Source of the DNA: Chloropicon primus | Taxonomy: Eukaryota | Direction of reading: 5' to 3' | Assembly: GCA_023205875.1 (NCBI GenBank) | Contig: CP060765.1 | Location: 558,001 to 622,000 of the forward strand | Length of the DNA: 64,000 bases | Part shown: piece by piece, positions 1 to 64,000 of the stretch | How positions within the stretch are numbered: the stretch's first letter is position 1 | Layout of the letters: every line of letters starts with the position of its first letter | Program-made: the position numbers and the translations under genes | The notes under the pieces: generated by a model | Seen by the model: the letters and a program-made list of their open reading frames with translations, nothing else | Told to the model about the DNA's origin: nothing | Databases searched by the model: none

Positions 1-133
1 TAGGAGTTTTGCAAAAAAAAACCTACAAACAACAACAACAATTGAGTAAGAGTAAGAGTTTTGACATGTTAAACTCGCGACGATTAAAGTAATTATTTCC
101 AGAACTTCAAAAAGAAAAGAAGAACCACACGGT

Positions 134-943
134 TCACTGCTTCAGGTCCTCCTGCCCCTCCTCGTCCTCGTCCTCGATGCCGAGGTGGCCCATGATCTTG
201 AAGAGCATCTTCTCCGCGTTCTTCCTCCTCTCCTCGTCGGAGAGCTGCGCCGACTGGTCCCTGGCGCTGGCAACTTTGGCGAGCAAGCTCTCGAAGTCCT
301 CCAAGTCGCCGGTCGGATCCCCGGACGTGGGCGGAGCCTCCTCCTCCTCCTCCTCCTCCTCCCCTTGGTGGTGGTGGCGAACTTGTCTCTCCTTGAGCGT
401 TTGGCCGGGCCACCGGTGGCAGTGCAGCACCTCCACGAGCCGAGACACGCCCTGCTTGTCCCCGTAAAGCGTCAGGCTCTCGTCCAGCTCCTCACTGCCC
501 ACTGAGGCCTCGACGTACTCGAAGCCGTTCTCGAGGCACCAATCGTAGCACTTGGAGAGCCACCCGCCCTCGTCCTCCTCCTTCTCCAGCGACTGCTTCG
601 GATCCGACAGGCAGGCCAGGACCACCTTGGTTTCCACGGCCTCGTGGTCGTCGCGGCGCCCCTCGAGACCCCGCCTCAGCTTGGACCACTCCTCCTCGCT
701 CGCGATGTCGAACACCCCGACGACGGCCTCCTCCGACCCTCCTGGCCCAGAGCTTGCGGCGAGGTCCTCCACCGCCGCGGCCACCCGCAATCTCGTCGTC
801 GCCTCGTAGTATGGCGTGTCTATGTTCCAGCGATACCATTTTCCCTTCTCGATCTCCTTGAGACTCTCCCACTTGCTGCACGCGGCCAGGTCCCTCCCCA
901 GGCTCCCCACCACCGATACGTACGACCCCTCCTCCCTCGTCAT
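134..943 (-). CDS. AAGAB: Alpha/gamma-adaptin-binding protein p34-like
   Basis: WYRWNIDTPYYEA, WCLENGFEYVEA, GVSRLVEVLHCHRWP and C-terminal LSDEERRKNAEKM motifs. Start set at ATG 943 (MTREEG). Confidence 0.8.
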   Translation of the reverse strand: MTREEGSYVSVVGSLGRDLAACSKWESLKEIEKGKWYRWNIDTPYYEATTRLRVAAAVEDLAASSGPGGSEEAVVGVFDIASEEEWSKLRRGLEGRRDDHEAVETKVVLACLSDPKQSLEKEEDEGGWLSKCYDWCLENGFEYVEASVGSEELDESLTLYGDKQGVSRLVEVLHCHRWPGQTLKERQVRHHHQGEEEEEEEEAPPTSGDPTGDLEDFESLLAKVASARDQSAQLSDEERRKNAEKMLFKIMGHLGIEDEDEEGQEDLKQ

Positions 944-1243
944 AACACTCCTTCTGCCCTTCTGCCCTTCTGCGTTTGCGTTCTCCTTCTGCTCTGCTTC
1001 CCGCGCGTTTTCTTTCTTTTTTTCTGGTTGGATTTTCTCTCCTTCCCGCGGGAAATCAAAAAGATAACGGGCGAGCACGAGGCCAGGAGGACGACGAGCA
1101 CGAGAGAGAGAGGGCGAGGGAGAGGGAGAGGGAGAGGGAGAGACGAGGACGGGACGGGAGCGGGCTGCGTAGGAAGAGAGAGGGAGGGACGGAGGACAGA
1201 AAAGAAGGAAGGGGCGCCATCTCGTGCTCTTTCGAAAGAGAGA

Positions 1244-2986
1244 ATGGTTCTTCTGGGTTTCGTGTTCGAGAGGTTGTGCGGAAGCTGGCTCCACAAGGAG
1301 AACTTCGTCTTCGACGCGCACTTGCTCGAGGCGTCACAGAGCATGAAGAGAGGGAGACTGGCGAACCCTCCGCAACAATACTTTATATTCGGCTTCAAGG
1401 ATCGGCGTCTCGAGCAGAGGTACCTCGACTCGGTGGCGAGGAATAACAGGTCGAGGATATTCGGAGGCTTCTCCTTGCTCATCATGGTCGTGCTCTTGCC
1501 TCTCATCTTCAGCGTCGTGGACAGCGTCGCTTACTCGAGGGAGGACGCGAACCCGCCGACGGCGAGCGATTGGACGCTCTCGCTTTTCCCGCTGTGCCTC
1601 AGCCTGCTGACGTTCACTTCCGGGTTCGCCCTGTCCTTCTACGTCTACAAGGTTGTGGAGAGCAAGGCCTGGGTCATGCACATTGTGGAAACGGTGTTCC
1701 TCTTTTTCGCCGCTTTCGCCACGTATGACTTTTCGCAGTCGTACACGGTCTTTAGCGTTGGCTTCGGCCTTCACGGCTGGCTTGTGATGGCATCCTTCAT
1801 CTACCTCTCTCCGCTGTTAACGACCTTTATCATGGTCGTGCCGCCGGCTCAGACGCTCGAAGTCACGGGAGTGACTGGTGCCCTGATACTGATCTTCGTT
1901 CCAACGTGGGCGAACTTGTGGTCGCTAAGCTTCAACAACACGCTGATACTCTCGACCCTTGCGCCCGAGGAAGGGAAGCTCGTGCAGTGTTCCGGGAACC
2001 TGGCCGAATACTGCGTGTTTTCCAGCAAGCTCTATTTTTGCTTCTGCCTGTGCGTCATTGTTTTCATTGGGGTCTGTCTTGTCTTTGTCTCGTATGACTT
2101 CCACAGCGAGAGCAGGCAAGCGTTCGTGAACCGACAGGTATTAAGCCTCCTCGCCGAAGCTCGTGAGCTGGAGTACGCGAAGCAAAAGAAGACCCAGGAG
2201 AAACTGATCGAGTCGATCTTCCCGAAAGCGATCGCGAGGGACCTTGTGAAAAGGCAGGAGGAAATCAGAAGCGTCACTGATGCGGGTTTTCGCGGAGAGT
2301 TCGGACCGATCCACTCGCTCAGCGCGAGCGACCTCACCCTGGCCGTTGCTCGCTTCCATCAGGACGTCACCATTCTGTTCACAGATATAGTAGGCTTCAC
2401 GGCAATGGCGGGGGAAGCCCAGCCATTCGAGGTGATGCAGTTCTTGCACGTCCTCTTCACGACTTACGACAGGCTTATCGAGAAAACGAACGTCTGGAAG
2501 ATCGAGACCATCGGCGACGCTTTCATGATTGCTTCGGGGCTCAGCATGGGGTCTGACATCGTCTCGTCCCAGCAGAGTTATTCTGGAAGCTGGGGCAATG
2601 CGAAAACCTCCTCGACTTTGATTTCCTGCGAGACGCTGGACGCCAGGAGCAGCGCGTGGAACGCCATCTTGTTCGGCAAGCGAGCACTCGAGGAAGGCTC
2701 ACAATTGATGATGCCCAACGGGAGGTGGTGCCAAATACGGGTTGGCGCTCACACGGGGGACGTGTGCTCAGGAGTCGTGGGGACTGCCATGCCCCGCTAT
2801 TGCTTGTTCGGCGACACCGTGAACGTGGCCAGCCGGATGGAGAGCACGGGGGAGGTCGATCGGATCCAGATCTCCGAAGATACCTTCAAGCTCGTGTGCG
2901 ACGATCATCGCGAGGGCATCACGTGGCGCCGGCGGGAGTCCCAAGTCAAGGGGAAGGGTTCCATGATAAGTTACCTGACAGAATAA
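1244..2986 (+). CDS. Membrane-bound class III nucleotidyl cyclase, probably guanylate cyclase
   Basis: About 6-7 hydrophobic helices followed by ILFTDIVGFT, KIETIGDAFM, RVGAHTG and MPRYCLFGDTVNVASRMES. E in KIETIGD and C in RYCLF are GTP-type specificity residues. TGTAA at 3006-3010. Confidence 0.85.
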   Translation: MVLLGFVFERLCGSWLHKENFVFDAHLLEASQSMKRGRLANPPQQYFIFGFKDRRLEQRYLDSVARNNRSRIFGGFSLLIMVVLLPLIFSVVDSVAYSREDANPPTASDWTLSLFPLCLSLLTFTSGFALSFYVYKVVESKAWVMHIVETVFLFFAAFATYDFSQSYTVFSVGFGLHGWLVMASFIYLSPLLTTFIMVVPPAQTLEVTGVTGALILIFVPTWANLWSLSFNNTLILSTLAPEEGKLVQCSGNLAEYCVFSSKLYFCFCLCVIVFIGVCLVFVSYDFHSESRQAFVNRQVLSLLAEARELEYAKQKKTQEKLIESIFPKAIARDLVKRQEEIRSVTDAGFRGEFGPIHSLSASDLTLAVARFHQDVTILFTDIVGFTAMAGEAQPFEVMQFLHVLFTTYDRLIEKTNVWKIETIGDAFMIASGLSMGSDIVSSQQSYSGSWGNAKTSSTLISCETLDARSSAWNAILFGKRALEEGSQLMMPNGRWCQIRVGAHTGDVCSGVVGTAMPRYCLFGDTVNVASRMESTGEVDRIQISEDTFKLVCDDHREGITWRRRESQVKGKGSMISYLTE

Positions 2987-3011
2987 CGTATGCAATGTTC
3001 TCTTTTGTAAA

Positions 3012-4289
3012 TTACATCATGAGTAGTCTGGAGCAGTCGCAGGGCATGAACTTAACCTCCCTCCGATCAAATTCGACGAGAAAGTTTTCGAGCATGATGG
3101 AACCAAGGTGGACCTCGTTCCCCTTGCCCTTGCTCAAGAGCAGGCAGAACGCTTTCCTCGGCGCCGGTCCAGATCCCCTGCCCTGGTACAAGTACGCGTT
3201 CGGCCCTAGCGTCATTGTGGCGTTGGGGAAGACCAAGCGCATTGGTGGGAAATCGCTCAGGCTCAGCTCCTCGCCAGCCTTCGAGCCCGTGAAGCAGGTG
3301 GTTCTCAGCGGCGGTCCGCCCTGGACCTTCACCCCCGCCAGAGGGGCCAAGGCCTTCTCCAGCTGCTCGGTGAGCACAGAGTGCAGCCCAGGGGGAACAT
3401 AGGAAAACGTGCTGCCAGTGTCGATGATCATGGTGTAGGACCCTTGCTTCCTCGGGTTGTGGGACGACAGCGGCCCAACGTGCAGCCCCTTGAGCGGAAC
3501 CCCGTGGAGGTGCTTCCTCCCCCTCCTGCTCCGCACGTATGGAACGGATATTCTTTTGCCGCCCAGGCAGCTCGACTTGACCCAGTCCCAGTCCTCGTCG
3601 ATCCTTCCCACCGCGAGCACGCCCGTCGCCTTTGCCGGGCACACCGAAAAAGCTCCGCTGCCCTCCCCAAGCTGGTTTATGAGGGACAGCTTGCTTCTCG
3701 ACAAGCCGAGGATCCCGTCGGCCTTCTGAGAATAGATCAATCCGGACTCGGTGGTGCTGCATCCGAACGTCACCTTGCCACGCAGCGTGCTGTTCCTCGG
3801 CCCAAGCCTCACCACGTCCGACAGCAGCTTCCCCCCGGATGCGCTTCCCTCCGCGTACCGGATCTCGTAGTAACACTGGTTGTGCGAGCACTGGCAGTGC
3901 ACGTTGCCGCACTGGCAGTCCGCCCTGCGGTGGTGCTTGCACCTGACCGATCGGGCTGTGTTGGACTCCTCTGCCGAGAACTTGGCCCTCGCCATGTGCT
4001 TGCCACATTTCTTGCAGTTGGTGCAAGGGACGTAAGTCAAGCTCGACCCGGTGTCCACAATGAGCTCAAACTCCCTCTCAGGGCCCGACCCGAGCGCCAC
4101 GGTGGTCGACAGGTACGACTCCAGTTCTGGTCGGTGCAAGCGAGCTGCCACGACCTGCTCCGCCAGCGACCGGCCCTCCGCTTCATCCCCGGTCACGCCT
4201 CTCCTCTCGAGGGGCAGCAAGACGAAGCCTAGGCTCCCCGAGGTCGCCAGCAGGACGAGCAGGATCACGGCGAAGCATATCATCACCAT
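3012..4289 (-). CDS. Secreted pepsin-like (A1 family) aspartic protease
   Basis: Signal peptide MVMICFAVILLVLLATSGSLG; two catalytic motifs LIVDTGSS and IIDTGST; FGCS..ADGILGL; Cys-rich nepenthesin-type insert. Confidence 0.88.
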   Translation of the reverse strand: MVMICFAVILLVLLATSGSLGFVLLPLERRGVTGDEAEGRSLAEQVVAARLHRPELESYLSTTVALGSGPEREFELIVDTGSSLTYVPCTNCKKCGKHMARAKFSAEESNTARSVRCKHHRRADCQCGNVHCQCSHNQCYYEIRYAEGSASGGKLLSDVVRLGPRNSTLRGKVTFGCSTTESGLIYSQKADGILGLSRSKLSLINQLGEGSGAFSVCPAKATGVLAVGRIDEDWDWVKSSCLGGKRISVPYVRSRRGRKHLHGVPLKGLHVGPLSSHNPRKQGSYTMIIDTGSTFSYVPPGLHSVLTEQLEKALAPLAGVKVQGGPPLRTTCFTGSKAGEELSLSDFPPMRLVFPNATMTLGPNAYLYQGRGSGPAPRKAFCLLLSKGKGNEVHLGSIMLENFLVEFDRREVKFMPCDCSRLLMM

Positions 4290-4612
4290 CACAAGTGAAG
4301 CTTCAAGTCCAAAAGGTCCTCCGCGAGAACCTCCGCGTGGCAGGAGACCCTGAGCTCCCTCGGTATCAGCACGGTGCCCACCTGCCTCGTCCTCGCCTTC
4401 ACCTCCACCTTTTCCCGTCCACCCTCGAGCTCTATCAAACGCTTGGGCTCCCCCTCCACAGCGTTGCTCAGAATGATGTTCCCCTGCTTGTCGAGGCAAG
4501 TCAGAAAACCCTGGACGGTCCGCCCGTCATCGAGGTGGACGAAGACTCTCTTGTTCACCAGAGAGGCTCGCGCCTTCTCCACCAGCGTCCCTCCTCCCTC
4601 CTCCTTCGACAT
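4289..4612 (-). CDS. NAA38: Sm-like protein, probable NatC auxiliary subunit (LSMD1/Mak31)
   Basis: Sm1 motif VFVHLDDGRTVQGFLTCLDKQGNIILSNA and Sm2 motif RQVGTVLIPRELRVSC. ATG at 4612. Confidence 0.75.
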   Translation of the reverse strand: MSKEEGGGTLVEKARASLVNKRVFVHLDDGRTVQGFLTCLDKQGNIILSNAVEGEPKRLIELEGGREKVEVKARTRQVGTVLIPRELRVSCHAEVLAEDLLDLKLHL

Positions 4613-4879
4613 AAACACCAACCTTCCTCCTTGCCAAGCCCTTCGTCCCCTCCTCTCTTCTGAGAGAAATGGTGGATCGAGGAGATCGCCGAGGATGGAA
4701 CCGAGGACGAGAGGGATGGGAGGCCACCATGTGATGTCGGAAGCATCTTCCCGTGATCTTTCGAAAGAGATCCTGAATTGAAGAGGAGAGCGTTTGATCA
4801 GCAGCAGTTTAGGTTCTGGTCTGCGATGTCAAAATACATAACGTTTTTTGTTGTTGTTGGTTTTTTTGGTATTTTTCTT

Positions 4880-7800
4880 CTAGGAGTGATTCTTGACGAA
4901 GAGGCCCAGGAGGTCTGCAATGTCCAAGCTGCTCTTCAAGTGATGCTTCGCAAGGGAGTGCTTGCGGCCCACGGTGCAGGTGGTGATGTGCTTGGGACAG
5001 CCCCCGAACGTGGCGGCGAGGGTGGGCAGACCCTCCGCGAACTCCTCGGTGGGCTTGTCAAAGTAGCTGAACAAGTCCTCGTCGCGGTGCATGAAGTGAC
5101 CCGCGCAGAGGATGAAGTCTGGCTTGATCGAAGTCGCCTGGGAGATGGCCTGTATGATCCTTTGCACAGTCCCTCCCTTGGTAACCCCGAGGGGGCGGGC
5201 CTCCACCGACTTTGCACCTCGCAGGATCTCCACCTGCGCGTTGCTGATGGAACCGGTCCACAGGTGCTGCAGCATGTCCCTCATCTGGTTCCTGCCAAAG
5301 TCAATGTCGGCGTACTTGCAGTTCCAGACCAACGAAGTCTCCCTGGTGTCCACGTAACTCCTCGGAGTTCTCTCGCAAAAGTAATCGAAAACGAGTTGGA
5401 CGCTCTCCATCCACTCCAGGTTGACGTTCTCGAGCACGAGCTCCCACTCCTTGAAGGGGGGCTTGAGGAAGATCCCGTTCTCAGCGGCCAGCCACACGTT
5501 GACGCCCTCGAAGATCCTCTCGAGCTTGTAACGCTCGCTCCCGCTCACCACGAGAACCTCCGTATCCGGCTGAGACACGATGCTGCTCAGGTAGCTCTTG
5601 ACCTCCTCGCTGATTTGAGTCAGGGTTCGTATCTGGTCGAACTTGTGGTGGTGGTTGGCCTGCGCCTTTGGATTGGCCGAAGTCGTCAAGGTCGCGTTGT
5701 AGCCCATCACGATCAGTCTGGACTTGCTCGTTCTGTAGTGATCCGCCAGGGTGAAGATGTTCAGCTTCGGCGGAATGTGCATCGTTCGAAGCGCCGCCTC
5801 GATGTGAGTGTCGTGCAGCTCGCTTATGAACGTCTCCCCCCAAGCCTGGGCGGTGTGAACCTTGACGTGCATGAAGTTCTGCCTGTGCCTCTGCTGCCTC
5901 TCCCCGTCGCTCATCTTGAGGGCATAAGCAATGGCGTTGGAGAGCTCGTTCACATTGTAGGGGTTGCTGAGGATCGCACCGGCCCCAAGGCTCTGGGCGG
6001 CTCCTGCAAACTCGCTCAGGACGAGGACGCCGGGGGACTCCTTGCTCTGGCACGCCACAAACTCGTAGCTCACGAGGTTCATGCCATCCCTGAGAGAGGA
6101 GACCACGAGAACGTCCGTGACGGAGTACAGGGCGCAGAGGTTGTGGAAATCCAGAGAGCAGTCAAGAAAGTGGATGGGGTTCTGCGTCAGGGACCCGAAC
6201 CGCCCGTTGATCCTTCCCACCATCTCGTGCACCCCGCTGGTGAGCTTCTGGTACTCTGGCACGTCCTTCCTGGACGGCACCGCAATCTGCACCAGCAGGA
6301 CGTGGCTCCTCCACTCCGGATTCTCCTCCAAGAACTTCTCGAACGCCAGGAGCTTCTGTGGTATTCCCTTAACCATGTCAAGCCGGTCCACGCCAAGCAG
6401 CACTTTCCTTCCGGAGAACTGGCCCCTCATCTCGAGAATCCTCGCCTGCACGCTGGGGGTATCGAGCTCATTGATCCACTTGTCCGGGTCGATCCCGATG
6501 GGAAAGACGGCCACCCTCGTGATCGTTCCCATGTGAGCGTTCTCTATCCCGTCCAAGGTGCCCTCCAGTCCAAGAATCCTGCAGCAGGACGAGACAAAGT
6601 GCCTGGCGTAATCGTAGGTGTGGAATCCCACGAGGTCCGCCCTCAACACGCCCATCAAGATGTCGTCTCTTTGGGGCAAAGTCCTGAAGATCTCCGAGGA
6701 GGGGAAGGGTGTGTGGAGGAACCAACCCACCTTCATGTCCGGCATCTCCTCCTTGAGCAAAGCAGGCAAGAGCATCAGATGGTAGTCGTGGACCCAAACT
6801 ATGTCCCCTTCCTGGTACTGCGACATCACGGCCTTCATGAACTCCTCGTTGGCCCTCTTGTAAGCCTCGTACTGATCCTGCACCGTCTCGGTCTCCGAGA
6901 GCGTGCCCTCCTGCTGCAGGGCAATATAATGAAAGAGCTGCCAAAGGATACTGTTGCAGTAGCCGTTGTAGAACAAATCTGTGGTGTCCGCATCCAGGTA
7001 GACTGGGCAGCAGTCCTTCTTGCCGAAAGCCTCCTTCAGGCTCTCCCTCTCGGTCTCCTCGATGAACTGTCCCGGCCATCCGACCCAGGTCAGGCTGTAG
7101 CCCTCCACGCAGGTGAGTGCAGAGACGAGCCCCCCTGGGCTGACCTGCAGCTTCCAGTCTCCCGCGAGCCCCTTGAAAGCGCTGAAAGGCAGCCTGTTCG
7201 CAACAATGATCAGCCTTTGCTCCTTCCCCGAGTCCATCATCCCAGAAAGTGCCTGCGCCTGCGCCGGGTCCACGCCCACCCCGTGCGCCGGGTCCACGGC
7301 CATGGGCAGGGGGCCGGGCCCGCTGATCCTCATGCCCTTGTCCTTGACGAGCTCATTGTTCATCGTCTCCTGGCCGAGGAGGACCAGCTTGTCCGCGCTG
7401 AAGTTCCTCCAGTCCCCGAGCAGGCTCGAGTCAGAATTCTTCTGTGGCGCGAAGTTGAGCGCGTCCCTCTGCCCTATCTTTGGGGCCAGCCCACCTAAAT
7501 TCATGGGCGACTTCGACCTGGTGCGCAAGGGAAGCTGTGACAGCTCCGCCAGGTTTGTCGAACTGCCAGCACCCCCTGCTCCAACCATCCCCATCCCCAC
7601 CTGGTTGTTCAGCCTGTGACTCAGCGAGATGCTGTCCGAGTCGCTCTGCCTCCTCTTGCTCGGGCTCGCCTTGAGCGGCGACGTCGAGCCCCTCTCCGCC
7701 CCAAGGTAGGCCGAGGTCCCACCGGAACCGGAAGCAAGCCCCCCTTCCATGCCCTCGTTTCCGCTCCCACTGTTCCTCCTGTTCAAGCTGGTCGCACCCT

Positions 7801-8095
7801 CTCCCGGCGATGCTGCGTCCTTCCCCACCCCACCCCCTCCACCGCCACCCCCTTCCCTTTTCGCCGCATTCTGCAACGTCCCCAGCGACTGGCTCCTCCT
7901 CATCTGCCTCTCCCTCAGGAGTCTATCCACCCGCGTCGAAACGTTGCTGAACGGTCCCACATGACTCGTCGTCGCTTGCTGCTGTTGCTGCGGAGGCAGA
8001 GGCGGAGGCGGCATCTCCGCGGCCTGGTTCTCCCCTATCCTGTAGATCACAGGCGTCCCCCCCTCCCCCCCTTCCTCGCCCCCTTCCTCGTTCAT
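4880..8095 (-). CDS. TPS1: Class I trehalose-6-phosphate synthase (GT20 plus degenerate TPP domain)
   Basis: RLIIVANRLP, VWVHDYHLMLLP, FLHTPFPSSEIFR, GVDRLDMVKGIPQK, DGMNLVSYEF, LSEFAGAAQSL. TPP-like GYNATLT. Long low-complexity N-terminal extension. Confidence 0.93.
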   Translation of the reverse strand: MNEEGGEEGGEGGTPVIYRIGENQAAEMPPPPLPPQQQQQATTSHVGPFSNVSTRVDRLLRERQMRRSQSLGTLQNAAKREGGGGGGGGVGKDAASPGEGATSLNRRNSGSGNEGMEGGLASGSGGTSAYLGAERGSTSPLKASPSKRRQSDSDSISLSHRLNNQVGMGMVGAGGAGSSTNLAELSQLPLRTRSKSPMNLGGLAPKIGQRDALNFAPQKNSDSSLLGDWRNFSADKLVLLGQETMNNELVKDKGMRISGPGPLPMAVDPAHGVGVDPAQAQALSGMMDSGKEQRLIIVANRLPFSAFKGLAGDWKLQVSPGGLVSALTCVEGYSLTWVGWPGQFIEETERESLKEAFGKKDCCPVYLDADTTDLFYNGYCNSILWQLFHYIALQQEGTLSETETVQDQYEAYKRANEEFMKAVMSQYQEGDIVWVHDYHLMLLPALLKEEMPDMKVGWFLHTPFPSSEIFRTLPQRDDILMGVLRADLVGFHTYDYARHFVSSCCRILGLEGTLDGIENAHMGTITRVAVFPIGIDPDKWINELDTPSVQARILEMRGQFSGRKVLLGVDRLDMVKGIPQKLLAFEKFLEENPEWRSHVLLVQIAVPSRKDVPEYQKLTSGVHEMVGRINGRFGSLTQNPIHFLDCSLDFHNLCALYSVTDVLVVSSLRDGMNLVSYEFVACQSKESPGVLVLSEFAGAAQSLGAGAILSNPYNVNELSNAIAYALKMSDGERQQRHRQNFMHVKVHTAQAWGETFISELHDTHIEAALRTMHIPPKLNIFTLADHYRTSKSRLIVMGYNATLTTSANPKAQANHHHKFDQIRTLTQISEEVKSYLSSIVSQPDTEVLVVSGSERYKLERIFEGVNVWLAAENGIFLKPPFKEWELVLENVNLEWMESVQLVFDYFCERTPRSYVDTRETSLVWNCKYADIDFGRNQMRDMLQHLWTGSISNAQVEILRGAKSVEARPLGVTKGGTVQRIIQAISQATSIKPDFILCAGHFMHRDEDLFSYFDKPTEEFAEGLPTLAATFGGCPKHITTCTVGRKHSLAKHHLKSSLDIADLLGLFVKNHS

Positions 8096-8493
8096 CGCCT
8101 CGCCTCCTCTCTTTCGTCGCCAAACGCCTCGCTCCTCTCCCGCCCAAGGCCAAGGGACGCGGGGACGGGGCGGGCGCGGGGTGAATACGCGACCACTCCA
8201 CTCGACGCTTCGTCTAAAGGGCTTCCGAGCTCGTACAGGCCTTGCGACGCGACGAGGCTCGGTATTGGAACACGCTTGGACCACACCTCGCTGAGGCGGA
8301 GAGGGAGAGGGAGCGCGTTTGATGGACAACCTCAATCGATGCCAGTGTTGGTCGGAAGTTTTGAGATGTTATAGATGGACAGGTTCGAGTGTGCGTGTTG
8401 TCCGGAGGCCGTGTGACTGCGCGGCTTGATGCGTCTCTGTCGGGGAAGCGGCTTGGGTTCGTTTGTCCGGCGGAGCGAGGGTTGGGGGGAGAG

Positions 8494-10803
8494 ATGGCGG
8501 AGGCGAAGCTGATTGACTTGGGTGGGGGCGAGGTGGTCGTGGTGGAGCTGGAGGAGGTGAGAGAGATGGTGCGGCGCCAGTGGGGGGCGGAGGGGGTGGA
8601 ATGCAGCCGCGTGCGATGGGTCGCGACGGGGGAGGGCTACGTGCTGTGGGGGGGACCGGGAAATGTGCACGGGGACGAGGAGTGGGAAGCCTTCGGTCTC
8701 ATCGCTGTGGGGGGGAGGACGCCTGCGGAGTCGGCTCGAGAGAAAGGGACTACCTGCGGTGCGGGCGTTCTGAAGTGGGTGTGTGCCACCCAGCTGCGGA
8801 AGGGCTGGCGAATCTGTGAGTGGGACGAAGGCGCTGCATATGTCGCAAGCGGTCCCACTGCGGTCGTAGGAGTGGTTCACGTCGGCACGGCGTCAGTGGC
8901 GGCCGCGGTGCTGCTGCGCGCTGGGGGAGAAGAGACTCCCGGGTGGGAGACCAAACTTTACTGCTTCGGCCCCCAAAAGCATTTCAGGGTGCTCGCTGTC
9001 GATGGTTTCGGGGCCAAAGGCCTCGGTCCAGGAGCAGAGCAGCGTCTCCAGTGCCTGGTTGCATTGGACGAGGACTTCGCGATGACCACCGTACGGACGC
9101 CCGAGGGCGGAGCACCTGGCAGCGAGCGAAGCGGGGCAAACGCACTGCTCCTACCTCCAGCGAAGTTGGCCCAACGCACGACTCAGGCTCTGGTTGTGGG
9201 CGCAGGAAACGGTGCATCAACGTCCACGCCAGACTTGATTTTGGCCACCCGGGAGGGGGAAGTCGCGTGCGTTAGAGGAGGGGTAATTCTGTGGAAGGCC
9301 TCGCTCGGGGTCGAAGGGAGCAAGTTCAGCAGAATCGTTCGGCTCGCCCCGGGCGGCCTCGTTATCTTTGCAGAGTTCTTGGAAAAGTCGCGAATGGGTT
9401 CGATACGGTCTTTCAAAGGATTTGGATTGGGTTCTCAATCCTGCTCCGTCGTTCCCTCTGCGTCAGAACGTGTGGAGATCATCCCCCAAAGCCCAAAGTC
9501 GTTGGGCAGTGGCGTTGTGGCATTGTGTCCGCGACGGGCTGCAGGGGGGCAGCCCGGTGTGACTCCATTGAGCTTCAAGGGAAAGGATGCTCTCGCTTCA
9601 ACGCTTTCTGTTATGCGCTGGGAGGCAGCAGAGGCGCCATCGCCACACCAAGATGAGAACGAGAGTGAGAGTGAGAATGGTAACGCCCAGGACCTGCTTT
9701 CAGAAACGATTCGCTCCAGACTCGTGGAGGAGTTGGACGGGCTCTTGGAGCAGGACAGACAGCGCCTTGACATGGGCGCGATGCTCATGGATTCCAAGGC
9801 GAGGCTGAACGATTGGGCTCACAAGGCCATGTGCGGGGCTTTCAAGCAGGAGGGCAGGCTGCCTAAAGCATTGAAGAGATTTGATCTGGGGACCAGCCTC
9901 AAGTCGAGCATCCTTGTCACGGCTCTTGAAGGAAAGTATGTGGCAGATTCCTTCGTGGTTTGTGGCCGGTTGCGCTTGAGTGACGATGCCTCGGGCAACC
10001 CCATGGACTTCCACATCGTCTCTGCCATTGCCCTGCTGAGCCCTGCACCTTCTTCGGAAACCACCGCGGTGGACTCGTTGTGCAAGAGGGCTCAGTGCAC
10101 GAAATTGAGCCAGGATGCGGCCTACGAGTTCGAGATCCGCATCGATGTCCAGGCTTTGGTCTCTTCGGGTGACCTGGCTCGGGACTCCGGGACCTCGTCC
10201 TCCCTTCGCGTCTTCGTCTGTGGATTCTGCTTGGCCTACGGGGAGGACGAGAGTTCCGAGGAGGGCGATCACTCGCCCTCCTTCACCCAGTCGTGCGGCT
10301 ATGCCACGGACCTCGCGGGCGGGGACACGGCATTCACCCACTACATTGGCAGAGTTGCCATCGATTTTGGGAAGATTATGACAAGAACAGACTTGGTTGA
10401 AGAGGGTCCTGCCATCCCGTACAGCATTCAGGACTTACCTTACAAGATGGAGATGACCTTGACGGACAAGGAGTCGGGGCATCCCGTGAGCTCCGCGTGG
10501 AATCGTTCGCTCCACTTGTCCGCTTGTCTCGAATCTTTTCTGGGGAGAACGGCAAAAAGTGAGGCAGGAAACCTTCTGGTTTGCGCTCGGTCCATCCATT
10601 ATCTGCCTCTCTTGGTGGAGTGCGTTCGCAAGAGCCTCGCGCGTGTCGACGTCGAAGCATGCCCATGCCTCTGCTCTTACGAGAACTTGGACTCCTTCCA
10701 CCACGCCAGCCTCTCCCTCGAACACGAAATCATTTCTTGGCTTGAAAACAAGCCGGTGAGCAGGAGGAGGACCGACGAGGCGTTCTCCTCCTGCGTGTGG
10801 TAA
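8494..10803 (+). CDS. Uncharacterised 769-aa protein (beta-rich N-half, coiled coil, beta-sandwich); possibly FANCB-like
   Basis: Long ORF with TGTAA at 10823-10827. The architecture is only suggestive of FANCB. Confidence 0.55.
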   Translation: MAEAKLIDLGGGEVVVVELEEVREMVRRQWGAEGVECSRVRWVATGEGYVLWGGPGNVHGDEEWEAFGLIAVGGRTPAESAREKGTTCGAGVLKWVCATQLRKGWRICEWDEGAAYVASGPTAVVGVVHVGTASVAAAVLLRAGGEETPGWETKLYCFGPQKHFRVLAVDGFGAKGLGPGAEQRLQCLVALDEDFAMTTVRTPEGGAPGSERSGANALLLPPAKLAQRTTQALVVGAGNGASTSTPDLILATREGEVACVRGGVILWKASLGVEGSKFSRIVRLAPGGLVIFAEFLEKSRMGSIRSFKGFGLGSQSCSVVPSASERVEIIPQSPKSLGSGVVALCPRRAAGGQPGVTPLSFKGKDALASTLSVMRWEAAEAPSPHQDENESESENGNAQDLLSETIRSRLVEELDGLLEQDRQRLDMGAMLMDSKARLNDWAHKAMCGAFKQEGRLPKALKRFDLGTSLKSSILVTALEGKYVADSFVVCGRLRLSDDASGNPMDFHIVSAIALLSPAPSSETTAVDSLCKRAQCTKLSQDAAYEFEIRIDVQALVSSGDLARDSGTSSSLRVFVCGFCLAYGEDESSEEGDHSPSFTQSCGYATDLAGGDTAFTHYIGRVAIDFGKIMTRTDLVEEGPAIPYSIQDLPYKMEMTLTDKESGHPVSSAWNRSLHLSACLESFLGRTAKSEAGNLLVCARSIHYLPLLVECVRKSLARVDVEACPCLCSYENLDSFHHASLSLEHEIISWLENKPVSRRRTDEAFSSCVW

Positions 10804-10843
10804 AGGATGGGGAGAGCAAACGTGTAATAAAATCATAATTCCT

Positions 10844-11758
10844 TTACTTTTCGTCCCTGGTGCTCATGACTCGCGCTGCACTGTCAACGGAGACTACTCG
10901 TCCAATCATCGACGGGTCCACTACCCCGTTCCAACCGAAGAAGGGGACGCGATCCCACTCCTTCCTCCCGTACTCTGCCTTCTTCCCCGAGTGAATCGTA
11001 GTCAGAGCCTGGAGTGGCTGCCTCCCCGTGCCTTGGCCAGCCTCCTGATCGACTGTGGTGACGGTGCAGCGGGAGCAAGGCTTCACCAGGTCAAAAATCG
11101 TTGGCTCCGCGGATTCTATTTGTATCTGCTTGATCCTATCCTCCACGAAGGGCTCTCCTAGCCCCTGCAGAACCACGTTGGCCCGAAACCTGTCCATGGG
11201 CACCTTCTCGTCCCCCTGCAGCTCGAGTTGATCGTTCACCGCATCCAGGGACTCCCTCGTGGCCACCAGGAACGGAAACCCGTCACTGAAAGCCGTCTGG
11301 CCTCGGGGAGCAAAGCCTTCCTCGGTTCTCCTGGTGCAGTCCTCGTTGAACCGCACGAGTCTGCAAGGAAACTTGACGAGTTTTGTGAAGAAATCCGCTG
11401 CCTCGTCGCCCTCATCCAGGCACCCCTCCGCCGTGAAGGACCACACCGTGGCCTTCCGCCTCGCCAAGCCCCCAACTCTTTCTTCCAGTGGCACCTCGAG
11501 CGTCCTGTCGTCCACGGAGACCGTCAAGGCCCCCCTCACCGCCGTCGGGTCGGAGATCGTCAAGGCCTCCACCGGAAGCGCCGTCCTCACCCTCGCCAGC
11601 TCTGGACACTTCCTCTGCGTCACCATCCTATTCTTCTCCTCGTCCACAACCATCCACTTCCTGTCGAACCGGAACCCATTCCTCTCCACCAAAGCTTGCC
11701 GGGCGCTGATACCGCCGCAGCTCTTGATGGGATAGATGTGCACCGAGTGAACCGACAT
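10844..11758 (-). CDS. MOSC-domain protein (mARC-like)
   Basis: HIYPIKSCGG, DRKWMVVD, FSDGFPFLV, MDRFRANVV, KPCSRCTVTTVDQ. Confidence 0.9.
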   Translation of the reverse strand: MSVHSVHIYPIKSCGGISARQALVERNGFRFDRKWMVVDEEKNRMVTQRKCPELARVRTALPVEALTISDPTAVRGALTVSVDDRTLEVPLEERVGGLARRKATVWSFTAEGCLDEGDEAADFFTKLVKFPCRLVRFNEDCTRRTEEGFAPRGQTAFSDGFPFLVATRESLDAVNDQLELQGDEKVPMDRFRANVVLQGLGEPFVEDRIKQIQIESAEPTIFDLVKPCSRCTVTTVDQEAGQGTGRQPLQALTTIHSGKKAEYGRKEWDRVPFFGWNGVVDPSMIGRVVSVDSAARVMSTRDEK

Positions 11759-12070
11759 CCTCCTCCTCTTCCAAACAAACAAACAAACAAACAAACAAAC
11801 AAACAATCAACAATAGAACGAATGCCAGACCAGAGTCCCGTCCTTTGTTGCTGTCGTCGCACGCCCGAGAAGCAGGAGCAATCCCGTGCACCAAGGTATG
11901 AATCGAAAGCCCGTGAGACGCCCTTCCGTCCCGTGCCCCTTTCCCCTCGCCCCACGCACAAGCTCCTCCCTCCACAATCGTTCAAGAGACCCACAGACCT
12001 CGCTCTCTCTGTTTCCCGCTAAAAAAAAGAACAGAAACTTTGGCGGGAACGAAGGAGAGAGGAGCAGAGG

Positions 12071-12919
12071 ATGGAGGTAGGAGTGACGAGGAGGGCGGCG
12101 AGTGGATTGCGAGGGAGGAGGAAGCTTGCGCGGTGGAGGGGATCCCGTCGCGATGGTAGAGTGAGACTGTCGTGCACGGCGTCGTCGTTGGATGAGTGGA
12201 ATGGGGTCTGCTTAAGTCAGGCTTGCCAAGCTGCGAAGAATCAGGCGACCCTGCTCGCGACGACTGGCCCCGTTGGGATGCTGGCAGCGTTTGGATTGCT
12301 GAAGTGGAACCAGGCGGGGGAGGAGGGGAGCGCTTCCAGCAGCGGGGCTTCGGTGGAGGGGTCTCCAGGGGAAGAGGAGGAGGAGGGGAGGGTGGTTGAG
12401 ATGGAGACCGATGTCTATGGCTTGGATGGCTATCGGCTGACTCGAGTGCCCAGAGGCTCCCCCGGCGCCAGGCTAAAGATTCTTTTGCCGGATATGGAGC
12501 GGCCGAGAACTTTCTACTTTGCTGAAACCGCAAAGAGGAAGAGCGTCGTGTTCGCCACGACGGTGGAACGGCCGGTGGGCATCGTCTTCGGGGAGTCTTC
12601 TGAGGGCAGGGTGGTCATCACCCAGGTCGACAAAGGCACGGATGCTTACAGGAAGTCCCAAGTCGCCAAGCTGGGGGAGGGTGATCGATTCTCTGCGCCG
12701 GAGGTGGGCGACCGCGTCCGCGCCTGCTCCTCCATCAATTTCTTCTACTCGCAGGCTTCCCTCTTTGGCGTCAAGCCTCCCGCGAGAACTGTAGTGCTCT
12801 TCGGAACGGAGGGGAAGTCCTTCGACGAGTTCTGCTCCGCTCTCTCCAAGTCCCAAGTGAGCGACGGGGACCTGACCCTCGTCCTGGAGAGAGACAAGGA
12901 GGAGGAGTCATCGCGATGA
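12071..12919 (+). CDS. Probable plastid protein with C-terminal PDZ-like domain
   Basis: Arg/Ser-rich transit-like N-terminus; VERPVGIVFGE..VVITQV..VGDRVRA..LTLVLER PDZ-like pattern. TGTAA at 12955-12959. Confidence 0.6.
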   Translation: MEVGVTRRAASGLRGRRKLARWRGSRRDGRVRLSCTASSLDEWNGVCLSQACQAAKNQATLLATTGPVGMLAAFGLLKWNQAGEEGSASSSGASVEGSPGEEEEEGRVVEMETDVYGLDGYRLTRVPRGSPGARLKILLPDMERPRTFYFAETAKRKSVVFATTVERPVGIVFGESSEGRVVITQVDKGTDAYRKSQVAKLGEGDRFSAPEVGDRVRACSSINFFYSQASLFGVKPPARTVVLFGTEGKSFDEFCSALSKSQVSDGDLTLVLERDKEEESSR

Positions 12920-13335
12920 ACCACGCCCACGCACTTCTGTTTTGTATGTATACATGTAACGTAGGTCTGTCCAGGCATCCCCCTCCCCTCAGCCCAGTAC
13001 TATCGATGCTGGCAGAAGACGGGCGACGCTGGTGCGGGCAATGCCCATCCAAGAGACCTCCCTCTCCCCTCCTCTCCCCTGTCTGCTTCCCCCTTGGATG
13101 ATGATGATAGGCTGGGTGCTGTCCCTCAGTCCAGTCCAGTGGTGTGAGACTCAGCTGGCAGAAGACCAGAGTTGTTGGAGGTTTTCCCCTGTTGGTGGGA
13201 TTCCAGTGTATACCAGTTTGGTCACACCCAAAGGACAACCCACTAAGCGTTTTCTCGTGTTCTCACTTGCTGGACAAGGCCAATCTATAGTTACGAGGAG
13301 TTACGAGGAGGGCAGCGAGTGAAACCCTAACAGTC

Positions 13336-15507
13336 ATGGCGCGATCAGGGAAGCGCCGTAAGAAAAAGGAGAAGCAGGGGAGTGGCTCGACGAGTTCCAC
13401 AAGGAGGTCGCACTCTGGCGAGAGTCATGCTCAGGGCGCTTCGAAGTCGGGGCAGGAGTCTCCGACGACGGAGCGGCCGTTACTTCCGTTCTGGAATCAG
13501 GGCTTGCAGTTGCTCTACGCGTTGTGCCTGCTTCCTACCGCGGACGACCCCGCCTCTGCGGGTGAGGGTTCGAGCACGCCTCGCAAGAAGCGGGGGGGGA
13601 AGCGGAAGGAGAAGCCGCTGGACGACCCCGCCTCTGCTTTCGAGGAGGGTTCGAGCACGCCTCGCAAGAAGCGGGGGGGGAAGCGGAAGGGGAAGCCGCC
13701 GGAGGCGGACGCCTCTGCGGGTGAGAGTTCGAGCTCGTCAGGCAAGCCTCGCAAGAAGCCTCGCAAGAAGGGCAAGAAGAAGAACAAGAAGAAGGGCAAG
13801 AAGAAGAAGAACAAGAGGGGGAAGAAAGCAGGGAAGCAGCCGGGTGGCTTGGCGGACGACAGCGTGAAGAAGACCTGGTTCTCATCGATCAAGAGAGAAC
13901 TTGAAGAGGTAAAGTGTCCGAAGACGGGATGGAGGTCGTGCTTGAACCTTCCAGAAGATTCTGTGGTATCCGTCGAGACATTGCAGTCGCCCGCCAAAAG
14001 GAAGAGGGAGCAGAAACTGAAGACCTCCAAGCTATTGTCGGAGCGAACGGTGATACGGACGAGGAAGCTTAGGATGCGCTTGAACCCTGAGCAGGCGAAG
14101 TGCCTTTGCAACTGGATGGGAGCTGCGCGTTTCACATACAACAAGTGTTTGGAGGCGGTCAAGAAGGAGGGTTTTCCGCTGGTTTGGACCGTCCTGCTGG
14201 ACAGATTTGTGACGGCCAAACCGCGACGCCCTGAGGTCTTTGAGGGGCTGGAGAAAGAGCTGAAAGAAATCCAATGCTCTCCACGGCCATGGACAAAACA
14301 GGAGGCAGAGCTTTTCGCGGCCAGAGAGAAGAGACTCGAGAGCCAAATTGGAGGCAGACGATTTCGCGCCGAAGTGGCCAAGGGCCGGGACTACGTTAGC
14401 GGGGCCTTTGTGAATCAGGAGCATCCTTGGCTGAAGGAAACCCCCTGTGCCATCGGACAAGCTGCCGTGCGAAGTCTGATCAAGGCATGGGATTCGAACA
14501 TCGCGAAGCAGGAAGCGATGAAGGAGCGCGGCGAGGAGAAGGGGCACCGCTTCGTTCTCAAGTATCGTCAACGTCAGCAACCGAGTTCTTGGACTATTGA
14601 AATTGATGCAAGAGAGTTAAAGAACGTGGAGACGATCGAAAGACCGAGAACGAGGCACAAGGATGACACGAAGCACAAGAAACGACGCAAGTGGACCAAG
14701 CTGGAGGTGTTCAAGAAGAAGATGGCCGGCGGGCCCCTGTACTTGACGGAGGAGGTCCCCGGGGGCAAGATCGAGGGTGCCGTGAAGATCACAAGAAATC
14801 GCCTTGGGCAGTTCCACATGCACATTCCCATCGCGACGCCATGGGATCGCCTGCCACCCCTGAAGCCTGAGAACAAGCGGAAGGTTGTCGCCCTGGATCC
14901 GGGAGTCAGGACCTTTCAGACGTCGTACTCGCCGCAAGAAGGCGTCGGGGAGTATGCCAAGGGCGAGCGAGGCTTCGCGAGGCTGTTCAACCTCTGCTGG
15001 AGGATTGATGAGATCATTTCCGAGCGCAAAGACCCAAAGGTGAAGCTCCCTTACCTCGACCGCCGCGACTTGAAGAGACAGCAATACGCCTGCATGGAGA
15101 AAATTCGAGGTCTCACTAACGAGCTTCACAAAAAGGTAGCCAACGATCTATGCAGGAGGTTCGACACAATCCTCCTCCCGGAGTTCAAGTCCCAAGACAT
15201 GGTGAAGAAGAACAACAACGGGAGACGCCGAGTGATCAGGAAGAAGACGGCTCGCACGCTCTTGACGTTGAGGCACTATGCGTTCAGAACGTTCTTGGCT
15301 TCCAAGGTGCTCTTGCACGGCAGTGAGCTGGCGATCGTGACGGAGGAGTACACCTCCAAGACCTGTGGCAGGTGCGGACACATCAAGAAGAACCTGGGTG
15401 GAGCAGAGGTGTACAAGTGCCAGAAGTGTGGCTTCAAGTGCGGTCGGGATGTGAACGGGGCACGCAACGTCCTCCTGAAGCACTTGCGTCAACCAAAAAG
15501 TGTGTAA
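13336..15507 (+). CDS. Fanzor2 (eukaryotic TnpB-family) RNA-guided endonuclease, 723 aa, intronless
   Basis: N-terminal PFWN..LLPT..TWFS; RTRKLRMRLNPEQ..WMGAARFTYNKCL; HPWLKETP; RuvC-I VVALDPGVRTF (D521); RuvC-II ILLPEF (Pro615 at the canonical Glu) with downstream VTEEYTSKTC (E670); Zn finger CGRCG..CQKCG; RuvC-III GRDVNGARNV (D705). Confidence 0.93.
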   Translation: MARSGKRRKKKEKQGSGSTSSTRRSHSGESHAQGASKSGQESPTTERPLLPFWNQGLQLLYALCLLPTADDPASAGEGSSTPRKKRGGKRKEKPLDDPASAFEEGSSTPRKKRGGKRKGKPPEADASAGESSSSSGKPRKKPRKKGKKKNKKKGKKKKNKRGKKAGKQPGGLADDSVKKTWFSSIKRELEEVKCPKTGWRSCLNLPEDSVVSVETLQSPAKRKREQKLKTSKLLSERTVIRTRKLRMRLNPEQAKCLCNWMGAARFTYNKCLEAVKKEGFPLVWTVLLDRFVTAKPRRPEVFEGLEKELKEIQCSPRPWTKQEAELFAAREKRLESQIGGRRFRAEVAKGRDYVSGAFVNQEHPWLKETPCAIGQAAVRSLIKAWDSNIAKQEAMKERGEEKGHRFVLKYRQRQQPSSWTIEIDARELKNVETIERPRTRHKDDTKHKKRRKWTKLEVFKKKMAGGPLYLTEEVPGGKIEGAVKITRNRLGQFHMHIPIATPWDRLPPLKPENKRKVVALDPGVRTFQTSYSPQEGVGEYAKGERGFARLFNLCWRIDEIISERKDPKVKLPYLDRRDLKRQQYACMEKIRGLTNELHKKVANDLCRRFDTILLPEFKSQDMVKKNNNGRRRVIRKKTARTLLTLRHYAFRTFLASKVLLHGSELAIVTEEYTSKTCGRCGHIKKNLGGAEVYKCQKCGFKCGRDVNGARNVLLKHLRQPKSV
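13543..13780 (+). repeat. Tandem duplication (78 nt, 81 nt, plus a degenerate third copy) inside the Fanzor CDS
   Basis: DDPASAGEGSSTPRKKRGGKRKEKPL (13543-13620), DDPASAFEEGSSTPRKKRGGKRKGKPP (13621-13701), EADASAGESSSSSGKPRKKPRKK. Confidence 0.9.
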
Positions 15508-15681
15508 CTCCTCAGGGTTGCACATACGTTTGTTAGTACGGGCTGCCGTGCGTGGGCGGAAGTATTCGTTCATGTACGGTGGAATGGTCGTGGTAGGGCT
15601 GAATTACCCTGCCGAGAAACTTACAAACTCGGTGAAACGACCTTTGCAGAAAACTAACAGGTAAGTTGTGGCCGGTCTTCG
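15508..15681 (+). ncRNA. Candidate Fanzor omegaRNA (scaffold to about 15661, guide about 15662-15681)
   Basis: 18-bp hairpin 15543-15560/15565-15582 with 7 G-U pairs; multibranch domain 15586-15642; long-range stem 15529-15537/15653-15661; located directly 3' of the Fanzor CDS. Confidence 0.7.
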
Positions 15682-16021
15682 CTCTCCGTGTTTCTCTCTT
15701 TCAGTGGAAAGGAGAACTTGCCTTTGTGCTTCCAGTATTGACTGTGATTTTCTTACCGTCCTTTCGTGACTTTTCTGTGTGCTGTTTTTGATCTGATGTC
15801 TGAACACCATAACAAGAGTTGGTGAGGAGGAGGGCGGAGGGCAACGAAGGGGAGGGGAGCCATGAGGGAGGGGGCGAGAGGCGTTGCCCGGCAGGGAGGA
15901 GGATTCATTTTCATGCCCGTCGAGCCTTGGGTGGTGGCGTAGAACAAGACAGCGAGATCACAGGCAGAGAGAGAGACAGAGAGAGAGACAGAGAGAGACG
16001 AGAGACAGAGAGAGATTTTAG

Positions 16022-17222
16022 ATGTATGAATCGCCTTCGTTCGCGGTGCTTCCTCCGGTCGCTGCCGGGGGCGCGCCTCCTGCTGGTGCGGGACAGAGGG
16101 AGGGGAAGATGCAAGTGGCTCCCTTCGTCGCAGTAGCGTCCGCACTCCTCTACGGGGCCGTCGCCATCGCCATGAACTTCGTCAACAAGGCGACGCTCAT
16201 GTCTTTCCCTCTTTCCGGTACGATTCTTCTGCTGCAGATGTTCATGGGGATCGTCATCGTCAAGACTCTGGCGGCGTTGGGGCTCGTTCAGCTCAGTCGG
16301 AACAGCCTGAGGGTGAAGAAGGCGCTCGAGCTCCTCCCGCTTTGCTTGCTGTACAACGGAAACACGGCAGCGGCTCTCATGGGCTTGAACAGGGTGCAGG
16401 TTCCTGTCTACAGCACGGTCAAGAGGCTGACACCCATGCTGGTCCTTGGGGTGAAGGTGTGCGTGATGAGGAAGAGGCCGCACCCTCACGTTCTGACATC
16501 GGTAAGTGGATGCTCTCCCACCGCTTAGGCTCTGGACTAACAAACACACACACACACACACACGCCCGTTCTCACACGCCCGTTCTCTCTCTCTCCTTCT
16601 CCTGTATCAGGTGGTGTTGGTGGTTGCTGGCTGCGTCGTGGCGGGTGCCGGGGACCTCAGCTTTGATGCGGCAGGGTACACACTTTCGTTCATGAGCTCG
16701 TTCTTCCAGGCCGCGTACCTTCTCGTGGTGGAGCACACGGGGGCGGAGAAGGGGGTGGGGTCCGCGGAGCTCCTGCTGTACAACTCGGTGCTCTCCCTGC
16801 CGTTCTTGCTCTTGCTGGTGGTGCTGACGGGGGAGGTCTACCACATTGGGGAAGCTTACAGGGATGCGACCATCCAGGGATCACTTTTTCCACTGCTTCT
16901 GCTCTTGTGCTCGTGCATGGGCTGCCTGCTCAACTACTCCATATTTCTTTGCACGATAAACAACTCTGCTCTGACCACAACGATCGTCGGGGTGCTCAAA
17001 GGGGTCTTGTCGACGCTGCTGGGCTTCTTCCTCCTAGGGGGCGTGAGGTTCAGCTGGCTCAACGTTGTGGGAATATTCATGAACACGTTGGGAGGCTGCA
17101 TGTACACGGCGGTGAAGTACAGGCAAAAGCAGGCAGCCTTGAGAAAGAGGGCGACCGGGGAAGGAGAGGAGAGACTGCTTGGGGGCGCGAATGGGGAGCG
17201 CCAGCACGAGCATGCCGTCTGA
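16022..17222 (+). CDS. Nucleotide-sugar transporter (SLC35D/GONST-like); exons 16022-16501 and 16611-17222
   Basis: MNFVNKA, VPVYSTVKRLTP, LLLYNSVLSLP, LNYSIFLCTINNSALTTTIVGVLK. GTAAGT..GACTAAC..CAG intron restores the frame. Confidence 0.88.
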
Positions 17223-17288
17223 GGGGCAACTCTCCGAGAATTAATACAAAGGGGTTCGATTTCTGAAAACATTTTTTAATGATTTTTT

Positions 17289-19870
17289 TTACTGGGAGCT
17301 CTGCACCAACCATCCTTGGGCCTTGGCCACCTCCACGCACTCCATCACTTTCTCCCTTGCGTCCGGGTAGTCCAGGCACAGGTCGTCCAGATTGTTCGTA
17401 ACCCTCTGGAATCCCATCTGTATCTGGTTCTCGCTCAGCTGGCCAGTGGAAGACAACTCCCCGAGCAGCTTCATGAGCTGCTTTTCCGCTTCGCCCTTCT
17501 TCTCCAACACCATGATGAGGCCAAGCTTCACAAACTCGTGGTGGAAATAGGTCGCGCTGAGGTCGCGCAGGCACTTGGAAGCCTCGGCAACGTCTTCGCT
17601 CAAGAGGTACTCCTCCAGAATCTTCTTCATCTTTTCCTTGTGCTCATCGGCAGTGGCCCTTGCTCCCACGCCCCAGCACCTGTGTAGCCTTTCCGCGGCG
17701 TGCCTGGCCGCCAGCAGCTGAGCGCAGTAGGTGAGACACTCCAAGGAAGCGGAATTCGTCTCGCTATCTCTGATGGCCTTTTCGATAAACCGGGGCTGGG
17801 CCAAGTCGTCGACAATGGTTCTGGCGAGGAAGAGGGCGCACTGGGTCACCACATCAGGGACGTCCAAGATGAGGTCGTCCATGTTATCGAGAAGCAGGGT
17901 AAAGCCCTTCTCCACATCCTTCATCGCCAGAACGTCGTTGTACATGTCGCAGAGAAGTATGCAAACCATCTCCTTGTCTTTTGGTCGCCTGTCCATAGCC
18001 AGGGTCAAGGCGCGCTTCACGAACCAGCCACAGTACTGAGACTGGTCCAGCTGCCTCAGGCTGACAATAGCTTCGGCCGCATCCCCGGAGTTGAAGTACT
18101 CCACCAGAAGGTTCGTGGCTGCCTCCCTGAAGGCAAGGAACGAAGCATCGAGCTTGTCCTCTGCCCCTGACGGTGGCCCCTCAGGTGCTTGCGAGTGCCC
18201 GTCGCCGGCAGGAATGCCCGCGAGGACGCCGCATGCGGAGGCCTCCTGCATCACCTTGTCGAATTTCACGGAAGCTTTTGGAATGTCAAGCTCCAGGTCG
18301 GGCAACCTCTGCTTCACTCTGTGGAAGCCCGTGGACATCTGGTGGTCGGAGATTAGGCCCGTCTCAGAAAGCTTCTTCAGCAAGCCCATCATCTTCGTTT
18401 GGATCGACTCCTCCTCCAGCATCATCACCACCGCCTGCTTGACGCACTCGTGGTGGAAGAAGGGGACCTTCAGACTGCTCAAGCAATGGCTCGCCTCCTC
18501 CACGTCCTGGCTCGTGTTGTACTCGTTTAGCAGTCCGTGCATGCTCAACTTGGTGGCGTCAATGTCCCTGCCGGCCCCAGAGCCCCAGCACCTCAGCAGT
18601 CTCTCCGTGGCGTGCCTGTGGTTGATGTGGGTGTCCACACAGTTCAGAGCACCCTGCACCAGTTCCGCATCCACCCCGTCGCCACCACCGCACCCGTCGG
18701 CCATCTTGGCGCGAACTTTCTGGGAGAAGCTCGGGGGAAGGATGTCATCGATCACAGCCCTCGCCATGAAAAGGCTCACAAAGTGCACGGCCTGCGGGTG
18801 GTCCAGCAGGATGTCGTCCAGACTGTACAGCACGTTCTCAAACCCAGTGAAGAACTGCTCCGCGGTCAGCACCTTGGGGTAAAGGAACGAGAAGAGCTGG
18901 GAGATCATCTCCCTCTCCCTCTGGCTCCTTCCCAAGCCAAGGAGCACTGCCTTCTTCACCAGCAGGTGATTCAGCTCCGGCGTCGCGAGCTCCTCCACGC
19001 TCCACCTGAAGTCGACCATGTCTCCGCACAACAAGAACTCCTGAAGATCGAGCTCCACCCGGGACTTGAAGTGCTTCATCTCCTCCTCGCTTCCCTTGTC
19101 GAAGGTCTTGCCGTCCTCGCTGCCGTTCGAGCCCCCCTTTGGGCCGGAGTACTCCCTATAATTGTAGTGTTGTACATCCTCATCAGGGTCGTAGTTCGGG
19201 TCCTTCTCGTCCAGGTAATGCTTGCTGTCCCCCGGGGAGGACACCAAGCCCTTCCAGAAGCCCTTGGACCTGATGCTCTTCTTCTCGCTCCTCTTCTTGT
19301 TGTGGGAGCTGTGGTGGGACTGGGCCCGGGCCGCGCTCGACTGCGAGTACGCCACCGGCACGTAGTTCCCCTTGTCAGCAGCAAGGGAGTCAGCCCTCTC
19401 AAGGCTGGGTCGGCGATCCCTGTCCTTCAAGTGGAGGTGCTGCTTCGCATTCAGCTTGCCATCCTCGTACGTCGCGCCCTGCTTTGCAGGGGACTTGTCC
19501 GTGCTCGGACGCCTCAAGAACATGAGTCCACCGTTCTCCCAAGGGTCGATGTCCAGCACGCTCGGCTTGTTGGACTTTTGGCCAGCAGCGTCCGCCTTGC
19601 CTCCGTCCTCCATCTCGTTCAGCTCATCGTCGCGGCGCTTGTCCGACAGAGCCTTCTCCAGCTGGAGCCTGAGGAGAGCAAAGCAACAGAGGCCAAGATG
19701 AATGATGTTGGAAACACACAAAGACAGAGAGACAGAGAGAGAGAGAGATTCCAGTTGAGCTTTTTTTTGAGAGAGAGTGGTTCAAAAGGGGGAAAGGAGA
19801 GACTCCTCCAAGCGCCTCGCACTCACCTCTGCTCTACGCTCAGGAAGCTATCCGCGTTTAGGTGCGCCAT
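17289..19870 (-). CDS. Four-MA3-domain translation regulator (PDCD4/MRF-like); exons 19827-19870 and 17289-19668
   Basis: LDEKDPNYD motif and repeated MA3 units (FHHECVKQAV, FHHEFVKLGL). Spliced N-terminus MAHLNADSFLSVEQR|LQLEK. Confidence 0.88.
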
Positions 19871-20388
19871 CTCGTCACAAAGATAAAGCAGCAAGAACTT
19901 TTTTTGGTTCCCACTTTTTTGGTCTTGGCTCGCTCGCTCGCAGAGTTTTTTTTTATCCCAAGAGGAAGAAACGCAAAACCAAGGTCCCTCGTGCCTAGGG
20001 TGGTATAAACCGTGCCGTCCGTCCCGGTCCCGCGTCGCTTCACACCGCCCCCACGACCGCGCGGTCGTCCTCGTGCCTCGTGCCTCTGCTCCGGGCGCTA
20101 ACCCTTTTTGCCCTTTTTGATGAGGAGGATAGAGGATGAAGGCGGAATATTATCCATCTTTGGAGGAGCAAGGGCGAGAGGGGGAGAACCGTGGATGGGT
20201 GGACTGGATGCAGGGTACGATCGTCTCTCCCTCACGCTTGAAAGGGAGCTGGTGGGTGGTGAGATGGTATCCAACCCACCGACGGCGGGAGAGGAGGATT
20301 AGGATTAGGATTGGGATTTTGTATTGATACATCGATTCATTAATAATTGTTGTTGTTGTTGCTTTTCGGGCCGATCTCGTCACCTCAA

Positions 20389-23300
20389 TCAGTCGTCCAA
20401 AGCGCACAGGGCCGCAGTGCCCTGCAAGATCCAGAAGTCTGGGTTCGTCTTCGGATCGATCGGCACGCTCAAGTTCAAGACGTAGTTCGTACTCTGTCCC
20501 GTGGTGCTCAGCACACCGGCACGAACCGAGGTCTTGTACAGGGGGCACTCGTAGTTCTCCTTGGGAGGAACGTAGTTCTCGATCGGCTCGAAGTGAATCA
20601 TGGGAAGGCCAGCAAACATGTTGCCGGGGCTGGACTCGATCAGCATCTTCTTCTCGAGGTCGAACTGGGCGCAGACCAGGAAGAGGCCGTGGATATACAC
20701 CCCGTTCTCCGGTGCGGATTCCAGGCCGTCCAAGGCGGTGATGTCGGTGCAGGTGAAGCCAAAGTTGAGCCTGTCGATGGCAATCTGGGTCTTCCTCGCG
20801 TGGTTCTGCAGGGCACCAGTCAGGAAACCCTGGGGGAAGAACAGGCCAGAGAGCCAGAAGGACTTGGGCTCCCCGTTGCAAAGCCAGTCGTCCATGAAAG
20901 CCACCCTCGCCATGAAATCCTTGACCCAGCCGGCCAAAGGCTTCAAGCTCGGGTAACCGTAGCGGTCCCACAACTGCGGCACCTGATTGTTGAGCATCCT
21001 CGTGAACATGAGATCAATGTCGCCACTCATGACGATGGTACCTTGGATCGCCATCTGAATGTCCTTGAGGGACTTGTTCAGGACCTTGATGAGCCTGTTG
21101 AAGCGATCCATCTCTTGGCCCAAAACCGTTCCCAGGGAGTTGGCCTGCCCGCTCTCCGTCACAGCGAAAGGGTTCCTCTCCTCGCTGGCGTTCTCCCTGT
21201 CGAGGATTCTCGGCATCTTTTCCTCGATTTCCTTGGCAAGCTCCGCCACAATATCCTCGCTCGACTTACCTCCGCTTGCGGTGGAGACCTGGGGCTGAAT
21301 GCTCAGCACGACGTCCACCACCTTCTTGCTCTCCTGCATCTGGAACTGCAAGGTGGCGTTATCGTGCATTCCAAAAATGTCTGGAGTGTCGGTGATGGGC
21401 AGGCCCCTGATGTACGTCTGGTAAGACTCCAAGTCGCCCTCCTCTGGGACCCTGTAGATTCCAGAAGGCGTGAGCTTGTACGACTCGTCCAAGACCTCTG
21501 GGTTGTAGTACTTTGCCAGGATGGACATGAGCAGCCTCCTGTCCAAGTCATCTGTCACCCTTCCACCGTAGTTAATCATTCCGGTGACATAGACGAGAGC
21601 AGGCCATGGAATGAAGTCCTGCTCGTCCAAAAAGTTCCTCAGCGTCATCATCGACGTCTCCAGGTCGCTGTTGCTGAAGTCGTAGGCCTTGTTCCAGCCA
21701 ATGGGTCCGAACTTTCTCCTCTCCTGGATCACGGCATGGAAGAAGTTGCAGGCAAACACGAGCTTCTTCCAGGGGGCTGGCTTCGTGCAGCTGTCCAGGA
21801 AGGCTGGGGGCTGGTCCGCGTAAGATCGCAGAATGTTGGCCCTGATTCCCTTGGGGGGCTCCATGGTCACCTTGATTCCGCTCTGCAGGACCGGCACCGG
21901 GAAGTGAGCCGCAGGCATCGACGTGAGCCACAGGCGGAACTCGTCATGAACGTCAGGATCGGTCTGGAGGCCCTCGACGATCTGCTCCATGCGGACCATC
22001 CAACTCTTGGCCAAGTGGCAGTTCTGCAAGCAGACCCAGTCCCCTGTTTCGGTCGCTTGCCTGATCCTCATCTCTGCGATAGGTCCCTGACCCTGACCCA
22101 AGGAAATGATGTGGAGACGCTCGCCGGGTATCCTGTCCTTGGTCACGGCGAACCTCTGCACCATGCCTGTTGGGTCCGCACCCGTGGAAAGGATGAAGAT
22201 GACCGGGGTGCTCTTGTTCGAGTCCTTGTACACCTCCTCAATGTTCAGCGGAGGAATGTCCGTGAACTCCTTGCCGAGGTTGTCCCCGATGTACCTCTGG
22301 ATGGAGAAAAGCAGGGAGTCCTCCCTGAAGATCTTTGTGAACAGAACCCTGTCAAAGTTGTCGATCCCTCCCTCCCCGAGGGCAGGGATGTCCGCATTCT
22401 GGGGCTCTTCTGACCTGAGGAAATCCTCCCAAGCCTTTGGGTTGGACTTGATGGTTTCCGGCAGGGCCTTCATAGAGTCTACCGAAGCCGAGAGACCCAG
22501 AACGTTCTGCCAAGCGCTCTTGGTCATCCAACCTTGGAGCTCTTGAGGCACCTCAATCTCCTCGTTTCCACCGACGGCTCCCCGGAGGAAGAAGTTCCAC
22601 TTCTCTGCCAAGAGGGTGCCCTCCTGCCTCAGGATCGACGAGCAGATCAAGAACGAGTAAATCGTCTTGTGGGCCTCGAAGAGACCTCTGCACACCATGA
22701 GGTACATGAAGCGGGTCGTGTAAGTCATCAAGTTCTCCAGGCGCTGCTCCACAGTGTCCGCCTTCTCAGACTCGTCGATGCAGTAGTTGAAAAGCTGGGT
22801 GAAGTAGGAGAGCGAGTACTGGTACATGGGATCGATCAGGGCGAGGTCCGCGATCACAAAGTAGAGGATGGATCCCCTGATTGGGGCGGGGCGCCATTCC
22901 TCACGAGCGGCGTTGATCTTCGCCTCTGTCTCCTCCGCTTCTTTCACACGACCGGCGATGACACCGGACGTCAGCTTGGAGTTGTTGAGGGTGTTGATAA
23001 GGACCTCGTCGTCCAGGATGTTGCCCTGGGACTCCTTGAGCAGCTTGAGAATCTTGTCCTCGAGGTCCCTCAGCTGCCTCTTGTCGTTCGAGATGCTCAC
23101 CACCAGCCTGTCTTTCTGCTCCTCCAGGTCCGGCCTCTCCTTCCTCACCAAGTCTCCCAAAAGCTGGTCCTCGAGACCCTTGAAGGTGACGGTGAAGTTG
23201 ATCAGAGTCACCTTGATGCAAATCTCCGGAAGGTAATGGGGGTTCGACATCTTTGTCGTCATGTAGAATCGGAAGTTCTCGTCATAGTCAACGTCGCTGT

Positions 23301-26300
23301 CACCGATTCTGATGAGACTGCGGTTGCCCTGCTTGAAGACCTGCTTCTGAAGGACTGGGTCCAAGGCAGGATCCAGGACCTCCCCGATGTCTTCCAGGAG
23401 CACGGGGCTTCCGATACGGATGCTGTTCTCAAGGGTACGCAAGAGGTTGGCATCCGTGAGCTTGATGGTCCTGAGCCCGTTCTTCGCCTGCATGGTCTTG
23501 ATCCACTTGTTGGCCTGAGACTGGGGGTCAATCATGAGCGGCCACCTCTTGCCTCGGGTCACGAGGATGCCATTGTCAACCGAGACATTGTCTGTCGGGA
23601 GGCCTTGGATGTTCCACTCCCTCACTTCGACGGCACTCGCGCAGACCTTCTGCAAAGTGAAATCGTCGCTTACAGGGATGTTGGACTCCTTGCACAGCTT
23701 CATCCAATCGGCGAGGATGTTGTTTCTGTACGACCCAGTGAAGGCACCCAGGTAAGAGATGTAGCCGGAAGCGTTGAAGACGTCTCCGATCAGCAAGACC
23801 ATGGACTCGGCAATCTGCTCTGCCGTTTCGTTCCATCTCACAGCCTCGTCTCCCAGCGCAGACGTAAGCTTTCCGGCCCTGGCGAGCCTCTTCTCGGACA
23901 AGTCAGCCTGGTCCTTGAGCTCCTTGAGCTCCGACTGCGACTTTTCGAGCTGGGCCTGGAGGCCATCGACCTTGTCCACGACTTCCTTGAGCTGGGCCTG
24001 CTTCTCGGCCAACGCGGCCTGCATGGTTTGCAGCTTGGTCTCCGCCTCCCTCAAAGCTTCCCTCTTTGGGCCCACGACCTTTGCGATCTTCGCGTAAGTG
24101 TCCATGGCGCGGCACCACATGCAAAGGCTCTTCGCCGCATTCGACTGCTTTGCCACGGCATCGGGCGTGAAGACAGGGTCTTCGATGTACTTCTTGATCT
24201 GCTTCAGGACCTTCTCGGGAATGTTGTCCTTGTCATAGTCGATCAGCTTGTTGATGAACTGGATGTCACCCAACACCTTCTTGGCAGAGTCCCAATCGGC
24301 TTTCTGCTGCAAAAGAATGCACACGACTTCCATGGTCATCCCCACGAGCGGTGGCGGGTTCTTAAAACCCTTGATCTCCGTGATGTCGCCCTTGTTCAGC
24401 GCATTCAAGGCCTTTGTCGCGCCTTCCAAAGCAGGCAGGGCCTGGTCAAGATCTTTCTGCGCATCATCCTTGATAGCCTGGGTCTCCGCCGTACTCTTGT
24501 CAACCTCCGCCGCTTCGGCAGAAACGACCTTCTTCACCTTTTCTGCCTCGGCCTTCTCCCCCTCGACCTCAGCGATCAGTTTGGTGGTGGACTCGGACTT
24601 ATCCTTCAGGATCGGCTGCAGCTTGTTCAGCTCCTCCTTCATCGTGTCAACGACCTCGTTGGTCTGCTTCAGTTTGTTCAAACCATTCACGAGACGGTCA
24701 CGAGAGATGGAATACTCCTCTCTCTTCTCCGCCAGGAGCTGGACGTACATGTTAATCAGGTCCAAGTAACTCTTTGGGGTGATGTAGTACTTCCTTCTCA
24801 GCTCACTGTAGAACAGCTCGTTCGCCTTGGTGATCGAGAGGTGCACATCCACGCACGCCCTCGCGACGGCCTTGTTGATCTCGTCGGACTCCAGCTTCAC
24901 ATTCGCGAGGTACTGCTCCGACACGGACAGCAAAGCGTCCTCGGGCCACTGGGAGTACCAGTCGATCGTGCAGCAGTTGATCAGAGATGGGAACTGCCTG
25001 CACCTGGCCCTGAAAGCTTCTCCGACCGGAGACATGCAGAGCACGATGTGCAGGTTGTCCCTGACCCTGTCCACGAAAGCTTGGTAGAGCCCGTCGCGGG
25101 ACAGCTGCATGCCCTGGTCATCACACCACTGCCTGATGTCAGCGATGCACTTCTCCTTCTCGTCGGACGTGTACATCCCTGGCACCTCCCCACTGTTCAG
25201 AATGTTGTTGACGTCCTCGACGAAGCTCTCGTCTGCGATCTGGTTGTCCGTGAACAGGAAGGCGAGGGGCGTGCCGTCGATTCCGGCCTTCTTGTAAAGG
25301 CTCTTGATGTCCTCCCTGAACTCGTTCAGCTTGTACCCCCTCTTCAGCTCGATCTGGAAGCACTCCGTGTCGCTCATGTGGCAGGCAAACCTCGTGAGGG
25401 ACTGCTTTCCGGATCCGCCCACGCCAACGAGCATGGCGTTACCCCTGGGCTGCCTCAGGACCCTAGCGAGCCTGTTGACGTGCTCGATGGCATCCCTGAA
25501 GAACACAAGGTTCATGGCGTTCGTGCTCGACATGTTATAGTCATCGAGGTAATCGATCAAGAGCTTCTTCACCTTCTCGAGCTCCTTTACCTCCTCGTAG
25601 ACCTTGTCCTCCCTATCGACCCCAAGACGAAGGTAGTCTCCGAACATAATCGGTTCGCTCTCAAAGTACTCCTCGTAAGACTCCGGGATGCTGAACCTTC
25701 CTCGAAGCATTTGGTGCATCATCTCCATCAACCACTTTTTGTCCTCGTCGTTGATGAGACGGTCGTGGAACACCCTCATGTTCTCGTGGGCCCACAACTT
25801 GGTGAGGACCTCCTTCTGCTGGCAGTTTCCAGGCTTGATGAGCAGGATGCCCTGGAAGACCTTGGAAATGTCTCTCAGGTTGAACGTATAGTGAGACTTG
25901 GTCGGCGTGGGCAGGAGCTCCGTGCTGATTCTGTTGTAGATCTCGATGGTGGAGTCCACCATCGGCTTCAAGAGGCCCTTGAACTCCGGAGGGAAGTCCT
26001 CCAAGAAGCCGCCGCAGATCGACGAGAAGATCTTTTGCATGACCTCCTCGCTCGGTTGCGGAACGTTCAGGAGGGCAAAATGCCTGACGAAGCGGGGGGT
26101 GATTTCCTGCCTTCCTCCTCCCGGTGGAGCGCAAGCAGTGCAAATCACGGTGTCCTCGATGTCCTTCCAGAACAGCTTCTTCCTGTCATAGAAGCCCTTG
26201 AAGTCCTGGAACTGCCTCAGCAGCTCCACCGGTGGCTGTGCGCCGTACGTCTCTCTCGCAGGCATGTTGACGTCGTCCACGAAGAGCACGAACTTCTTCC

Positions 26301-29300
26301 CTGGGGGAGCCCCAAATCTCGTCTTGCGCTTCTTCTCAAGCTTGGACTCGATGAGGAACTGGGTGTCGATCGCGGTCGTCTGGGCACTGAAGTTGGCAAC
26401 GATTGGCAGGATGTTCTTCTCCTGAGAAGTGCTGAGCAGGTTCATCGCGATCGCACTCTTGCCCACACCACTCTCTCCGATGAAGAGCACACTGTAGTTG
26501 ACATCCAGGAAGGTGCCCATCAACCAGCTGTACCTAGTCGTGTCCAGCGTCGGCACGAGGAGCTGGAAGTAAGGCACGTCCGACTTGTACTCAAAGGACT
26601 TGACGATGTTGCCCCACGGCTTGAATTCGAGCTCTTCGTTGATGTAGTAGTCATACAGCTGACCACCGGGAGGGAGGGAGCAGTTCTCCGAGAGCTCCTC
26701 GCGGGCGAATTCATCGAACTTCTCCCAGAACGTCTCGATCACGTTTCCTGAAACTCCCCAGACCAGGGAGAAGGCAAAGAGCTGTCCCAAGGCTCCCTTC
26801 ACAGTCTCGGTGTTGTTCTCCGCCGACCGGTGCGTTTCAAAGAATTGCAGAAGGAGGGATTCAATGACCTTTGACACCGTGGTGACGAGATTGATGTCCA
26901 CCGAGCCGATGTATTCCCTGCAATTCTTGCGAATGTACTGCAGGCAATGGTTGATGTGGGCATCGAAGAGGGCAAGAAGGCTCTGGCAAAGCTCCGCGGA
27001 GTCGGACGCCTTCTTCTCCAGCAGCTTATCCGCGAGGTGAGCAAGCCACGTCTGAATGTAGGGCCTCCACCCCGTCGTCTCAGCTGGGACGTAGACCATA
27101 CCGCATCGACTCACTGTGGCTGGAGACGCCACCGCGAGGTCCTGGACCTCGAAGAGCATCCTCATCGTCGTTGGGTTGAGCTTGATTCTCTCACCATTTG
27201 GCAAGCAAAGGGTGCAGTTGTCATCCAGCACGGTGTTCATGTTCTCGATCCAGATCGCGTCGACAGGGCCATCGAAGACCACCCACTTCTTGTCCTCCTT
27301 CGTGTCCGCCACGGCATTCCTGATCAGGGTCGATCCGAGGCCATCCGTCCACTCGTTGGTCAGAAGGTTGTACTCTCCGTACAGCTCTCCCATTTTGATG
27401 CACTTTGGGTTGAACACGTAAGTGTGCGTCTTCTGGAACGACTCGTTGGGGTTGTTCCTTTCCCTCAACAGGGTCATCGCAGCCTTCAACATCCTGTAGA
27501 TCTCGGTCTTGCCACCACCCGTGGGGCCCACAAGCATGACTCCAAAACGGACGTTGAACGTCTCGTAGAGCTGAATGACCTTCAAGATGAAGTCATCCAC
27601 CGTCTGGAGGGTGGCATCTGTCGTGCACTTCTCGATCGCAGTCTTCAGATCACCGTAGTCGTTGGCAGGCACCTCGACTCCAGGGAAGAGGTCCTTGACG
27701 ATCGCGTTGAAAAGGACGCAATCCTCCTCCAGGAACTTCGGGATGTTGCTGTCCCTCATGGCACGAATGAGGGTGATGTCCTCACTGAGGTTCGGCGAAG
27801 CACGCTTAAGACTGCCCGCCATGACAAGAACGGATTTCAAGGCACGCATACCGAAATCGTAGTGATCCTGCTGAGACAGCTGCTCACTCGACAGCTTGTA
27901 GAGCTTGACCATCTTTCTCGACAGAGTCTTGGCGTCCTCGAAGCCTTCGGCAAAGAGCATGACCTCGGCCACGAGCGCGTAATCTGGAATCATCATGGCC
28001 ACGTTCCTGAAGAGGGCCTTCAAGTTGTCAGGGAGCTCAGTTCTGCCCGCATAACCTGGGTTCATCGTGATGAACACGCCGCATGGGATGAGCCTGATCT
28101 CCCTGCCTTCGAAGACGAACTTGTTCACACCCGCCTTCATCGCGTTCTGAATCGTTAGCAGCTGCTGGGCGACCACAGAAAGCACCTCAATGTCAATTCT
28201 GTTGAACTCGTCGAAGCAAGCCCAAGCTCCGCACTGCGCGAGACCGGAGAAGAATTTGCCCATGAACTTGTAATCCAAGTTATCACCACAGTTGAACACG
28301 ACGCACTGGATACCCAAGGCTTTTCCCAAATCCTTTGTCGTCTCTGTCTTGCCAGTACCGGCTGGACCGGCTGGGGCTCCTCCCAGTTTCAGATGCAGCG
28401 CCCCGGTCAGGGTCATGTAGCACCTATCCGTCATTGGGGTCACGACCAGACGGGGCTGGGCACCAAGGTACTCGTAGCCGTAGACGAACTTCGCGTTGAC
28501 TTGGCGCACGATAATCGAATCCGTTTCTTCGCTCCAGTAGAACCTGAGCTGCATTTGCCAGCCGAAGTCTGAGATCTTGTGAATCTTTTCGCCGATCAGA
28601 TTGGACACTATGTCTCTGTTGTGGACGTCCAGGGTGATCAGGGTCACAAGGATCTTACGCTGAAGTTTCGTCAGGTCGGTTCTCACCAGCTCCGAAAGCA
28701 TGGCCAGGTTCTTGACGTTCTTCTCGAGGAAGGTCTCCAGGTCGCTTCCAGGGTTCTCCGAGTTTGGCGCAAGGCAAGCCTCAAGCTCCCCGCACCAATG
28801 GATGCTGTGACAAGAGAGAACGAGCTGGGCTGGCTGGGCCAGGATCCACTCTTTCCTCTCGCTGCTAGCATAGTCATTGTAGCCCTTTTTGCCCAACCTC
28901 TTGAGAGAGTTCTGCATGAAGGTCTCCACATCAGTGAGCCACTTCTCGATATTGCCCCTGGCCCTCAAGTTCTTTCCGAGGCTCACGTACTCGCCCTCGC
29001 CAGACTTCATGCCGAAAATGTCCGTGCTCTTTGGATCTTCCCCAAAGTCAAGACTCTTGATGCCGTCAAAGCACTTGGACATGTGCGGCTGAACGGCCTG
29101 GACGTTCTTGGTCTGCGAAAGGATCTCCAACAGCTCGTCGTTGGACAAGAAGTAGAAACGAGGGAAGCTCATCCTCTTCGTCTCCAAGTAGTCCTCGAGG
29201 TTCTTCTGGACCTTCTCCAAAGTCTCGTTGCTCTTTTGGAAGAGCTCGAGCCATCCCGGGGTGCTGCCCGCCTGCAAAGCGTTTCCGCGGTCCTTGGTCC

Positions 29301-32300
29301 TCCTCATGATGTCCTTGAACTGCTTATCCACCGCGAAGAACGCTTTCGACTCGTTTGGAAGCTGCCTCTGGATGTCCGCAGCGCTAAAGATGCTCTCGAG
29401 GTACATCCACTGCTTCTGGCACTCCAGCCACTCATCCAGGGTGTCAGAGAACAGGCGCAGCTGGTTGTTCAGCTTGTCCACCTCTGCGCGGATTCCGGTA
29501 ACGAATCGGCTGGCAAGAATGACGCTCATGGTCACCATGCTGTCCTCCAGGGCGGCTATGATCTCGTCCACGCCTCCCAGAATGAACGCATCCTTGAGCT
29601 CCTTGAAAGGAAGGACGGTGAACTCGATGTCCACCCACTTGTCGTTAATCTTCTTCAGCATGCCCTCAAGCGAGGCCTCTTGCGTGGCCTCCGTACTAAT
29701 TCTCGAGATGTCGTCCTTGAAGTTCTCCACGCTGAAGCTCATGAGCAAGCCGAGAGTGAAGGACTCGTCCCTGACGAGCTCTTGATTCATGACCTCCTGG
29801 ACTTTCTCCCAGTGCCTCTCCTTCATGTCCTCGTTTCTCAGGTTCTGCACGATTGGGAGGGTGTCCTTGAACTTGTACACCTTGTCCTTCAAGTTGTCAA
29901 CGACCTTGTTCATCGGAAGGCCCCTCTCGCACTTGAACACAAGCTTGGAGTACTTCATGATCTTCTCCTCCATGTCCGGGACATCCAACTTCTCGAACTG
30001 CTCTTGCTGCCACTTCTCTGCGACGGAGGACCAGGACACTGTTGCGTCCCACAGAGAGTGCTTCAGATCCACCTCCTCGCTGCAGGCGTCGAGGTCGTCG
30101 AACCTGGCCTCGGTGACTCTGAAAAGTCGCTGGTGCTTCTGAATGGTCTTCGCCTGCTGCTTCAAGTCAGCGACCTTGTTGACAAGGTCCTTGGTGTAGT
30201 CCCAGACCGTCTGAGTGTCCGACTTCTCGTCCAGTATTATCTCATTCTGAGCATGGAGCCTGATGTCAACCGCAGTCTTCGTGAGCTCATCGCAGTCGTT
30301 CTCAAGGACGGCACTAAATTTGGAGATGTACTCGTCCTTGGAAGCCTCGGCGACCTCAATCGAGTTCTTGAAGTTGCTGAAATCAGGACCAAGGGTCTGG
30401 TAAGCAGCGTGCTCGATGTCCGGCACCTTGATGGAGAACTCCTCGATGAGATCGTAGTGAGAGACCACCGCCACGTAACGGCTCTCGTAATTCTCCCTCT
30501 CCTCAGAGACCTTGGCCAAGAACTCAAGGAAGTCGACGAATTCCTCGACGGTGGAGGGAACGGAGCTCAGGTTCGAGTTCGCGTTACGCAAGTCCGACAC
30601 AAAGTCTCCGTAGCTCTCGCTGGCCAGCCTTGGCAAGAGCTCGCTGATCTCGTGGAGGCACCTCTGGGGCGAAGGCAAGAACTCGTTCTTGAGGCCCTCC
30701 ATGTTCACCCGAATGATTCCGTTGTCGTTGGTCGTGCTCAACGCCGTGATCTCCTCCAGCTGCTTCTGGTACAGGAGAACATCGTCCCTGAATATCTCCA
30801 GGGTGCGCTGTCCGTTCTCCACTTCCTTTCTCATGTCCGCAGAGTTCACGTCCCTGTTCTCCAGCACGATGTCCCTGTACGGCGCGAAGATCGTCTTGAA
30901 CTCCTCAGCGTCCTCAAAAGCAAGAGCCAGTGAGTCCTTCACTTCGCTGGCGAGGCCGTGGTACTTCTCGTCCGCGACGAGCTCTGCGATGGTGATGCTG
31001 ATCTCTATGTCCACGTTCTGCTCGATGAAGACCTTGAGCTTGTCGTGGGTGGGCAAGCGGATGACCGCTCCCATGACATCCAAGAAGCCTTCCAGAATGT
31101 CTTCCGCCTTTGCCTGGAAATCGTCCACGGAGGGCTTGAAAATGAGCTCGTCCTCCTCGTCCATCAGGATTTCGATCTCGAAGATCGGGGAGGATTGCTT
31201 CTCCACCACCTCGTCCAGCCTGGCGCTCGGGTGGCCCAGCACGTCGAGCACGCCGCCCACCGAGCCGATCAGGACGTCGTGGAGGGTGTCGCAAATCATG
31301 TAGTCCGCCAGCCTGATGTAATTGAACAGTTTGCGCTGCTCCGACCTCTTGGCCGCCGTGATGGCGTACGAAAACTTGTTCTCGTCCTCGATGCGCTGGG
31401 TGTTCTTGCCCATCTTCTTCTCCGTTGCCGTGGCCAAGAAGTCGCCCTCCTGCTCGCTGCCCTTTCCAAACAAACGTTCCTCGAGGATCTCAATAGCGGC
31501 GGAGCAGCTGTCCTCCACCGTCTCCACAATGCTGCTGAACAATTCCCCGAGCGTGTCCCTCACCACCTCCCTGCGCGTCACTTGCTTCTCGTAAAAATCG
31601 TCCAGCGCGTACAAGTTCTCCGTGTCGATGTCGTGCAAGGTCAGGTCAGAGAGCTCGTGGCAAAAGTTCCTGATCTTGAGCAAGCTCTTCTGGAACACTG
31701 GATTCAGGATGAACAAGTTCCTTTCGAGCATCTGCTTGCAGTGCCTCGTCTTCTTGTGCCTCACGCACTTCTTCCACGTCGCGAAGCCCTTCCAGAGCTT
31801 GTACTGCCTGAACACGTCCAAGTTAATGATTTGGTTGTACAGGTGGTACTCCCTCTTCCACTGGTCGAGGGGCGTGAACTCGGCCTGGCCATCGATGAAG
31901 TGGGTGACTCCAGCAGCGCTCATCGTGTAAAAGTGGTCCTCGTCAATGTCCGAGTGGTTCACCACCTCCAAGTCGTATGGGTTGTAAGCCAGGGAGTTGG
32001 TCTTCAGTGGGGCCAGGTAAACGAACTCCAAAGAGTCGTAGTGCTCGCGCAGCATGTTCAGGAAGGAGTACCAGGGCCTGGCCTCCTCGTCCATGCTCGC
32101 GATGCTCAATTGCCTGCCACCTGGCCCGCCAGCCATCTCCGTAGTCTCGTCTCCCGAGGAGCTCGACTCGTCCTGCCCCCTTATTTTTATGGGGTGGTCA
32201 ATGTCTCTCCCCTTCAAGTCTTGGCCGGTTTCGCCGGGCATCTTCGCCGCCGAGGAGCCCTGGGACGTGCCCCTCACCTTGGACTTCTTCGAGGACTTGA

Positions 32301-32469
32301 GCACCGGGAGCAAATTGCCTCGCTTCCCCGAGCGACCGAAGTTTGCAGACAGGGCCTTGGGCTTGAGCCTTCCCTTTTGACCCTTGGCCTTGACATCTAC
32401 AGACATGTAGAGCCCCCTCTCGAGCGGGTTCTTCCCGCTCCCGCTCGCCATCTCTTCCTCACGAGCCAT
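20389..32469 (-). CDS. Axonemal inner-arm dynein heavy chain (DNAH6-like), single exon, 4026 aa
   Basis: P-loops GPAGTGKTET, GPTGGGKT, GESGVGKS and GVGGSGKQS; CFDEFNRI; stalk coiled coil; C-terminal YECPLYKTSVRAGVLSTTGQSTN. Confidence 0.93.
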   Translation of the reverse strand: MAREEEMASGSGKNPLERGLYMSVDVKAKGQKGRLKPKALSANFGRSGKRGNLLPVLKSSKKSKVRGTSQGSSAAKMPGETGQDLKGRDIDHPIKIRGQDESSSSGDETTEMAGGPGGRQLSIASMDEEARPWYSFLNMLREHYDSLEFVYLAPLKTNSLAYNPYDLEVVNHSDIDEDHFYTMSAAGVTHFIDGQAEFTPLDQWKREYHLYNQIINLDVFRQYKLWKGFATWKKCVRHKKTRHCKQMLERNLFILNPVFQKSLLKIRNFCHELSDLTLHDIDTENLYALDDFYEKQVTRREVVRDTLGELFSSIVETVEDSCSAAIEILEERLFGKGSEQEGDFLATATEKKMGKNTQRIEDENKFSYAITAAKRSEQRKLFNYIRLADYMICDTLHDVLIGSVGGVLDVLGHPSARLDEVVEKQSSPIFEIEILMDEEDELIFKPSVDDFQAKAEDILEGFLDVMGAVIRLPTHDKLKVFIEQNVDIEISITIAELVADEKYHGLASEVKDSLALAFEDAEEFKTIFAPYRDIVLENRDVNSADMRKEVENGQRTLEIFRDDVLLYQKQLEEITALSTTNDNGIIRVNMEGLKNEFLPSPQRCLHEISELLPRLASESYGDFVSDLRNANSNLSSVPSTVEEFVDFLEFLAKVSEERENYESRYVAVVSHYDLIEEFSIKVPDIEHAAYQTLGPDFSNFKNSIEVAEASKDEYISKFSAVLENDCDELTKTAVDIRLHAQNEIILDEKSDTQTVWDYTKDLVNKVADLKQQAKTIQKHQRLFRVTEARFDDLDACSEEVDLKHSLWDATVSWSSVAEKWQQEQFEKLDVPDMEEKIMKYSKLVFKCERGLPMNKVVDNLKDKVYKFKDTLPIVQNLRNEDMKERHWEKVQEVMNQELVRDESFTLGLLMSFSVENFKDDISRISTEATQEASLEGMLKKINDKWVDIEFTVLPFKELKDAFILGGVDEIIAALEDSMVTMSVILASRFVTGIRAEVDKLNNQLRLFSDTLDEWLECQKQWMYLESIFSAADIQRQLPNESKAFFAVDKQFKDIMRRTKDRGNALQAGSTPGWLELFQKSNETLEKVQKNLEDYLETKRMSFPRFYFLSNDELLEILSQTKNVQAVQPHMSKCFDGIKSLDFGEDPKSTDIFGMKSGEGEYVSLGKNLRARGNIEKWLTDVETFMQNSLKRLGKKGYNDYASSERKEWILAQPAQLVLSCHSIHWCGELEACLAPNSENPGSDLETFLEKNVKNLAMLSELVRTDLTKLQRKILVTLITLDVHNRDIVSNLIGEKIHKISDFGWQMQLRFYWSEETDSIIVRQVNAKFVYGYEYLGAQPRLVVTPMTDRCYMTLTGALHLKLGGAPAGPAGTGKTETTKDLGKALGIQCVVFNCGDNLDYKFMGKFFSGLAQCGAWACFDEFNRIDIEVLSVVAQQLLTIQNAMKAGVNKFVFEGREIRLIPCGVFITMNPGYAGRTELPDNLKALFRNVAMMIPDYALVAEVMLFAEGFEDAKTLSRKMVKLYKLSSEQLSQQDHYDFGMRALKSVLVMAGSLKRASPNLSEDITLIRAMRDSNIPKFLEEDCVLFNAIVKDLFPGVEVPANDYGDLKTAIEKCTTDATLQTVDDFILKVIQLYETFNVRFGVMLVGPTGGGKTEIYRMLKAAMTLLRERNNPNESFQKTHTYVFNPKCIKMGELYGEYNLLTNEWTDGLGSTLIRNAVADTKEDKKWVVFDGPVDAIWIENMNTVLDDNCTLCLPNGERIKLNPTTMRMLFEVQDLAVASPATVSRCGMVYVPAETTGWRPYIQTWLAHLADKLLEKKASDSAELCQSLLALFDAHINHCLQYIRKNCREYIGSVDINLVTTVSKVIESLLLQFFETHRSAENNTETVKGALGQLFAFSLVWGVSGNVIETFWEKFDEFAREELSENCSLPPGGQLYDYYINEELEFKPWGNIVKSFEYKSDVPYFQLLVPTLDTTRYSWLMGTFLDVNYSVLFIGESGVGKSAIAMNLLSTSQEKNILPIVANFSAQTTAIDTQFLIESKLEKKRKTRFGAPPGKKFVLFVDDVNMPARETYGAQPPVELLRQFQDFKGFYDRKKLFWKDIEDTVICTACAPPGGGRQEITPRFVRHFALLNVPQPSEEVMQKIFSSICGGFLEDFPPEFKGLLKPMVDSTIEIYNRISTELLPTPTKSHYTFNLRDISKVFQGILLIKPGNCQQKEVLTKLWAHENMRVFHDRLINDEDKKWLMEMMHQMLRGRFSIPESYEEYFESEPIMFGDYLRLGVDREDKVYEEVKELEKVKKLLIDYLDDYNMSSTNAMNLVFFRDAIEHVNRLARVLRQPRGNAMLVGVGGSGKQSLTRFACHMSDTECFQIELKRGYKLNEFREDIKSLYKKAGIDGTPLAFLFTDNQIADESFVEDVNNILNSGEVPGMYTSDEKEKCIADIRQWCDDQGMQLSRDGLYQAFVDRVRDNLHIVLCMSPVGEAFRARCRQFPSLINCCTIDWYSQWPEDALLSVSEQYLANVKLESDEINKAVARACVDVHLSITKANELFYSELRRKYYITPKSYLDLINMYVQLLAEKREEYSISRDRLVNGLNKLKQTNEVVDTMKEELNKLQPILKDKSESTTKLIAEVEGEKAEAEKVKKVVSAEAAEVDKSTAETQAIKDDAQKDLDQALPALEGATKALNALNKGDITEIKGFKNPPPLVGMTMEVVCILLQQKADWDSAKKVLGDIQFINKLIDYDKDNIPEKVLKQIKKYIEDPVFTPDAVAKQSNAAKSLCMWCRAMDTYAKIAKVVGPKREALREAETKLQTMQAALAEKQAQLKEVVDKVDGLQAQLEKSQSELKELKDQADLSEKRLARAGKLTSALGDEAVRWNETAEQIAESMVLLIGDVFNASGYISYLGAFTGSYRNNILADWMKLCKESNIPVSDDFTLQKVCASAVEVREWNIQGLPTDNVSVDNGILVTRGKRWPLMIDPQSQANKWIKTMQAKNGLRTIKLTDANLLRTLENSIRIGSPVLLEDIGEVLDPALDPVLQKQVFKQGNRSLIRIGDSDVDYDENFRFYMTTKMSNPHYLPEICIKVTLINFTVTFKGLEDQLLGDLVRKERPDLEEQKDRLVVSISNDKRQLRDLEDKILKLLKESQGNILDDEVLINTLNNSKLTSGVIAGRVKEAEETEAKINAAREEWRPAPIRGSILYFVIADLALIDPMYQYSLSYFTQLFNYCIDESEKADTVEQRLENLMTYTTRFMYLMVCRGLFEAHKTIYSFLICSSILRQEGTLLAEKWNFFLRGAVGGNEEIEVPQELQGWMTKSAWQNVLGLSASVDSMKALPETIKSNPKAWEDFLRSEEPQNADIPALGEGGIDNFDRVLFTKIFREDSLLFSIQRYIGDNLGKEFTDIPPLNIEEVYKDSNKSTPVIFILSTGADPTGMVQRFAVTKDRIPGERLHIISLGQGQGPIAEMRIRQATETGDWVCLQNCHLAKSWMVRMEQIVEGLQTDPDVHDEFRLWLTSMPAAHFPVPVLQSGIKVTMEPPKGIRANILRSYADQPPAFLDSCTKPAPWKKLVFACNFFHAVIQERRKFGPIGWNKAYDFSNSDLETSMMTLRNFLDEQDFIPWPALVYVTGMINYGGRVTDDLDRRLLMSILAKYYNPEVLDESYKLTPSGIYRVPEEGDLESYQTYIRGLPITDTPDIFGMHDNATLQFQMQESKKVVDVVLSIQPQVSTASGGKSSEDIVAELAKEIEEKMPRILDRENASEERNPFAVTESGQANSLGTVLGQEMDRFNRLIKVLNKSLKDIQMAIQGTIVMSGDIDLMFTRMLNNQVPQLWDRYGYPSLKPLAGWVKDFMARVAFMDDWLCNGEPKSFWLSGLFFPQGFLTGALQNHARKTQIAIDRLNFGFTCTDITALDGLESAPENGVYIHGLFLVCAQFDLEKKMLIESSPGNMFAGLPMIHFEPIENYVPPKENYECPLYKTSVRAGVLSTTGQSTNYVLNLSVPIDPKTNPDFWILQGTAALCALDD

Positions 32470-33197
32470 GGCTCAATGTTCCCCTCGCTGCTTTCTCTCG
32501 AACACAAGAAACAAGGAACACAAGAACCAGCAACTAGGACAAACTCTGACCCATTGAATTACCCAACCGAAGCAAGGTCTCTCTCTCCCTCTCCCTCTCC
32601 CTCTCCCCCCCCCCTCTCTCTCTCCAGTCGTCCAATCACCCAACCGATCAAGGTAAGGTCGTCGTGGCCAGGTCTCTCCTCACCACCCGAGGCGTCCCCT
32701 TGCGCCGGTCCCTGCCGTGGTCGCGCGCGCCTTGGCGTTCCCTCAAAACTCCCCTCCTCCTCCCTCCTCCTCCCTCCTCGCGTTTGAACTCTGCAGACGC
32801 CACCTTGGGAATTACTTAATGAAATACGACGACCTCGAAAGAGGAGCGAAGATTTCATCAAGAGGAATAAGGGATAACAAGGGATATCTACAAGGGGGGG
32901 GGATTTTGACGACATTTGACGAGGACTCCAAGCTCCAGGGTAAGAAGGAGTGTAAAAGGGGGGGAGAGAGAGACCAGGAGGGGAGGAAGGCCGAGGGGGG
33001 GTTCAGGCTTGGGAGGGTGCAAGACATCAAGTTGTAACGTACGCGGCGGCCACGTCGTGTCGGCGTGAGGAGGAGGGGGGAGGAGGAAAGGTCAGGGTGG
33101 CACAGAATACAGCTACAGAATCTGATCAGAATACATGATTTACAGTCTCACATACCATGGTGGGCTTGCTCTGCGAAGGAATCCCCCTCCTCACTCT

Positions 33198-33662
33198 TCA
33201 CACATATAGCTTCTTCGCCTGGATCCGACCAAGGATCTCTTTGGTGTGCAAGCTCCCTCCCACCTCTTGAAGAACGCGATAGATGGCATCCAGAAGCGTT
33301 CTCTTTCCATTCCTAGTCTTGATAGGACGTGCGTTGCCTCTCATCATAGTCACCTTCTCTGGCACTGTCTGTGCTTGCCAGGACGACTCCGCTCCACCAC
33401 TATCAATACCCTCCCCACTATCACTGTCTTCTTCTTCGATGATGGTGGTGGAACAAGTCAAGAAGCTCTCGAAAGCCCTTGGATCCATCCTCGTGACAAC
33501 ATCCTCTCCTCTCTCGAGACTCTTGCTGACGTCCCTGACAAACTTTTCCTTGCTCATCTTGCTGCTATTGTTGCTTGTGGATGGTCCACTGCCACCATCA
33601 CCACCACCATTCGTCCCTCTGGTGCGTGTCCTGGGACTTTGTCTCGTGGGTCGCCTCATCAT
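33198..33662 (-). CDS. Small protein ending in an apparently truncated HARE-type winged HTH
   Basis: [33 protein letters not shown] then stop. TGTAA on the minus strand at about 33140. Confidence 0.4.
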
Positions 33663-34092
33663 CGAATCCAGCACTGCGCACAATACTTCACTGCTCGTTG
33701 AGTTCTCTTTCTCTTCCCCGACTGAGCTCACAAACCAGTCCTCTGGCAGCCAGTCCTCTGTCCTCTCCAAGCGAGGACCGCTCCTCTTTGTCAAAACCTT
33801 CCACCGAGGTGTCAATCGAAAGCCCGTGCGATGCCCTTCCGCTTGCTCAACACCTCCTCCCCTTCGCCCCCGACCATGCACAAAGTCCTCGACAACCCCC
33901 CCCCCTATGCCATCGCCATCGACCGAGAGCGAGTCTGTCGTATTCTCAAGTGGTTTGCACCAGAGCGAGAAGCGAGGAGCGAGGAAGGAGGGAGGAGGGA
34001 GAGGAGTTCGTGTTGTCTTCGTGGAGGGAAGGGGCGAGGGGAGTGGCACGAGGGGAGGTGCGTCTGACGTCTCGACGGTTCGGTTCGGTGGG

Positions 34093-34881
34093 ATGACGAG
34101 GGGAGGCACGAGGGGAGGGAGGGACCAGTTCTCTTGGGAGGACGTCAAGGCGGACAAGCACAGGGAGAACTTCTTGGGGAACAGCGTCAAGGCCGCGGTG
34201 GGACGGTGGCAGGAGGGGAGGGACATACTATGGTACTCGAGGGCGAAGAGGACCGAGGCGTCGAGCTCGGGGGGGGGCGCAGGAGTCACCAGGCAGGAGG
34301 AGCAGGAGAGGGCAAGGGCCGAGAGGGAAGAGGTGAAGCGGAAGGAGGAGGAGCTGGTACGTGCAGAACGGACTGAACTCGAGAGTTCGGTCCCGTCGAA
34401 TCACTCGCGCGTTCGTTCGACCTGACTCTCGTTTGGTTCTTTGCTCGAACAGATGCAGGAGGCTCTGGGCTTGAGGCCACCCTCTCTTGGTGGGGGGTCC
34501 GGCGGTCAGAAGAAGATGTTGGAAAAGCACGACATGGCGGAGCTGCTTCGGCGCGGGAGATCCAATGAGGAGAGGGACGACAGGTTCGTGGAGTCAGAGC
34601 GCATCACGGGCCTGGGAAACGTTTACCAGTCCACCAAGCACGGCGTGGAGAGGGAAGTCATGGAGGGCGTAGGCCTCGAGGCGGACGAGGGCGCCGGGGC
34701 GGAAGGGCTGGGTGGAGAAGAGGGCAGGTCGTCTGAGCCCAAGCACAGGCACCGGAGCAGGAGGCACAAGCACCGGCGGGACGAGGGCAGCAGAAGCCGC
34801 CACAGGAGGAGCCACCACAGGAGGAGGAAGCACCGAGAGAGGAGCAGGAGCAGGAGCAGAGAGAGGCATGATTCTGACTGA
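34093..34881 (+). CDS. MMTAG2: Multiple myeloma tumor-associated protein 2 homolog; exons 34093-34356 and 34453-34881
   Basis: [57 protein letters not shown] across a phase-0 intron; Arg/His-rich tail. Confidence 0.88.
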
Positions 34882-34967
34882 TGGGCCGTTGCGTGTATCA
34901 TATTATAGCAATTATTATGTCATAGCCTGGCGTGCAGCTTCACGTTCCAATTCTTTGGTTTTCTCCG

Positions 34968-35559
34968 TCACTGCTCGTCCTTTGTCGGGAAGAGTAGGGC
35001 TTCCAGCCTCCCCGTCTCGAAGGCCAAGACGGTGTCGTCGCCGCCCCCGATGAGCCTCCCCCGGACGAAGACCTGGGGCACCGTGCGGATCCCAGTGATT
35101 TTGGAAAGAGTTTCCTGAACCCTCGAACCGTCCTCCATCCTGTCAAGCTCGTACGCTGCGCAAAACAAAACGCGAGGATCATTGAGATGGTGAGCCAAGT
35201 TGAGAAATCGCTGGTCAGTTTGAAGCATTGAGTACGGACAGTCCTCCTCGTCCGCCGGTCTTACCAAAGTACTCCGTGTCGAGCTCGTCGAAGACGTCCT
35301 TCGCCCTTCTCGAGTACGGGCAGTAGCTCTTGCTGTAGATGACCACCTGGTGCTGTTTGGTCTGCATCCTTATCTTGTCCTCCAAAGTGACACCTTTTTT
35401 CTTCCCCTTCCCCTTGACTGACCACCCCACCAAGGTGGCCACCACGAGAAGTCCGAAGAGGGTTAACCCTGCGACCTTCCTCACCCCGGATCCCCCCCTC
35501 CTCCCTCCCCTCTTCCTCTTGGGGTCGTACTCGTCCCCGAGCACACCTCCCCTCACCAT
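34968..35559 (-). CDS. Class I glutaredoxin (CPYS) with N-terminal membrane anchor; exons 35265-35559 and 34968-35155
   Basis: VVIYSKSYCPYS, TVPQVFVRGRLIGGGDD. Intron 35156-35264 restores the frame. Confidence 0.85.
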
Positions 35560-35820
35560 CTTGGCGCTCTCTCTCCTGCTCCTGGTCTGCAGCCTGTCCT
35601 TGGGATCCGAGCACCGCGCAGGACAACAAGCGAGAGAGCGCACGCCACGGGTCTTCCGGGAGGCGAGGTCGTGAGTCAAGGACGCGGGGAGCGACTCGAT
35701 GCCATAAACAACCTCTTGCTCTTTCCACAGACCCCTCACTTGCGTCAAGAGCGACCAGGAAGACCAGTTTCTTCTTCTGCATCTCTGCAGCTGCACGAGG
35801 AGAGACGAGGAAGGGAAGGA

Positions 35821-37176
35821 ATGATGATGAGGTTGTCGGCGCGCTCGCTGAGGCAGCTGGGGGGAGCGTACCCGAAGCTCTGCCGCGGTCACCAAGGGAA
35901 CGCCCTCTACCACGCGGCACAGGCATCGAGGAGCCTGGGGACGAACGTGGACGAGGAGGAGAGGAGGGGAGGAGGAGGCGGATTGTGGACGAGGAATCGC
36001 GTGGCGGAGTTGGCACCAGGGGTGGGAGCATCATTTGGCGTGATGACGGCGGGGTATGAGACGGCAGAGTTCCTAGGTCAAGGTCTCCTGAGCTTGCAGG
36101 GAGTGGAGTCCTCCGTGAACCCCATCTCCGGGATACCTTGCTCCATCCTCCTCGGCCTCGCCATCAAGAATGTGTTGCCCTTGGAAGCCTTGGGCGGGAA
36201 AGTTCTCGCCCCTGGAATCAAGTTCTCCTCCAAGGCCCTCCTTCAGCTCGGCATCGTGTGCGTTGGGGCCAAGCTCAGCGCGGCCGACTTGGTGTCGACC
36301 GGGGTTATCGGGATCCCCGCGGTCGTGGCCAGCATCACCTCAGGCCTGCTTTTCGTTCCTTGGCTGGGAAACAAGCTGGGGCTGCCGCACAAGATGAGCA
36401 CCCTCATCGCCTGCGGAACTTCGATCTGCGGGGTCACGGCAATAAGCGCGCTGTCCCCGGCCATCAGGGCGACGGAGAGGGAGACGAGCTTTGCGATCGC
36501 AAACGTAGTCGCCTTTGGGACAATTGGAATGCTCGCTTACCCGTATCTTGCTCACCACATCTTGCCAACGACGCACCAGATCGGCATGTTCCTTGGCCTG
36601 GCGGTGCACGACACGTCCCAAGCGATTGGGAGCGCGCTGACGTACAGCAGCGTGTACGGGAGCGAGGAGGTCGTCAAGGTCACCGCGATCACAAAGCTGT
36701 CCCGAAACCTGTGCCTTGCCGCTGTCATACCAGGGCTCACGTACACCACAGCGAGGAGGGAAAGGAGGGAGAGGGAAGCCGAGCATTCGGGCGGGTTGGC
36801 CGCGAGCGCCGGGGAAGACGCAGGATCCCTTCTTCCCACGCTCGAAGGGTTGAAGAAGTACGTCCCCGGTTTCGTAGTCGGATTCGTTGCCATGTCAATC
36901 CTCCGCTCGGCGGGCGATTTTACTTTGGACCACTACGGCCTCGCCCTGGGCCTCGTCGATGGATCGCAGTGGAAGGAGCTCACGAGCGTTGTCGGTTCCG
37001 ACCTCGGCTCGCACTACCTTCTCGGCACCGCCATGGCCGCCGTGGGATTGAGCACGAGCACCTCAAACCTCAGAGGCGTCGGATACAAACCATTCGTGGT
37101 GGGCCTCGCAGGTGCGGGGGTCGTGGGAACGACGGGTTTTGCGTCCACCATGCTGCTAGGCAACTTGTTCCTGTGA
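35821..37176 (+). CDS. UPF0324/YeiH (putative sulfate exporter) family membrane protein with transit-like N-terminus
   Basis: LLQLGIVCVGAKLS, LIACGTSICGVTAISA, GMFLGLAVHDTSQ, TKLSRNL, AMAAVGLST. Confidence 0.85.
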   Translation: MMMRLSARSLRQLGGAYPKLCRGHQGNALYHAAQASRSLGTNVDEEERRGGGGGLWTRNRVAELAPGVGASFGVMTAGYETAEFLGQGLLSLQGVESSVNPISGIPCSILLGLAIKNVLPLEALGGKVLAPGIKFSSKALLQLGIVCVGAKLSAADLVSTGVIGIPAVVASITSGLLFVPWLGNKLGLPHKMSTLIACGTSICGVTAISALSPAIRATERETSFAIANVVAFGTIGMLAYPYLAHHILPTTHQIGMFLGLAVHDTSQAIGSALTYSSVYGSEEVVKVTAITKLSRNLCLAAVIPGLTYTTARRERREREAEHSGGLAASAGEDAGSLLPTLEGLKKYVPGFVVGFVAMSILRSAGDFTLDHYGLALGLVDGSQWKELTSVVGSDLGSHYLLGTAMAAVGLSTSTSNLRGVGYKPFVVGLAGAGVVGTTGFASTMLLGNLFL

Positions 37177-37335
37177 TTGGGGCAAACAGTTTTGAAACCA
37201 CCTCCGGAGAGAGCGAACGGAGAGAGAGAGAGAGAGAGAGAGAGGATGGCAAAGATAACACGCTGGTTGTCCTAAGATTTTTTATTTTCATGATTGTGTT
37301 GCGACTCACGCGACTGGCTATCCGCCTCCAATCGA

Positions 37336-37976
37336 TTAGAGCTTGGCCACCAGCTTCTGGAGGTCTCCCCTCGCCAGCGCCTCCTTGGTGTCTACACGGG
37401 AAAGAGAGAGAGAGAGAAGAGTCAGACAGTCAGGCACGGAACCGAACCAAGGAGGAGGCCTTTGCGTTCCCGTTCAATCTTACCGTCACACCCTCCGATG
37501 AACTCGCCTTTGACGAACACCTGCGGCACCGTCCTCACCCCCGTCAACTCCTGAAGGGCTTCTTGCACGTCGGGTCCCTCCTCGATCTCGTCGAGTTCCA
37601 GAGCAAAGTACTGCGTGTCAAGACCATCGAAGATGGCCTTCGCCTGGCTGCAGAAAGGACACCAGCTCTTGCTGTAGATCACGACGCCGTTCTCGGCATT
37701 CAGGCTGGCGATCTTCTCCACCAATCCTCCGCCGTCCTCGCTTCCGCTTCCCCCTGCCTTGGTCATCACGCTCCTCCGTCCCACGCCACGCGTGGTGGTG
37801 CGTGTCCTTGCCGGTTCGAGGGCGTTGGCCTTCGTCTTCGTCGCGCGCCTCCTCCTTCCAGCAAGGGACGACGGGCCAACGGAGGACGACGCGAGGCTTC
37901 CTGCGGTTCCCCCTGCGCTCCACGGCCGCACGGTGCGGACGCGACTTGCTCCTGCCTTCCACGCACCGGTCGCCAT
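37336..37976 (-). CDS. Class I glutaredoxin (CPFC), probably organellar; exons 37484-37976 and 37336-37391
   Basis: VVIYSKSWCPFC, TVPQVFVKGEFIGGCD|DTKEALARGDLQKL. Intron 37392-37483. Confidence 0.87.
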
Positions 37977-38275
37977 CCTCCTGCAATGTCTGCTGCTGGC
38001 TTGGCTTGCCAACCCTGGAGGAGGGAGGGGGTTACAGGGGAAGGATGATGGATCCACGAGCATGCATTGTTGGGAAGCGAGCCCTGGGCCTCAGCCTTGC
38101 TCTCTGTGCTCCGAGCACAAGGCCAGGATGCGATTCAGGATCTCTGGAGAAGGTCTGTGTGAGGGTGGAACCAAGGTCAGGAGGGTCAGTGTGGGGCTAA
38201 ATGCTAGTAACTAATGAATGAAAGAATGAATCCACGTGCATGCATTGTTGGAAAGTGACGCCTGGGGTGGCCGCC

Positions 38276-40135
38276 TCAGCCTTGCTCTGCTTCCAAGTAC
38301 AGTTTCGAGGCCTTGATGCGATCGGGGGGAACGAGGGCCTCCTCTGTCTTCTCCCCTGGAGGGACCCGGGCGGGCGCAAGGTGGGTCAACCAGTGGCTGA
38401 AGGAAGGTTCCTCCGGCTCTGCAGAATTTGCCAAAACTCGATTCGGGTCGTCGTAACCGAGGCCAGAGAGGATGGGCCTCCAGGACGCTGGAATGTCGTC
38501 GTTCTCCCTCGCCGCAACCGCGTCCACGCCAGGAGCACTGCTGCTCGCATTTTGTGCGGGCTTGGAGGAGAGTTGCCCGAGCCCCACGAGGACGTCCATC
38601 ACGTTTCGGATGGCCTGGGTCCAGGACACCGGCGGCACCGCGGGCTCCGTTGTGGTCGCGTTTGCCTCGACTTTTCTCTGCACCGACCTTATCGCGAGGG
38701 CGTCGGTCCCGACGCTCCCCTCGTCCTCGGGCTCCTCCCCCTCCTCCTCAGTGTCCTTGGGCTTGGCTCTGCAGGTGATCTGCTCCACGTCCTGCCAGCC
38801 CTTCTTGCCCAGGGACTCCGGAATCGCGAACAAGCTCCTGCCGTCGTGGCTGTACACGATGCTCTCCACCTGGTCGAACCTCGGCAGGCCCAGCTGCCTC
38901 GGCTTGATGTCCTTCAGCTCCTTGAAGTTGAGGGGCTCGGAGAAGACGTACTCAAAGGCCCCCGAGTAGGTCTGGACGGCGAGCCTCTTGCCGCTGGGGT
39001 GCAAGTTCGCCCCCGTGATCATCCAGAAGATGGGGGGAAAGGAGGTGCAGTCCGTTCCGTTCATGAACATGTCGATCAGCCCCTGCTGGTTGCCGTACTC
39101 GTGGAGCTTCTTGTACTTGTACACGTTCGTTGCGATCTTCTCGTCCTCGATAATCTTCCTGCCGAACAGGGCGTTCTCGGGCCGGGAGAGCCACTCCCAC
39201 GCCTCCGGCGCCTTCTCGCAGGCCCTGGGGAAGGTCGTGATCTGCCTCATCTTGATCTGGACGAACCTGTCCTTGCCCGCGCCCGCGAGAGCCTCGGCAA
39301 TGTCGTCGCTCTCGAAGACCCTGGGCCACGCGTAAACCTCCTTCTCCCAGTGCTGCTTCTTCTCGAACAGCCAGACCTTGTTCCCCTGCGGGGCGACCAC
39401 CATGGCCTCGACGTCGAAGCTGCCGCCCTTCACCCACAACCCCGTGCTGTCGTCCGCGTACTCGAACTCGAACTGGAAGGTCCAGTGGTCCTTCTTGCAC
39501 ACGTGAATGTCGTAGAACTTGCCGCTCCCCGCGGTGCCGTGGTTCATCTCCACGTCCGGCTCCACGACCACGTGGACCCGCTGCCTGTTCCTCCTCTTGC
39601 TGTTGTCCCCCGTGTCGGCGATCCAAAGGCAGCTGCGCCCCGAGCCGTCCGGGCAAAGGCCGTTGTCGATGTCCTCCCAGTCAGTCTGCCTCTCCACCTG
39701 GCTCGGAAGGTGGGCCCTCGCGATCACGTCCCCGGGCTGGTGGCGATGGGGGTACCCGCGAAGGCTCTCGTCCGTCCCGAGCCTGATGGCGAACACGTCA
39801 TTCACCTTGCCGTCGTTGTGCCCCCAGAACACGTCGTTGTGGATCCCGCTCCTGGCAAGGCCACTCAGCTCCCGCAGCCACCCGCTCCTCACCTTGTACG
39901 ACTGGCTCGGGAACGGGTCGTAGTCGTGCGTGCCATCGCACGCCTCCAACGCCGAGGCGGCGATGTCCTCCCTGGCCTGCTTGGCCAACTTCTGCTCCCT
40001 GGAGAACACGAACTGCGTCGGCTGGGACGAGCACACGTCCGCCCGAACGACCGCGAGGCAGAGCGACAGAGCGACAACGCCAACGACAATGCCAACAACG
40101 CCTACCCTCGGCCAAGAACCCCTCGGCATCGCCAT
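38276..40135 (-). CDS. Secreted/anchored bacterial-type beta-propeller protein
   Basis: Signal/TM segment, then ELSGLARS..FWGHNDG, DWEDI, LWIADTGDN, FDVEAM, ITGANLHPSGKRLAVQTY, QVESIVYSHDG. Confidence 0.65.
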   Translation of the reverse strand: MAMPRGSWPRVGVVGIVVGVVALSLCLAVVRADVCSSQPTQFVFSREQKLAKQAREDIAASALEACDGTHDYDPFPSQSYKVRSGWLRELSGLARSGIHNDVFWGHNDGKVNDVFAIRLGTDESLRGYPHRHQPGDVIARAHLPSQVERQTDWEDIDNGLCPDGSGRSCLWIADTGDNSKRRNRQRVHVVVEPDVEMNHGTAGSGKFYDIHVCKKDHWTFQFEFEYADDSTGLWVKGGSFDVEAMVVAPQGNKVWLFEKKQHWEKEVYAWPRVFESDDIAEALAGAGKDRFVQIKMRQITTFPRACEKAPEAWEWLSRPENALFGRKIIEDEKIATNVYKYKKLHEYGNQQGLIDMFMNGTDCTSFPPIFWMITGANLHPSGKRLAVQTYSGAFEYVFSEPLNFKELKDIKPRQLGLPRFDQVESIVYSHDGRSLFAIPESLGKKGWQDVEQITCRAKPKDTEEEGEEPEDEGSVGTDALAIRSVQRKVEANATTTEPAVPPVSWTQAIRNVMDVLVGLGQLSSKPAQNASSSAPGVDAVAARENDDIPASWRPILSGLGYDDPNRVLANSAEPEEPSFSHWLTHLAPARVPPGEKTEEALVPPDRIKASKLYLEAEQG

Positions 40136-40570
40136 CAAGTCGAGACGAGGCCGAGACCCAAGCTCCTGCTGGGCCAGGCGTTACGGTTACGCACCGAGCC
40201 GCTCCGCTCCTCGCAAGCCGAGAACGCGCGCGCGAGAGAGAGGGAGCAAGGTTCTAGATCACCGATCGTTCGATCGCCGTCTCGCGTGGTTCGGTCGTGA
40301 TGGTCGTGGTCGTGCTAGTGATACGATACGCTTTGTCCTCCTCCTCCACGTGCGATGCCGAGGACGAGGCGCGATTCTTGGAAGCCTCGCCCTCGCTTTT
40401 GCTTCTCTCAACAAACTAACAGGGGAGCACGAGCCACTGCTACAGCCCACCACGAGGCAGAGAGACAGAGACAGAGACAGAAACAGAAACAGAGGCAGGG
40501 AGGCAAGGAAAGGGTTTCGTCCGCTGCCTTCCTCGCTGCCTTCCTCCCTCCTTGGCTTTGGCTTGGCCCC

Positions 40571-41173
40571 ATGAGAGCAGGGATCCCAACCGCAACCCCT
40601 TCATCGTCCAGGAGACAGAGGGGGATTCGGTTTCGGTTTCGAGAACATCAGGGAAACAGGAACGGGAAAGGAAGCCTTGCGGCGGCGGCTCTCTTGCGGC
40701 GTCTGTCTTCGCCGTCTCCCACTCGGCGGGTGCGGTTCGGGTTCGCTTGCCAAGCGTCTGCCCAGCGTCGAAGACGGCGGGATGGGGTTGATATAGACAT
40801 AGACGGGGATGATATAGACGGGGCTGGGGATGGGTTTGGTCGTCGTCGTCGTCGTCGGGAGGGAGGCCTGTTCGACTTTGACTCGGAGGAGAGCGTGGTT
40901 CGGGACGAGCAGAGGAGGGACAGGTCGAAGAGCGAGAAGAAGAGACAGGCGAAGGAGTACTTCAGGGCGGCGGAGCTCCTGACCTCCCTGGGGAAGAAGC
41001 AGCTGGAGAACCTCGGGCCTTTCCTCGACGACTCGGTGCTCGACCTGGTCAAGCTCGCCCAGAAGCTCTCGGTGCGGAACCAGGGGAGGAAGAGGCTCGA
41101 GCAGACCATCGCGAAGCACCTCAGGACGAGCGAGGTCGGGGTCGAGGACATACGGAGGCACCTCAACCTGTGA
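40571..41173 (+). CDS. YjgA/DarP (DUF615)-like ribosome-associated protein, probably plastid
   Basis: SKSEKKRQAKE..AELLTSLGKKQL..GRKRLEQTIAKHLR. TGTAA at 41244-41248. Confidence 0.65.
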   Translation: MRAGIPTATPSSSRRQRGIRFRFREHQGNRNGKGSLAAAALLRRLSSPSPTRRVRFGFACQASAQRRRRRDGVDIDIDGDDIDGAGDGFGRRRRRREGGLFDFDSEESVVRDEQRRDRSKSEKKRQAKEYFRAAELLTSLGKKQLENLGPFLDDSVLDLVKLAQKLSVRNQGRKRLEQTIAKHLRTSEVGVEDIRRHLNL

Positions 41174-41344
41174 GAGGGGCGGGGCGGAGAGCGACGACGG
41201 ACGGCGAAACCGCAAGCAAGGAGGGCCTCGCGTCGTCCCGAGGTGTAATGTATTTGTACTTTCGAGAAGAAGAACCAACCATCTTATCCAGATTACATGA
41301 CGCGTGTGGTGTGTGCTCCAAGCCGGCCGCCGAGCCAAGACGCG

Positions 41345-42133
41345 TCACGACCTCGTTGGCCTGAGAAGGGAGGTGAAGGAGTTGGTGGGCGTCAAGCCGG
41401 GAGTGGACCCTGGGGTTCCAAAGGTGTCGTTCAGGGTGTAGCCCGTGTTCATTGTGGGCGTCCTCGGCGTATCCGGAGGAGAAACCAGCTCCGCGTCACT
41501 GGCCCTGCCATCGCGATGCACCTTTTGAATTAATTTGGTCTGGATGTCGCTCAGCACGTTCTCCACCGACTCCAAGTACTTGTCCACCGCTTCGTCGATC
41601 TTGGTCTCCTCGGCTCTCCGGGGGCTCTCCGCAGCCTCGCGGGACTGCAGAAAGTCTGCCAGCTCGCAAGCCTTTTGCATCACCTGGGCACACGACAAAG
41701 GTTTGGTCAGCGTCAGCAGGAGGAGGCAAAGACAACGTCCTTTGTCTTCGACTTTTTCACTCACCGGGTAGAAAGCTTCCGTGTCCACGGTATCGCTGTG
41801 CGTGGCGTAGTACTGGGCGACCCCCTGGAGATAAGGCAAGGCGGCGGCGATGAACTCCACCATGTTGTGGTGCCCGTGCTTGGCCAAAGTGTCCATCAGC
41901 CAAAGGGTCTTGATGGTGGACAGGTGGTGCCCGTTCCTTATCCCGTCGCTGAGCCGGGCCCGAAATACGCTGAAGATAATGTGGGCGATCTCGTTGTCCT
42001 CGCAAATATGGCAGAGCTTCAGTATCTTTGCTTTGGTCTTCCTGTTATTGCGTGCCATGCTCGTCACGTCCTCCGCCTTGAGTACGAGCGCTTCCTCCTT
42101 CATTTTCCGTCTCATTTTTTTCATCGCCTGCAT
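41345..42133 (-). CDS. ENTH/VHS-like helical domain protein; probable in-frame intron 41684-41764
   Basis: IFSVFRARL..TIKTLWLMDTLAKHG resembles ENTH helices. 81-nt GTGAGT..CTGAC..CAG intron. Confidence 0.5.
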   Translation of the reverse strand: MQAMKKMRRKMKEEALVLKAEDVTSMARNNRKTKAKILKLCHICEDNEIAHIIFSVFRARLSDGIRNGHHLSTIKTLWLMDTLAKHGHHNMVEFIAAALPYLQGVAQYYATHSDTVDTEAFYPVSEKVEDKGRCLCLLLLTLTKPLSCAQVMQKACELADFLQSREAAESPRRAEETKIDEAVDKYLESVENVLSDIQTKLIQKVHRDGRASDAELVSPPDTPRTPTMNTGYTLNDTFGTPGSTPGLTPTNSFTSLLRPTRS

Positions 42134-42710
42134 CTTGGCCCACGCTACACTACAGACGCCCTCACGTTTCTTTCTTCCAGGTCCAGGCCTCCAGGCGATC
42201 TTGCGATGCTGGTGTCCTGCCAACCTCCAGGAGGACCCAAAGCCAGGCTCTAGCCCTTGTCCTGGGCTGCAGAGACCCAAGGGAGTAGACCAACTAAGGT
42301 TACCTTTGCCTTTACCTTTGCCTTTGCCTTTGCCTTTGTCTGGGAGTGTGAGTGTGAGTGTGAGTGTGAGTGCGTGTGTTGTGCACCACGGGAGTGGGGT
42401 GTGGAGTGTGGAGTGTGGAGTCCTGGCCCCCTTGGCTTCCCTTGTTTCCGCCTGTTTACTTGACGGTTCCCTCGCTTTTGTCCGTTCGTCCGTCACGTTA
42501 TCTCCAGAAAAAAACTCCTGGCTGACAATCGTCCTGAGCGGAGCACCAGGACGGAACAGGAGGAGCAGGAGGAGGGGCCAGGTCGCGGGGGGAGACACGC
42601 ACGGAGAGGATCCATCCATTCGATCTTGATCTTGGAATCTTGGAACCGATCCGTCTCGTCTCCGCCTTGTTCTTCGCGTTCTTCGATTGCTTTGATCGCT
42701 TCGACTGGAG

Positions 42711-44090
42711 ATGGGGATGGGGATGAGGCCTGGAACTGCTCGGAGCTTCTCGGGGACAGGAAGAAGACCGGGAACGAGGAGCGTTCTGCGGAGAAACCGG
42801 GGATCCTGCACGGAGGACGGACCCCGGTTGGACCCAACAGTAGAGGAACAACAACATCATCGTCGTCGTCATCGTCATCGTCGTCCTGGAACGCCCCTGA
42901 GGCACTGGGTCACTTTGCCGAACTTGTCGATCGCCCTGGGGTCGTCCGGCCTCCTGGCCACGATGTGCGACATGACTGGCGTGGATTTTTACAACCACTT
43001 GGTGCCCTTCGCGGCGAGCGCGGGCCTCTGCCTGTCCTTCTCCCTCGCCGCGCAGTACGAGATCGGGAGGTTCAGGACCACGCAGAAGCTGAACAGGCGG
43101 ATGAACGTTGTCATCACGGGGGGGACCAAGGGGATCGGCAAGGCGCTGGCGAGGGAGTTTCTCAGCAGCGGGGACAGGGTTTTCCTTGCGTCTCGGGACA
43201 GCGAGGCGGTGGAGTTGGCGAGGAAAGACCTAGCGGCGCAGACGGGGCGCGGCCTGGATTCGATCCTGGGGGCCAGCTGCGACGTCTCGGATTACGAGGA
43301 CGTGGTGAACTTGGGCGACGAGGCCCAGAGGGGTATGGGCCGCATCGACATCTGGATCAATAATGCGGGTGCCAGTGGATCCTTCAAGTCGTTCCTCGAC
43401 AGCGATGCCGAGTCCATACGAAGGGTCGTCCACACGAACTTGCTCGGCACGATGCACGGCACCAAGGTGGCGATGTCCCTGTTCAGGAAGCAGGGCCAAG
43501 GGGGCCACGTCTTCAACATGGACGGTGCGGGCTACGACGGGAACGCGACGCCAAACTACGCTGCTTACGGCGCGACGAAAGCCGCAATCACTCAGATGAA
43601 CAGGAGCCTTCGCAAGGAGGCGTCGGCCCGGGTCGGGGTGCACACCCTGTCCCCCGGGATGGTCCTCACTGATCTTCTCCTGGAGGGCTCCACTGCCGAG
43701 AACAGGAAGGCCTTCAACATCTTGTGCGAAATGCCGGAGACGGTGGCGAGCAACCTCGTGCCGAGGGTGAGGTACGCCGCCGTCAAGGGTAGCAGCGGGG
43801 ACCAGGTCAGGTACCTGACTCTGAGGAGGGCGCTGGGCTTCCTCGTGAACTGGCACAAGAGGAACGGGAGGTTCTTCGATAGGAGTGGAGACCGGACTTA
43901 CTCGAGCGAGAAGGAGCGATTGACGCCGGCGAGGAGCGCAGAGAGAGAGCTCATGACGGCACTAACGGCGTTGCAGCAGAGAAATCAAATCGCAAAGACA
44001 GTGGACCGCCTGGCGAATTTGTACTCTATGTGCTTCATAGGGATCTACCTGGTCCTGGCAGAGATTGCCACGGCCCAGTCCATTTATTAA
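42711..44090 (+). CDS. NYC1: Chlorophyll(ide) b reductase
   Basis: VVITGGTKGIGKALAREFL, IDIWINNAG, HVFNMDGAG, YAAYGATK, VHTLSPGMVLTDLLL, NILCEMPETVA. Flanking TM segments favour NYC1 over NOL. Confidence 0.88.
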   Translation: MGMGMRPGTARSFSGTGRRPGTRSVLRRNRGSCTEDGPRLDPTVEEQQHHRRRHRHRRPGTPLRHWVTLPNLSIALGSSGLLATMCDMTGVDFYNHLVPFAASAGLCLSFSLAAQYEIGRFRTTQKLNRRMNVVITGGTKGIGKALAREFLSSGDRVFLASRDSEAVELARKDLAAQTGRGLDSILGASCDVSDYEDVVNLGDEAQRGMGRIDIWINNAGASGSFKSFLDSDAESIRRVVHTNLLGTMHGTKVAMSLFRKQGQGGHVFNMDGAGYDGNATPNYAAYGATKAAITQMNRSLRKEASARVGVHTLSPGMVLTDLLLEGSTAENRKAFNILCEMPETVASNLVPRVRYAAVKGSSGDQVRYLTLRRALGFLVNWHKRNGRFFDRSGDRTYSSEKERLTPARSAERELMTALTALQQRNQIAKTVDRLANLYSMCFIGIYLVLAEIATAQSIY

Positions 44091-44160
44091 TCTAATGATA
44101 TTCATCGCACTCCCTCGATTGAGATTCGTCGCACCACCTCGAGTCGCGTTGTGGTGCACC

Positions 44161-45199
44161 TCACGAGGACGCTGGAAATGGCGGGAGGCCCCACTCTCCG
44201 GGCTCGAAGTCAAGCAAGCTCTTGAGCGTCTGGTGCGGCTGCTGCTCTGGCTTCTTCACCGCCTGAGCCATCTCGGCATCCGGAACGTGAATCGCTTTAA
44301 AGTTTCCGGCGACTGACACAAACGGAAGAGGAGGAGGAAGGTCAGCTTCGGTAGACAAGAAGAAGAGGAAGAAGAGGAAGAAGAGGAAGAAGAGGACTCA
44401 CTTGCTCCCTGGATTCCAAGAGGGCTGTCCTCAAAAATCAAGCAGGCCTCCGCGTTTGGTTTGTCCTCGAAATCATCCTTGGCTTTGAGGAAGATTTCTG
44501 GGTCAGGCTTTCCCTTCACCACGTCGTCTCCCGTGATCATGTGCAAGAAGACGCTGTTGAAAAGGTCGACGTGCCGAGAGGTCTTGAGCTTGAAATGCGT
44601 TCTGTTGGACGACGTCGCCAGCGCGCAGGGCACTTTGTTGTCCCTCAAGTGCTCCAGGAGGCGCTTCGCCCCCGGCAGGAGCTCCGCCTGAGGCAGCAAG
44701 TCCCTCAGGACCTTGGCCCTCCGCTCCAGGAACTCATCCGGGGTCATCTCCTTCTCGAGGTCCAGCTCCTTCAGGACCAGCCTCGCTGCGTCCTGGGACT
44801 TCCTTCCCATCATCAACGCCTTCAACTCCTGCTTCCTCTCCTGGTACCCGCAGTCAGGATAAGCCTCGAACACCTTGTCCTGTGCGATGGTGTAAAAGAT
44901 CTCCGTGTCCAGCAACAGGCCTTGGCACGGCACAAGAGTGTCATTCCGCGAAACGGGGTCAGTTTCACCTCTCCTCCTTCCGGGCTGTCATCACGACCCC
45001 ACGCTATCATCACGACCCCACGCTATCATCACGGGCGGGTGGATGTTTTCGATGTGATATGATGGTTGGTGTTTTCCCTATCTCTCTTCGCCCCTGCACC
45101 GAGCCGCGGCAACACCAAGTCGTGAAAGTGTGTTGTGGTGTCGTACTCACCGTCCATGTCGAAGATGACGTGCGTTATGTTCCCCATCCCCGCCGCCAT
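44161..45199 (-). CDS. HAD-family phosphatase (GS1/HDHD1/GPP-like); exons 45151-45199, 44402-44920 and 44161-44312
   Basis: THVIFDMD|GLLLDTE, ALATSS, GKPDPEIFL, LIFEDSPLG, SLLDFEPGEWGLPPF. Both introns are frame-consistent. Confidence 0.88.
44988..45033. repeat. 19-nt tandem repeat, about 2.4 copies (intronic)
   Basis: TCATCACGACCCCACGCTA twice plus a partial copy. Confidence 0.85.
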
Positions 45200-45287
45200 C
45201 GTGCCTCTCCCTCTCTCCACTTGCCCGTGCTCCTCTCTCCTCAAGCCAACCGAACCGTCCTCCGTGTTTCGTTTCGACCGGGGGCTC

Positions 45288-45356
45288 CAGGAACACGTCC
45301 TCGTGGTCAGGAACACGTCCTCGTGGTCAGGAACACGTCCTCGTGGTCAGGAACAC
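45288..45356. repeat. 20-nt tandem repeat, about 3.4 copies, in a divergent promoter
   Basis: CAGGAACACGTCCTCGTGGT three times plus CAGGAACAC. Confidence 0.9.
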
Positions 45357-45487
45357 CTCGCGCGCCCTTCCTCGTCGTCGTCCTCGTCGTCGTCCTCGTC
45401 GTCCTCGTCGTCGGGCGCCAGAGGCTCTGCAGTTATTGAAGCGGCGAGGCGACAGAGGAGGTCCTCGTGGTGGTGGTGGTGGTGGTG

Positions 45488-46642
45488 ATGGGGATGAGGG
45501 AGGAGAGGTGGGTGTTCGAGGAGGAGCCGACGCACATCCCCGCGAGGGACAAGCCCAAGCTCGAGTGTTCCCAAGTTGTCATCGCCACCGTGGAGAAGAA
45601 GCATTGTGGTGAGGTCCTCAAGGTGCTGACACGAGAGGCGCCGCTTGGCGAGTACAAACACGTCAAGCGGATCAGGAACAGGGCAGTGGAGGAGGGCAAA
45701 GGCCTCGAGGGGGAGACAAAGGCCAATGGCAAGGGGAGGGCGGACGTCCTGGAGGTCGTCGTGTGCACCAGTCACCCGCAGGAGGGGGGAGGGTGGCCCG
45801 TGGGGACGAGGGGGGTGGAGGGTGGGGAACCGAGGGGGGCTGCTGCTGCTGCGGGGGTTCAGGGGGACGCTTGGGAATGCATGCCTTCGGCACTGAAGTC
45901 AGTCCTGCTGCCTCTCGTTTGCCGGGTTTCATTGGCTGAGGTGCCAAGGCACTCTCCGGAGGACCGCGAGCAGTTGCAGGATTGGAACCGGGTCTGGCCC
46001 GTGTCCTACAAGGTGCCCGCTGGGAAGGTGGTAACGAGGAGCGCCAAGATCAAGGTCTCCGAGGAGGACAAGCACGAGATGCTGAAGCACCTGGGGCTTG
46101 TTCGGGAGCTGGCGACGGGGGAGAGCGGTCAGCGGCGCGAGGCGGGCTGCGGCGCGTGCAACGCTGCCGTCATCGTCAACCCGACCACAAAGGAGGTCGT
46201 TGGCTTGGGCCAAGACCAGACAAAGTCCACGGATTGGACGACCTGGGACTCACGGTTGGTCCACGCCCCCAGCCCGCTGAGGCACGCGGCGATGGTGGCG
46301 ATAGAAAACGTGGCGGAGGGCGTGAGGAGTTGGGGGAACAAGCGCAAAAGGAGCGACACGGAGACGGGTGGTGACACGGCGCCGAGCGTGTCCGACCGGG
46401 GTGATGGTGATCCAGAGGCTGAGCCGTATCTCTGCACGGGTTTCGACTGCTACCTTTGGCGGGAGCCGTGCACGATGTGCGCCATGGCGTTGGTTCACAG
46501 CAGGGTTCGGCGGATCACTTTTTGCGTTCCTGATCCAAAGTGGGGCGCTCTCGGGGGCGCCTTCCGGCTCCACAGCCTGACTTCCCTCAACCACCACTAC
46601 GAGGTGTTCCACTGGCCTGTGATCGAGGCGTCCAAGCCTTGA
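45488..46642 (+). CDS. ADAT3: tRNA adenosine-34 deaminase non-catalytic subunit
   Basis: YKHVKRIR, WNRVWPVSY, PLRHAAMVAI (no catalytic Glu), YLCTGFDCYLWREPCTMCAMALVHSR, SLNHHYEVF. Confidence 0.9.
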   Translation: MGMREERWVFEEEPTHIPARDKPKLECSQVVIATVEKKHCGEVLKVLTREAPLGEYKHVKRIRNRAVEEGKGLEGETKANGKGRADVLEVVVCTSHPQEGGGWPVGTRGVEGGEPRGAAAAAGVQGDAWECMPSALKSVLLPLVCRVSLAEVPRHSPEDREQLQDWNRVWPVSYKVPAGKVVTRSAKIKVSEEDKHEMLKHLGLVRELATGESGQRREAGCGACNAAVIVNPTTKEVVGLGQDQTKSTDWTTWDSRLVHAPSPLRHAAMVAIENVAEGVRSWGNKRKRSDTETGGDTAPSVSDRGDGDPEAEPYLCTGFDCYLWREPCTMCAMALVHSRVRRITFCVPDPKWGALGGAFRLHSLTSLNHHYEVFHWPVIEASKP

Positions 46643-46762
46643 GAAGCGAAAAGCTCTTTGTTCTTAGGGTTGGTTCTATACATAAAATGAATTATGGGGA
46701 AGGAACGACGGAATTGTGGTCATCCTAGCAGTCCGCGTCTCTCTCTCTCTCTCCTCGCTCCC

Positions 46763-47899
46763 TTACCCCCTTCCGGCGCCCTGAGGTCTAGCGTCCTTGA
46801 AGTACAGCAAGGACTTGCTGAACTTGTGGTCTTGAGTAGGCCCAAGGGTGTTTCCTGTCATCTTGCCGTAACTCTGAGCGTAAATGTGCTGCTGACCTGG
46901 GATATGCCCGGTGTACCCCACGACCTTGTGCCTTCCCTCGTTCACCTCCTGCATCTCCTCGGTGACCTTCTCCCTGATCTTGTACTCCTTGGTCAACTCG
47001 TGAGTGATGGGCCTGGTCACCGGCTTGGTCAGCTGGCTCACGGTGAGGTTCTCCTTGGGCCTGAAAACCTTTTGGGTGTACAAGTCAATTCGGCCTTGGG
47101 GCCTCTGGTCCGTCAAAGCCGTCAGCTCGCTGACGTTGCCGCCCTGCTTCAGGGTCTTCACGGCCAGCTCGGCCAACTGTGTGCTTTGACCGAAAGTCTT
47201 GCCATAAATGTGGTTATCCTTGGCAACGATGCAACCCGTGTATCCAGGGATCTTGTGGTTGTCCTGGAGCGGCAAGCCCTGAGGCCTGTCGTCACTGTAG
47301 CCCATGAGGCTCTCCGTCTTGCTCAAGGTGGACATCGCCTTGACCCCCTCGTGCTCGTTGTCGTCCTTGAGCATCTTCGTGGTGCTTCCGTACGACCTGC
47401 CGTACACGTGCTGGGCGCCGTGCTGGTGACCCGTGTACCCGGGAAGGTTGCTCGAAGGGTCCTTGGCCTGAGAAGGGAGCTCCTCCTTGGGAAGCTTGCG
47501 GGTGATGAACTCCTTCTTGTGGTATGGCAAAGCCGAAAGGGAAGCAGTCTCCACGGTCCTCGTGCTGTACACCTTGGGCTTCGCGTTGTTCTGGGCGGGC
47601 TGGCCCATGCCAGTCGTCGGCGTGAAAGTCGTCTTGCTCAAAGAGTTTGGAATCTTCACGCTCTGGGTGCTCATGCCAGGCTTGGCCACCTGAGCGTACA
47701 AGAAGTTCCTCCCCTGGGGGCGAGAGTCCACGAACTCGTGGTGGGAGCTCGGGTTCTCCCCCTCCGCCATGAGGTGGTTGGCTATCTGGGCCTTGTTCGT
47801 GGCCTCCGTGTAGCGCTGACCGTGGACGTGGGTCTTCATCGCTGGGATGTAGCCCATGTACCCCGGAATGAATCCCGTCGTCTCCGTCTGGAACACCAT
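46763..47899 (-). CDS. GYTG/PYG-repeat ciliary microtubule inner protein-like (FAM166/CIMIP2-like)
   Basis: IPGYMGYIP, LPGYTGHQ..YGRSYG, IPGYTGCI..YGKTFG, VVGYTGHIPG..AQSYG. Confidence 0.7.
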   Translation of the reverse strand: MVFQTETTGFIPGYMGYIPAMKTHVHGQRYTEATNKAQIANHLMAEGENPSSHHEFVDSRPQGRNFLYAQVAKPGMSTQSVKIPNSLSKTTFTPTTGMGQPAQNNAKPKVYSTRTVETASLSALPYHKKEFITRKLPKEELPSQAKDPSSNLPGYTGHQHGAQHVYGRSYGSTTKMLKDDNEHEGVKAMSTLSKTESLMGYSDDRPQGLPLQDNHKIPGYTGCIVAKDNHIYGKTFGQSTQLAELAVKTLKQGGNVSELTALTDQRPQGRIDLYTQKVFRPKENLTVSQLTKPVTRPITHELTKEYKIREKVTEEMQEVNEGRHKVVGYTGHIPGQQHIYAQSYGKMTGNTLGPTQDHKFSKSLLYFKDARPQGAGRG

Positions 47900-48580
47900 C
47901 TTTCTGGAAGAATCCAATTCAACAGCAACAACGACTACAAGACACACTAGAAACGAATGAATGCGACCACGAGCGGTTGGGATTGGGTTGGGATTGGGTT
48001 GGGTTGGGTTCCCAAGCAAGCAACCAAAGTTGTAGCTGCAAGGCAAGGAATTGCCGTGTTGTGTCTGTTGGTGTGGTTAAGTTCAAGTTCAAGTCAACCC
48101 TGTCCGTGGTGGTGGTGGTCTCCCTCCTTTGTGCTTGCGCTGGCCCTGGACGTGGTTCCCCTAGTCTAGACTCAATCGACTTCGCCTTGCATGTTAAGAG
48201 AGGGGTTTCCTTAACCAAAACCCAAGAGAACCCAAAGTGTCCATGGGATCCCATGTTCGTCAAGAGAAATGTGTGAGACCGCGTGGTACAATGTGGTAAA
48301 AATACTCAATTTGTGACTTCAATCTTAACGACGCTCGTAGAAATAAAAACGAGGGCCTGGTCAACCGACTCCCTCTCTCTTGACCCTGACCCTGATTCTT
48401 TCTTGACTCGTCGGGGTCCTCCTCGTCCTCCTCGGAGACCGTTCCGTCCTCCGGCATCTCCACTTCCCTCCCTCCCAGACGTTGAGGCCCGCCTCTTCTG
48501 TTCCCAACCCTTGACAATCCAAGCAAGCACGGAACGGATTGGACTTTGGACTGGACTGGACTCAACTCGATTGATTAGCG

Positions 48581-49294
48581 ATGGCGGATCCTTTGACGAA
48601 GAAGAAGACGGGGGTCTTTGAGGACTTCCCTTTGCCGGAGCGAAAGCACTTTGATCACAGGGCTTCCAGGGGCTCACTCGGGGCAGGACTCGCGCCCGTG
48701 GAGGACGAAAAGAGAGCCTTTGCACACCTCAGGAGGGACAACACCAAGGGAGACAGTCACGGAAGGTAAGGCGAGGCCAAGCCGGGGGGGGGGCACGGGT
48801 CCAAGGCAAACCGCGGCGTTTCGAACGGGCTTCGTGTCCTCCCTTCTGAGTCGTTGTCGCCCGGAACTTTTGTTTACTGACAGCGGACTTTCTCGCTCTC
48901 TTCTCCCTCTCTGGCTCTCCGCTTCAGCTCCACCATTGGCGGTTGCGATAAGGGCACGTGGAAGAGCTCGTACCAAGCCTTCGCGGACGGCACGGACGAC
49001 ATCGGCAAAGTGAGAAAGTTGTCCAGGAAGAAGAGCCACTCGAACGCGAACAACAGCAACAGGTCGGAGCTCAGCCTGTTCCAGGGCGGGAGGTCCTTCC
49101 AGTCCGGCCTGGGCAGGGAGAACCTGGAGAACCAGAAGCAGCTCCACATGCCGGGGTACACCGGGCACGTTCCCAAGGCCACGAGCGCTCTTGGGCCCGG
49201 GCCCCAAGGAGACTCCAGGAACCCAGCGGACAAGTCCTTGCTGGCTGAGAACTACAGGCATAACGTGGTCGGATACACGGGCCACGTCAAGTGA
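48581..49294 (+). CDS. Small GYTG-repeat protein; exons 48581-48765 and 48928-49294
   Basis: GTAAGG..ACTGAC..TTCAG intron gives a continuous frame; MPGYTGHVP and VVGYTGHVK. Confidence 0.65.
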
Positions 49295-49697
49295 GGAGGC
49301 CCGGCTACTTCACCAGGGCTGCTCCACGAGTCCACGATTCGACTTGGTGTCCTGATGGTTTGCCGGTCGGATCCTTTCCTTCCCTCCCTCGGAGGTTTCC
49401 TCGACAAGCCCAAGCCCAAGCTCAAGCTCGCGCGTCTTGGGGGGTCCAACCCACCGACAGTTTTGTACAGAACAGATCGAGTCGCCCGCCGTAGTTGCAA
49501 GTGTGTTGTAATCAAGTTTGTGTACCTTTTTTTCTCATTCCTCCTCCTCGCTCTCCTCCTCCTCCTCGCTCTCCTCCTCCGCACCATTGTCGGGCATCAT
49601 CGAACCCCTCGCCTTGTCCCCGCCACGAACGAGGAGGCCACTCCCTCGCTCGGCTCGGCTCGGCGTGGCGTGGCGTGGCGTCGTCGCGCGTGGCGTG

Positions 49698-51002
49698 ATG
49701 TTGGCACCGGTGACGGGGAAGGGAGGGAAGCGGGGCGGGGTGGGCCTCGCCGCATTACGACCACGACACACGCTCGCAACAAAACGGACGCCTCGGCTTG
49801 GGAAGCGAAACGCGCCAAACCAGCAGCGGCACGTGGAGGGGAAGGACGAGGACCGAGGAGGAGGAGGAGGAGGAGGGAGAGGGAGGTGTCCCTCGGCGGC
49901 ACAGGGGCGTCGGGGGGATGTCGGGGGGGGAGACGGAGGGGAAAGGGTCAGGGAAAGGGCAGGGACGAGCGGGAGGGGGGGAGGTGCCAAGGGGGCCGAC
50001 GAAACGACCCTCCTCGGGTCGGTGGGGGCTCATCTGCAGAGGAACTTCATGCCGTATGGTCTCGTGGCTGCGATATGCGTGTCCGTCGTCGAGCCGAGGA
50101 TTGGGTGCAAGGTGCACGCCCTGAGGCTCCACAAGCTCTCGGCCCCGGGGATATTCCTCATCTCGGGCCTGATGCTCAAGCTGGGGGAGGTGAAACGGGC
50201 TCTCAAGTCCCCTCTCCCCCTGCTCCTCGGGCTCTGCACCATATCCCTGGTTCTTCCCCTGAGCGCCCAGCTGGCTTTGCGGTGGCCCTTCCTGTCCCAA
50301 GACCTGGTGTACGGGATGGCGATCTTCCTTTGCATGCCGACCGCTCTGTCGACCGGGGTGCAGATCTGCACGCACTACGGCGGGAACCCGGCCCTGGCTC
50401 TCATGCTCACGGTGGGCTCCAACTTGCTGTCCATAGCCACGATACCCTTCTTCGTGAGCTACGTCCTGGCGCAGGGCAGCGAGATCAAGCTCAGCGTGGA
50501 CGCGTTCGTGCTCTTCAAATCCCTTGTCAAGTCCATCCTGGTCCCGATGCTGGCGGGCGTCGCCCTGAGGAGCAAGGTGCCCCGCGTCACGGAGTGGGTG
50601 GATGCCAACAAGAAAGCGCTGTCCATGGTCTCGGCGTCTCTCCTCATCTCGGTGCCGCTAGCCGAGCTGAGCTCGTCGGTGGCGAAGGGCCTGACCCTCC
50701 TCCCCTCGGAGCTTGCTCAGGTGGCTGCCCTGGGGGTGTGCTTCCCCGCGGCCTTCATGGCTTTCAATGCCGTGACCACCCGTTGCTTCCTGGGCGGCCT
50801 GCCTCAGGACATCAGGAAGACCCTCGTGATCGTGTGCAGCCTGAAAACGCTCCCCTCTGCGGTCATGGTGGTCCAAAAGATGCAGGAGATCGTGCCAACG
50901 CTGTCTGGGGCGGCCCTCGTGCCCTGCATGATGTTCCACATCATCCAGACCCTCCTCATCTCGGCCGCTGCCTCCGGGGCCAGTCCGGCGAAGCAAGTTT
51001 AG
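49698..51002 (+). CDS. Bile acid:sodium symporter family transporter (BASS4-like)
   Basis: IFLISGLMLK, AIFLCMPTALSTGV, GGNPALALMLTVGSNLL, SLKTLP, PCMMFHIIQ. TGTAA at 51039-51043. Confidence 0.85.
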   Translation: MLAPVTGKGGKRGGVGLAALRPRHTLATKRTPRLGKRNAPNQQRHVEGKDEDRGGGGGGGRGRCPSAAQGRRGDVGGGDGGERVRERAGTSGRGGGAKGADETTLLGSVGAHLQRNFMPYGLVAAICVSVVEPRIGCKVHALRLHKLSAPGIFLISGLMLKLGEVKRALKSPLPLLLGLCTISLVLPLSAQLALRWPFLSQDLVYGMAIFLCMPTALSTGVQICTHYGGNPALALMLTVGSNLLSIATIPFFVSYVLAQGSEIKLSVDAFVLFKSLVKSILVPMLAGVALRSKVPRVTEWVDANKKALSMVSASLLISVPLAELSSSVAKGLTLLPSELAQVAALGVCFPAAFMAFNAVTTRCFLGGLPQDIRKTLVIVCSLKTLPSAVMVVQKMQEIVPTLSGAALVPCMMFHIIQTLLISAAASGASPAKQV

Positions 51003-51185
51003 TTTCGTTAGGTGAAGCAGTCTCTCTAAGGAATCGTTTGTAACATTACTTGTTGAGCCACAGAAAGTCTTGAATATTACACAACTGGTACACACTATTT
51101 ACTTTATTTGCTTTCTCTCCACCCCTCCCTCTACTCTATCATTATCATTATTACTGTCTGTTGTACATACATTCTTGATTGCTCG

Positions 51186-52688
51186 TCACCGCCTGGCGCG
51201 CGCGCGGCGTTTTACATTCTTGCCCACCAAAACTGCCGAGACCGCCAGAAGGCCAACGGACCTCCATCTCCTCCCGAGCGCTCCCAACTTGTTCCCGCTC
51301 CCCGTCGTCGCGGCAGAGTCTCCCTTGCCCCCGGCCTTGGGTCTCTTCCCTCTCGGCTCCCCAGCCCCCGGGCCTCCCTTGTTGCGCTTCACGTACTCCC
51401 TCAGCCCGTTGGTCTCCAGGCCGGCGATGAACCAGCCAAAGAAGGTCTTCATGGCCAGCTTGAAGATCGAGTTGGGGAAGCCGAGGTTCTCGTAGTGGAG
51501 CAGCATCGTCTCCACGGCCCACTCCCCCGGCCTCTGCTCCGAGGGCACGAGCCTGATCCTCCAGGACGAGTAGTACTCGTTCACCCGCTTGATCTTGGGG
51601 GGCACGTCGCACTCCGTGGACTTGCTGACCACGTAGACCGTCCTCCAGCCGTCCTCGTCGACCTCGCAGAAGCTGCGGCGGGCGATGATGTACTCCCTGG
51701 GCGAGCAGAAGGCCGGGAACTTCCTGACCCACCTCACCACCTCGCCGCACCCCTTGGTGCACGACTCGTGGCACCCGCACTCGATGACCTTCTCCGAGCT
51801 CACGAAGCAGCGATCCCACTTCCCCCTGAACCCGTCATCGATCCAGAAGCTCTCGACGTCGGAGAACCGGACGTCCTCGAAGACGGTCTCGACCAGCATC
51901 TGCATGCAGATGGACCGGCTGCCGCACAGCGGGTCGTCCGCGTTGCTCTGGAGGTACTGCTGGCTCGCCAGCTGGGAGGACTTCTTCTTCGCCATGAGCT
52001 TCCAGCCCGGCTCGTCGGCGCCCTTGTTGTTGTTGTTCCTCCTCCTCCTCCGTTCCTGGGAACCTGCCGCTTGCGCCGCGGGGGCCTGCGTCTTCAGGGT
52101 GCTCAGCCTCCTCTTGAAGTCCTCGAGGTCGGCCTGGCCGATGAGCTCCTCGAGGTCGAGGGACTTCCTCCCGGCCTCCTGCTCCTCCTCTTCGCGGCGG
52201 CGGCGAGCCCTCCTCCGCAGCAGGGCCTCCGCCAGGAAGGACTTGAGGTAGAAGAGTCCGAAGCCGGCGCTCGCCAGGGCCACGGCCGTGCGCACGATCC
52301 TCTCGTACCCCGAGAGCTCAGAGAGGAGGGACCACGTCGTGCCTCCCGGCGGGCGGCGGGGCACGGGGATCCTCAGCGCGTTCGCGAGCGCGCCCACCCA
52401 CTGGGACTGGGTCACGACCTGCACCGCGTTCAGCACGGCCCACCCGAGGATGTTCCAGGCCAGCACGAACGCCGCCGCCTGGGCCGCGACCCTCCACTCC
52501 TTGGCTTGCTTCCAGTCCCCGCCGTAGAGCAGGGTCGAGGTCCCGCCCGTCCGCAGCTCCGACACCAGGACGGACACGAACACCAGTAAGCCCGTCGCCG
52601 CGCAGGCGACAACCTTCCTCCCCGCCTCCCTCCACGACGACGAGGGCGAGGAGGAAGAGGAAGAGGAAGCGGAAGCAGTTGAACTCAT
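51186..52688 (-). CDS. Membrane-anchored START-domain lipid-binding protein
   Basis: N-terminal TM helices; FWIDDGFRGKWD, VVRWVRKFPAFCSPREYIIARR, RVNEYYSSWRI. Start codon uncertain. Confidence 0.85.
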   Translation of the reverse strand: MSSTASASSSSSSSPSSSWREAGRKVVACAATGLLVFVSVLVSELRTGGTSTLLYGGDWKQAKEWRVAAQAAAFVLAWNILGWAVLNAVQVVTQSQWVGALANALRIPVPRRPPGGTTWSLLSELSGYERIVRTAVALASAGFGLFYLKSFLAEALLRRRARRRREEEEQEAGRKSLDLEELIGQADLEDFKRRLSTLKTQAPAAQAAGSQERRRRRNNNNKGADEPGWKLMAKKKSSQLASQQYLQSNADDPLCGSRSICMQMLVETVFEDVRFSDVESFWIDDGFRGKWDRCFVSSEKVIECGCHESCTKGCGEVVRWVRKFPAFCSPREYIIARRSFCEVDEDGWRTVYVVSKSTECDVPPKIKRVNEYYSSWRIRLVPSEQRPGEWAVETMLLHYENLGFPNSIFKLAMKTFFGWFIAGLETNGLREYVKRNKGGPGAGEPRGKRPKAGGKGDSAATTGSGNKLGALGRRWRSVGLLAVSAVLVGKNVKRRARARR

Positions 52689-52705
52689 GATGATGGTGAT
52701 GCTTC

Positions 52706-52737
<32 letters not shown>

Positions 52738-53702
52738 CTTGTTGTTGTTGGATGTTTTTGATGAGATGAGGATGAGGATGAGGATGAGGATGAGGATGAG
52801 GATGAAATCTCTCTCTCTCTCTCTCTCTTCTCGTCGTCCAACCGTCTCAGCGAAAGCCAGCGTCCCCCTCACCCCGTCCGTCCCTCGTCGTCGTCGTCGT
52901 TGATGCTGAAGAAGAAGAAGATGATGATGACGACGCTTGCCTCGTAGAGAAAGAAGTCTCTAGACGGCCCGTTTTCCTCCTCTCCTCGCCCGCCAAGGAC
53001 TGGCCTGGCCTGGAAAGTCCGTTGGTTCGTGTTCCGTGGGTGTTGTGTTGCGTTTGATGCTTGTGTGTTGTGTTGTGTATGACGCCCGGGTTCCCCGAGG
53101 ATGACGGTCGTGGTCGTGGTCGTGGTCGTTCTCGTTGTCGTGTCCTCGGGTTTCGTCTGCGATGTGTCTCTTGAGAGAAGATCTCGGCCAGCCGCAGCCA
53201 TCCGTCGATTGGCTGGCCCCAAGGATTTGAAGATAAAATCCTTCTTTTTTATCCTGTAGTTACAACCCTCTTACAACCTCAGACCACGAGGGGGAGGGGG
53301 GAGAGATTCGTACAAAGGGATTTTCTACACGGAGGAGGGGGGTTATCAATGAGTGTACGTAATTACACTCAAGATTACACACACAAGACGAGACGAGGAC
53401 CCGGACCCGGACCAGGGAAAGGTGACGAACCCAGGAGGGACAAGAGAGAGAGGCGAAGAGGAGGAAGAGGAAGAGGAAGAGGAAGAGGAAGGGAGGGTGG
53501 GATCACGTAGGCCAAGAGGTAGGGGGAGAAAAAGGGCCAGTCTTGAGCGGTCCTGCTTTCACGACACGACGGACCTCCATACGTCGTCCTCTCCTCGAGC
53601 AAAGGCACCACCAACACCAACGCCAACGACACCAACAACAACTAGAGGAGCGAGCGAGCAAGCAAGCAAGATCGTCGATCGTCGATCTGTTTGTTGTCTT
53701 CG

Positions 53703-54263
53703 ATGTCTTCGTCGGGCGGAAAGGGCACGAACGTGCTGAAGGTTTGCGTGGTGGGTCACAAGGGAAGCGGGAAGACGGTGCTGTGCAAGCTTCTGGCCGA
53801 GCAGGTGTTCTCGGCGTCGTCAAGCCGGGAGTACCAGCCCACCGCGGGGCTCCGCGTCCAGGAGTTCGACTTCCTGCACAAGGGGGTCCAGAGGCAGGTC
53901 CAGCTGTGGGACTGCTCCGGGGACCCGACGTACGAGAAGTACTTCCGGGTGATGGCCAAGGGGACCCAGGGCGTGCTCCTCGTCCACAACGCGTCCAAGG
54001 ACCAGGAGGCCGACCTGGAGGTGTTCTACAGGATCTTCGCCCAGCCGAACAAGCTGACGATGGCCCAGGTGGCGACCATCGGCACGACTTTCACGGGCGG
54101 GAACGGCCAGCAGCAGCAGGCGGTCCCCCTGCAGAGGAAGCTCAAGACCCTGGACCACTTCCAGGTCGACTTGGGGCAGCTGGTGGGGAAGCAGAACACG
54201 GGGAAGGCCATGGCACTCCTCAGGCCCAAGTTCGAGACCATCGTCGACACTGTCTTCGGGTAG
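53703..54263 (+). CDS. IFT22: Intraflagellar transport protein 22 (RABL5)
   Basis: KVCVVGHKGSGKT..LAE, YQPTAGLRVQE, VQLWDCSGD; lacks NKxD and a prenylation site. TGTAA at 54281-54285. Confidence 0.8.
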   Translation: MSSSGGKGTNVLKVCVVGHKGSGKTVLCKLLAEQVFSASSSREYQPTAGLRVQEFDFLHKGVQRQVQLWDCSGDPTYEKYFRVMAKGTQGVLLVHNASKDQEADLEVFYRIFAQPNKLTMAQVATIGTTFTGGNGQQQQAVPLQRKLKTLDHFQVDLGQLVGKQNTGKAMALLRPKFETIVDTVFG

Positions 54264-54429
54264 AAAGCCACCGCCACCCCTGTAACAAAGCCCTGCATAA
54301 AACAATTTTATTTTATCAAACACACACACACACATATATATATATCGAACTCTCTCTTCAATCGTTCTGCTCGTCTGCTTCAGCTCCTCGTCTTCATCGT
54401 TGTGGCGTGATGCGATGATCCCCAGTCGA

Positions 54430-55836
54430 TCACCTCGAGACGACGATCTGAAAGAGCTTGTCCCCAAAGGCCTTCCTCGAGAACTTGGCCCTCACGTGGC
54501 GCCTCGACGCCTCCCCCATGCGGAGCAGGGCCCCCTCGTCCATGGCGCAGAGCCGACCCATGGCCGACGCGAAGGCCCTCGCCGTGGGCTCGCAGATGAA
54601 CCCGGTCTCCCCGCTCACGACGGTCTCCAGGGGGCCGCCGCTGTCACAGGCCACCACCGGCCGCCCCGCCGCCATGGCCTCCAGGGGCACGATGCCAAAG
54701 TGCTCGTTCTGAGGGGTGTACACGACCGCCGCGCAGCCCGAGAGCAAGGTCTCCCTCTCCTCGTCCGTGAAGGAGGGGAAGAACGACACGTGGTCCTGCA
54801 GGTCCAGCCTCTGGCACAGGTCCTTCAGGTGGCTCAGGTACTCCACGTTCTCGGGAAGCCTCTTGTCGTAGCCCCCCGCGATCACGAGCCGGGGCAGGGG
54901 CCCGCTGGGCGACTTCTTCCCCCCGCCCTCCGACGAGAGGTCCGCGTGCAGCTCCTTCAGGGCCGTGACCGCCAGGGCAATGTCCTTCTTCTTCTCGAAC
55001 CTGTTGATCGAGAGGAAGGTCTTGGCCCCAGCCGCGCGACCTGCTGCCTTCTCCTCCTCCTCCTCGTCGTCGTCGTCGCCCCCCACCCTCACGGCGGGGT
55101 ACACCACCCTGACCGTGATGTTCCTCCTGGCCAGCCTCTCAAAGGTGCGGAAGAAGACCCCCTTGGTGAAGTTGGAGTTCACCAGGACGACGTCCGCCAG
55201 CCCGGTGGTCACCTCCTCCACCCAATCCAGGGGAACCCGGTACAATCGCTTGAGGTTGTGGACCGCGAGCCTTCCGAGCCCCCCCCTCCCCGAGCCCTTG
55301 GGTCCCTCCCTGCTGCTCAGCAGGAGGTCCGGGTAATGGCAGTAGAACACGACGCGGACTCTCCTCCGCCGAGGGAGGAACCAGTTCGCCACGACGAACG
55401 GGACGACCGCCACGCTCACCTGGTCCACGAACACGACGTCTGGTGCCGTGGCCCTCGCCGTCGCGGCCAAGACCGCCACGTGAGCGGCCACCACCAAGCA
55501 ACGGATCATTGCGCACAAGGCGACGAACCGCCCGAGCACGGTCCTCGGGAACCAGGACCCCTTGACGGTGACCCCGAAGGCCGGCTCGTCCCCCTCCGGC
55601 CTCCCCTTCTGCTTGGTCTCCTCGAAGCACCTCTCCTCGTCGTGGTGCGCGGTGTAGACCTCGACGTGGCACCCGTGTCCCTCGGCGAGCTCGGAGGCCG
55701 CGTCCACGACGAGTCGCTCCGCCCCGCCCAGGCCCAGGTCCGGGTGCACGAAGGCCACCCTCACCCTCTGCCGACCCTCGCCCTCGCCCTCGTCGTCCCC
55801 CAGGCCACCGCCAAGCGGGAAGCTCTCCACCGCCAT
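54430..55836 (-). CDS. ALG2: Alpha-1,3/1,6-mannosyltransferase
   Basis: FVHPDLGLGGAERLVVDAA, FYCHYPD, FLSINRFEKKKDI, YTPQNEHFGIVPLEAM. Confidence 0.95.
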   Translation of the reverse strand: MAVESFPLGGGLGDDEGEGEGRQRVRVAFVHPDLGLGGAERLVVDAASELAEGHGCHVEVYTAHHDEERCFEETKQKGRPEGDEPAFGVTVKGSWFPRTVLGRFVALCAMIRCLVVAAHVAVLAATARATAPDVVFVDQVSVAVVPFVVANWFLPRRRRVRVVFYCHYPDLLLSSREGPKGSGRGGLGRLAVHNLKRLYRVPLDWVEEVTTGLADVVLVNSNFTKGVFFRTFERLARRNITVRVVYPAVRVGGDDDDEEEEEKAAGRAAGAKTFLSINRFEKKKDIALAVTALKELHADLSSEGGGKKSPSGPLPRLVIAGGYDKRLPENVEYLSHLKDLCQRLDLQDHVSFFPSFTDEERETLLSGCAAVVYTPQNEHFGIVPLEAMAAGRPVVACDSGGPLETVVSGETGFICEPTARAFASAMGRLCAMDEGALLRMGEASRRHVRAKFSRKAFGDKLFQIVVSR

Positions 55837-56110
55837 GGCGCCTCTCCCTCTCCGGATTGACAGCTGGAGAGCGGAGCGGAGGGAGAGGGAGGTGGCTCGG
55901 CCCCACTCCACTCCACTCGACTCGACTTGGCTTGACTTGGATGAAAGAATGGTGGTGGTAGTGGGGTTATGGTTTACAATGGAGGGAGGAAGGCCTTGAA
56001 TCGCTCTGCCTTCGGCCTTCCTCTCTGCTTTTACTTATTATTACTAGCAGTATTCGTCCGTCAATCAACGTCGTTTCGAGTGGTGGTGGTGGGAGTGGTG
56101 CCTCTTCTTG

Positions 56111-57667
56111 CTATTTGTAGACTCCCGCCAGGACGTGTCTCAGGGTGAACCCAAAGGCGCAGCAGACGAACTGGAAGAAGAGGATCCTGTTGCACAGCTG
56201 CTTCTCGGTGCAGGGCCCGAAGAGCCTGAGGAACAGGGTCACCAGGTTCAGGTTGTACCCCCCGTCCTGCCTCCTGGAGGGGTGGAGGAGCCCGGTCTCC
56301 CTGTCGTACACGGGGAGCCTGTGCCGGGGGCACGGGACGACCTTGAACAGCTGCGGCGTGGAGTACACGAAGTTGATGATCTGGGGGATGAAGAACACCA
56401 GGAGGGTCTCGCTGAAGTGCCCCAGGATGCCGCTCACCGCCAGGGCCATGCCCGCAAAGTACGTGTACGTGTCCCCCACAAAGACCCTGCTGGGGTAGTA
56501 GTTGAACAGGAGGAGCGCCGCGGTCACCGCCACCAGGGGCAGGGTGATGTAAGCGGAGAACAGGTGGGCGTCCCTGACCCTGACGTCCTCCAGGGTGAGC
56601 TCCGGCAGCGCGACGATGGAGCTCAGCTTGGTCACGTTGAACAGGAGGACCGCCCCGGCGATGATGAGGGTCTGCCCCGCCTCCAAGCCGTTCAGCCCAG
56701 CCAGAATGTTGATCGAGTTGGTGCAGAAGACCACGACAAGGACCATGAAGATCTGGTACAGGACGCCCAAGTCCACCAGGGAGCACCCCACGAGGTCCCT
56801 GAGGGGCAGGGGGATCAAGATCGCCGTGGACCCGGTGTAGGCCGCGATGATGGGCAGGGTCGCCACCGTGGGCAGCACGAGCTTGGTCCTCCACGGGATG
56901 TCCAGCACGTCGTCCGCGAACCCCAGGAAGACCATCAGGGAGATCGACGCCAGCGCGGAGTTGTACTGGATCAGCCACTTCTCCGTCCAGTCGTCCAGGC
57001 CGTGCTGGGGCAGGAGGTAGGACGGCGAGGAGGCCGGGTAGGGAGAGTCGCTGGGGCCGAGGAGGGCGTCCTTGAGGCAGCTCCACCACCCCTCGTGGTG
57101 CCGCTGGCTCGAGGGCGGCGGCCTGAGGAAGTGCGTGTGGATCACCTGGAACAGGACGATGCAGACGATGTGCACGAGCCCGGTGGCGAGTCCCAGGGAC
57201 TCCGGGATCGGTATCTCCCCCCCCTCGGTCCCCCTCTTGTTGATGTCCTTGCCGAAGAGTCCCTTGGCGAGGTTGGCCCTCGCCACGACCGGGATGAGTC
57301 GCTTGCAGGCGAAGAATCCCACCAGGCTCAGCAGTCCGCTGCACACGATGCTTTCCTTCTCCCTGGAGGGTTTGAATCCCCCCATGGCGAGCGCCAGTAC
57401 TGCGGGCAGGAGTGCAAGTGCCACGATCACCCCCACGTCCCTCGTCCTCTCCCCACACGTCCTCACGTCCGCTTCCCCCTGAACCTTCCCCTCGTTGTCG
57501 TTGTTGTTGTTGTTGTTGTTGTTCTCCTCCTGGTGTTTGTTGTTTGTTGTTGTTTTTCGTTGGTTGTCCATCCTGTTTTTCCTGTTAGTCCTGGCCCTCC
57601 TGGGTGGCACGGGCGGCGAAGGCGACCTCGTCCTCGTCCTCGTCCTCATCCTCATCCTCGTCCTCAT
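56111..57667 (-). CDS. ALG7: UDP-GlcNAc:dolichol-phosphate GlcNAc-1-P transferase
   Basis: LFGKDINK, FLGFADDVLDIPWR, FCTNSINILAGLNGLEAGQ, VFVGDTYTYFAGM, PCPRHRLP. Start codon uncertain. Confidence 0.95.
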   Translation of the reverse strand: MRTRMRMRTRTRTRSPSPPVPPRRARTNRKNRMDNQRKTTTNNKHQEENNNNNNNNDNEGKVQGEADVRTCGERTRDVGVIVALALLPAVLALAMGGFKPSREKESIVCSGLLSLVGFFACKRLIPVVARANLAKGLFGKDINKRGTEGGEIPIPESLGLATGLVHIVCIVLFQVIHTHFLRPPPSSQRHHEGWWSCLKDALLGPSDSPYPASSPSYLLPQHGLDDWTEKWLIQYNSALASISLMVFLGFADDVLDIPWRTKLVLPTVATLPIIAAYTGSTAILIPLPLRDLVGCSLVDLGVLYQIFMVLVVVFCTNSINILAGLNGLEAGQTLIIAGAVLLFNVTKLSSIVALPELTLEDVRVRDAHLFSAYITLPLVAVTAALLLFNYYPSRVFVGDTYTYFAGMALAVSGILGHFSETLLVFFIPQIINFVYSTPQLFKVVPCPRHRLPVYDRETGLLHPSRRQDGGYNLNLVTLFLRLFGPCTEKQLCNRILFFQFVCCAFGFTLRHVLAGVYK

Positions 57668-58218
57668 GGTCTCCCCCCGGAGTCCTCGTCCTCCTCCTCG
57701 TCCTGGTTGTCCTGGTTGGGGTCGTGTTTTTAGGTTTTCATGTATTTAGGTTTTGTTGTGGGGAGATATTTCTTGTTCGTTGAGTGAGTTGACCTCCTAG
57801 ATATTTATGACACGAGGGAGGGGAGAAAGAAAACCACCTCAGCAAAGAAACAAAGACAGAAGGGGCAACAACACGCAACAGACACCATCACGACAACGAC
57901 AACGAACAACGAACAACAACACGGGGGGGGACGGAAACAAACACACACACACACACGACCATAGGACCAACCAACAACACGACGACACGACGACGACGTC
58001 GAAGAGGAAGAAAAGAGTCACGACACGGGACAGGGACAGGATACAACCTCCTCGATCCAACCACTGTACGACGTGACGGAGGGAGGGACGGGACTGAACC
58101 CGGGGAAACAGACAAGAAACAACACAACGCAACACACGAAGAGACGCGACGCGCGGAAAAGGAACACGAGGAAACGCAGACCGGGCGCTTGCTTGCTTAC
58201 TTGGTCTTCAAGAGAAGG

Positions 58219-60789
58219 ATGGAGCTGAGGGCGGAGGAGGAGAGGGGCTTTGGCCCGCCACCTCCTCTCCAGGACAAGAACGAGAACGAGAAGGAGAACA
58301 AGGGAAACAACGAGAAGGAGAATGAGGACAAGATGCTGCTGGGAACGAGGAAGAGGGACGCGGACGAGGCAACCACCTCGGGGGAGAAGAAACCGGCCGC
58401 CAACCCGTCGTCGGCCTTCTCGCCCAGGAGTCACCACCGCCAGCAGGAGCAAGATCCTCGCGGCGACTCGCGACGAAAGCAGGCGGACGTGGTGTTCTCG
58501 GCGAACCAGTGCAGCAGCAAGACGACGACGGCGAGGGCGACGACGAAGAAGAAGGAGGAGGAGGTTCGCCGCCACCGGGACTCGTGCCCTGCTGCCGCTC
58601 GGCAGGGATCTGGAAGGGCTTCCGCCTCCGGAGGTGGTCACCACAACCCCCGATCTTCGTCGTCCGTGTACATCGCCTCCCTGGGGTGCCGGAGGCCGTA
58701 CCCGACGTGCTGCGACCTGTACTACAGCTCGGACAAGAGCGACTCGGACGACCTCCCGGAGCCGGCGCTGTCGCTCCTGTCCAGCAGCAATCAGAGCGCG
58801 CGCACGACCGAGCAGTGCAGGAAGAGGCTCGGGCAGGACCAGGCTCAGGCTCACAACAAGAGCAGCAAGCTCATGAGAACGGCGACCGCCGGCGCGGGGG
58901 CCGGGACCGTCGCCGTGGCCGCCACCCTGGAGTGCCTCAGCGAGGAGCTCCTGCACAAGATCGTGTGCCACCTGGACCCCAAGAGCGTGAGCAGCATGAG
59001 GTGCACCAACAGGCACTTTCGGCAGATCGTCGACAGGGAGGACGGCCAGGTGTGGAGGGAGGCCATGCGGAACTACTGCGGGGACCCGTGCGCCTCGCAC
59101 CTTTGCGAAAAGTACCTCGGCAAGTCCCCCAAGGGGACCTCCGCCTGCGGGGAGGCCAGGGACCTGGCGAGGAAGCTCGTGACGCTCGAGAACCTGAGGT
59201 GGACCAAGAGGACCGTGGGGGGCAAGGTGGAGCCCACCAGGTGCAACTTCTCCTCGTGCGCGGTGGGGCAGAAGATCGTGATCTTCGGGGGGGACCACGG
59301 GCAGCACGCCCTGAACGACACGTACGTCCTGGACCTGACCGAGGACCGACGCGACTTGACCCCGAGCAAGAGCCCCGGGTGGAAGCGCCTGCACATGAGG
59401 AGGTCCCCCCCCGGGAGGTTTGGCCACACCATCAGGGCCCTGAACGACCACATGTGCGTCCTGTTCGGGGGCTGCGGCAACAACGGCCTGTTCAACGACT
59501 GCTACCTGCTCGACCTCAACGACAAGGAGCCCCAGTGGAGGCAGGTGGTGACCCACCCCAAGCCCGCAGGCGAAGGCCCGATGATGGAGGCGGAGGAGGC
59601 GGATGACTACCTCCTCGGGGGGAGGGACTACTTGCAGGGCGGCGCGAGGGCCGGCGAGGCGCCGGGGGAGGTCAACGTCCCCGTGGAGAGGGTGTGGCAC
59701 GCGGCCTGCATGGTGCAGCAGAGCAAGCTGGTGGTCTTCGGGGGCTGCGACAACGTCGGGAAGCTTCTTGACGACATGCACATCCTCGACCTCTCCCCCC
59801 TCCTGTCCTCCAAGGGGAGCAGGGAGGCTGGGGCGGACGGGAGCAAGAGGGGGACGCCGCCGAGCAGTGGGAGCTCCAGGCCTCCGACGATTCAGCAGCA
59901 CGCCGAGGTCGCCCCGGAGCAGCAGCACCAGGAGGGCCAGCAGCACAGGCAGCAACCGCCTGTGCAGGGCGTGACCTCCCCCGACTGGAGGGAGGTGGCC
60001 CCGCCCTCCCAGGGCCCGGGGGTGCTGAAGCCGAGCAAGGGCAAGAAGCCCGCGCTGGTGGATCAGCTCCAGTTGGACAACACGGCGGCGACCACGAGGG
60101 TGGCGGCGATGAGGACGACCCAGCACCAGGAGGGCGAGGCCGAGGCCGGCACCCTCCTTCGCTGGAGGAAGGTGGAGACGGGAAGCGGCTTCAAGCCTCC
60201 CGCGAGGATCGGCCACTCCCTCGTCGTCCTGCAGGAGGAGGGGACCAAGGTCATGGTGTTCGGGGGGATCGCGAACGTGGGCCCAGTCCGAGCGAGGGAC
60301 AACTCGGCCTTCGTGATCGACATCGCGGCCAAGGAGCCCAAGTGGGTCCCGGTCGGCCGCACGCCCGAGGCCCAGCACCGCAACAAGCAGGTCTCCGGAG
60401 CCGCTCCGCACCAGCACCACCGGGAGCACAGCAGGGGTCGCCACGGTTCCAGCAACCTTCCCTTGCCCTCCCCTCGGCTCGACCACGTGTGCTGGAAGCT
60501 GCCGGGGGACAGGCAGATCGTCTTTGGCGGCTCCGCTTCGGTCTTCGGCAAGGGGAGCCAGAGCGACCACAGGGGCATGTTTTTGCTGAACGGCGAGGCC
60601 CAGGACCAAGGCAAGTTGACCGCCAGCTGGACCAAGATCGAGACGTCCCAGGCGGGCTGCGAGGGCCCCCAGTCGGCGTGGAACCACTGCGCCTGCGTCA
60701 TGGATCACGGAATGAAGTGCGTCGTTCTCGGCGGGAGCAAGGGTCAGGACTGGCTCGTGAACGAGCTCCACGAGCTCAGCATCATGTGA
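58219..60789 (+). CDS. ZTL/FKF1 (Adagio)-like F-box Kelch protein without a recognisable LOV domain
   Basis: F-box LSEELLHKIVCHLDPK; LARKLVTLE..VGGKVEPTRCNFSSCAVG; PPGRFGHT; PSPRLDHV..LPG; C-terminal GQDWLVNELHELS. Confidence 0.8.
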   Translation: MELRAEEERGFGPPPPLQDKNENEKENKGNNEKENEDKMLLGTRKRDADEATTSGEKKPAANPSSAFSPRSHHRQQEQDPRGDSRRKQADVVFSANQCSSKTTTARATTKKKEEEVRRHRDSCPAAARQGSGRASASGGGHHNPRSSSSVYIASLGCRRPYPTCCDLYYSSDKSDSDDLPEPALSLLSSSNQSARTTEQCRKRLGQDQAQAHNKSSKLMRTATAGAGAGTVAVAATLECLSEELLHKIVCHLDPKSVSSMRCTNRHFRQIVDREDGQVWREAMRNYCGDPCASHLCEKYLGKSPKGTSACGEARDLARKLVTLENLRWTKRTVGGKVEPTRCNFSSCAVGQKIVIFGGDHGQHALNDTYVLDLTEDRRDLTPSKSPGWKRLHMRRSPPGRFGHTIRALNDHMCVLFGGCGNNGLFNDCYLLDLNDKEPQWRQVVTHPKPAGEGPMMEAEEADDYLLGGRDYLQGGARAGEAPGEVNVPVERVWHAACMVQQSKLVVFGGCDNVGKLLDDMHILDLSPLLSSKGSREAGADGSKRGTPPSSGSSRPPTIQQHAEVAPEQQHQEGQQHRQQPPVQGVTSPDWREVAPPSQGPGVLKPSKGKKPALVDQLQLDNTAATTRVAAMRTTQHQEGEAEAGTLLRWRKVETGSGFKPPARIGHSLVVLQEEGTKVMVFGGIANVGPVRARDNSAFVIDIAAKEPKWVPVGRTPEAQHRNKQVSGAAPHQHHREHSRGRHGSSNLPLPSPRLDHVCWKLPGDRQIVFGGSASVFGKGSQSDHRGMFLLNGEAQDQGKLTASWTKIETSQAGCEGPQSAWNHCACVMDHGMKCVVLGGSKGQDWLVNELHELSIM

Positions 60790-60974
60790 GCTCCCAGGAG
60801 GCAAGGCAAAGGAGAGGAGGAAAGAAAATGGCAAGCAAACGAATACTTTGTACCTTTATATATATTTTTTTTTGGTTCTAATTGCATCTTTATTGGCTTG
60901 GTTTCTCTAGCGAGCTTTTAGCTCTCTCTGTCTCTGTCTCTCTCTAGGTGTTGCTCAGGCCCAGCCCCCCTGGA

Positions 60975-61866
60975 CTAGACCTCCTCGGGGGTTTTGCACG
61001 ACATTCCGTCTACCGCGTGAACGGCCTCCTGGAGCTCCTCCCAGATGGCCTTGTAGACCAGCCTCTGCCTCTGCACGCTGGTCTTGCCCTCGAACACCCT
61101 GCTGACCACCTCGATGTACACGTGGCTGCCGTCCCCAGACGCGTCCGTCACCGATACCCTCTCTCCCTCGTCGTTCCCGGGGTTCAAGCCCGCGGAGATC
61201 TTCTCCGTCATGCTGTTCATCAGATCCTCCGTGATTTGCCCGCTCCGGTCATCCCCGGCACTCGTCGCCAGCCAGCCCCTCTGCCTCAACCCAGTTGTGG
61301 TGGTGGGTGACCGCCCCCGCGGCGACGACCTCTTCCTCGAGCCTCTGCCCGCCCCCAGGTCCCCACCCAAGACCCCTTTCGAATGCAAGAGGAAAGCGCA
61401 ACAGAGAGAGAGAGAGAGCAAGTGGTGAGAAGGCGGACGACGCGCAGGCGGGGAGTCAGGCAGGTGGTCTGACCACCTGCCTTCCTTCCCGCAGTTGTTG
61501 CTTGTTCGAGTGGTTTGGAGGATTTTGGTTCTGTCCGCCCTCCCCGCCCTCCCGGTGCCTTCCCGGCAACACCCGCCGCGCGTGCGAGGCGCCGCGAGCG
61601 CGCCGTTCGAGGTCCGGGTCCGTGCGACCGAGCGGCGAGGAGAAGCAGTGGTCGGTTTACTCTTGGGACAAAGCCATTTGATCTCAAGCCATTTCCGCCT
61701 GGACGGCGAACGGCGTGGAAATTGGTAAAAGTGCCCCGTGTTTGTTCTTTTTTCTTTCGTTTTTCCCGCGCGAGTGCGAGTGCGAGTGCTCACCTTTGTG
61801 CTCCCCTCTGATGCGTCCTGGTCCTCCCCCGGTGGCCCCTCGCTTGGTGGCGAACGACGCCAACAT
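60975..61866 (-). CDS. BolA4-like plastid protein; predicted exons 61794-61866 and 60975-61375
   Basis: [48 protein letters not shown]. First exon inferred from a frame-compatible GTGAGC..AG intron. Confidence 0.8.
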
Positions 61867-62083
61867 CCTCCTCTCCTCTGTCCTTTTCCTCGGCTCGGGG
61901 CCGCCAAAATCCAAAAGGAGGAGCCCGCCTTCTTGGCCAGAGCAGAGCAGAGGATCAGGAGTAACAGAGAAACGAAAGGCCTTGTCTTGTCGTCATGCAA
62001 TGCAATGCAAGGGTGGAAACCAAGGCAAGAACGAGGGCTTCAGAGCAAGATGGCAACGACGATCCAGGGACGGTGGTCCTCAG

Positions 62084-63178
62084 TCAATCCTCGTCCAAGT
62101 GGAGAGAAAGGGACGCGCCGAGGCCACCGCCCGTGGCTGACATGAGTCTTGACACGCGCAGCCTTTCCTCCATTTGGTCCACCTCCTCCTTCAAGGAGAT
62201 GGTCTTGGCCCGGGCCCTGATCACCTGGAGCCTTCTCTCGGAGGCTCGGCCCGTCGTGGCGTAGCTGGGAAGATCCCCCCGGCCGGCCGGGAAAGGCAGA
62301 AGCTCCACGAGTCTCACGTAGGAAAAGACCTTCTTGTTGCCGTACCGGACCACCTCCGCCTCCCCCAAGGAGGGGCTGTCGCAGTTGTCGGCCTCGTTCC
62401 AGGCCACGACCCTGGCGATGGCTTTCCTCCACTCTCCCCCCCGCCCCTCCTTGCTCGTTCTTCGTCTGGGAAAGTGCTCGTGGTTCAGAAGGCACTCCTC
62501 GACCGTGTCGTAGACGTAAAACCCTCCGGCGTGGTTGGCCCTCGCCTCGCTGTAAAGGGTCACGCCCTTCCTGTACTCGGTCTCCCCGTCGAACACGGAG
62601 AAGCAAGTGTCGTGCGACGCGTGCGACTGGGAGTCCTCGCGCTCCACCCCGACCCTGCACGGGTCTTGGCTCTCCCCCTCCCCCTCCCCCTGGCGTCGCA
62701 ACTGCCTTCGTCCTCGTCGTCGTTCGTCTTCCTCCTCGTCCTCGTCGCCGTCGCGGGCCCCTCTCTCCTTGACCGGAACCCGGACGATCTTGTAGTACGC
62801 CTTGGCCCCGGCGGGGGGCTCCCTGCTGGAGAAGACCGGCCTGGACGCCCTCTGCCTCGCCCACTCCCCCACCCCGCCGCAGTACTCGGACCTGGTCTCT
62901 AGCCGCCCGGTACTGGATGCAAGACCCACGAGGTCGTAGCCCAGGATGCTCGCCAGAGGGCCCGGCGGCGCCTCCTCGACCTTCTTCTCCGATCCCCACA
63001 AGCCCTCGAAGCTCAGACCGTTCTCCTTGCCGAGGTTATCGTAGCTATTGCACAGCCTTTGGTCCCTGCTTCCGTTGTTCCTCCTCTCCTCCGTTCGTAT
63101 CTTCTTGGTCACCTCCTCGAGTATGGCGCGGGACACGTCCTTGGTGAAGTCCACCGCACCGTCCTGCCCCCCCTCCAT
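62084..63178 (-). CDS. Uncharacterised protein with a globular domain (YYKIV..FSVFDGETEY..HAGGFYVY..YGNKKVFS)
   Basis: ORF with host-like codon usage from ATG 63178. Confidence 0.6.
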   Translation of the reverse strand: MEGGQDGAVDFTKDVSRAILEEVTKKIRTEERRNNGSRDQRLCNSYDNLGKENGLSFEGLWGSEKKVEEAPPGPLASILGYDLVGLASSTGRLETRSEYCGGVGEWARQRASRPVFSSREPPAGAKAYYKIVRVPVKERGARDGDEDEEEDERRRGRRQLRRQGEGEGESQDPCRVGVEREDSQSHASHDTCFSVFDGETEYRKGVTLYSEARANHAGGFYVYDTVEECLLNHEHFPRRRTSKEGRGGEWRKAIARVVAWNEADNCDSPSLGEAEVVRYGNKKVFSYVRLVELLPFPAGRGDLPSYATTGRASERRLQVIRARAKTISLKEEVDQMEERLRVSRLMSATGGGLGASLSLHLDED

Positions 63179-63647
63179 CTCCCCTGAGACGAAAACCGTC
63201 CCTTGAGAAAGTGTTCTTGTGCAAGTCTTGTACTGGCAAGCCCCGTCCCTTGAGGCCTTGAGACTCTCCTTCCTTCTTGTTGTTGTTTGTTGTTGTCGTG
63301 TTGTCGTGTTGTTCCTTGTTATCTGTTCCTTGTTGTTTGTTTCCCTGGCCCCCTGGCCCCCTGGCCCCCTCCCTCTGTCCTCCTCCTCCCTCTGTCCTCC
63401 ACCTCCTCCTTGCCTTGCCTTGGTTGGGTTGGGTTCTGTCCCCTGGAGTTTTAAAGGGGGCCTCCCGGCCAAGATCATGATCTTGGGTGCAAAGTAGTAC
63501 ACTCATCTTGGGATGGGGCGCTCATCCCATGGAAACGAAAAGAAGAGAAGAGAAGAGAAGAGAAGAGAGAGAGAGGGTTGACCAGGAACGAACGAACGAA
63601 GGCCAAGGCCAAGGAGGAGCGGTGGAGATACCAACACACACACAAGG

Positions 63648-64000
63648 ATGGTGAGCGGAGGGGTGAAGGTGTACAACAGGGACCTGCTTCAAGAGGTGTG
63701 CCAGGCAGGGGACCACGACCTCACGCAAGGGGGACCTGGAACGAACGAAGGGGAGAGCTCCAGCTTCAGCATTCAGGGAGGAGAACTGGGTGGTTTGGGG
63801 TCGGACTACGAGTCTTCGAGCTTGGTGTCCCTCGGGGGCCGAGGAAGCGGAAAGGATGCGGATCAGGGGCAGGGAGGGGCCAATGACAGGTTCTTCGCGG
63901 CGAACCTGGCCGGGGCGGACGGAGCGGAGAAGGTGGGGGGACCGAGCGGGAGCGGGAGGGCGAAGAAGAGGGAGGAACCGGCGAGTGGGGGCGTGGGGAG
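63648..64000 (+). CDS. Possible 5' part of a gene running off the window
   Basis: Open frame from ATG 63648 (MVSGGVKVYNRDLLQE...) to the window end; low complexity. Confidence 0.4.
   Translation, partial: MVSGGVKVYNRDLLQEVCQAGDHDLTQGGPGTNEGESSSFSIQGGELGGLGSDYESSSLVSLGGRGSGKDADQGQGGANDRFFAANLAGADGAEKVGGPSGSGRAKKREEPASGGVG

Follow-up and report, generated by a model that had tools for sequence, protein, structure and literature searches.

The window, a 64,000-nucleotide stretch of contig CP060765.1 of the alga Chloropicon primus, holds a Fanzor2 gene between host genes. According to an ORF check, its coding sequence is one open, intronless frame with the coordinates and reading frame given in the original prediction. 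The gene is carried by a short element with the following parts (positions are those of the window):

13173-15814, + strand: non-autonomous element of 2,642 bp that holds the Fanzor2 gene and lacks a transposase (duplication and inverted-end scan, depth, contig ends)
13168-13172, + strand: left target-site duplication AGAGT, 5 bp, the same as 15815-15819
15815-15819, + strand: right target-site duplication AGAGT, the same as 13168-13172
13173-13179, + strand: left terminus TGTTGGA, which matches the right end as a perfect inverted repeat of 4 bp and fits TGTTRNR (scan; a published insertion row opens identically)
15808-15814, + strand: right terminus CATAACA, which fits YNYAACA and whose TAAC could make a 4-bp rival pseudoknot (contigs end at 15814, with differing flanks behind)
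13322-13330, + strand: AAACCCTAA, directly ahead of the ATG, a candidate telo-box-like motif (sequence)
13336-15507, + strand: Fanzor2 ORF of 723 aa without intron (ORF, Pfam, PDB sequence match, structural match)

Neighbouring genes are eukaryotic and encode an MOSC protein, a TPT/UAA transporter with a GT-AG intron, an MA3 protein and a dynein heavy chain. GC3 is 0.74 in the Fanzor2 ORF versus 0.70-0.82 in the neighbours, and no transposase or viral family matches occur in the six neighbours and 19 other long ORFs scanned. Sequencing runs were compared as assembled contigs, with X1 and X2 as DNA and X3, X4, X5 and X7 as RNA-type runs from four studies by code; the RNA label is a guess. A contig of X1 passes from the unique flank into the element (12400-13196). 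Because this contig spans the junction, the locus is neither a contaminant nor a misassembly; the eukaryotic neighbours also speak against that objection.

Contigs and published insertions also mark the element ends. X1 depth, about 150 outside the element, reaches the thousands in the bin that contains 13173, and three heterozygous insertions of 2.66-2.71 kb in Supplementary Data 8 of PMC6731263 share the element ends. The inverted ends match perfectly over 4 bp and at 7 of 12 positions overall. Another candidate pair of ends, 12958/15570 (inverted repeat of 11 bp, duplication CATGT), was rejected because depth and loose ends mark 13173 and 15814. A metagenome scan with a 21-nt right-end pattern gave a chance match in an unrelated AT-rich contig. 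The serine recombinase TnpA that defines IS607 is absent from the element, which has 163 bp before the ATG and 307 bp after the stop. In place of IS607-type ends (GG core without duplication) there are a 5-bp duplication and TG...CA ends, with a relic right end only at 15653-15660. Degenerate inverted ends, a target duplication and the lack of a transposase, all of which this element shows, are the features of the Fanzor2* vehicle.

The gene is no lone insertion: C. primus has about 25 near-identical copies of this non-autonomous element, which is already published. Its protein falls in a 46-member cluster in which the named members among the 15 listed are C. primus proteins annotated as “putative IS605 transposase” from many chromosomes. 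PMC6731263 records 25 such genes, 23 of them with strong mutual-type matches and an RNA depth of 19-88. PMC10711439 and the preprint 10.1101/2023.08.09.552727 list near-identical proteins (94-99% identity) of the same family as Fanzor2*, a transposase-less element whose inverted ends are degenerate and whose 5-nt duplication varies. Identity as Fanzor2* is practically certain. The algal Fanzor2 and its element are therefore published, and the headline of the original prediction was already known; its ORF and motifs stand, while the element ends, duplication, copy number and RNA element had been overlooked.

How the element moves is a separate question from where its guide originates. In published descriptions, TGTTRNR...YNYAACA is an integrase-type terminus consensus of LTRs and TGTNR is that of Ginger termini. 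The element resembles Ginger2/Tdd in its TGTNR ends and Tdd-4/5 in its 5-bp duplication; unlike Ginger2/Tdd as published, it has no 50-180-bp inverted repeats (4 bp perfect) and no integrase gene. A DNA element mobilised in trans is favoured; a sibling element has its left 116 and right 64 bases in common with this one. An IS607 Fanzor2 would have been captured, old right end included, within a TGTT...AACA element that an integrase-type enzyme would move in trans, and no autonomous partner with a Gypsy-like integrase is found among the published annotation rows listed. It is unlikely that the vehicle is instead the solo LTR of a copia-like retroelement. Such an LTR would fit the consensus at both ends, the 5-bp duplication, the GT-rich 3' part and an inverted repeat of just 4 bp, far short of the 40-270 bp of Ginger; however, no paired LTR or tRNA primer site occurs among the flanks listed, adjacent copy pairs are absent from two published locus lists, the heterozygous insertions have the length of a single element, and the published annotation rows listed hold no retroelement gene.

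The protein has a rearranged Fanzor active site and a divided N-terminal domain:

13480-13539, + strand: residues 49-68 (PFWN..LLPT), first part of the N-terminal domain, predicted folded (pLDDT about 90 for 51-70)
13540-13869, + strand: residues 69-178, K/G/S-rich tandem-repeat insertion, predicted disordered, with basic NLS-like runs (81-nt repeats; pLDDT <50 for 71-176)
14896-14904, + strand: RuvC-I D521-P522-G523 (DPG; 115/115 A1 rows, 17/17 C. primus copies)
15178-15180, + strand: P615 at the canonical RuvC-II Glu position (P in 114/115 rows)
15343-15345, + strand: alternative RuvC-II E670, six residues ahead of the zinc finger (115/115 rows; corresponds to the ApmFz2 E467 region)
15364-15450, + strand: CxxC..CxxC zinc finger (C677/C680/C695/C698) and RuvC-III D705 (15448) (115/115 rows)

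Pfam matches to the ORF are Cas12f1-like_TNB (E 9.9e-18) and HTH_OrfB (E 7.7e-7); NCBIfam TnpB-family matches lie below the NCBIfam cut-offs. The top PDB match by sequence is 9b0l, the mimivirus protein ApmFz2 (E 2.7e-19). Alignment A1 comprises the core and 114 of the 120 homologues listed (115 rows; four same-species rows and two fusions excluded), and D521, P522, G523, E670, the four Cys, R704 and D705 are unchanged in every row. Same-species proteins, aligned with one 307-aa shortened member excluded, keep the catalytic residues in 17 of 17. The DPG motif, an alternative Glu and Pro/Gly at the canonical Glu position form the Fanzor fingerprint (PMC10711439, PMC10530073). Here DPG, E670 followed by C677, P615, and the zinc finger with the RuvC-III Asp occur together in a eukaryotic host. 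All these residues lie where they had been placed by the original prediction, and conservation in A1 backs the rearrangement (P615 plus shifted E670) that it proposed. Among copies, the RuvC/zinc-finger part varies less than WED/REC (12/204 versus 32/272 sites, p 0.04); a synonymous excess among the 28 variants listed (10:18, p 0.08) is not significant. Judged solely by its intact residues, this Fanzor2 may be catalytically competent.

AlphaFold models are confident (pLDDT 88 for the core, 80 at full length). The best structural match of the full-length model is ApmFz2 (Z 24.1, rmsd 4.0 Å over 433 residues, model 49-719 on chain 53-516), so that sequence and fold agree on Fanzor2. The PFWN, LLPT, WFS, RTRKLRMRL and GAARFTYN motifs are all located as first described. 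Since ApmFz2 covers residues 49-719 and TnpB structures align only from residue 237, PFWN..LLPT and WFS belong to the Fanzor2 N-terminal domain, which agrees with the original reading of these motifs as Fanzor2-type. The model thus has a predicted compact TnpB-like core and N-terminal RuvC-R/thumb domain, the latter apparently split by the disordered 110-aa repeat insertion. Likeness to ApmFz2, an IS607 Fanzor2 (PDB 9B0L), extends to the fold including the N-terminal domain, the D/E/D arrangement and, by prediction, a scaffold-end pseudoknot. The two differ in sequence (about 21% identity), and the C. primus locus has the 110-aa insertion, no serine recombinase and a predicted scaffold end that is not the element end.

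A predicted omegaRNA scaffold starts just before the stop codon, with its predicted end at a splice site:

15500-15660, + strand: predicted omegaRNA scaffold, 5' end uncertain (fold z)
15500-15525, 15527-15540, 15543-15582, + strand: scaffold parts, namely a hairpin, the pseudoknot hairpin and an 18-pair stem, followed by further stems (predicted fold)
15532-15537, + strand: predicted pseudoknot strand 1, GTTAGT in an 8-nt loop (single descriptor match; register of viral loci L022, L036, L041 and L045)
15653-15660, + strand: predicted pseudoknot strand 2, ACTAAC (15653-15658) plus AG; IS607 right-end relic (TANC-GG) and predicted scaffold end (descriptor, viral and bacterial relatives)
15661-15666, + strand: 5' splice site GTAAGT, whose first base is predicted guide position +1 (sole AG/GTRAGT in the element; RNA contigs)
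15661-15814, + strand: 154-nt pyrimidine-rich end segment, likely removed as an intron or part of one (contigs, sequence)

Sequence downstream of the stop has a much stronger fold than its shuffled versions (z = -5.0, 0/200 shuffles), and Rfam gives no match to it below E 1.8. In ApmFz2, a pseudoknot pairs a 5' loop with scaffold positions -4 to 0 (PMC11832414). Across 69 viral loci, a motif search picked out a recurring end, roughly TANC-GG, with which near-stop hairpin loops pair while their letters covary. A descriptor of this arrangement (hairpin loop G-N-T-A paired with T-A-N-C ahead of N-G) matches 20 of the 69 viral loci versus 2.2 in shuffles, and 41 of 70 bacterial loci. It sits exactly where copies diverge in three multi-copy bacterial families (15/16 copies); in four further groups, 16 bacterial loci in all, it failed to hit the end or put it in the wrong place, and two Poribacteria copies have about 40 nt in common past the pseudoknot strand. 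The window has one descriptor match, of 6 bp with C at 15658, which is equalled in 10/3000 shuffles and in 1/3000 with GT next, figures to be read with a descriptor that is partly post hoc, set after the window had been seen. The end motif alone is not significant in the window (263/500 shuffles), and a weight matrix does not single out 15660. Position -1 is variable in nature, as in Microcoleus copies that end TATC-TG. The pseudoknot hairpin stem in the window has 3 bp only. Even so, the predicted 6-bp pairing falls in the family register at the scaffold 3' end, as in Fanzor2, and because the pseudoknot strand and AG end there, the scaffold end is likely 15660. This would be the former right end of IS607, and it lies 154 bases short of the present element end. 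Another possible end, AAACTCGG at 15625-15632, was rejected because no loop pairs with it.

Contigs of the RNA-type runs break at this same position. X3 is labelled “DNA?” but is read as RNA because its transporter-gene contig ends where the intron branches. X3, X4 and X5 each have contigs that terminate at 15660, RNA contig stops and branches fall within 15660-15663, and among the loose ends listed X3, X4 and X7 contigs carry on into four different foreign sequences. The DNA runs X1 and X2 have no loose end at 15660 among those listed, and X1 contigs pass through to 15666. Contig depth, a poor measure, is 105 after versus 1888 before the site in X4, about 170 versus 1280 in X5 and 1523 versus 8050 in X3, a fall of about 5- to 18-fold past 15660, compared with 3198 versus 4700 (1.5-fold) in X1 DNA. 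A diverged form in X4 and X5 has TAAC-GG followed by GTAAGT (loose end at 13939). The end segment lacks AG in its last 79 nt and has a branch-like CTGAT at 15793-15797. No joint from 15660 to an acceptor was found up to 16400 in the four RNA-type runs, and none was seen at the internal AGs 15703 and 15734. Three of the four joined sequences were searched for in the window and are absent from it. Joined sequences resemble coding sequence. They may simply be ordinary exons from distant parts of the host genome, which as acceptors would make host-targeting guides. Those listed all start with G, GT or GTA, a bias of loose-end listings that favour sequences matching a few further letters. Two apparent patterns were discarded: a 15662-to-13778 joint is a low-complexity match and not back-splicing, and a DNA flank consensus that seemed to match one spliced sequence mixes three contigs. 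RNA-type cover is absent over the window flank 15824-15900, which proves nothing.

Since the predicted scaffold stops exactly at a used splice site, splicing likely supplies the targeting sequence. The pseudoknot would set the scaffold end at 15660, the spliceosome would excise the element end and join the scaffold to the flank at the first AG there that can serve as acceptor, and the flanking host sequence would act as a guide that is locus-specific for each copy, with alternative acceptors yielding several guides from one copy. Cleavage by the enzyme would then fall immediately downstream of the insertion, and the element would be kept or copied when the break is repaired from the filled chromosome. 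As a whole, this mechanism, in which the element end is spliced out and the predicted scaffold is joined to host sequence that serves as guide, is plausible but falls somewhat short of an even chance. We hold slightly more tentatively the specific proposal that the spliceosome programs this Fanzor by excising the element end at guide +1, thereby providing a locus-specific guide whose acceptor AG doubles as the TAM. The puzzle for a transposon-captured Fanzor with variable duplications is that it needs a fixed TAM and a guide past the new transposon end; a Fanzor is of use to its element only when the flank supplies the guide, as established for TnpB (PMC13565253, PMC10690162). Both needs would be served by a splice site placed where scaffold and guide meet. 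All acceptors end in AG, so the guide match would follow AG and the TAM would be fixed despite varying duplications. A TAG TAM has been reported for MmeFz2 (PMC10432273).

IStrons, which combine IS605/IS607 with a group I intron (PMC10690162), offer a parallel in that their splice site overlaps the omegaRNA end and pseudoknot region. In published IStrons, however, the site is the 3' site of a self-splicing intron and splicing destroys the guide, whereas in C. primus a 5' site for the spliceosome lies at guide +1 and its use would provide the guide; there is no enclosing group I intron by Rfam, and the site is a spliceosomal GT. If the splice-attached guide is real, the system would mirror bacterial IStrons, with the spliceosome doing the splicing and the outcome reversed. 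It would also be a new means of programming RNA-guided DNA-cutting enzymes, and Pol II transcripts could be converted into guides by splicing. A splice donor where the predicted scaffold meets the guide seems to be new to the literature: the listings and passages on Fanzor with Chloropicon, splicing, intron and guide show no report of one, and figures 4A and S3 of PMC10711439 and the preprint supplements might give the boundary. The alga can be cultured and its copies, about 25 in number, form natural replicates; the predicted scaffold has a defined length of 161 nt, which suits a TAM screen.

Insertion sites bear on the proposed TAM. Of five duplications collected without bias, four contain AG (p 0.02), and at least six of about 28 duplications open with it (p 0.013). 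At most one of the three AG-starting DNA flanks listed at 15816 can begin AGG, so most flanks do not use an AG that opens the duplication. If the AG is located within the duplication or past it, TAM and target are both still present in the filled allele, and the enzyme would cut its own flank. Two published heterozygous rows, read by eye from partial cells, have 20-21 bases past the 5-bp duplication on the guide side. These extra bases could stem from the variant caller or from a duplication longer than 5 bp; they lie near the Fanzor cut position (PMC10432273). Together, the AG bias, the AG-free last 79 bases, the 20-21-base extras and the conserved RuvC lend weak support to a spliced-on guide.

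A less probable reading is that the splice site is a relic that disarms the nuclease. An ancestral IS607 would have inserted at a GG core on an exon-intron border and been captured with a piece of the intron, so that splicing merely finishes the mRNA or swaps in harmless guides with the wrong TAM, and a nuclease without useful target spreads passively. G/GTAAGT supplies the GG at which IS607 inserts (PMC10711439, PMC13565253), the joined sequences have the appearance of coding exons, the alga tolerates about 25 expressed copies and within-species selection is weak. This reading leaves unexplained the AG bias, the 20-21-base extras and the catalytic residues that are intact in 17 of 17 copies and in 52-59% identical relatives, several of them full-length.

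It is also rather unlikely that the functional omegaRNA is long and unspliced, with a scaffold that reaches the element end, GTTA paired with the terminal TAAC (15810-15813), the duplication inside the scaffold, the flank as guide and splicing as a competing process. This resembles the published model for Fanzor2*: the text of PMC10711439 proposes the ends and duplication as scaffold and gives no internal scaffold end or splice site. The 4-bp pairing is possible, and freeing its strands in the unspliced RNA costs 5.1 kcal/mol versus 8.6 kcal/mol for the internal pairing; unspliced read-through into flanks is present in X3, and the 20-21-base extras would be explained too. Yet the internal pairing is stronger at 6-7 bp and closes the minimum-energy fold of the exon part folded alone. 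A long omegaRNA would also lack G at position 0, its end segment is missing from most long RNA, and a variable duplication gives no fixed TAM. Far less credible is a fixed internal guide, in which the unspliced intron start would act as a constant guide against a virus or another mobile element. That segment directly follows the scaffold and is common to the copies, but it has no exact 20-nt match in the viral contigs searched, differs among copies at guide positions 7 and 9, and is lost from most transcripts.

The origin of the captured Fanzor2 was examined with a quick tree of 130 RuvC/zinc-finger regions, 68 of them viral-contig rows. None of the 68 falls inside the Chloropicon group, deeper forks of the tree are weak, and the acquisition from a giant virus suggested by the original prediction is thus unsupported; judged from these sequences, a viral donor is neither supported nor excluded. 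DNA of the 52-59% identical relatives was found in neither the viral nor the prokaryotic collections, where best-segment identity is about 40-47%. The two Chloropicon rows cluster with seven metagenome proteins (SH-aLRT 96), and metagenome relatives reach 51-59% identity over most of the core, with several full-length members among them.

Copies of the Fanzor2 element (13173-15814 in the window) can be compared between two strains. Counterparts of 22 of 23 strong-match loci of one strain, matched by gene number, occur in the accessible part of the published locus list for the other strain, and the same comparison reveals at least five element loci that are exclusive to that list. Loci present in one strain's list alone therefore indicate recent movement of the element. 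In PMC6731263 Supplementary Data 8, three of 225 rows (49, 94 and 201) are heterozygous insertions of the element, and none records it as a deletion. Two of these insertions carry 20-21 additional bases on the guide side and the third is offset by 3 bases rather than 5; these extras and the offset may be scars of cutting, extended duplications or artefacts of variant calling. When the four-gamete test was applied to 630 pairs of informative amino-acid sites in an alignment of 13 near-full-length copies of the C. primus Fanzor2 protein, 361 pairs failed it. The copies are thus mosaics, as expected of gene conversion among dispersed copies.

Assembled contigs from sequencing runs contain further forms of the element. 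A deleted, diverged form in two presumed RNA runs (X4 and X5) passes from the ORF at 13939 directly to a right end of TAAC-GG and, behind it, GTAAGT; this combines the canonical IS607 end with the splice site of the window's element. In an X3 contig, the element end is matched over 15721-15780, with foreign sequence after ...TGTGT-AG-G, so that a truncated copy may have turned splice acceptor in a host gene. An X5 contig links 13288 to 15751, with unknown sequence in between, and in DNA run X1 the sequence preceding 15751 differs from that of the window's element. A second element with 13173-13288 and 15751-15814 as its ends is therefore likely; it could be an autonomous partner or a Fanzor-less relative.

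The neighbouring dynein gene lies in a stretch of lower GC:

20389-32469, minus strand, dynein heavy chain, 4,026 aa, single ORF

The host alga is coccoid, and flagella are not known from it.

Among relatives, two metagenome proteins (P0028 and P0074) that lie close to the Chloropicon clade in a quick tree join an XPG/Exo1-like nuclease domain to Fanzor2 in one chain, either as a genuine fusion or by read-through. Their Fanzor2 part has the RuvC-I motif DPG, with DES(L) in the alternative Glu region. Unlike other pro-Fanzor elements, two Poribacteria copies (L212 and L219) have about 40 nt in common 3' of the ORF, past the pseudoknot strand, and terminate in CAG.

Follow-up and report, generated by a model that had tools for sequence, protein, structure and literature searches.

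The 64,000-nucleotide window of the Chloropicon primus genome analysed here holds, on its forward strand, a gene for a Fanzor2 protein of 723 amino acids within a multicopy transposable element, and behind that gene what is very likely its guide RNA scaffold and a sequence that is predicted to be an intron spanning the right end of the element (Table 1). Does decoding of the open reading frame, which fills the element, yield a plausible nuclease? Its N-terminus consists of Lys-rich repeats, and in Pfam it matches TnpB domains only. On an alignment, from which the residue numbers were counted, the RuvC1 DPG motif is VVALDPG with D521, the RuvC2 glutamate is E671 (TEEYTSKTC), six residues ahead of C677 of a zinc finger whose four cysteines are present, and the RuvC3 aspartate is D705 (GRD). 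Read in this way the catalytic residues D-E-D are intact; a DPG motif and a shifted glutamate form part of the definition of Fanzor2 (PMC10711439). The best match in the PDB is 9B0L, a mimivirus Fanzor2 (E 8e-20, the next of the 14 matches being at 3.7e-08), and that comparison places the protein nearer to Fanzor2 than to any other TnpB or Cas12 protein of solved structure. Its protein cluster has 46 members, open frames with D-E-D intact are present in many copies, and 25 copies per genome have been reported (PMC6731263). Within the gene an 81-nt tandem unit at 13538-13759 codes for a Lys-rich, NLS-like stretch, and the number of units varies by copy, being three in the protein P0126, with one skipped in the sequencing run X4. 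About 200 nt downstream of the element, and on the same strand, is a nucleotide-sugar-transporter-like gene (16022-17222).

Table 1. Features of the Fanzor2 element and of the sequence bordering it, in window coordinates
Feature	Position	Strand	Basis
Left target-site duplication copy, AGAGT (5 bp)	13168..13172	+	sole AGAGT in 12901-13340, TGTT directly after
Element left end, starts TGTTGG	13173..13335	+	degenerate inverted repeat of right end
Fanzor2 gene, 723 aa	13336..15507	+	ORF calling, domain matches, alignment
Predicted omegaRNA scaffold	15500..15660	+	fold, and same layout in L022, L023 and L024
11-bp hairpin across stop codon, 15500-15510/15515-15525	15500..15525	+	pair probability 0.9-1.0
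Long-range closing helix, 5' strand GTTAGT	15532..15537	+	6/6 Watson-Crick in 4/4 sequences
18-bp hairpin, 7 G-U pairs, AGUA loop	15543..15582	+	pairing check, shuffles
Second inner hairpin, GGUAGGG/CCCUGCC	15592..15613	+	pairing check, relatives
Closing helix, 3' strand ACTAAC, and terminal AG (scaffold end)	15653..15660	+	relatives; register from L024
GT-AG intron, 156 nt, whole right end	15661..15816	+	shown in sister copy; predicted for window copy
Splice donor GTAAGT	15661..15666	+	CAG/GTAAGT at 15658-15666
Between-copy variable stretch	15667..15691	+	indels cluster at 15676-15691 (+16 to +31 from scaffold end)
Right terminus ...TCTGAACACCATAACA	15799..15814	+	loose ends of DNA contigs after 15814 and 15816
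Right duplication copy, AGAGT	15815..15819	+	matches left copy
Predicted guide of window copy after splicing (host flank)	15817..15836	+	inferred

The limits of the element can be read from DNA contigs. In the DNA run X1 the flanks have a summed depth of 130-176, which jumps from about 154-176 to more than 6000 in the bin 13102-13235, and is 4000-15000 from there to the bin 15782-15915; long contigs of the DNA run X2 exit the window behind 15814 (n = 2) and behind 15816 (n = 3). The right end at 15814 reads ...CCATAACA and has a subterminal AAAGGAC in common with the left end. The element, 13173-15814, is multicopy, with TGTT...AACA ends and a 5-bp duplication, AGAGT, its left end at 13173 being placed by the duplication and the rise in depth and not by loose ends. 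There is no second copy within the 64-kb window, and no transposase was found in the element or among the 24 window ORFs scanned. The 5-bp duplication, degenerate inverted repeats, multicopy state and non-autonomy are all found as described for the Fanzor2* element of C. primus (PMC10711439; bioRxiv 10.1101/2023.08.09.552727), whose duplication a legend in the preprint calls highly variable, and the protein is 97-99% identical to Chloropicon primus proteins named IS605 transposase (P0002 in the PMC10711439 table). The element is already published; what is new is a highly probable intron that takes away its right end and whose donor falls precisely where the scaffold stops. A wider inverted repeat, 13057-13080/15848-15871, was discarded as the element end, being in the flank and beyond the mapped right end; a 25-mer of the right end has no match in viral contigs. 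Two minor forms may be recorded here. An internally deleted relative in X4 and X5 (window 13872-13939), in which 13939 is joined to a AACTAACGG-GTAAGTAGTGGC end, is without most of the gene and scaffold; the variants 13872C and 13895A, whose linkage to that junction is assumed, are at single-copy depth in DNA (149) and high in RNA (2331 in X5). A minority subfamily (depth 344 in X2, and seen in RNA too) differs near the stop-codon hairpin, at 15478-15547, and its contigs stop at 15547.

The omegaRNA scaffold that belongs to the upstream Fanzor2 very likely lies at 15500-15660, because the 18-bp hairpin there is beyond chance and the long-range helix covaries in three relatives; the 5' limit of the scaffold is at least from the stop-codon hairpin (15500). 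That a Fanzor omegaRNA-like structure was to be found here had been proposed in the initial annotation of the DNA, made by manual pairing, and both fold and relatives bear it out. The 18 contiguous pairs it drew, 15543-15560/15565-15582, form the longest such stem on either strand across the 64 kb, and none of 2000 dinucleotide shuffles reaches such a length (longest 15). It had also proposed folding on the + strand only, and the + strand fold does beat shuffles (z -2.91, with 2 of 200 as good), the - strand being at z -0.15. In the 15486-15681 fold the 18-bp hairpin and GGUAGGG/CCCUGCC have pair probabilities of 0.75-1.0. The latter had been drawn together with a second hairpin, CCGAG/CUCGG, inside an outer helix of GGUCGU 15586-15591 with ACGACC 15637-15642; all of these pairings are present, the outer helix having a probability of about 0.37 in the 15486-15660 fold, but CCGAG/CUCGG is hardly formed (about 0.01 in the 15486-15681 fold). 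A further proposal, CAGGGU 15513-15518 with ACCCUG 15606-15611 as an alternative or pseudoknot pairing, does have its six pairs but is improbable (0.00 in the 15486-15660 fold), because the stop-codon hairpin, overlooked in that annotation, occupies 15513-15518. The long-range pairing 15529-15537/15653-15661 stands, with nine pairs, two of them G-U, at a probability of about 0.7; in the predicted fold it is nested and not pseudoknotted. Rfam gave nothing better than E 1.8 on 12900-16100, and no group I intron. The scaffold is nearly invariant between copies, beside the variable stretch 15667-15691.

Where does the scaffold end? A metagenome scan gave four relatives, L022 to L025, out of 126 candidate stretches. 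Three of them (L022, L023 and L024), with 51-56% protein identity to the window Fanzor2, have a common layout: a hairpin at the equivalent place over the stop codon comes first, then a six-base strand plus AC, stems in the interior and a linker rich in A, and after these the complement of the six bases and two further bases, beyond which the sequence is unrelated. In L025 no matching scaffold is visible and it was left out of the helix count. Among the four sequences compared, three columns of the closing helix change on both sides (GC to AT, TA to AT and AT to GC), a covariation that comes from three relatives, a hand alignment and 3' strands chosen by eye; since MAFFT set the 3' ends out of register, the pairs were counted from their coordinates, and fixed-register probabilities for the helix overstate its significance. 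The contig of L024 holds further copies of the RNA, which match it as far as 3393, and of the flank, which match from 3392, an overlap from which it follows that the two bases after the helix are common to element end and target. The L024 register puts AG at 15659-15660 of the window. Because of the register with the three relatives, fixed by this duplication boundary, the predicted scaffold end is 15660, which is 154 nt inside the element. L024 has, in addition, two inverted gene-less omegaRNA copies upstream of its Fanzor gene (727-870 and 1313-1456) and a 272-nt duplicated flank (1047-1318, 3311-3662); both extra copies go on with AACACCATAA, ten bases identical to 15804-15813, which may be chance. 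The 29 and 99 stretches that motif scans for the helix picked out in viral contigs were set aside as chance, the Fanzor profile being found at 0 of 128 loci and in 25 of 25 controls. The DNA of another 21 distant viral Fanzor loci was too unlike that of the window to be of use (best E 0.06), and the helix count does not include them. The scaffold-end 18-mer has 21 matches in prokaryote genomes, with bacterial titles, unscreened.

The initial annotation had placed the scaffold end at about 15661, right within one base, and had the element end there as well, in a GG that would serve as the core of an IS607-type element, with the next 20 bases as a flank-derived guide contiguous with the scaffold in the DNA. 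L022 and L023 do end in AACGG followed by unrelated sequence, as that reading would have it. Yet DNA depth runs on to 15814, and so does the identity from copy to copy, the check it had named, 153 nt beyond where it should have stopped; in place of a GG core at 15660-15661 there are TGTT...AACA inverted ends with a 5-bp duplication; neither the ORF list nor Pfam has a serine recombinase gene in the element; and in the published accounts the element is given as non-IS607 (PMC10711439; bioRxiv 10.1101/2023.08.09.552727). The 20 bases are the 5' end of the intron, starting GTAAGT inside the element, and 154 nt of element separate scaffold from flank. An IS607-type end at 15661 is hardly credible.

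What RNA does the element give? X4 and X5 are recognized as RNA because both skip a host intron of 109 nt, 16502-16610, which is thereby confirmed and whose donor is equal to the CAG/GTAAGT at the scaffold end. In X4, X5, X6 and X7 (four runs from three studies) RNA contigs end or branch at 15660-15662, the long contigs of X4, X5 and X7 ending at 15660 and X6 exiting at 15661. Among those listed there are at least four different foreign continuations after 15660, none of four being in the window, and because one begins with T the break lies between 15660 and 15661. Across it the RNA depth, for which contig depth is a rough and poor proxy of level, falls from 1888 to 105 in X5, 1280 to 170 in X7, 282 to 34 in X4 and 28 to 0 in X6; DNA run X2 keeps 2677 of about 3570 at 15667. 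Among the rows listed for X2 and other DNA contigs none has a loose end at 15660-15662; a further 3 rows of one table and 66 of the other lie outside those listed and might hold such a branch at 15660 in DNA. For one sister copy both forms are seen: GATGGAATCGAG... is found unspliced in X4, after AACA-AG (47 loose bases), and spliced in X6, where it comes directly after ACTAACAG (G plus 46 loose bases). The sequence missing in X6 begins with GT, ends with AG and would be 156 nt, beside a reported mean intron of 152-154 nt (PMC12301720); its acceptor AG is the first two bases of the duplication, as predicted for the window copy also. A host-consensus GT donor, an AG acceptor (in one sister copy), absence from RNA and presence in DNA are what was found of a U2-type intron. 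No perfect CTAAC occurs in it on a branch-point scan, which gave five imperfect candidates such as CTGAT 20 nt before the AG. The scaffold's own 3' helix strand, ACTAAC (15653-15658), is the branch-site-like word of the host intron at 16536; lying upstream of the donor, it cannot serve the 15661-15816 intron as branch site.

That the right end is spliced from sister-copy transcripts as a GT-AG intron is, on these grounds, highly probable. Could the RNA branches instead be template-switching artefacts, or come from genomic copies that are without the right end? A genomic flank could be assigned to one junction only, and there the two sides overlap by 3 nt (AGG); taken alone that junction could be a deletion, though the remaining exons and the DNA run speak against it. 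The run types, moreover, were guessed by a tool, and the loose ends considered are those listed. But the same break recurs in three studies with several exons, one of which starts with T, and a perfect GT-AG; no branch is among the listed DNA rows; and X6 is without cover of 15662-15814 or 13102-13503, which the DNA of a multicopy element would have. An artefact is very improbable. For the window copy splicing is predicted from the sister copies, its own joint table being empty, and the RNA and DNA contigs of four runs are without cover of 15831-16010; absent cover past 15830 proves nothing. Spliced contigs extend 817-1555 nt into host sequence, like plain read-through mRNAs. A back-splice from 15662 to 13778 in X5 was rejected, as the same contig (depth 240.7) goes 1555 nt into foreign sequence and 13778 is low-complexity; an internal acceptor at 15703-15704 was rejected also, no such joint being found. 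In the public gene models P0135, P0004 and P0146 the Fanzor frame is fused to downstream host exons, one of them SET-domain-like; transcripts that read through and are spliced into neighbouring genes would agree with this, though it may be annotation error instead.

If the right end is removed, the base that follows the scaffold comes from the host. Of five long DNA contigs that reach beyond the right end, three go on with AG (P 0.003 for an AG frequency of 0.072; a small sample), as do the window copy and two RNA flanks; the other two DNA flanks and one in RNA (TGGAT...) do not. Copies with no AG flank would splice further out, and their guide would then match filled and empty alleles alike. 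In the window copy the triplets preceding the guide would be CAG at the empty site, AAG at the filled junction and CAG at the internal junction. A CAG motif would tell the empty from the filled site, to judge from this one copy; 3-nt motifs reported for Fanzor2 proteins are GGG, CCG and TAG (PMC11832414, PMC10432273). With CAG at the internal junction as well, unspliced RNA could cut the element itself. Seven of the ten indel rows within 15470-15814, several of which stem from one contig, start in 15676-15683, or +16 to +23, and cuts by Fz2 are reported at about +17 to +19 (PMC10432273); slippage at local CTCT repeats explains these indels as well. When the scaffold is folded with a 20-nt tail, the helix probability is 0.004 unspliced and 0.037 spliced, 22 of 150 random tails being as low; the difference flips sign with the 5' start, and the spliced tail is not favoured.

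The reading preferred here, at a probability of roughly 0.62, is of a Fanzor2 scaffold carried in a multicopy inverted-repeat transposon, with splicing joining scaffold to host flank and likely making a working guide. That the spliced RNA is such a guide is, taken by itself, probable and is inferred. An IS607-type cassette would have been captured by a TG...CA element whose new right end was placed between scaffold and flank, and the intron would restore the ancestral scaffold-plus-flank layout. AG would take the role of the dinucleotide shared by end and target. The omegaRNA would be trimmed from the 3' part of the spliced mRNA; TnpB RNA is trimmed from mRNA, the matter being described as open for Fanzors (10.1101/2023.11.20.567912). 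Fanzor might then cut empty sites behind a motif whose last bases are AG (for the window copy CAG would fit), repair from the filled allele would keep the element, and cutting of empty sites would promote its retention. More speculatively, unspliced RNA could direct Fanzor to cut within the right end of the element itself and leave indels at +16 to +23. The fullest form of the proposal, a split guide RNA assembled by the spliceosome, with targets starting in AG favoured so that the element's duplication provides the splice acceptor as well as the last bases of the TAM, and with splicing deciding between a homing guide directed at the flank and a scarring one directed at the element, has about even odds.

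Splicing may be real and yet antagonistic or incidental, giving the Fanzor mRNA a host 3' end, with the omegaRNA coming from intron-retaining RNA and its guide from the internal sequence starting at 15661. Intron-retaining contigs do exist in X4, X5 and X7, at about 6-13% of the upstream depth; 15667-15691 varies between copies and both sides of it are conserved; and in IStrons splicing and guide function are reported to be mutually exclusive (10.1101/2023.11.20.567912, PMC13565253). But the first six bases of an internal guide are fixed by the donor, and its sole match found is the element itself: it has no exact match in viral contigs and none elsewhere in the window at up to 3 mismatches. 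A donor on the boundary to the base, and flanks starting with AG, are left unexplained, and an internal guide is unlikely. Less probable still is that the scaffold is a disused relic of a captured IS607 cassette, with RG/GT at its old end made a donor by chance. IS607 element ends finish in GG, half of the donor context, which lends this some appeal; against it are the open frames with intact D-E-D in many copies, transcription of the element, and the near invariance of a scaffold that has a variable stretch beside it.

Were splicing of the guide confirmed, it would be seen, for one lineage, how a TnpB-type nuclease captured by a transposon can remain programmable although the transposon end misses its RNA, and each insertion is predicted to be able to splice into, and alter, adjoining host transcripts. 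More immediately, the analysis sets right where the scaffold of a compact green-algal Fanzor2 ends and offers a guess at its TAM. In the main texts of PMC10711439 and bioRxiv 10.1101/2023.08.09.552727 and in the text of the journal supplement the string 'splic' has 0 matches; figures (2, 4A, S3) and the preprint supplements may hold an RNA model. In the literature searched, which covered few subscription papers, no report was found of a TnpB or Fanzor guide being formed by the spliceosome, and the part of PMC10530073 available has introns within Fanzor coding genes only.

How, then, does the element compare with known systems? PMC10711439 predicts that repeat and duplication are within the Fanzor2* scaffold; the window scaffold stops 154 nt short, and the transposon end would be spliced out, whereas in published accounts of other Fanzors it forms part of the scaffold fold. 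ApmFz2 (PDB 9B0L), NlovFz2 and MmeFz2 are alike in having the RNA 3' of the gene, long stems and long-range pairing to the last scaffold bases, which in ApmFz2 pair with the 5' part (PMC11832414); the last scaffold bases of the window may be the equivalent. In those three, however, the guide is contiguous with the scaffold in the DNA and that of the window would be discontinuous. By its ends the element is like TG...CA integrase-type transposons, IS481EU having TGT...ACA ends and Ginger2 a 4 or 5-bp duplication (PMC10045372), but there is no transposase in it and it was not placed in a superfamily. A transposon end that is at once splice site and part of an omegaRNA has a parallel in IStrons (10.1101/2023.11.20.567912, PMC13565253). 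These, as described there, are bacterial IS605/IS607 elements that carry a group I intron capable of self-splicing, in which the whole element is removed and splicing excludes the guide. For the Chloropicon element splicing is spliceosomal, the right end alone is removed, and splicing would create the guide: if true, an RNA-guided nuclease with a guide assembled by the spliceosome, the reverse of IStrons.
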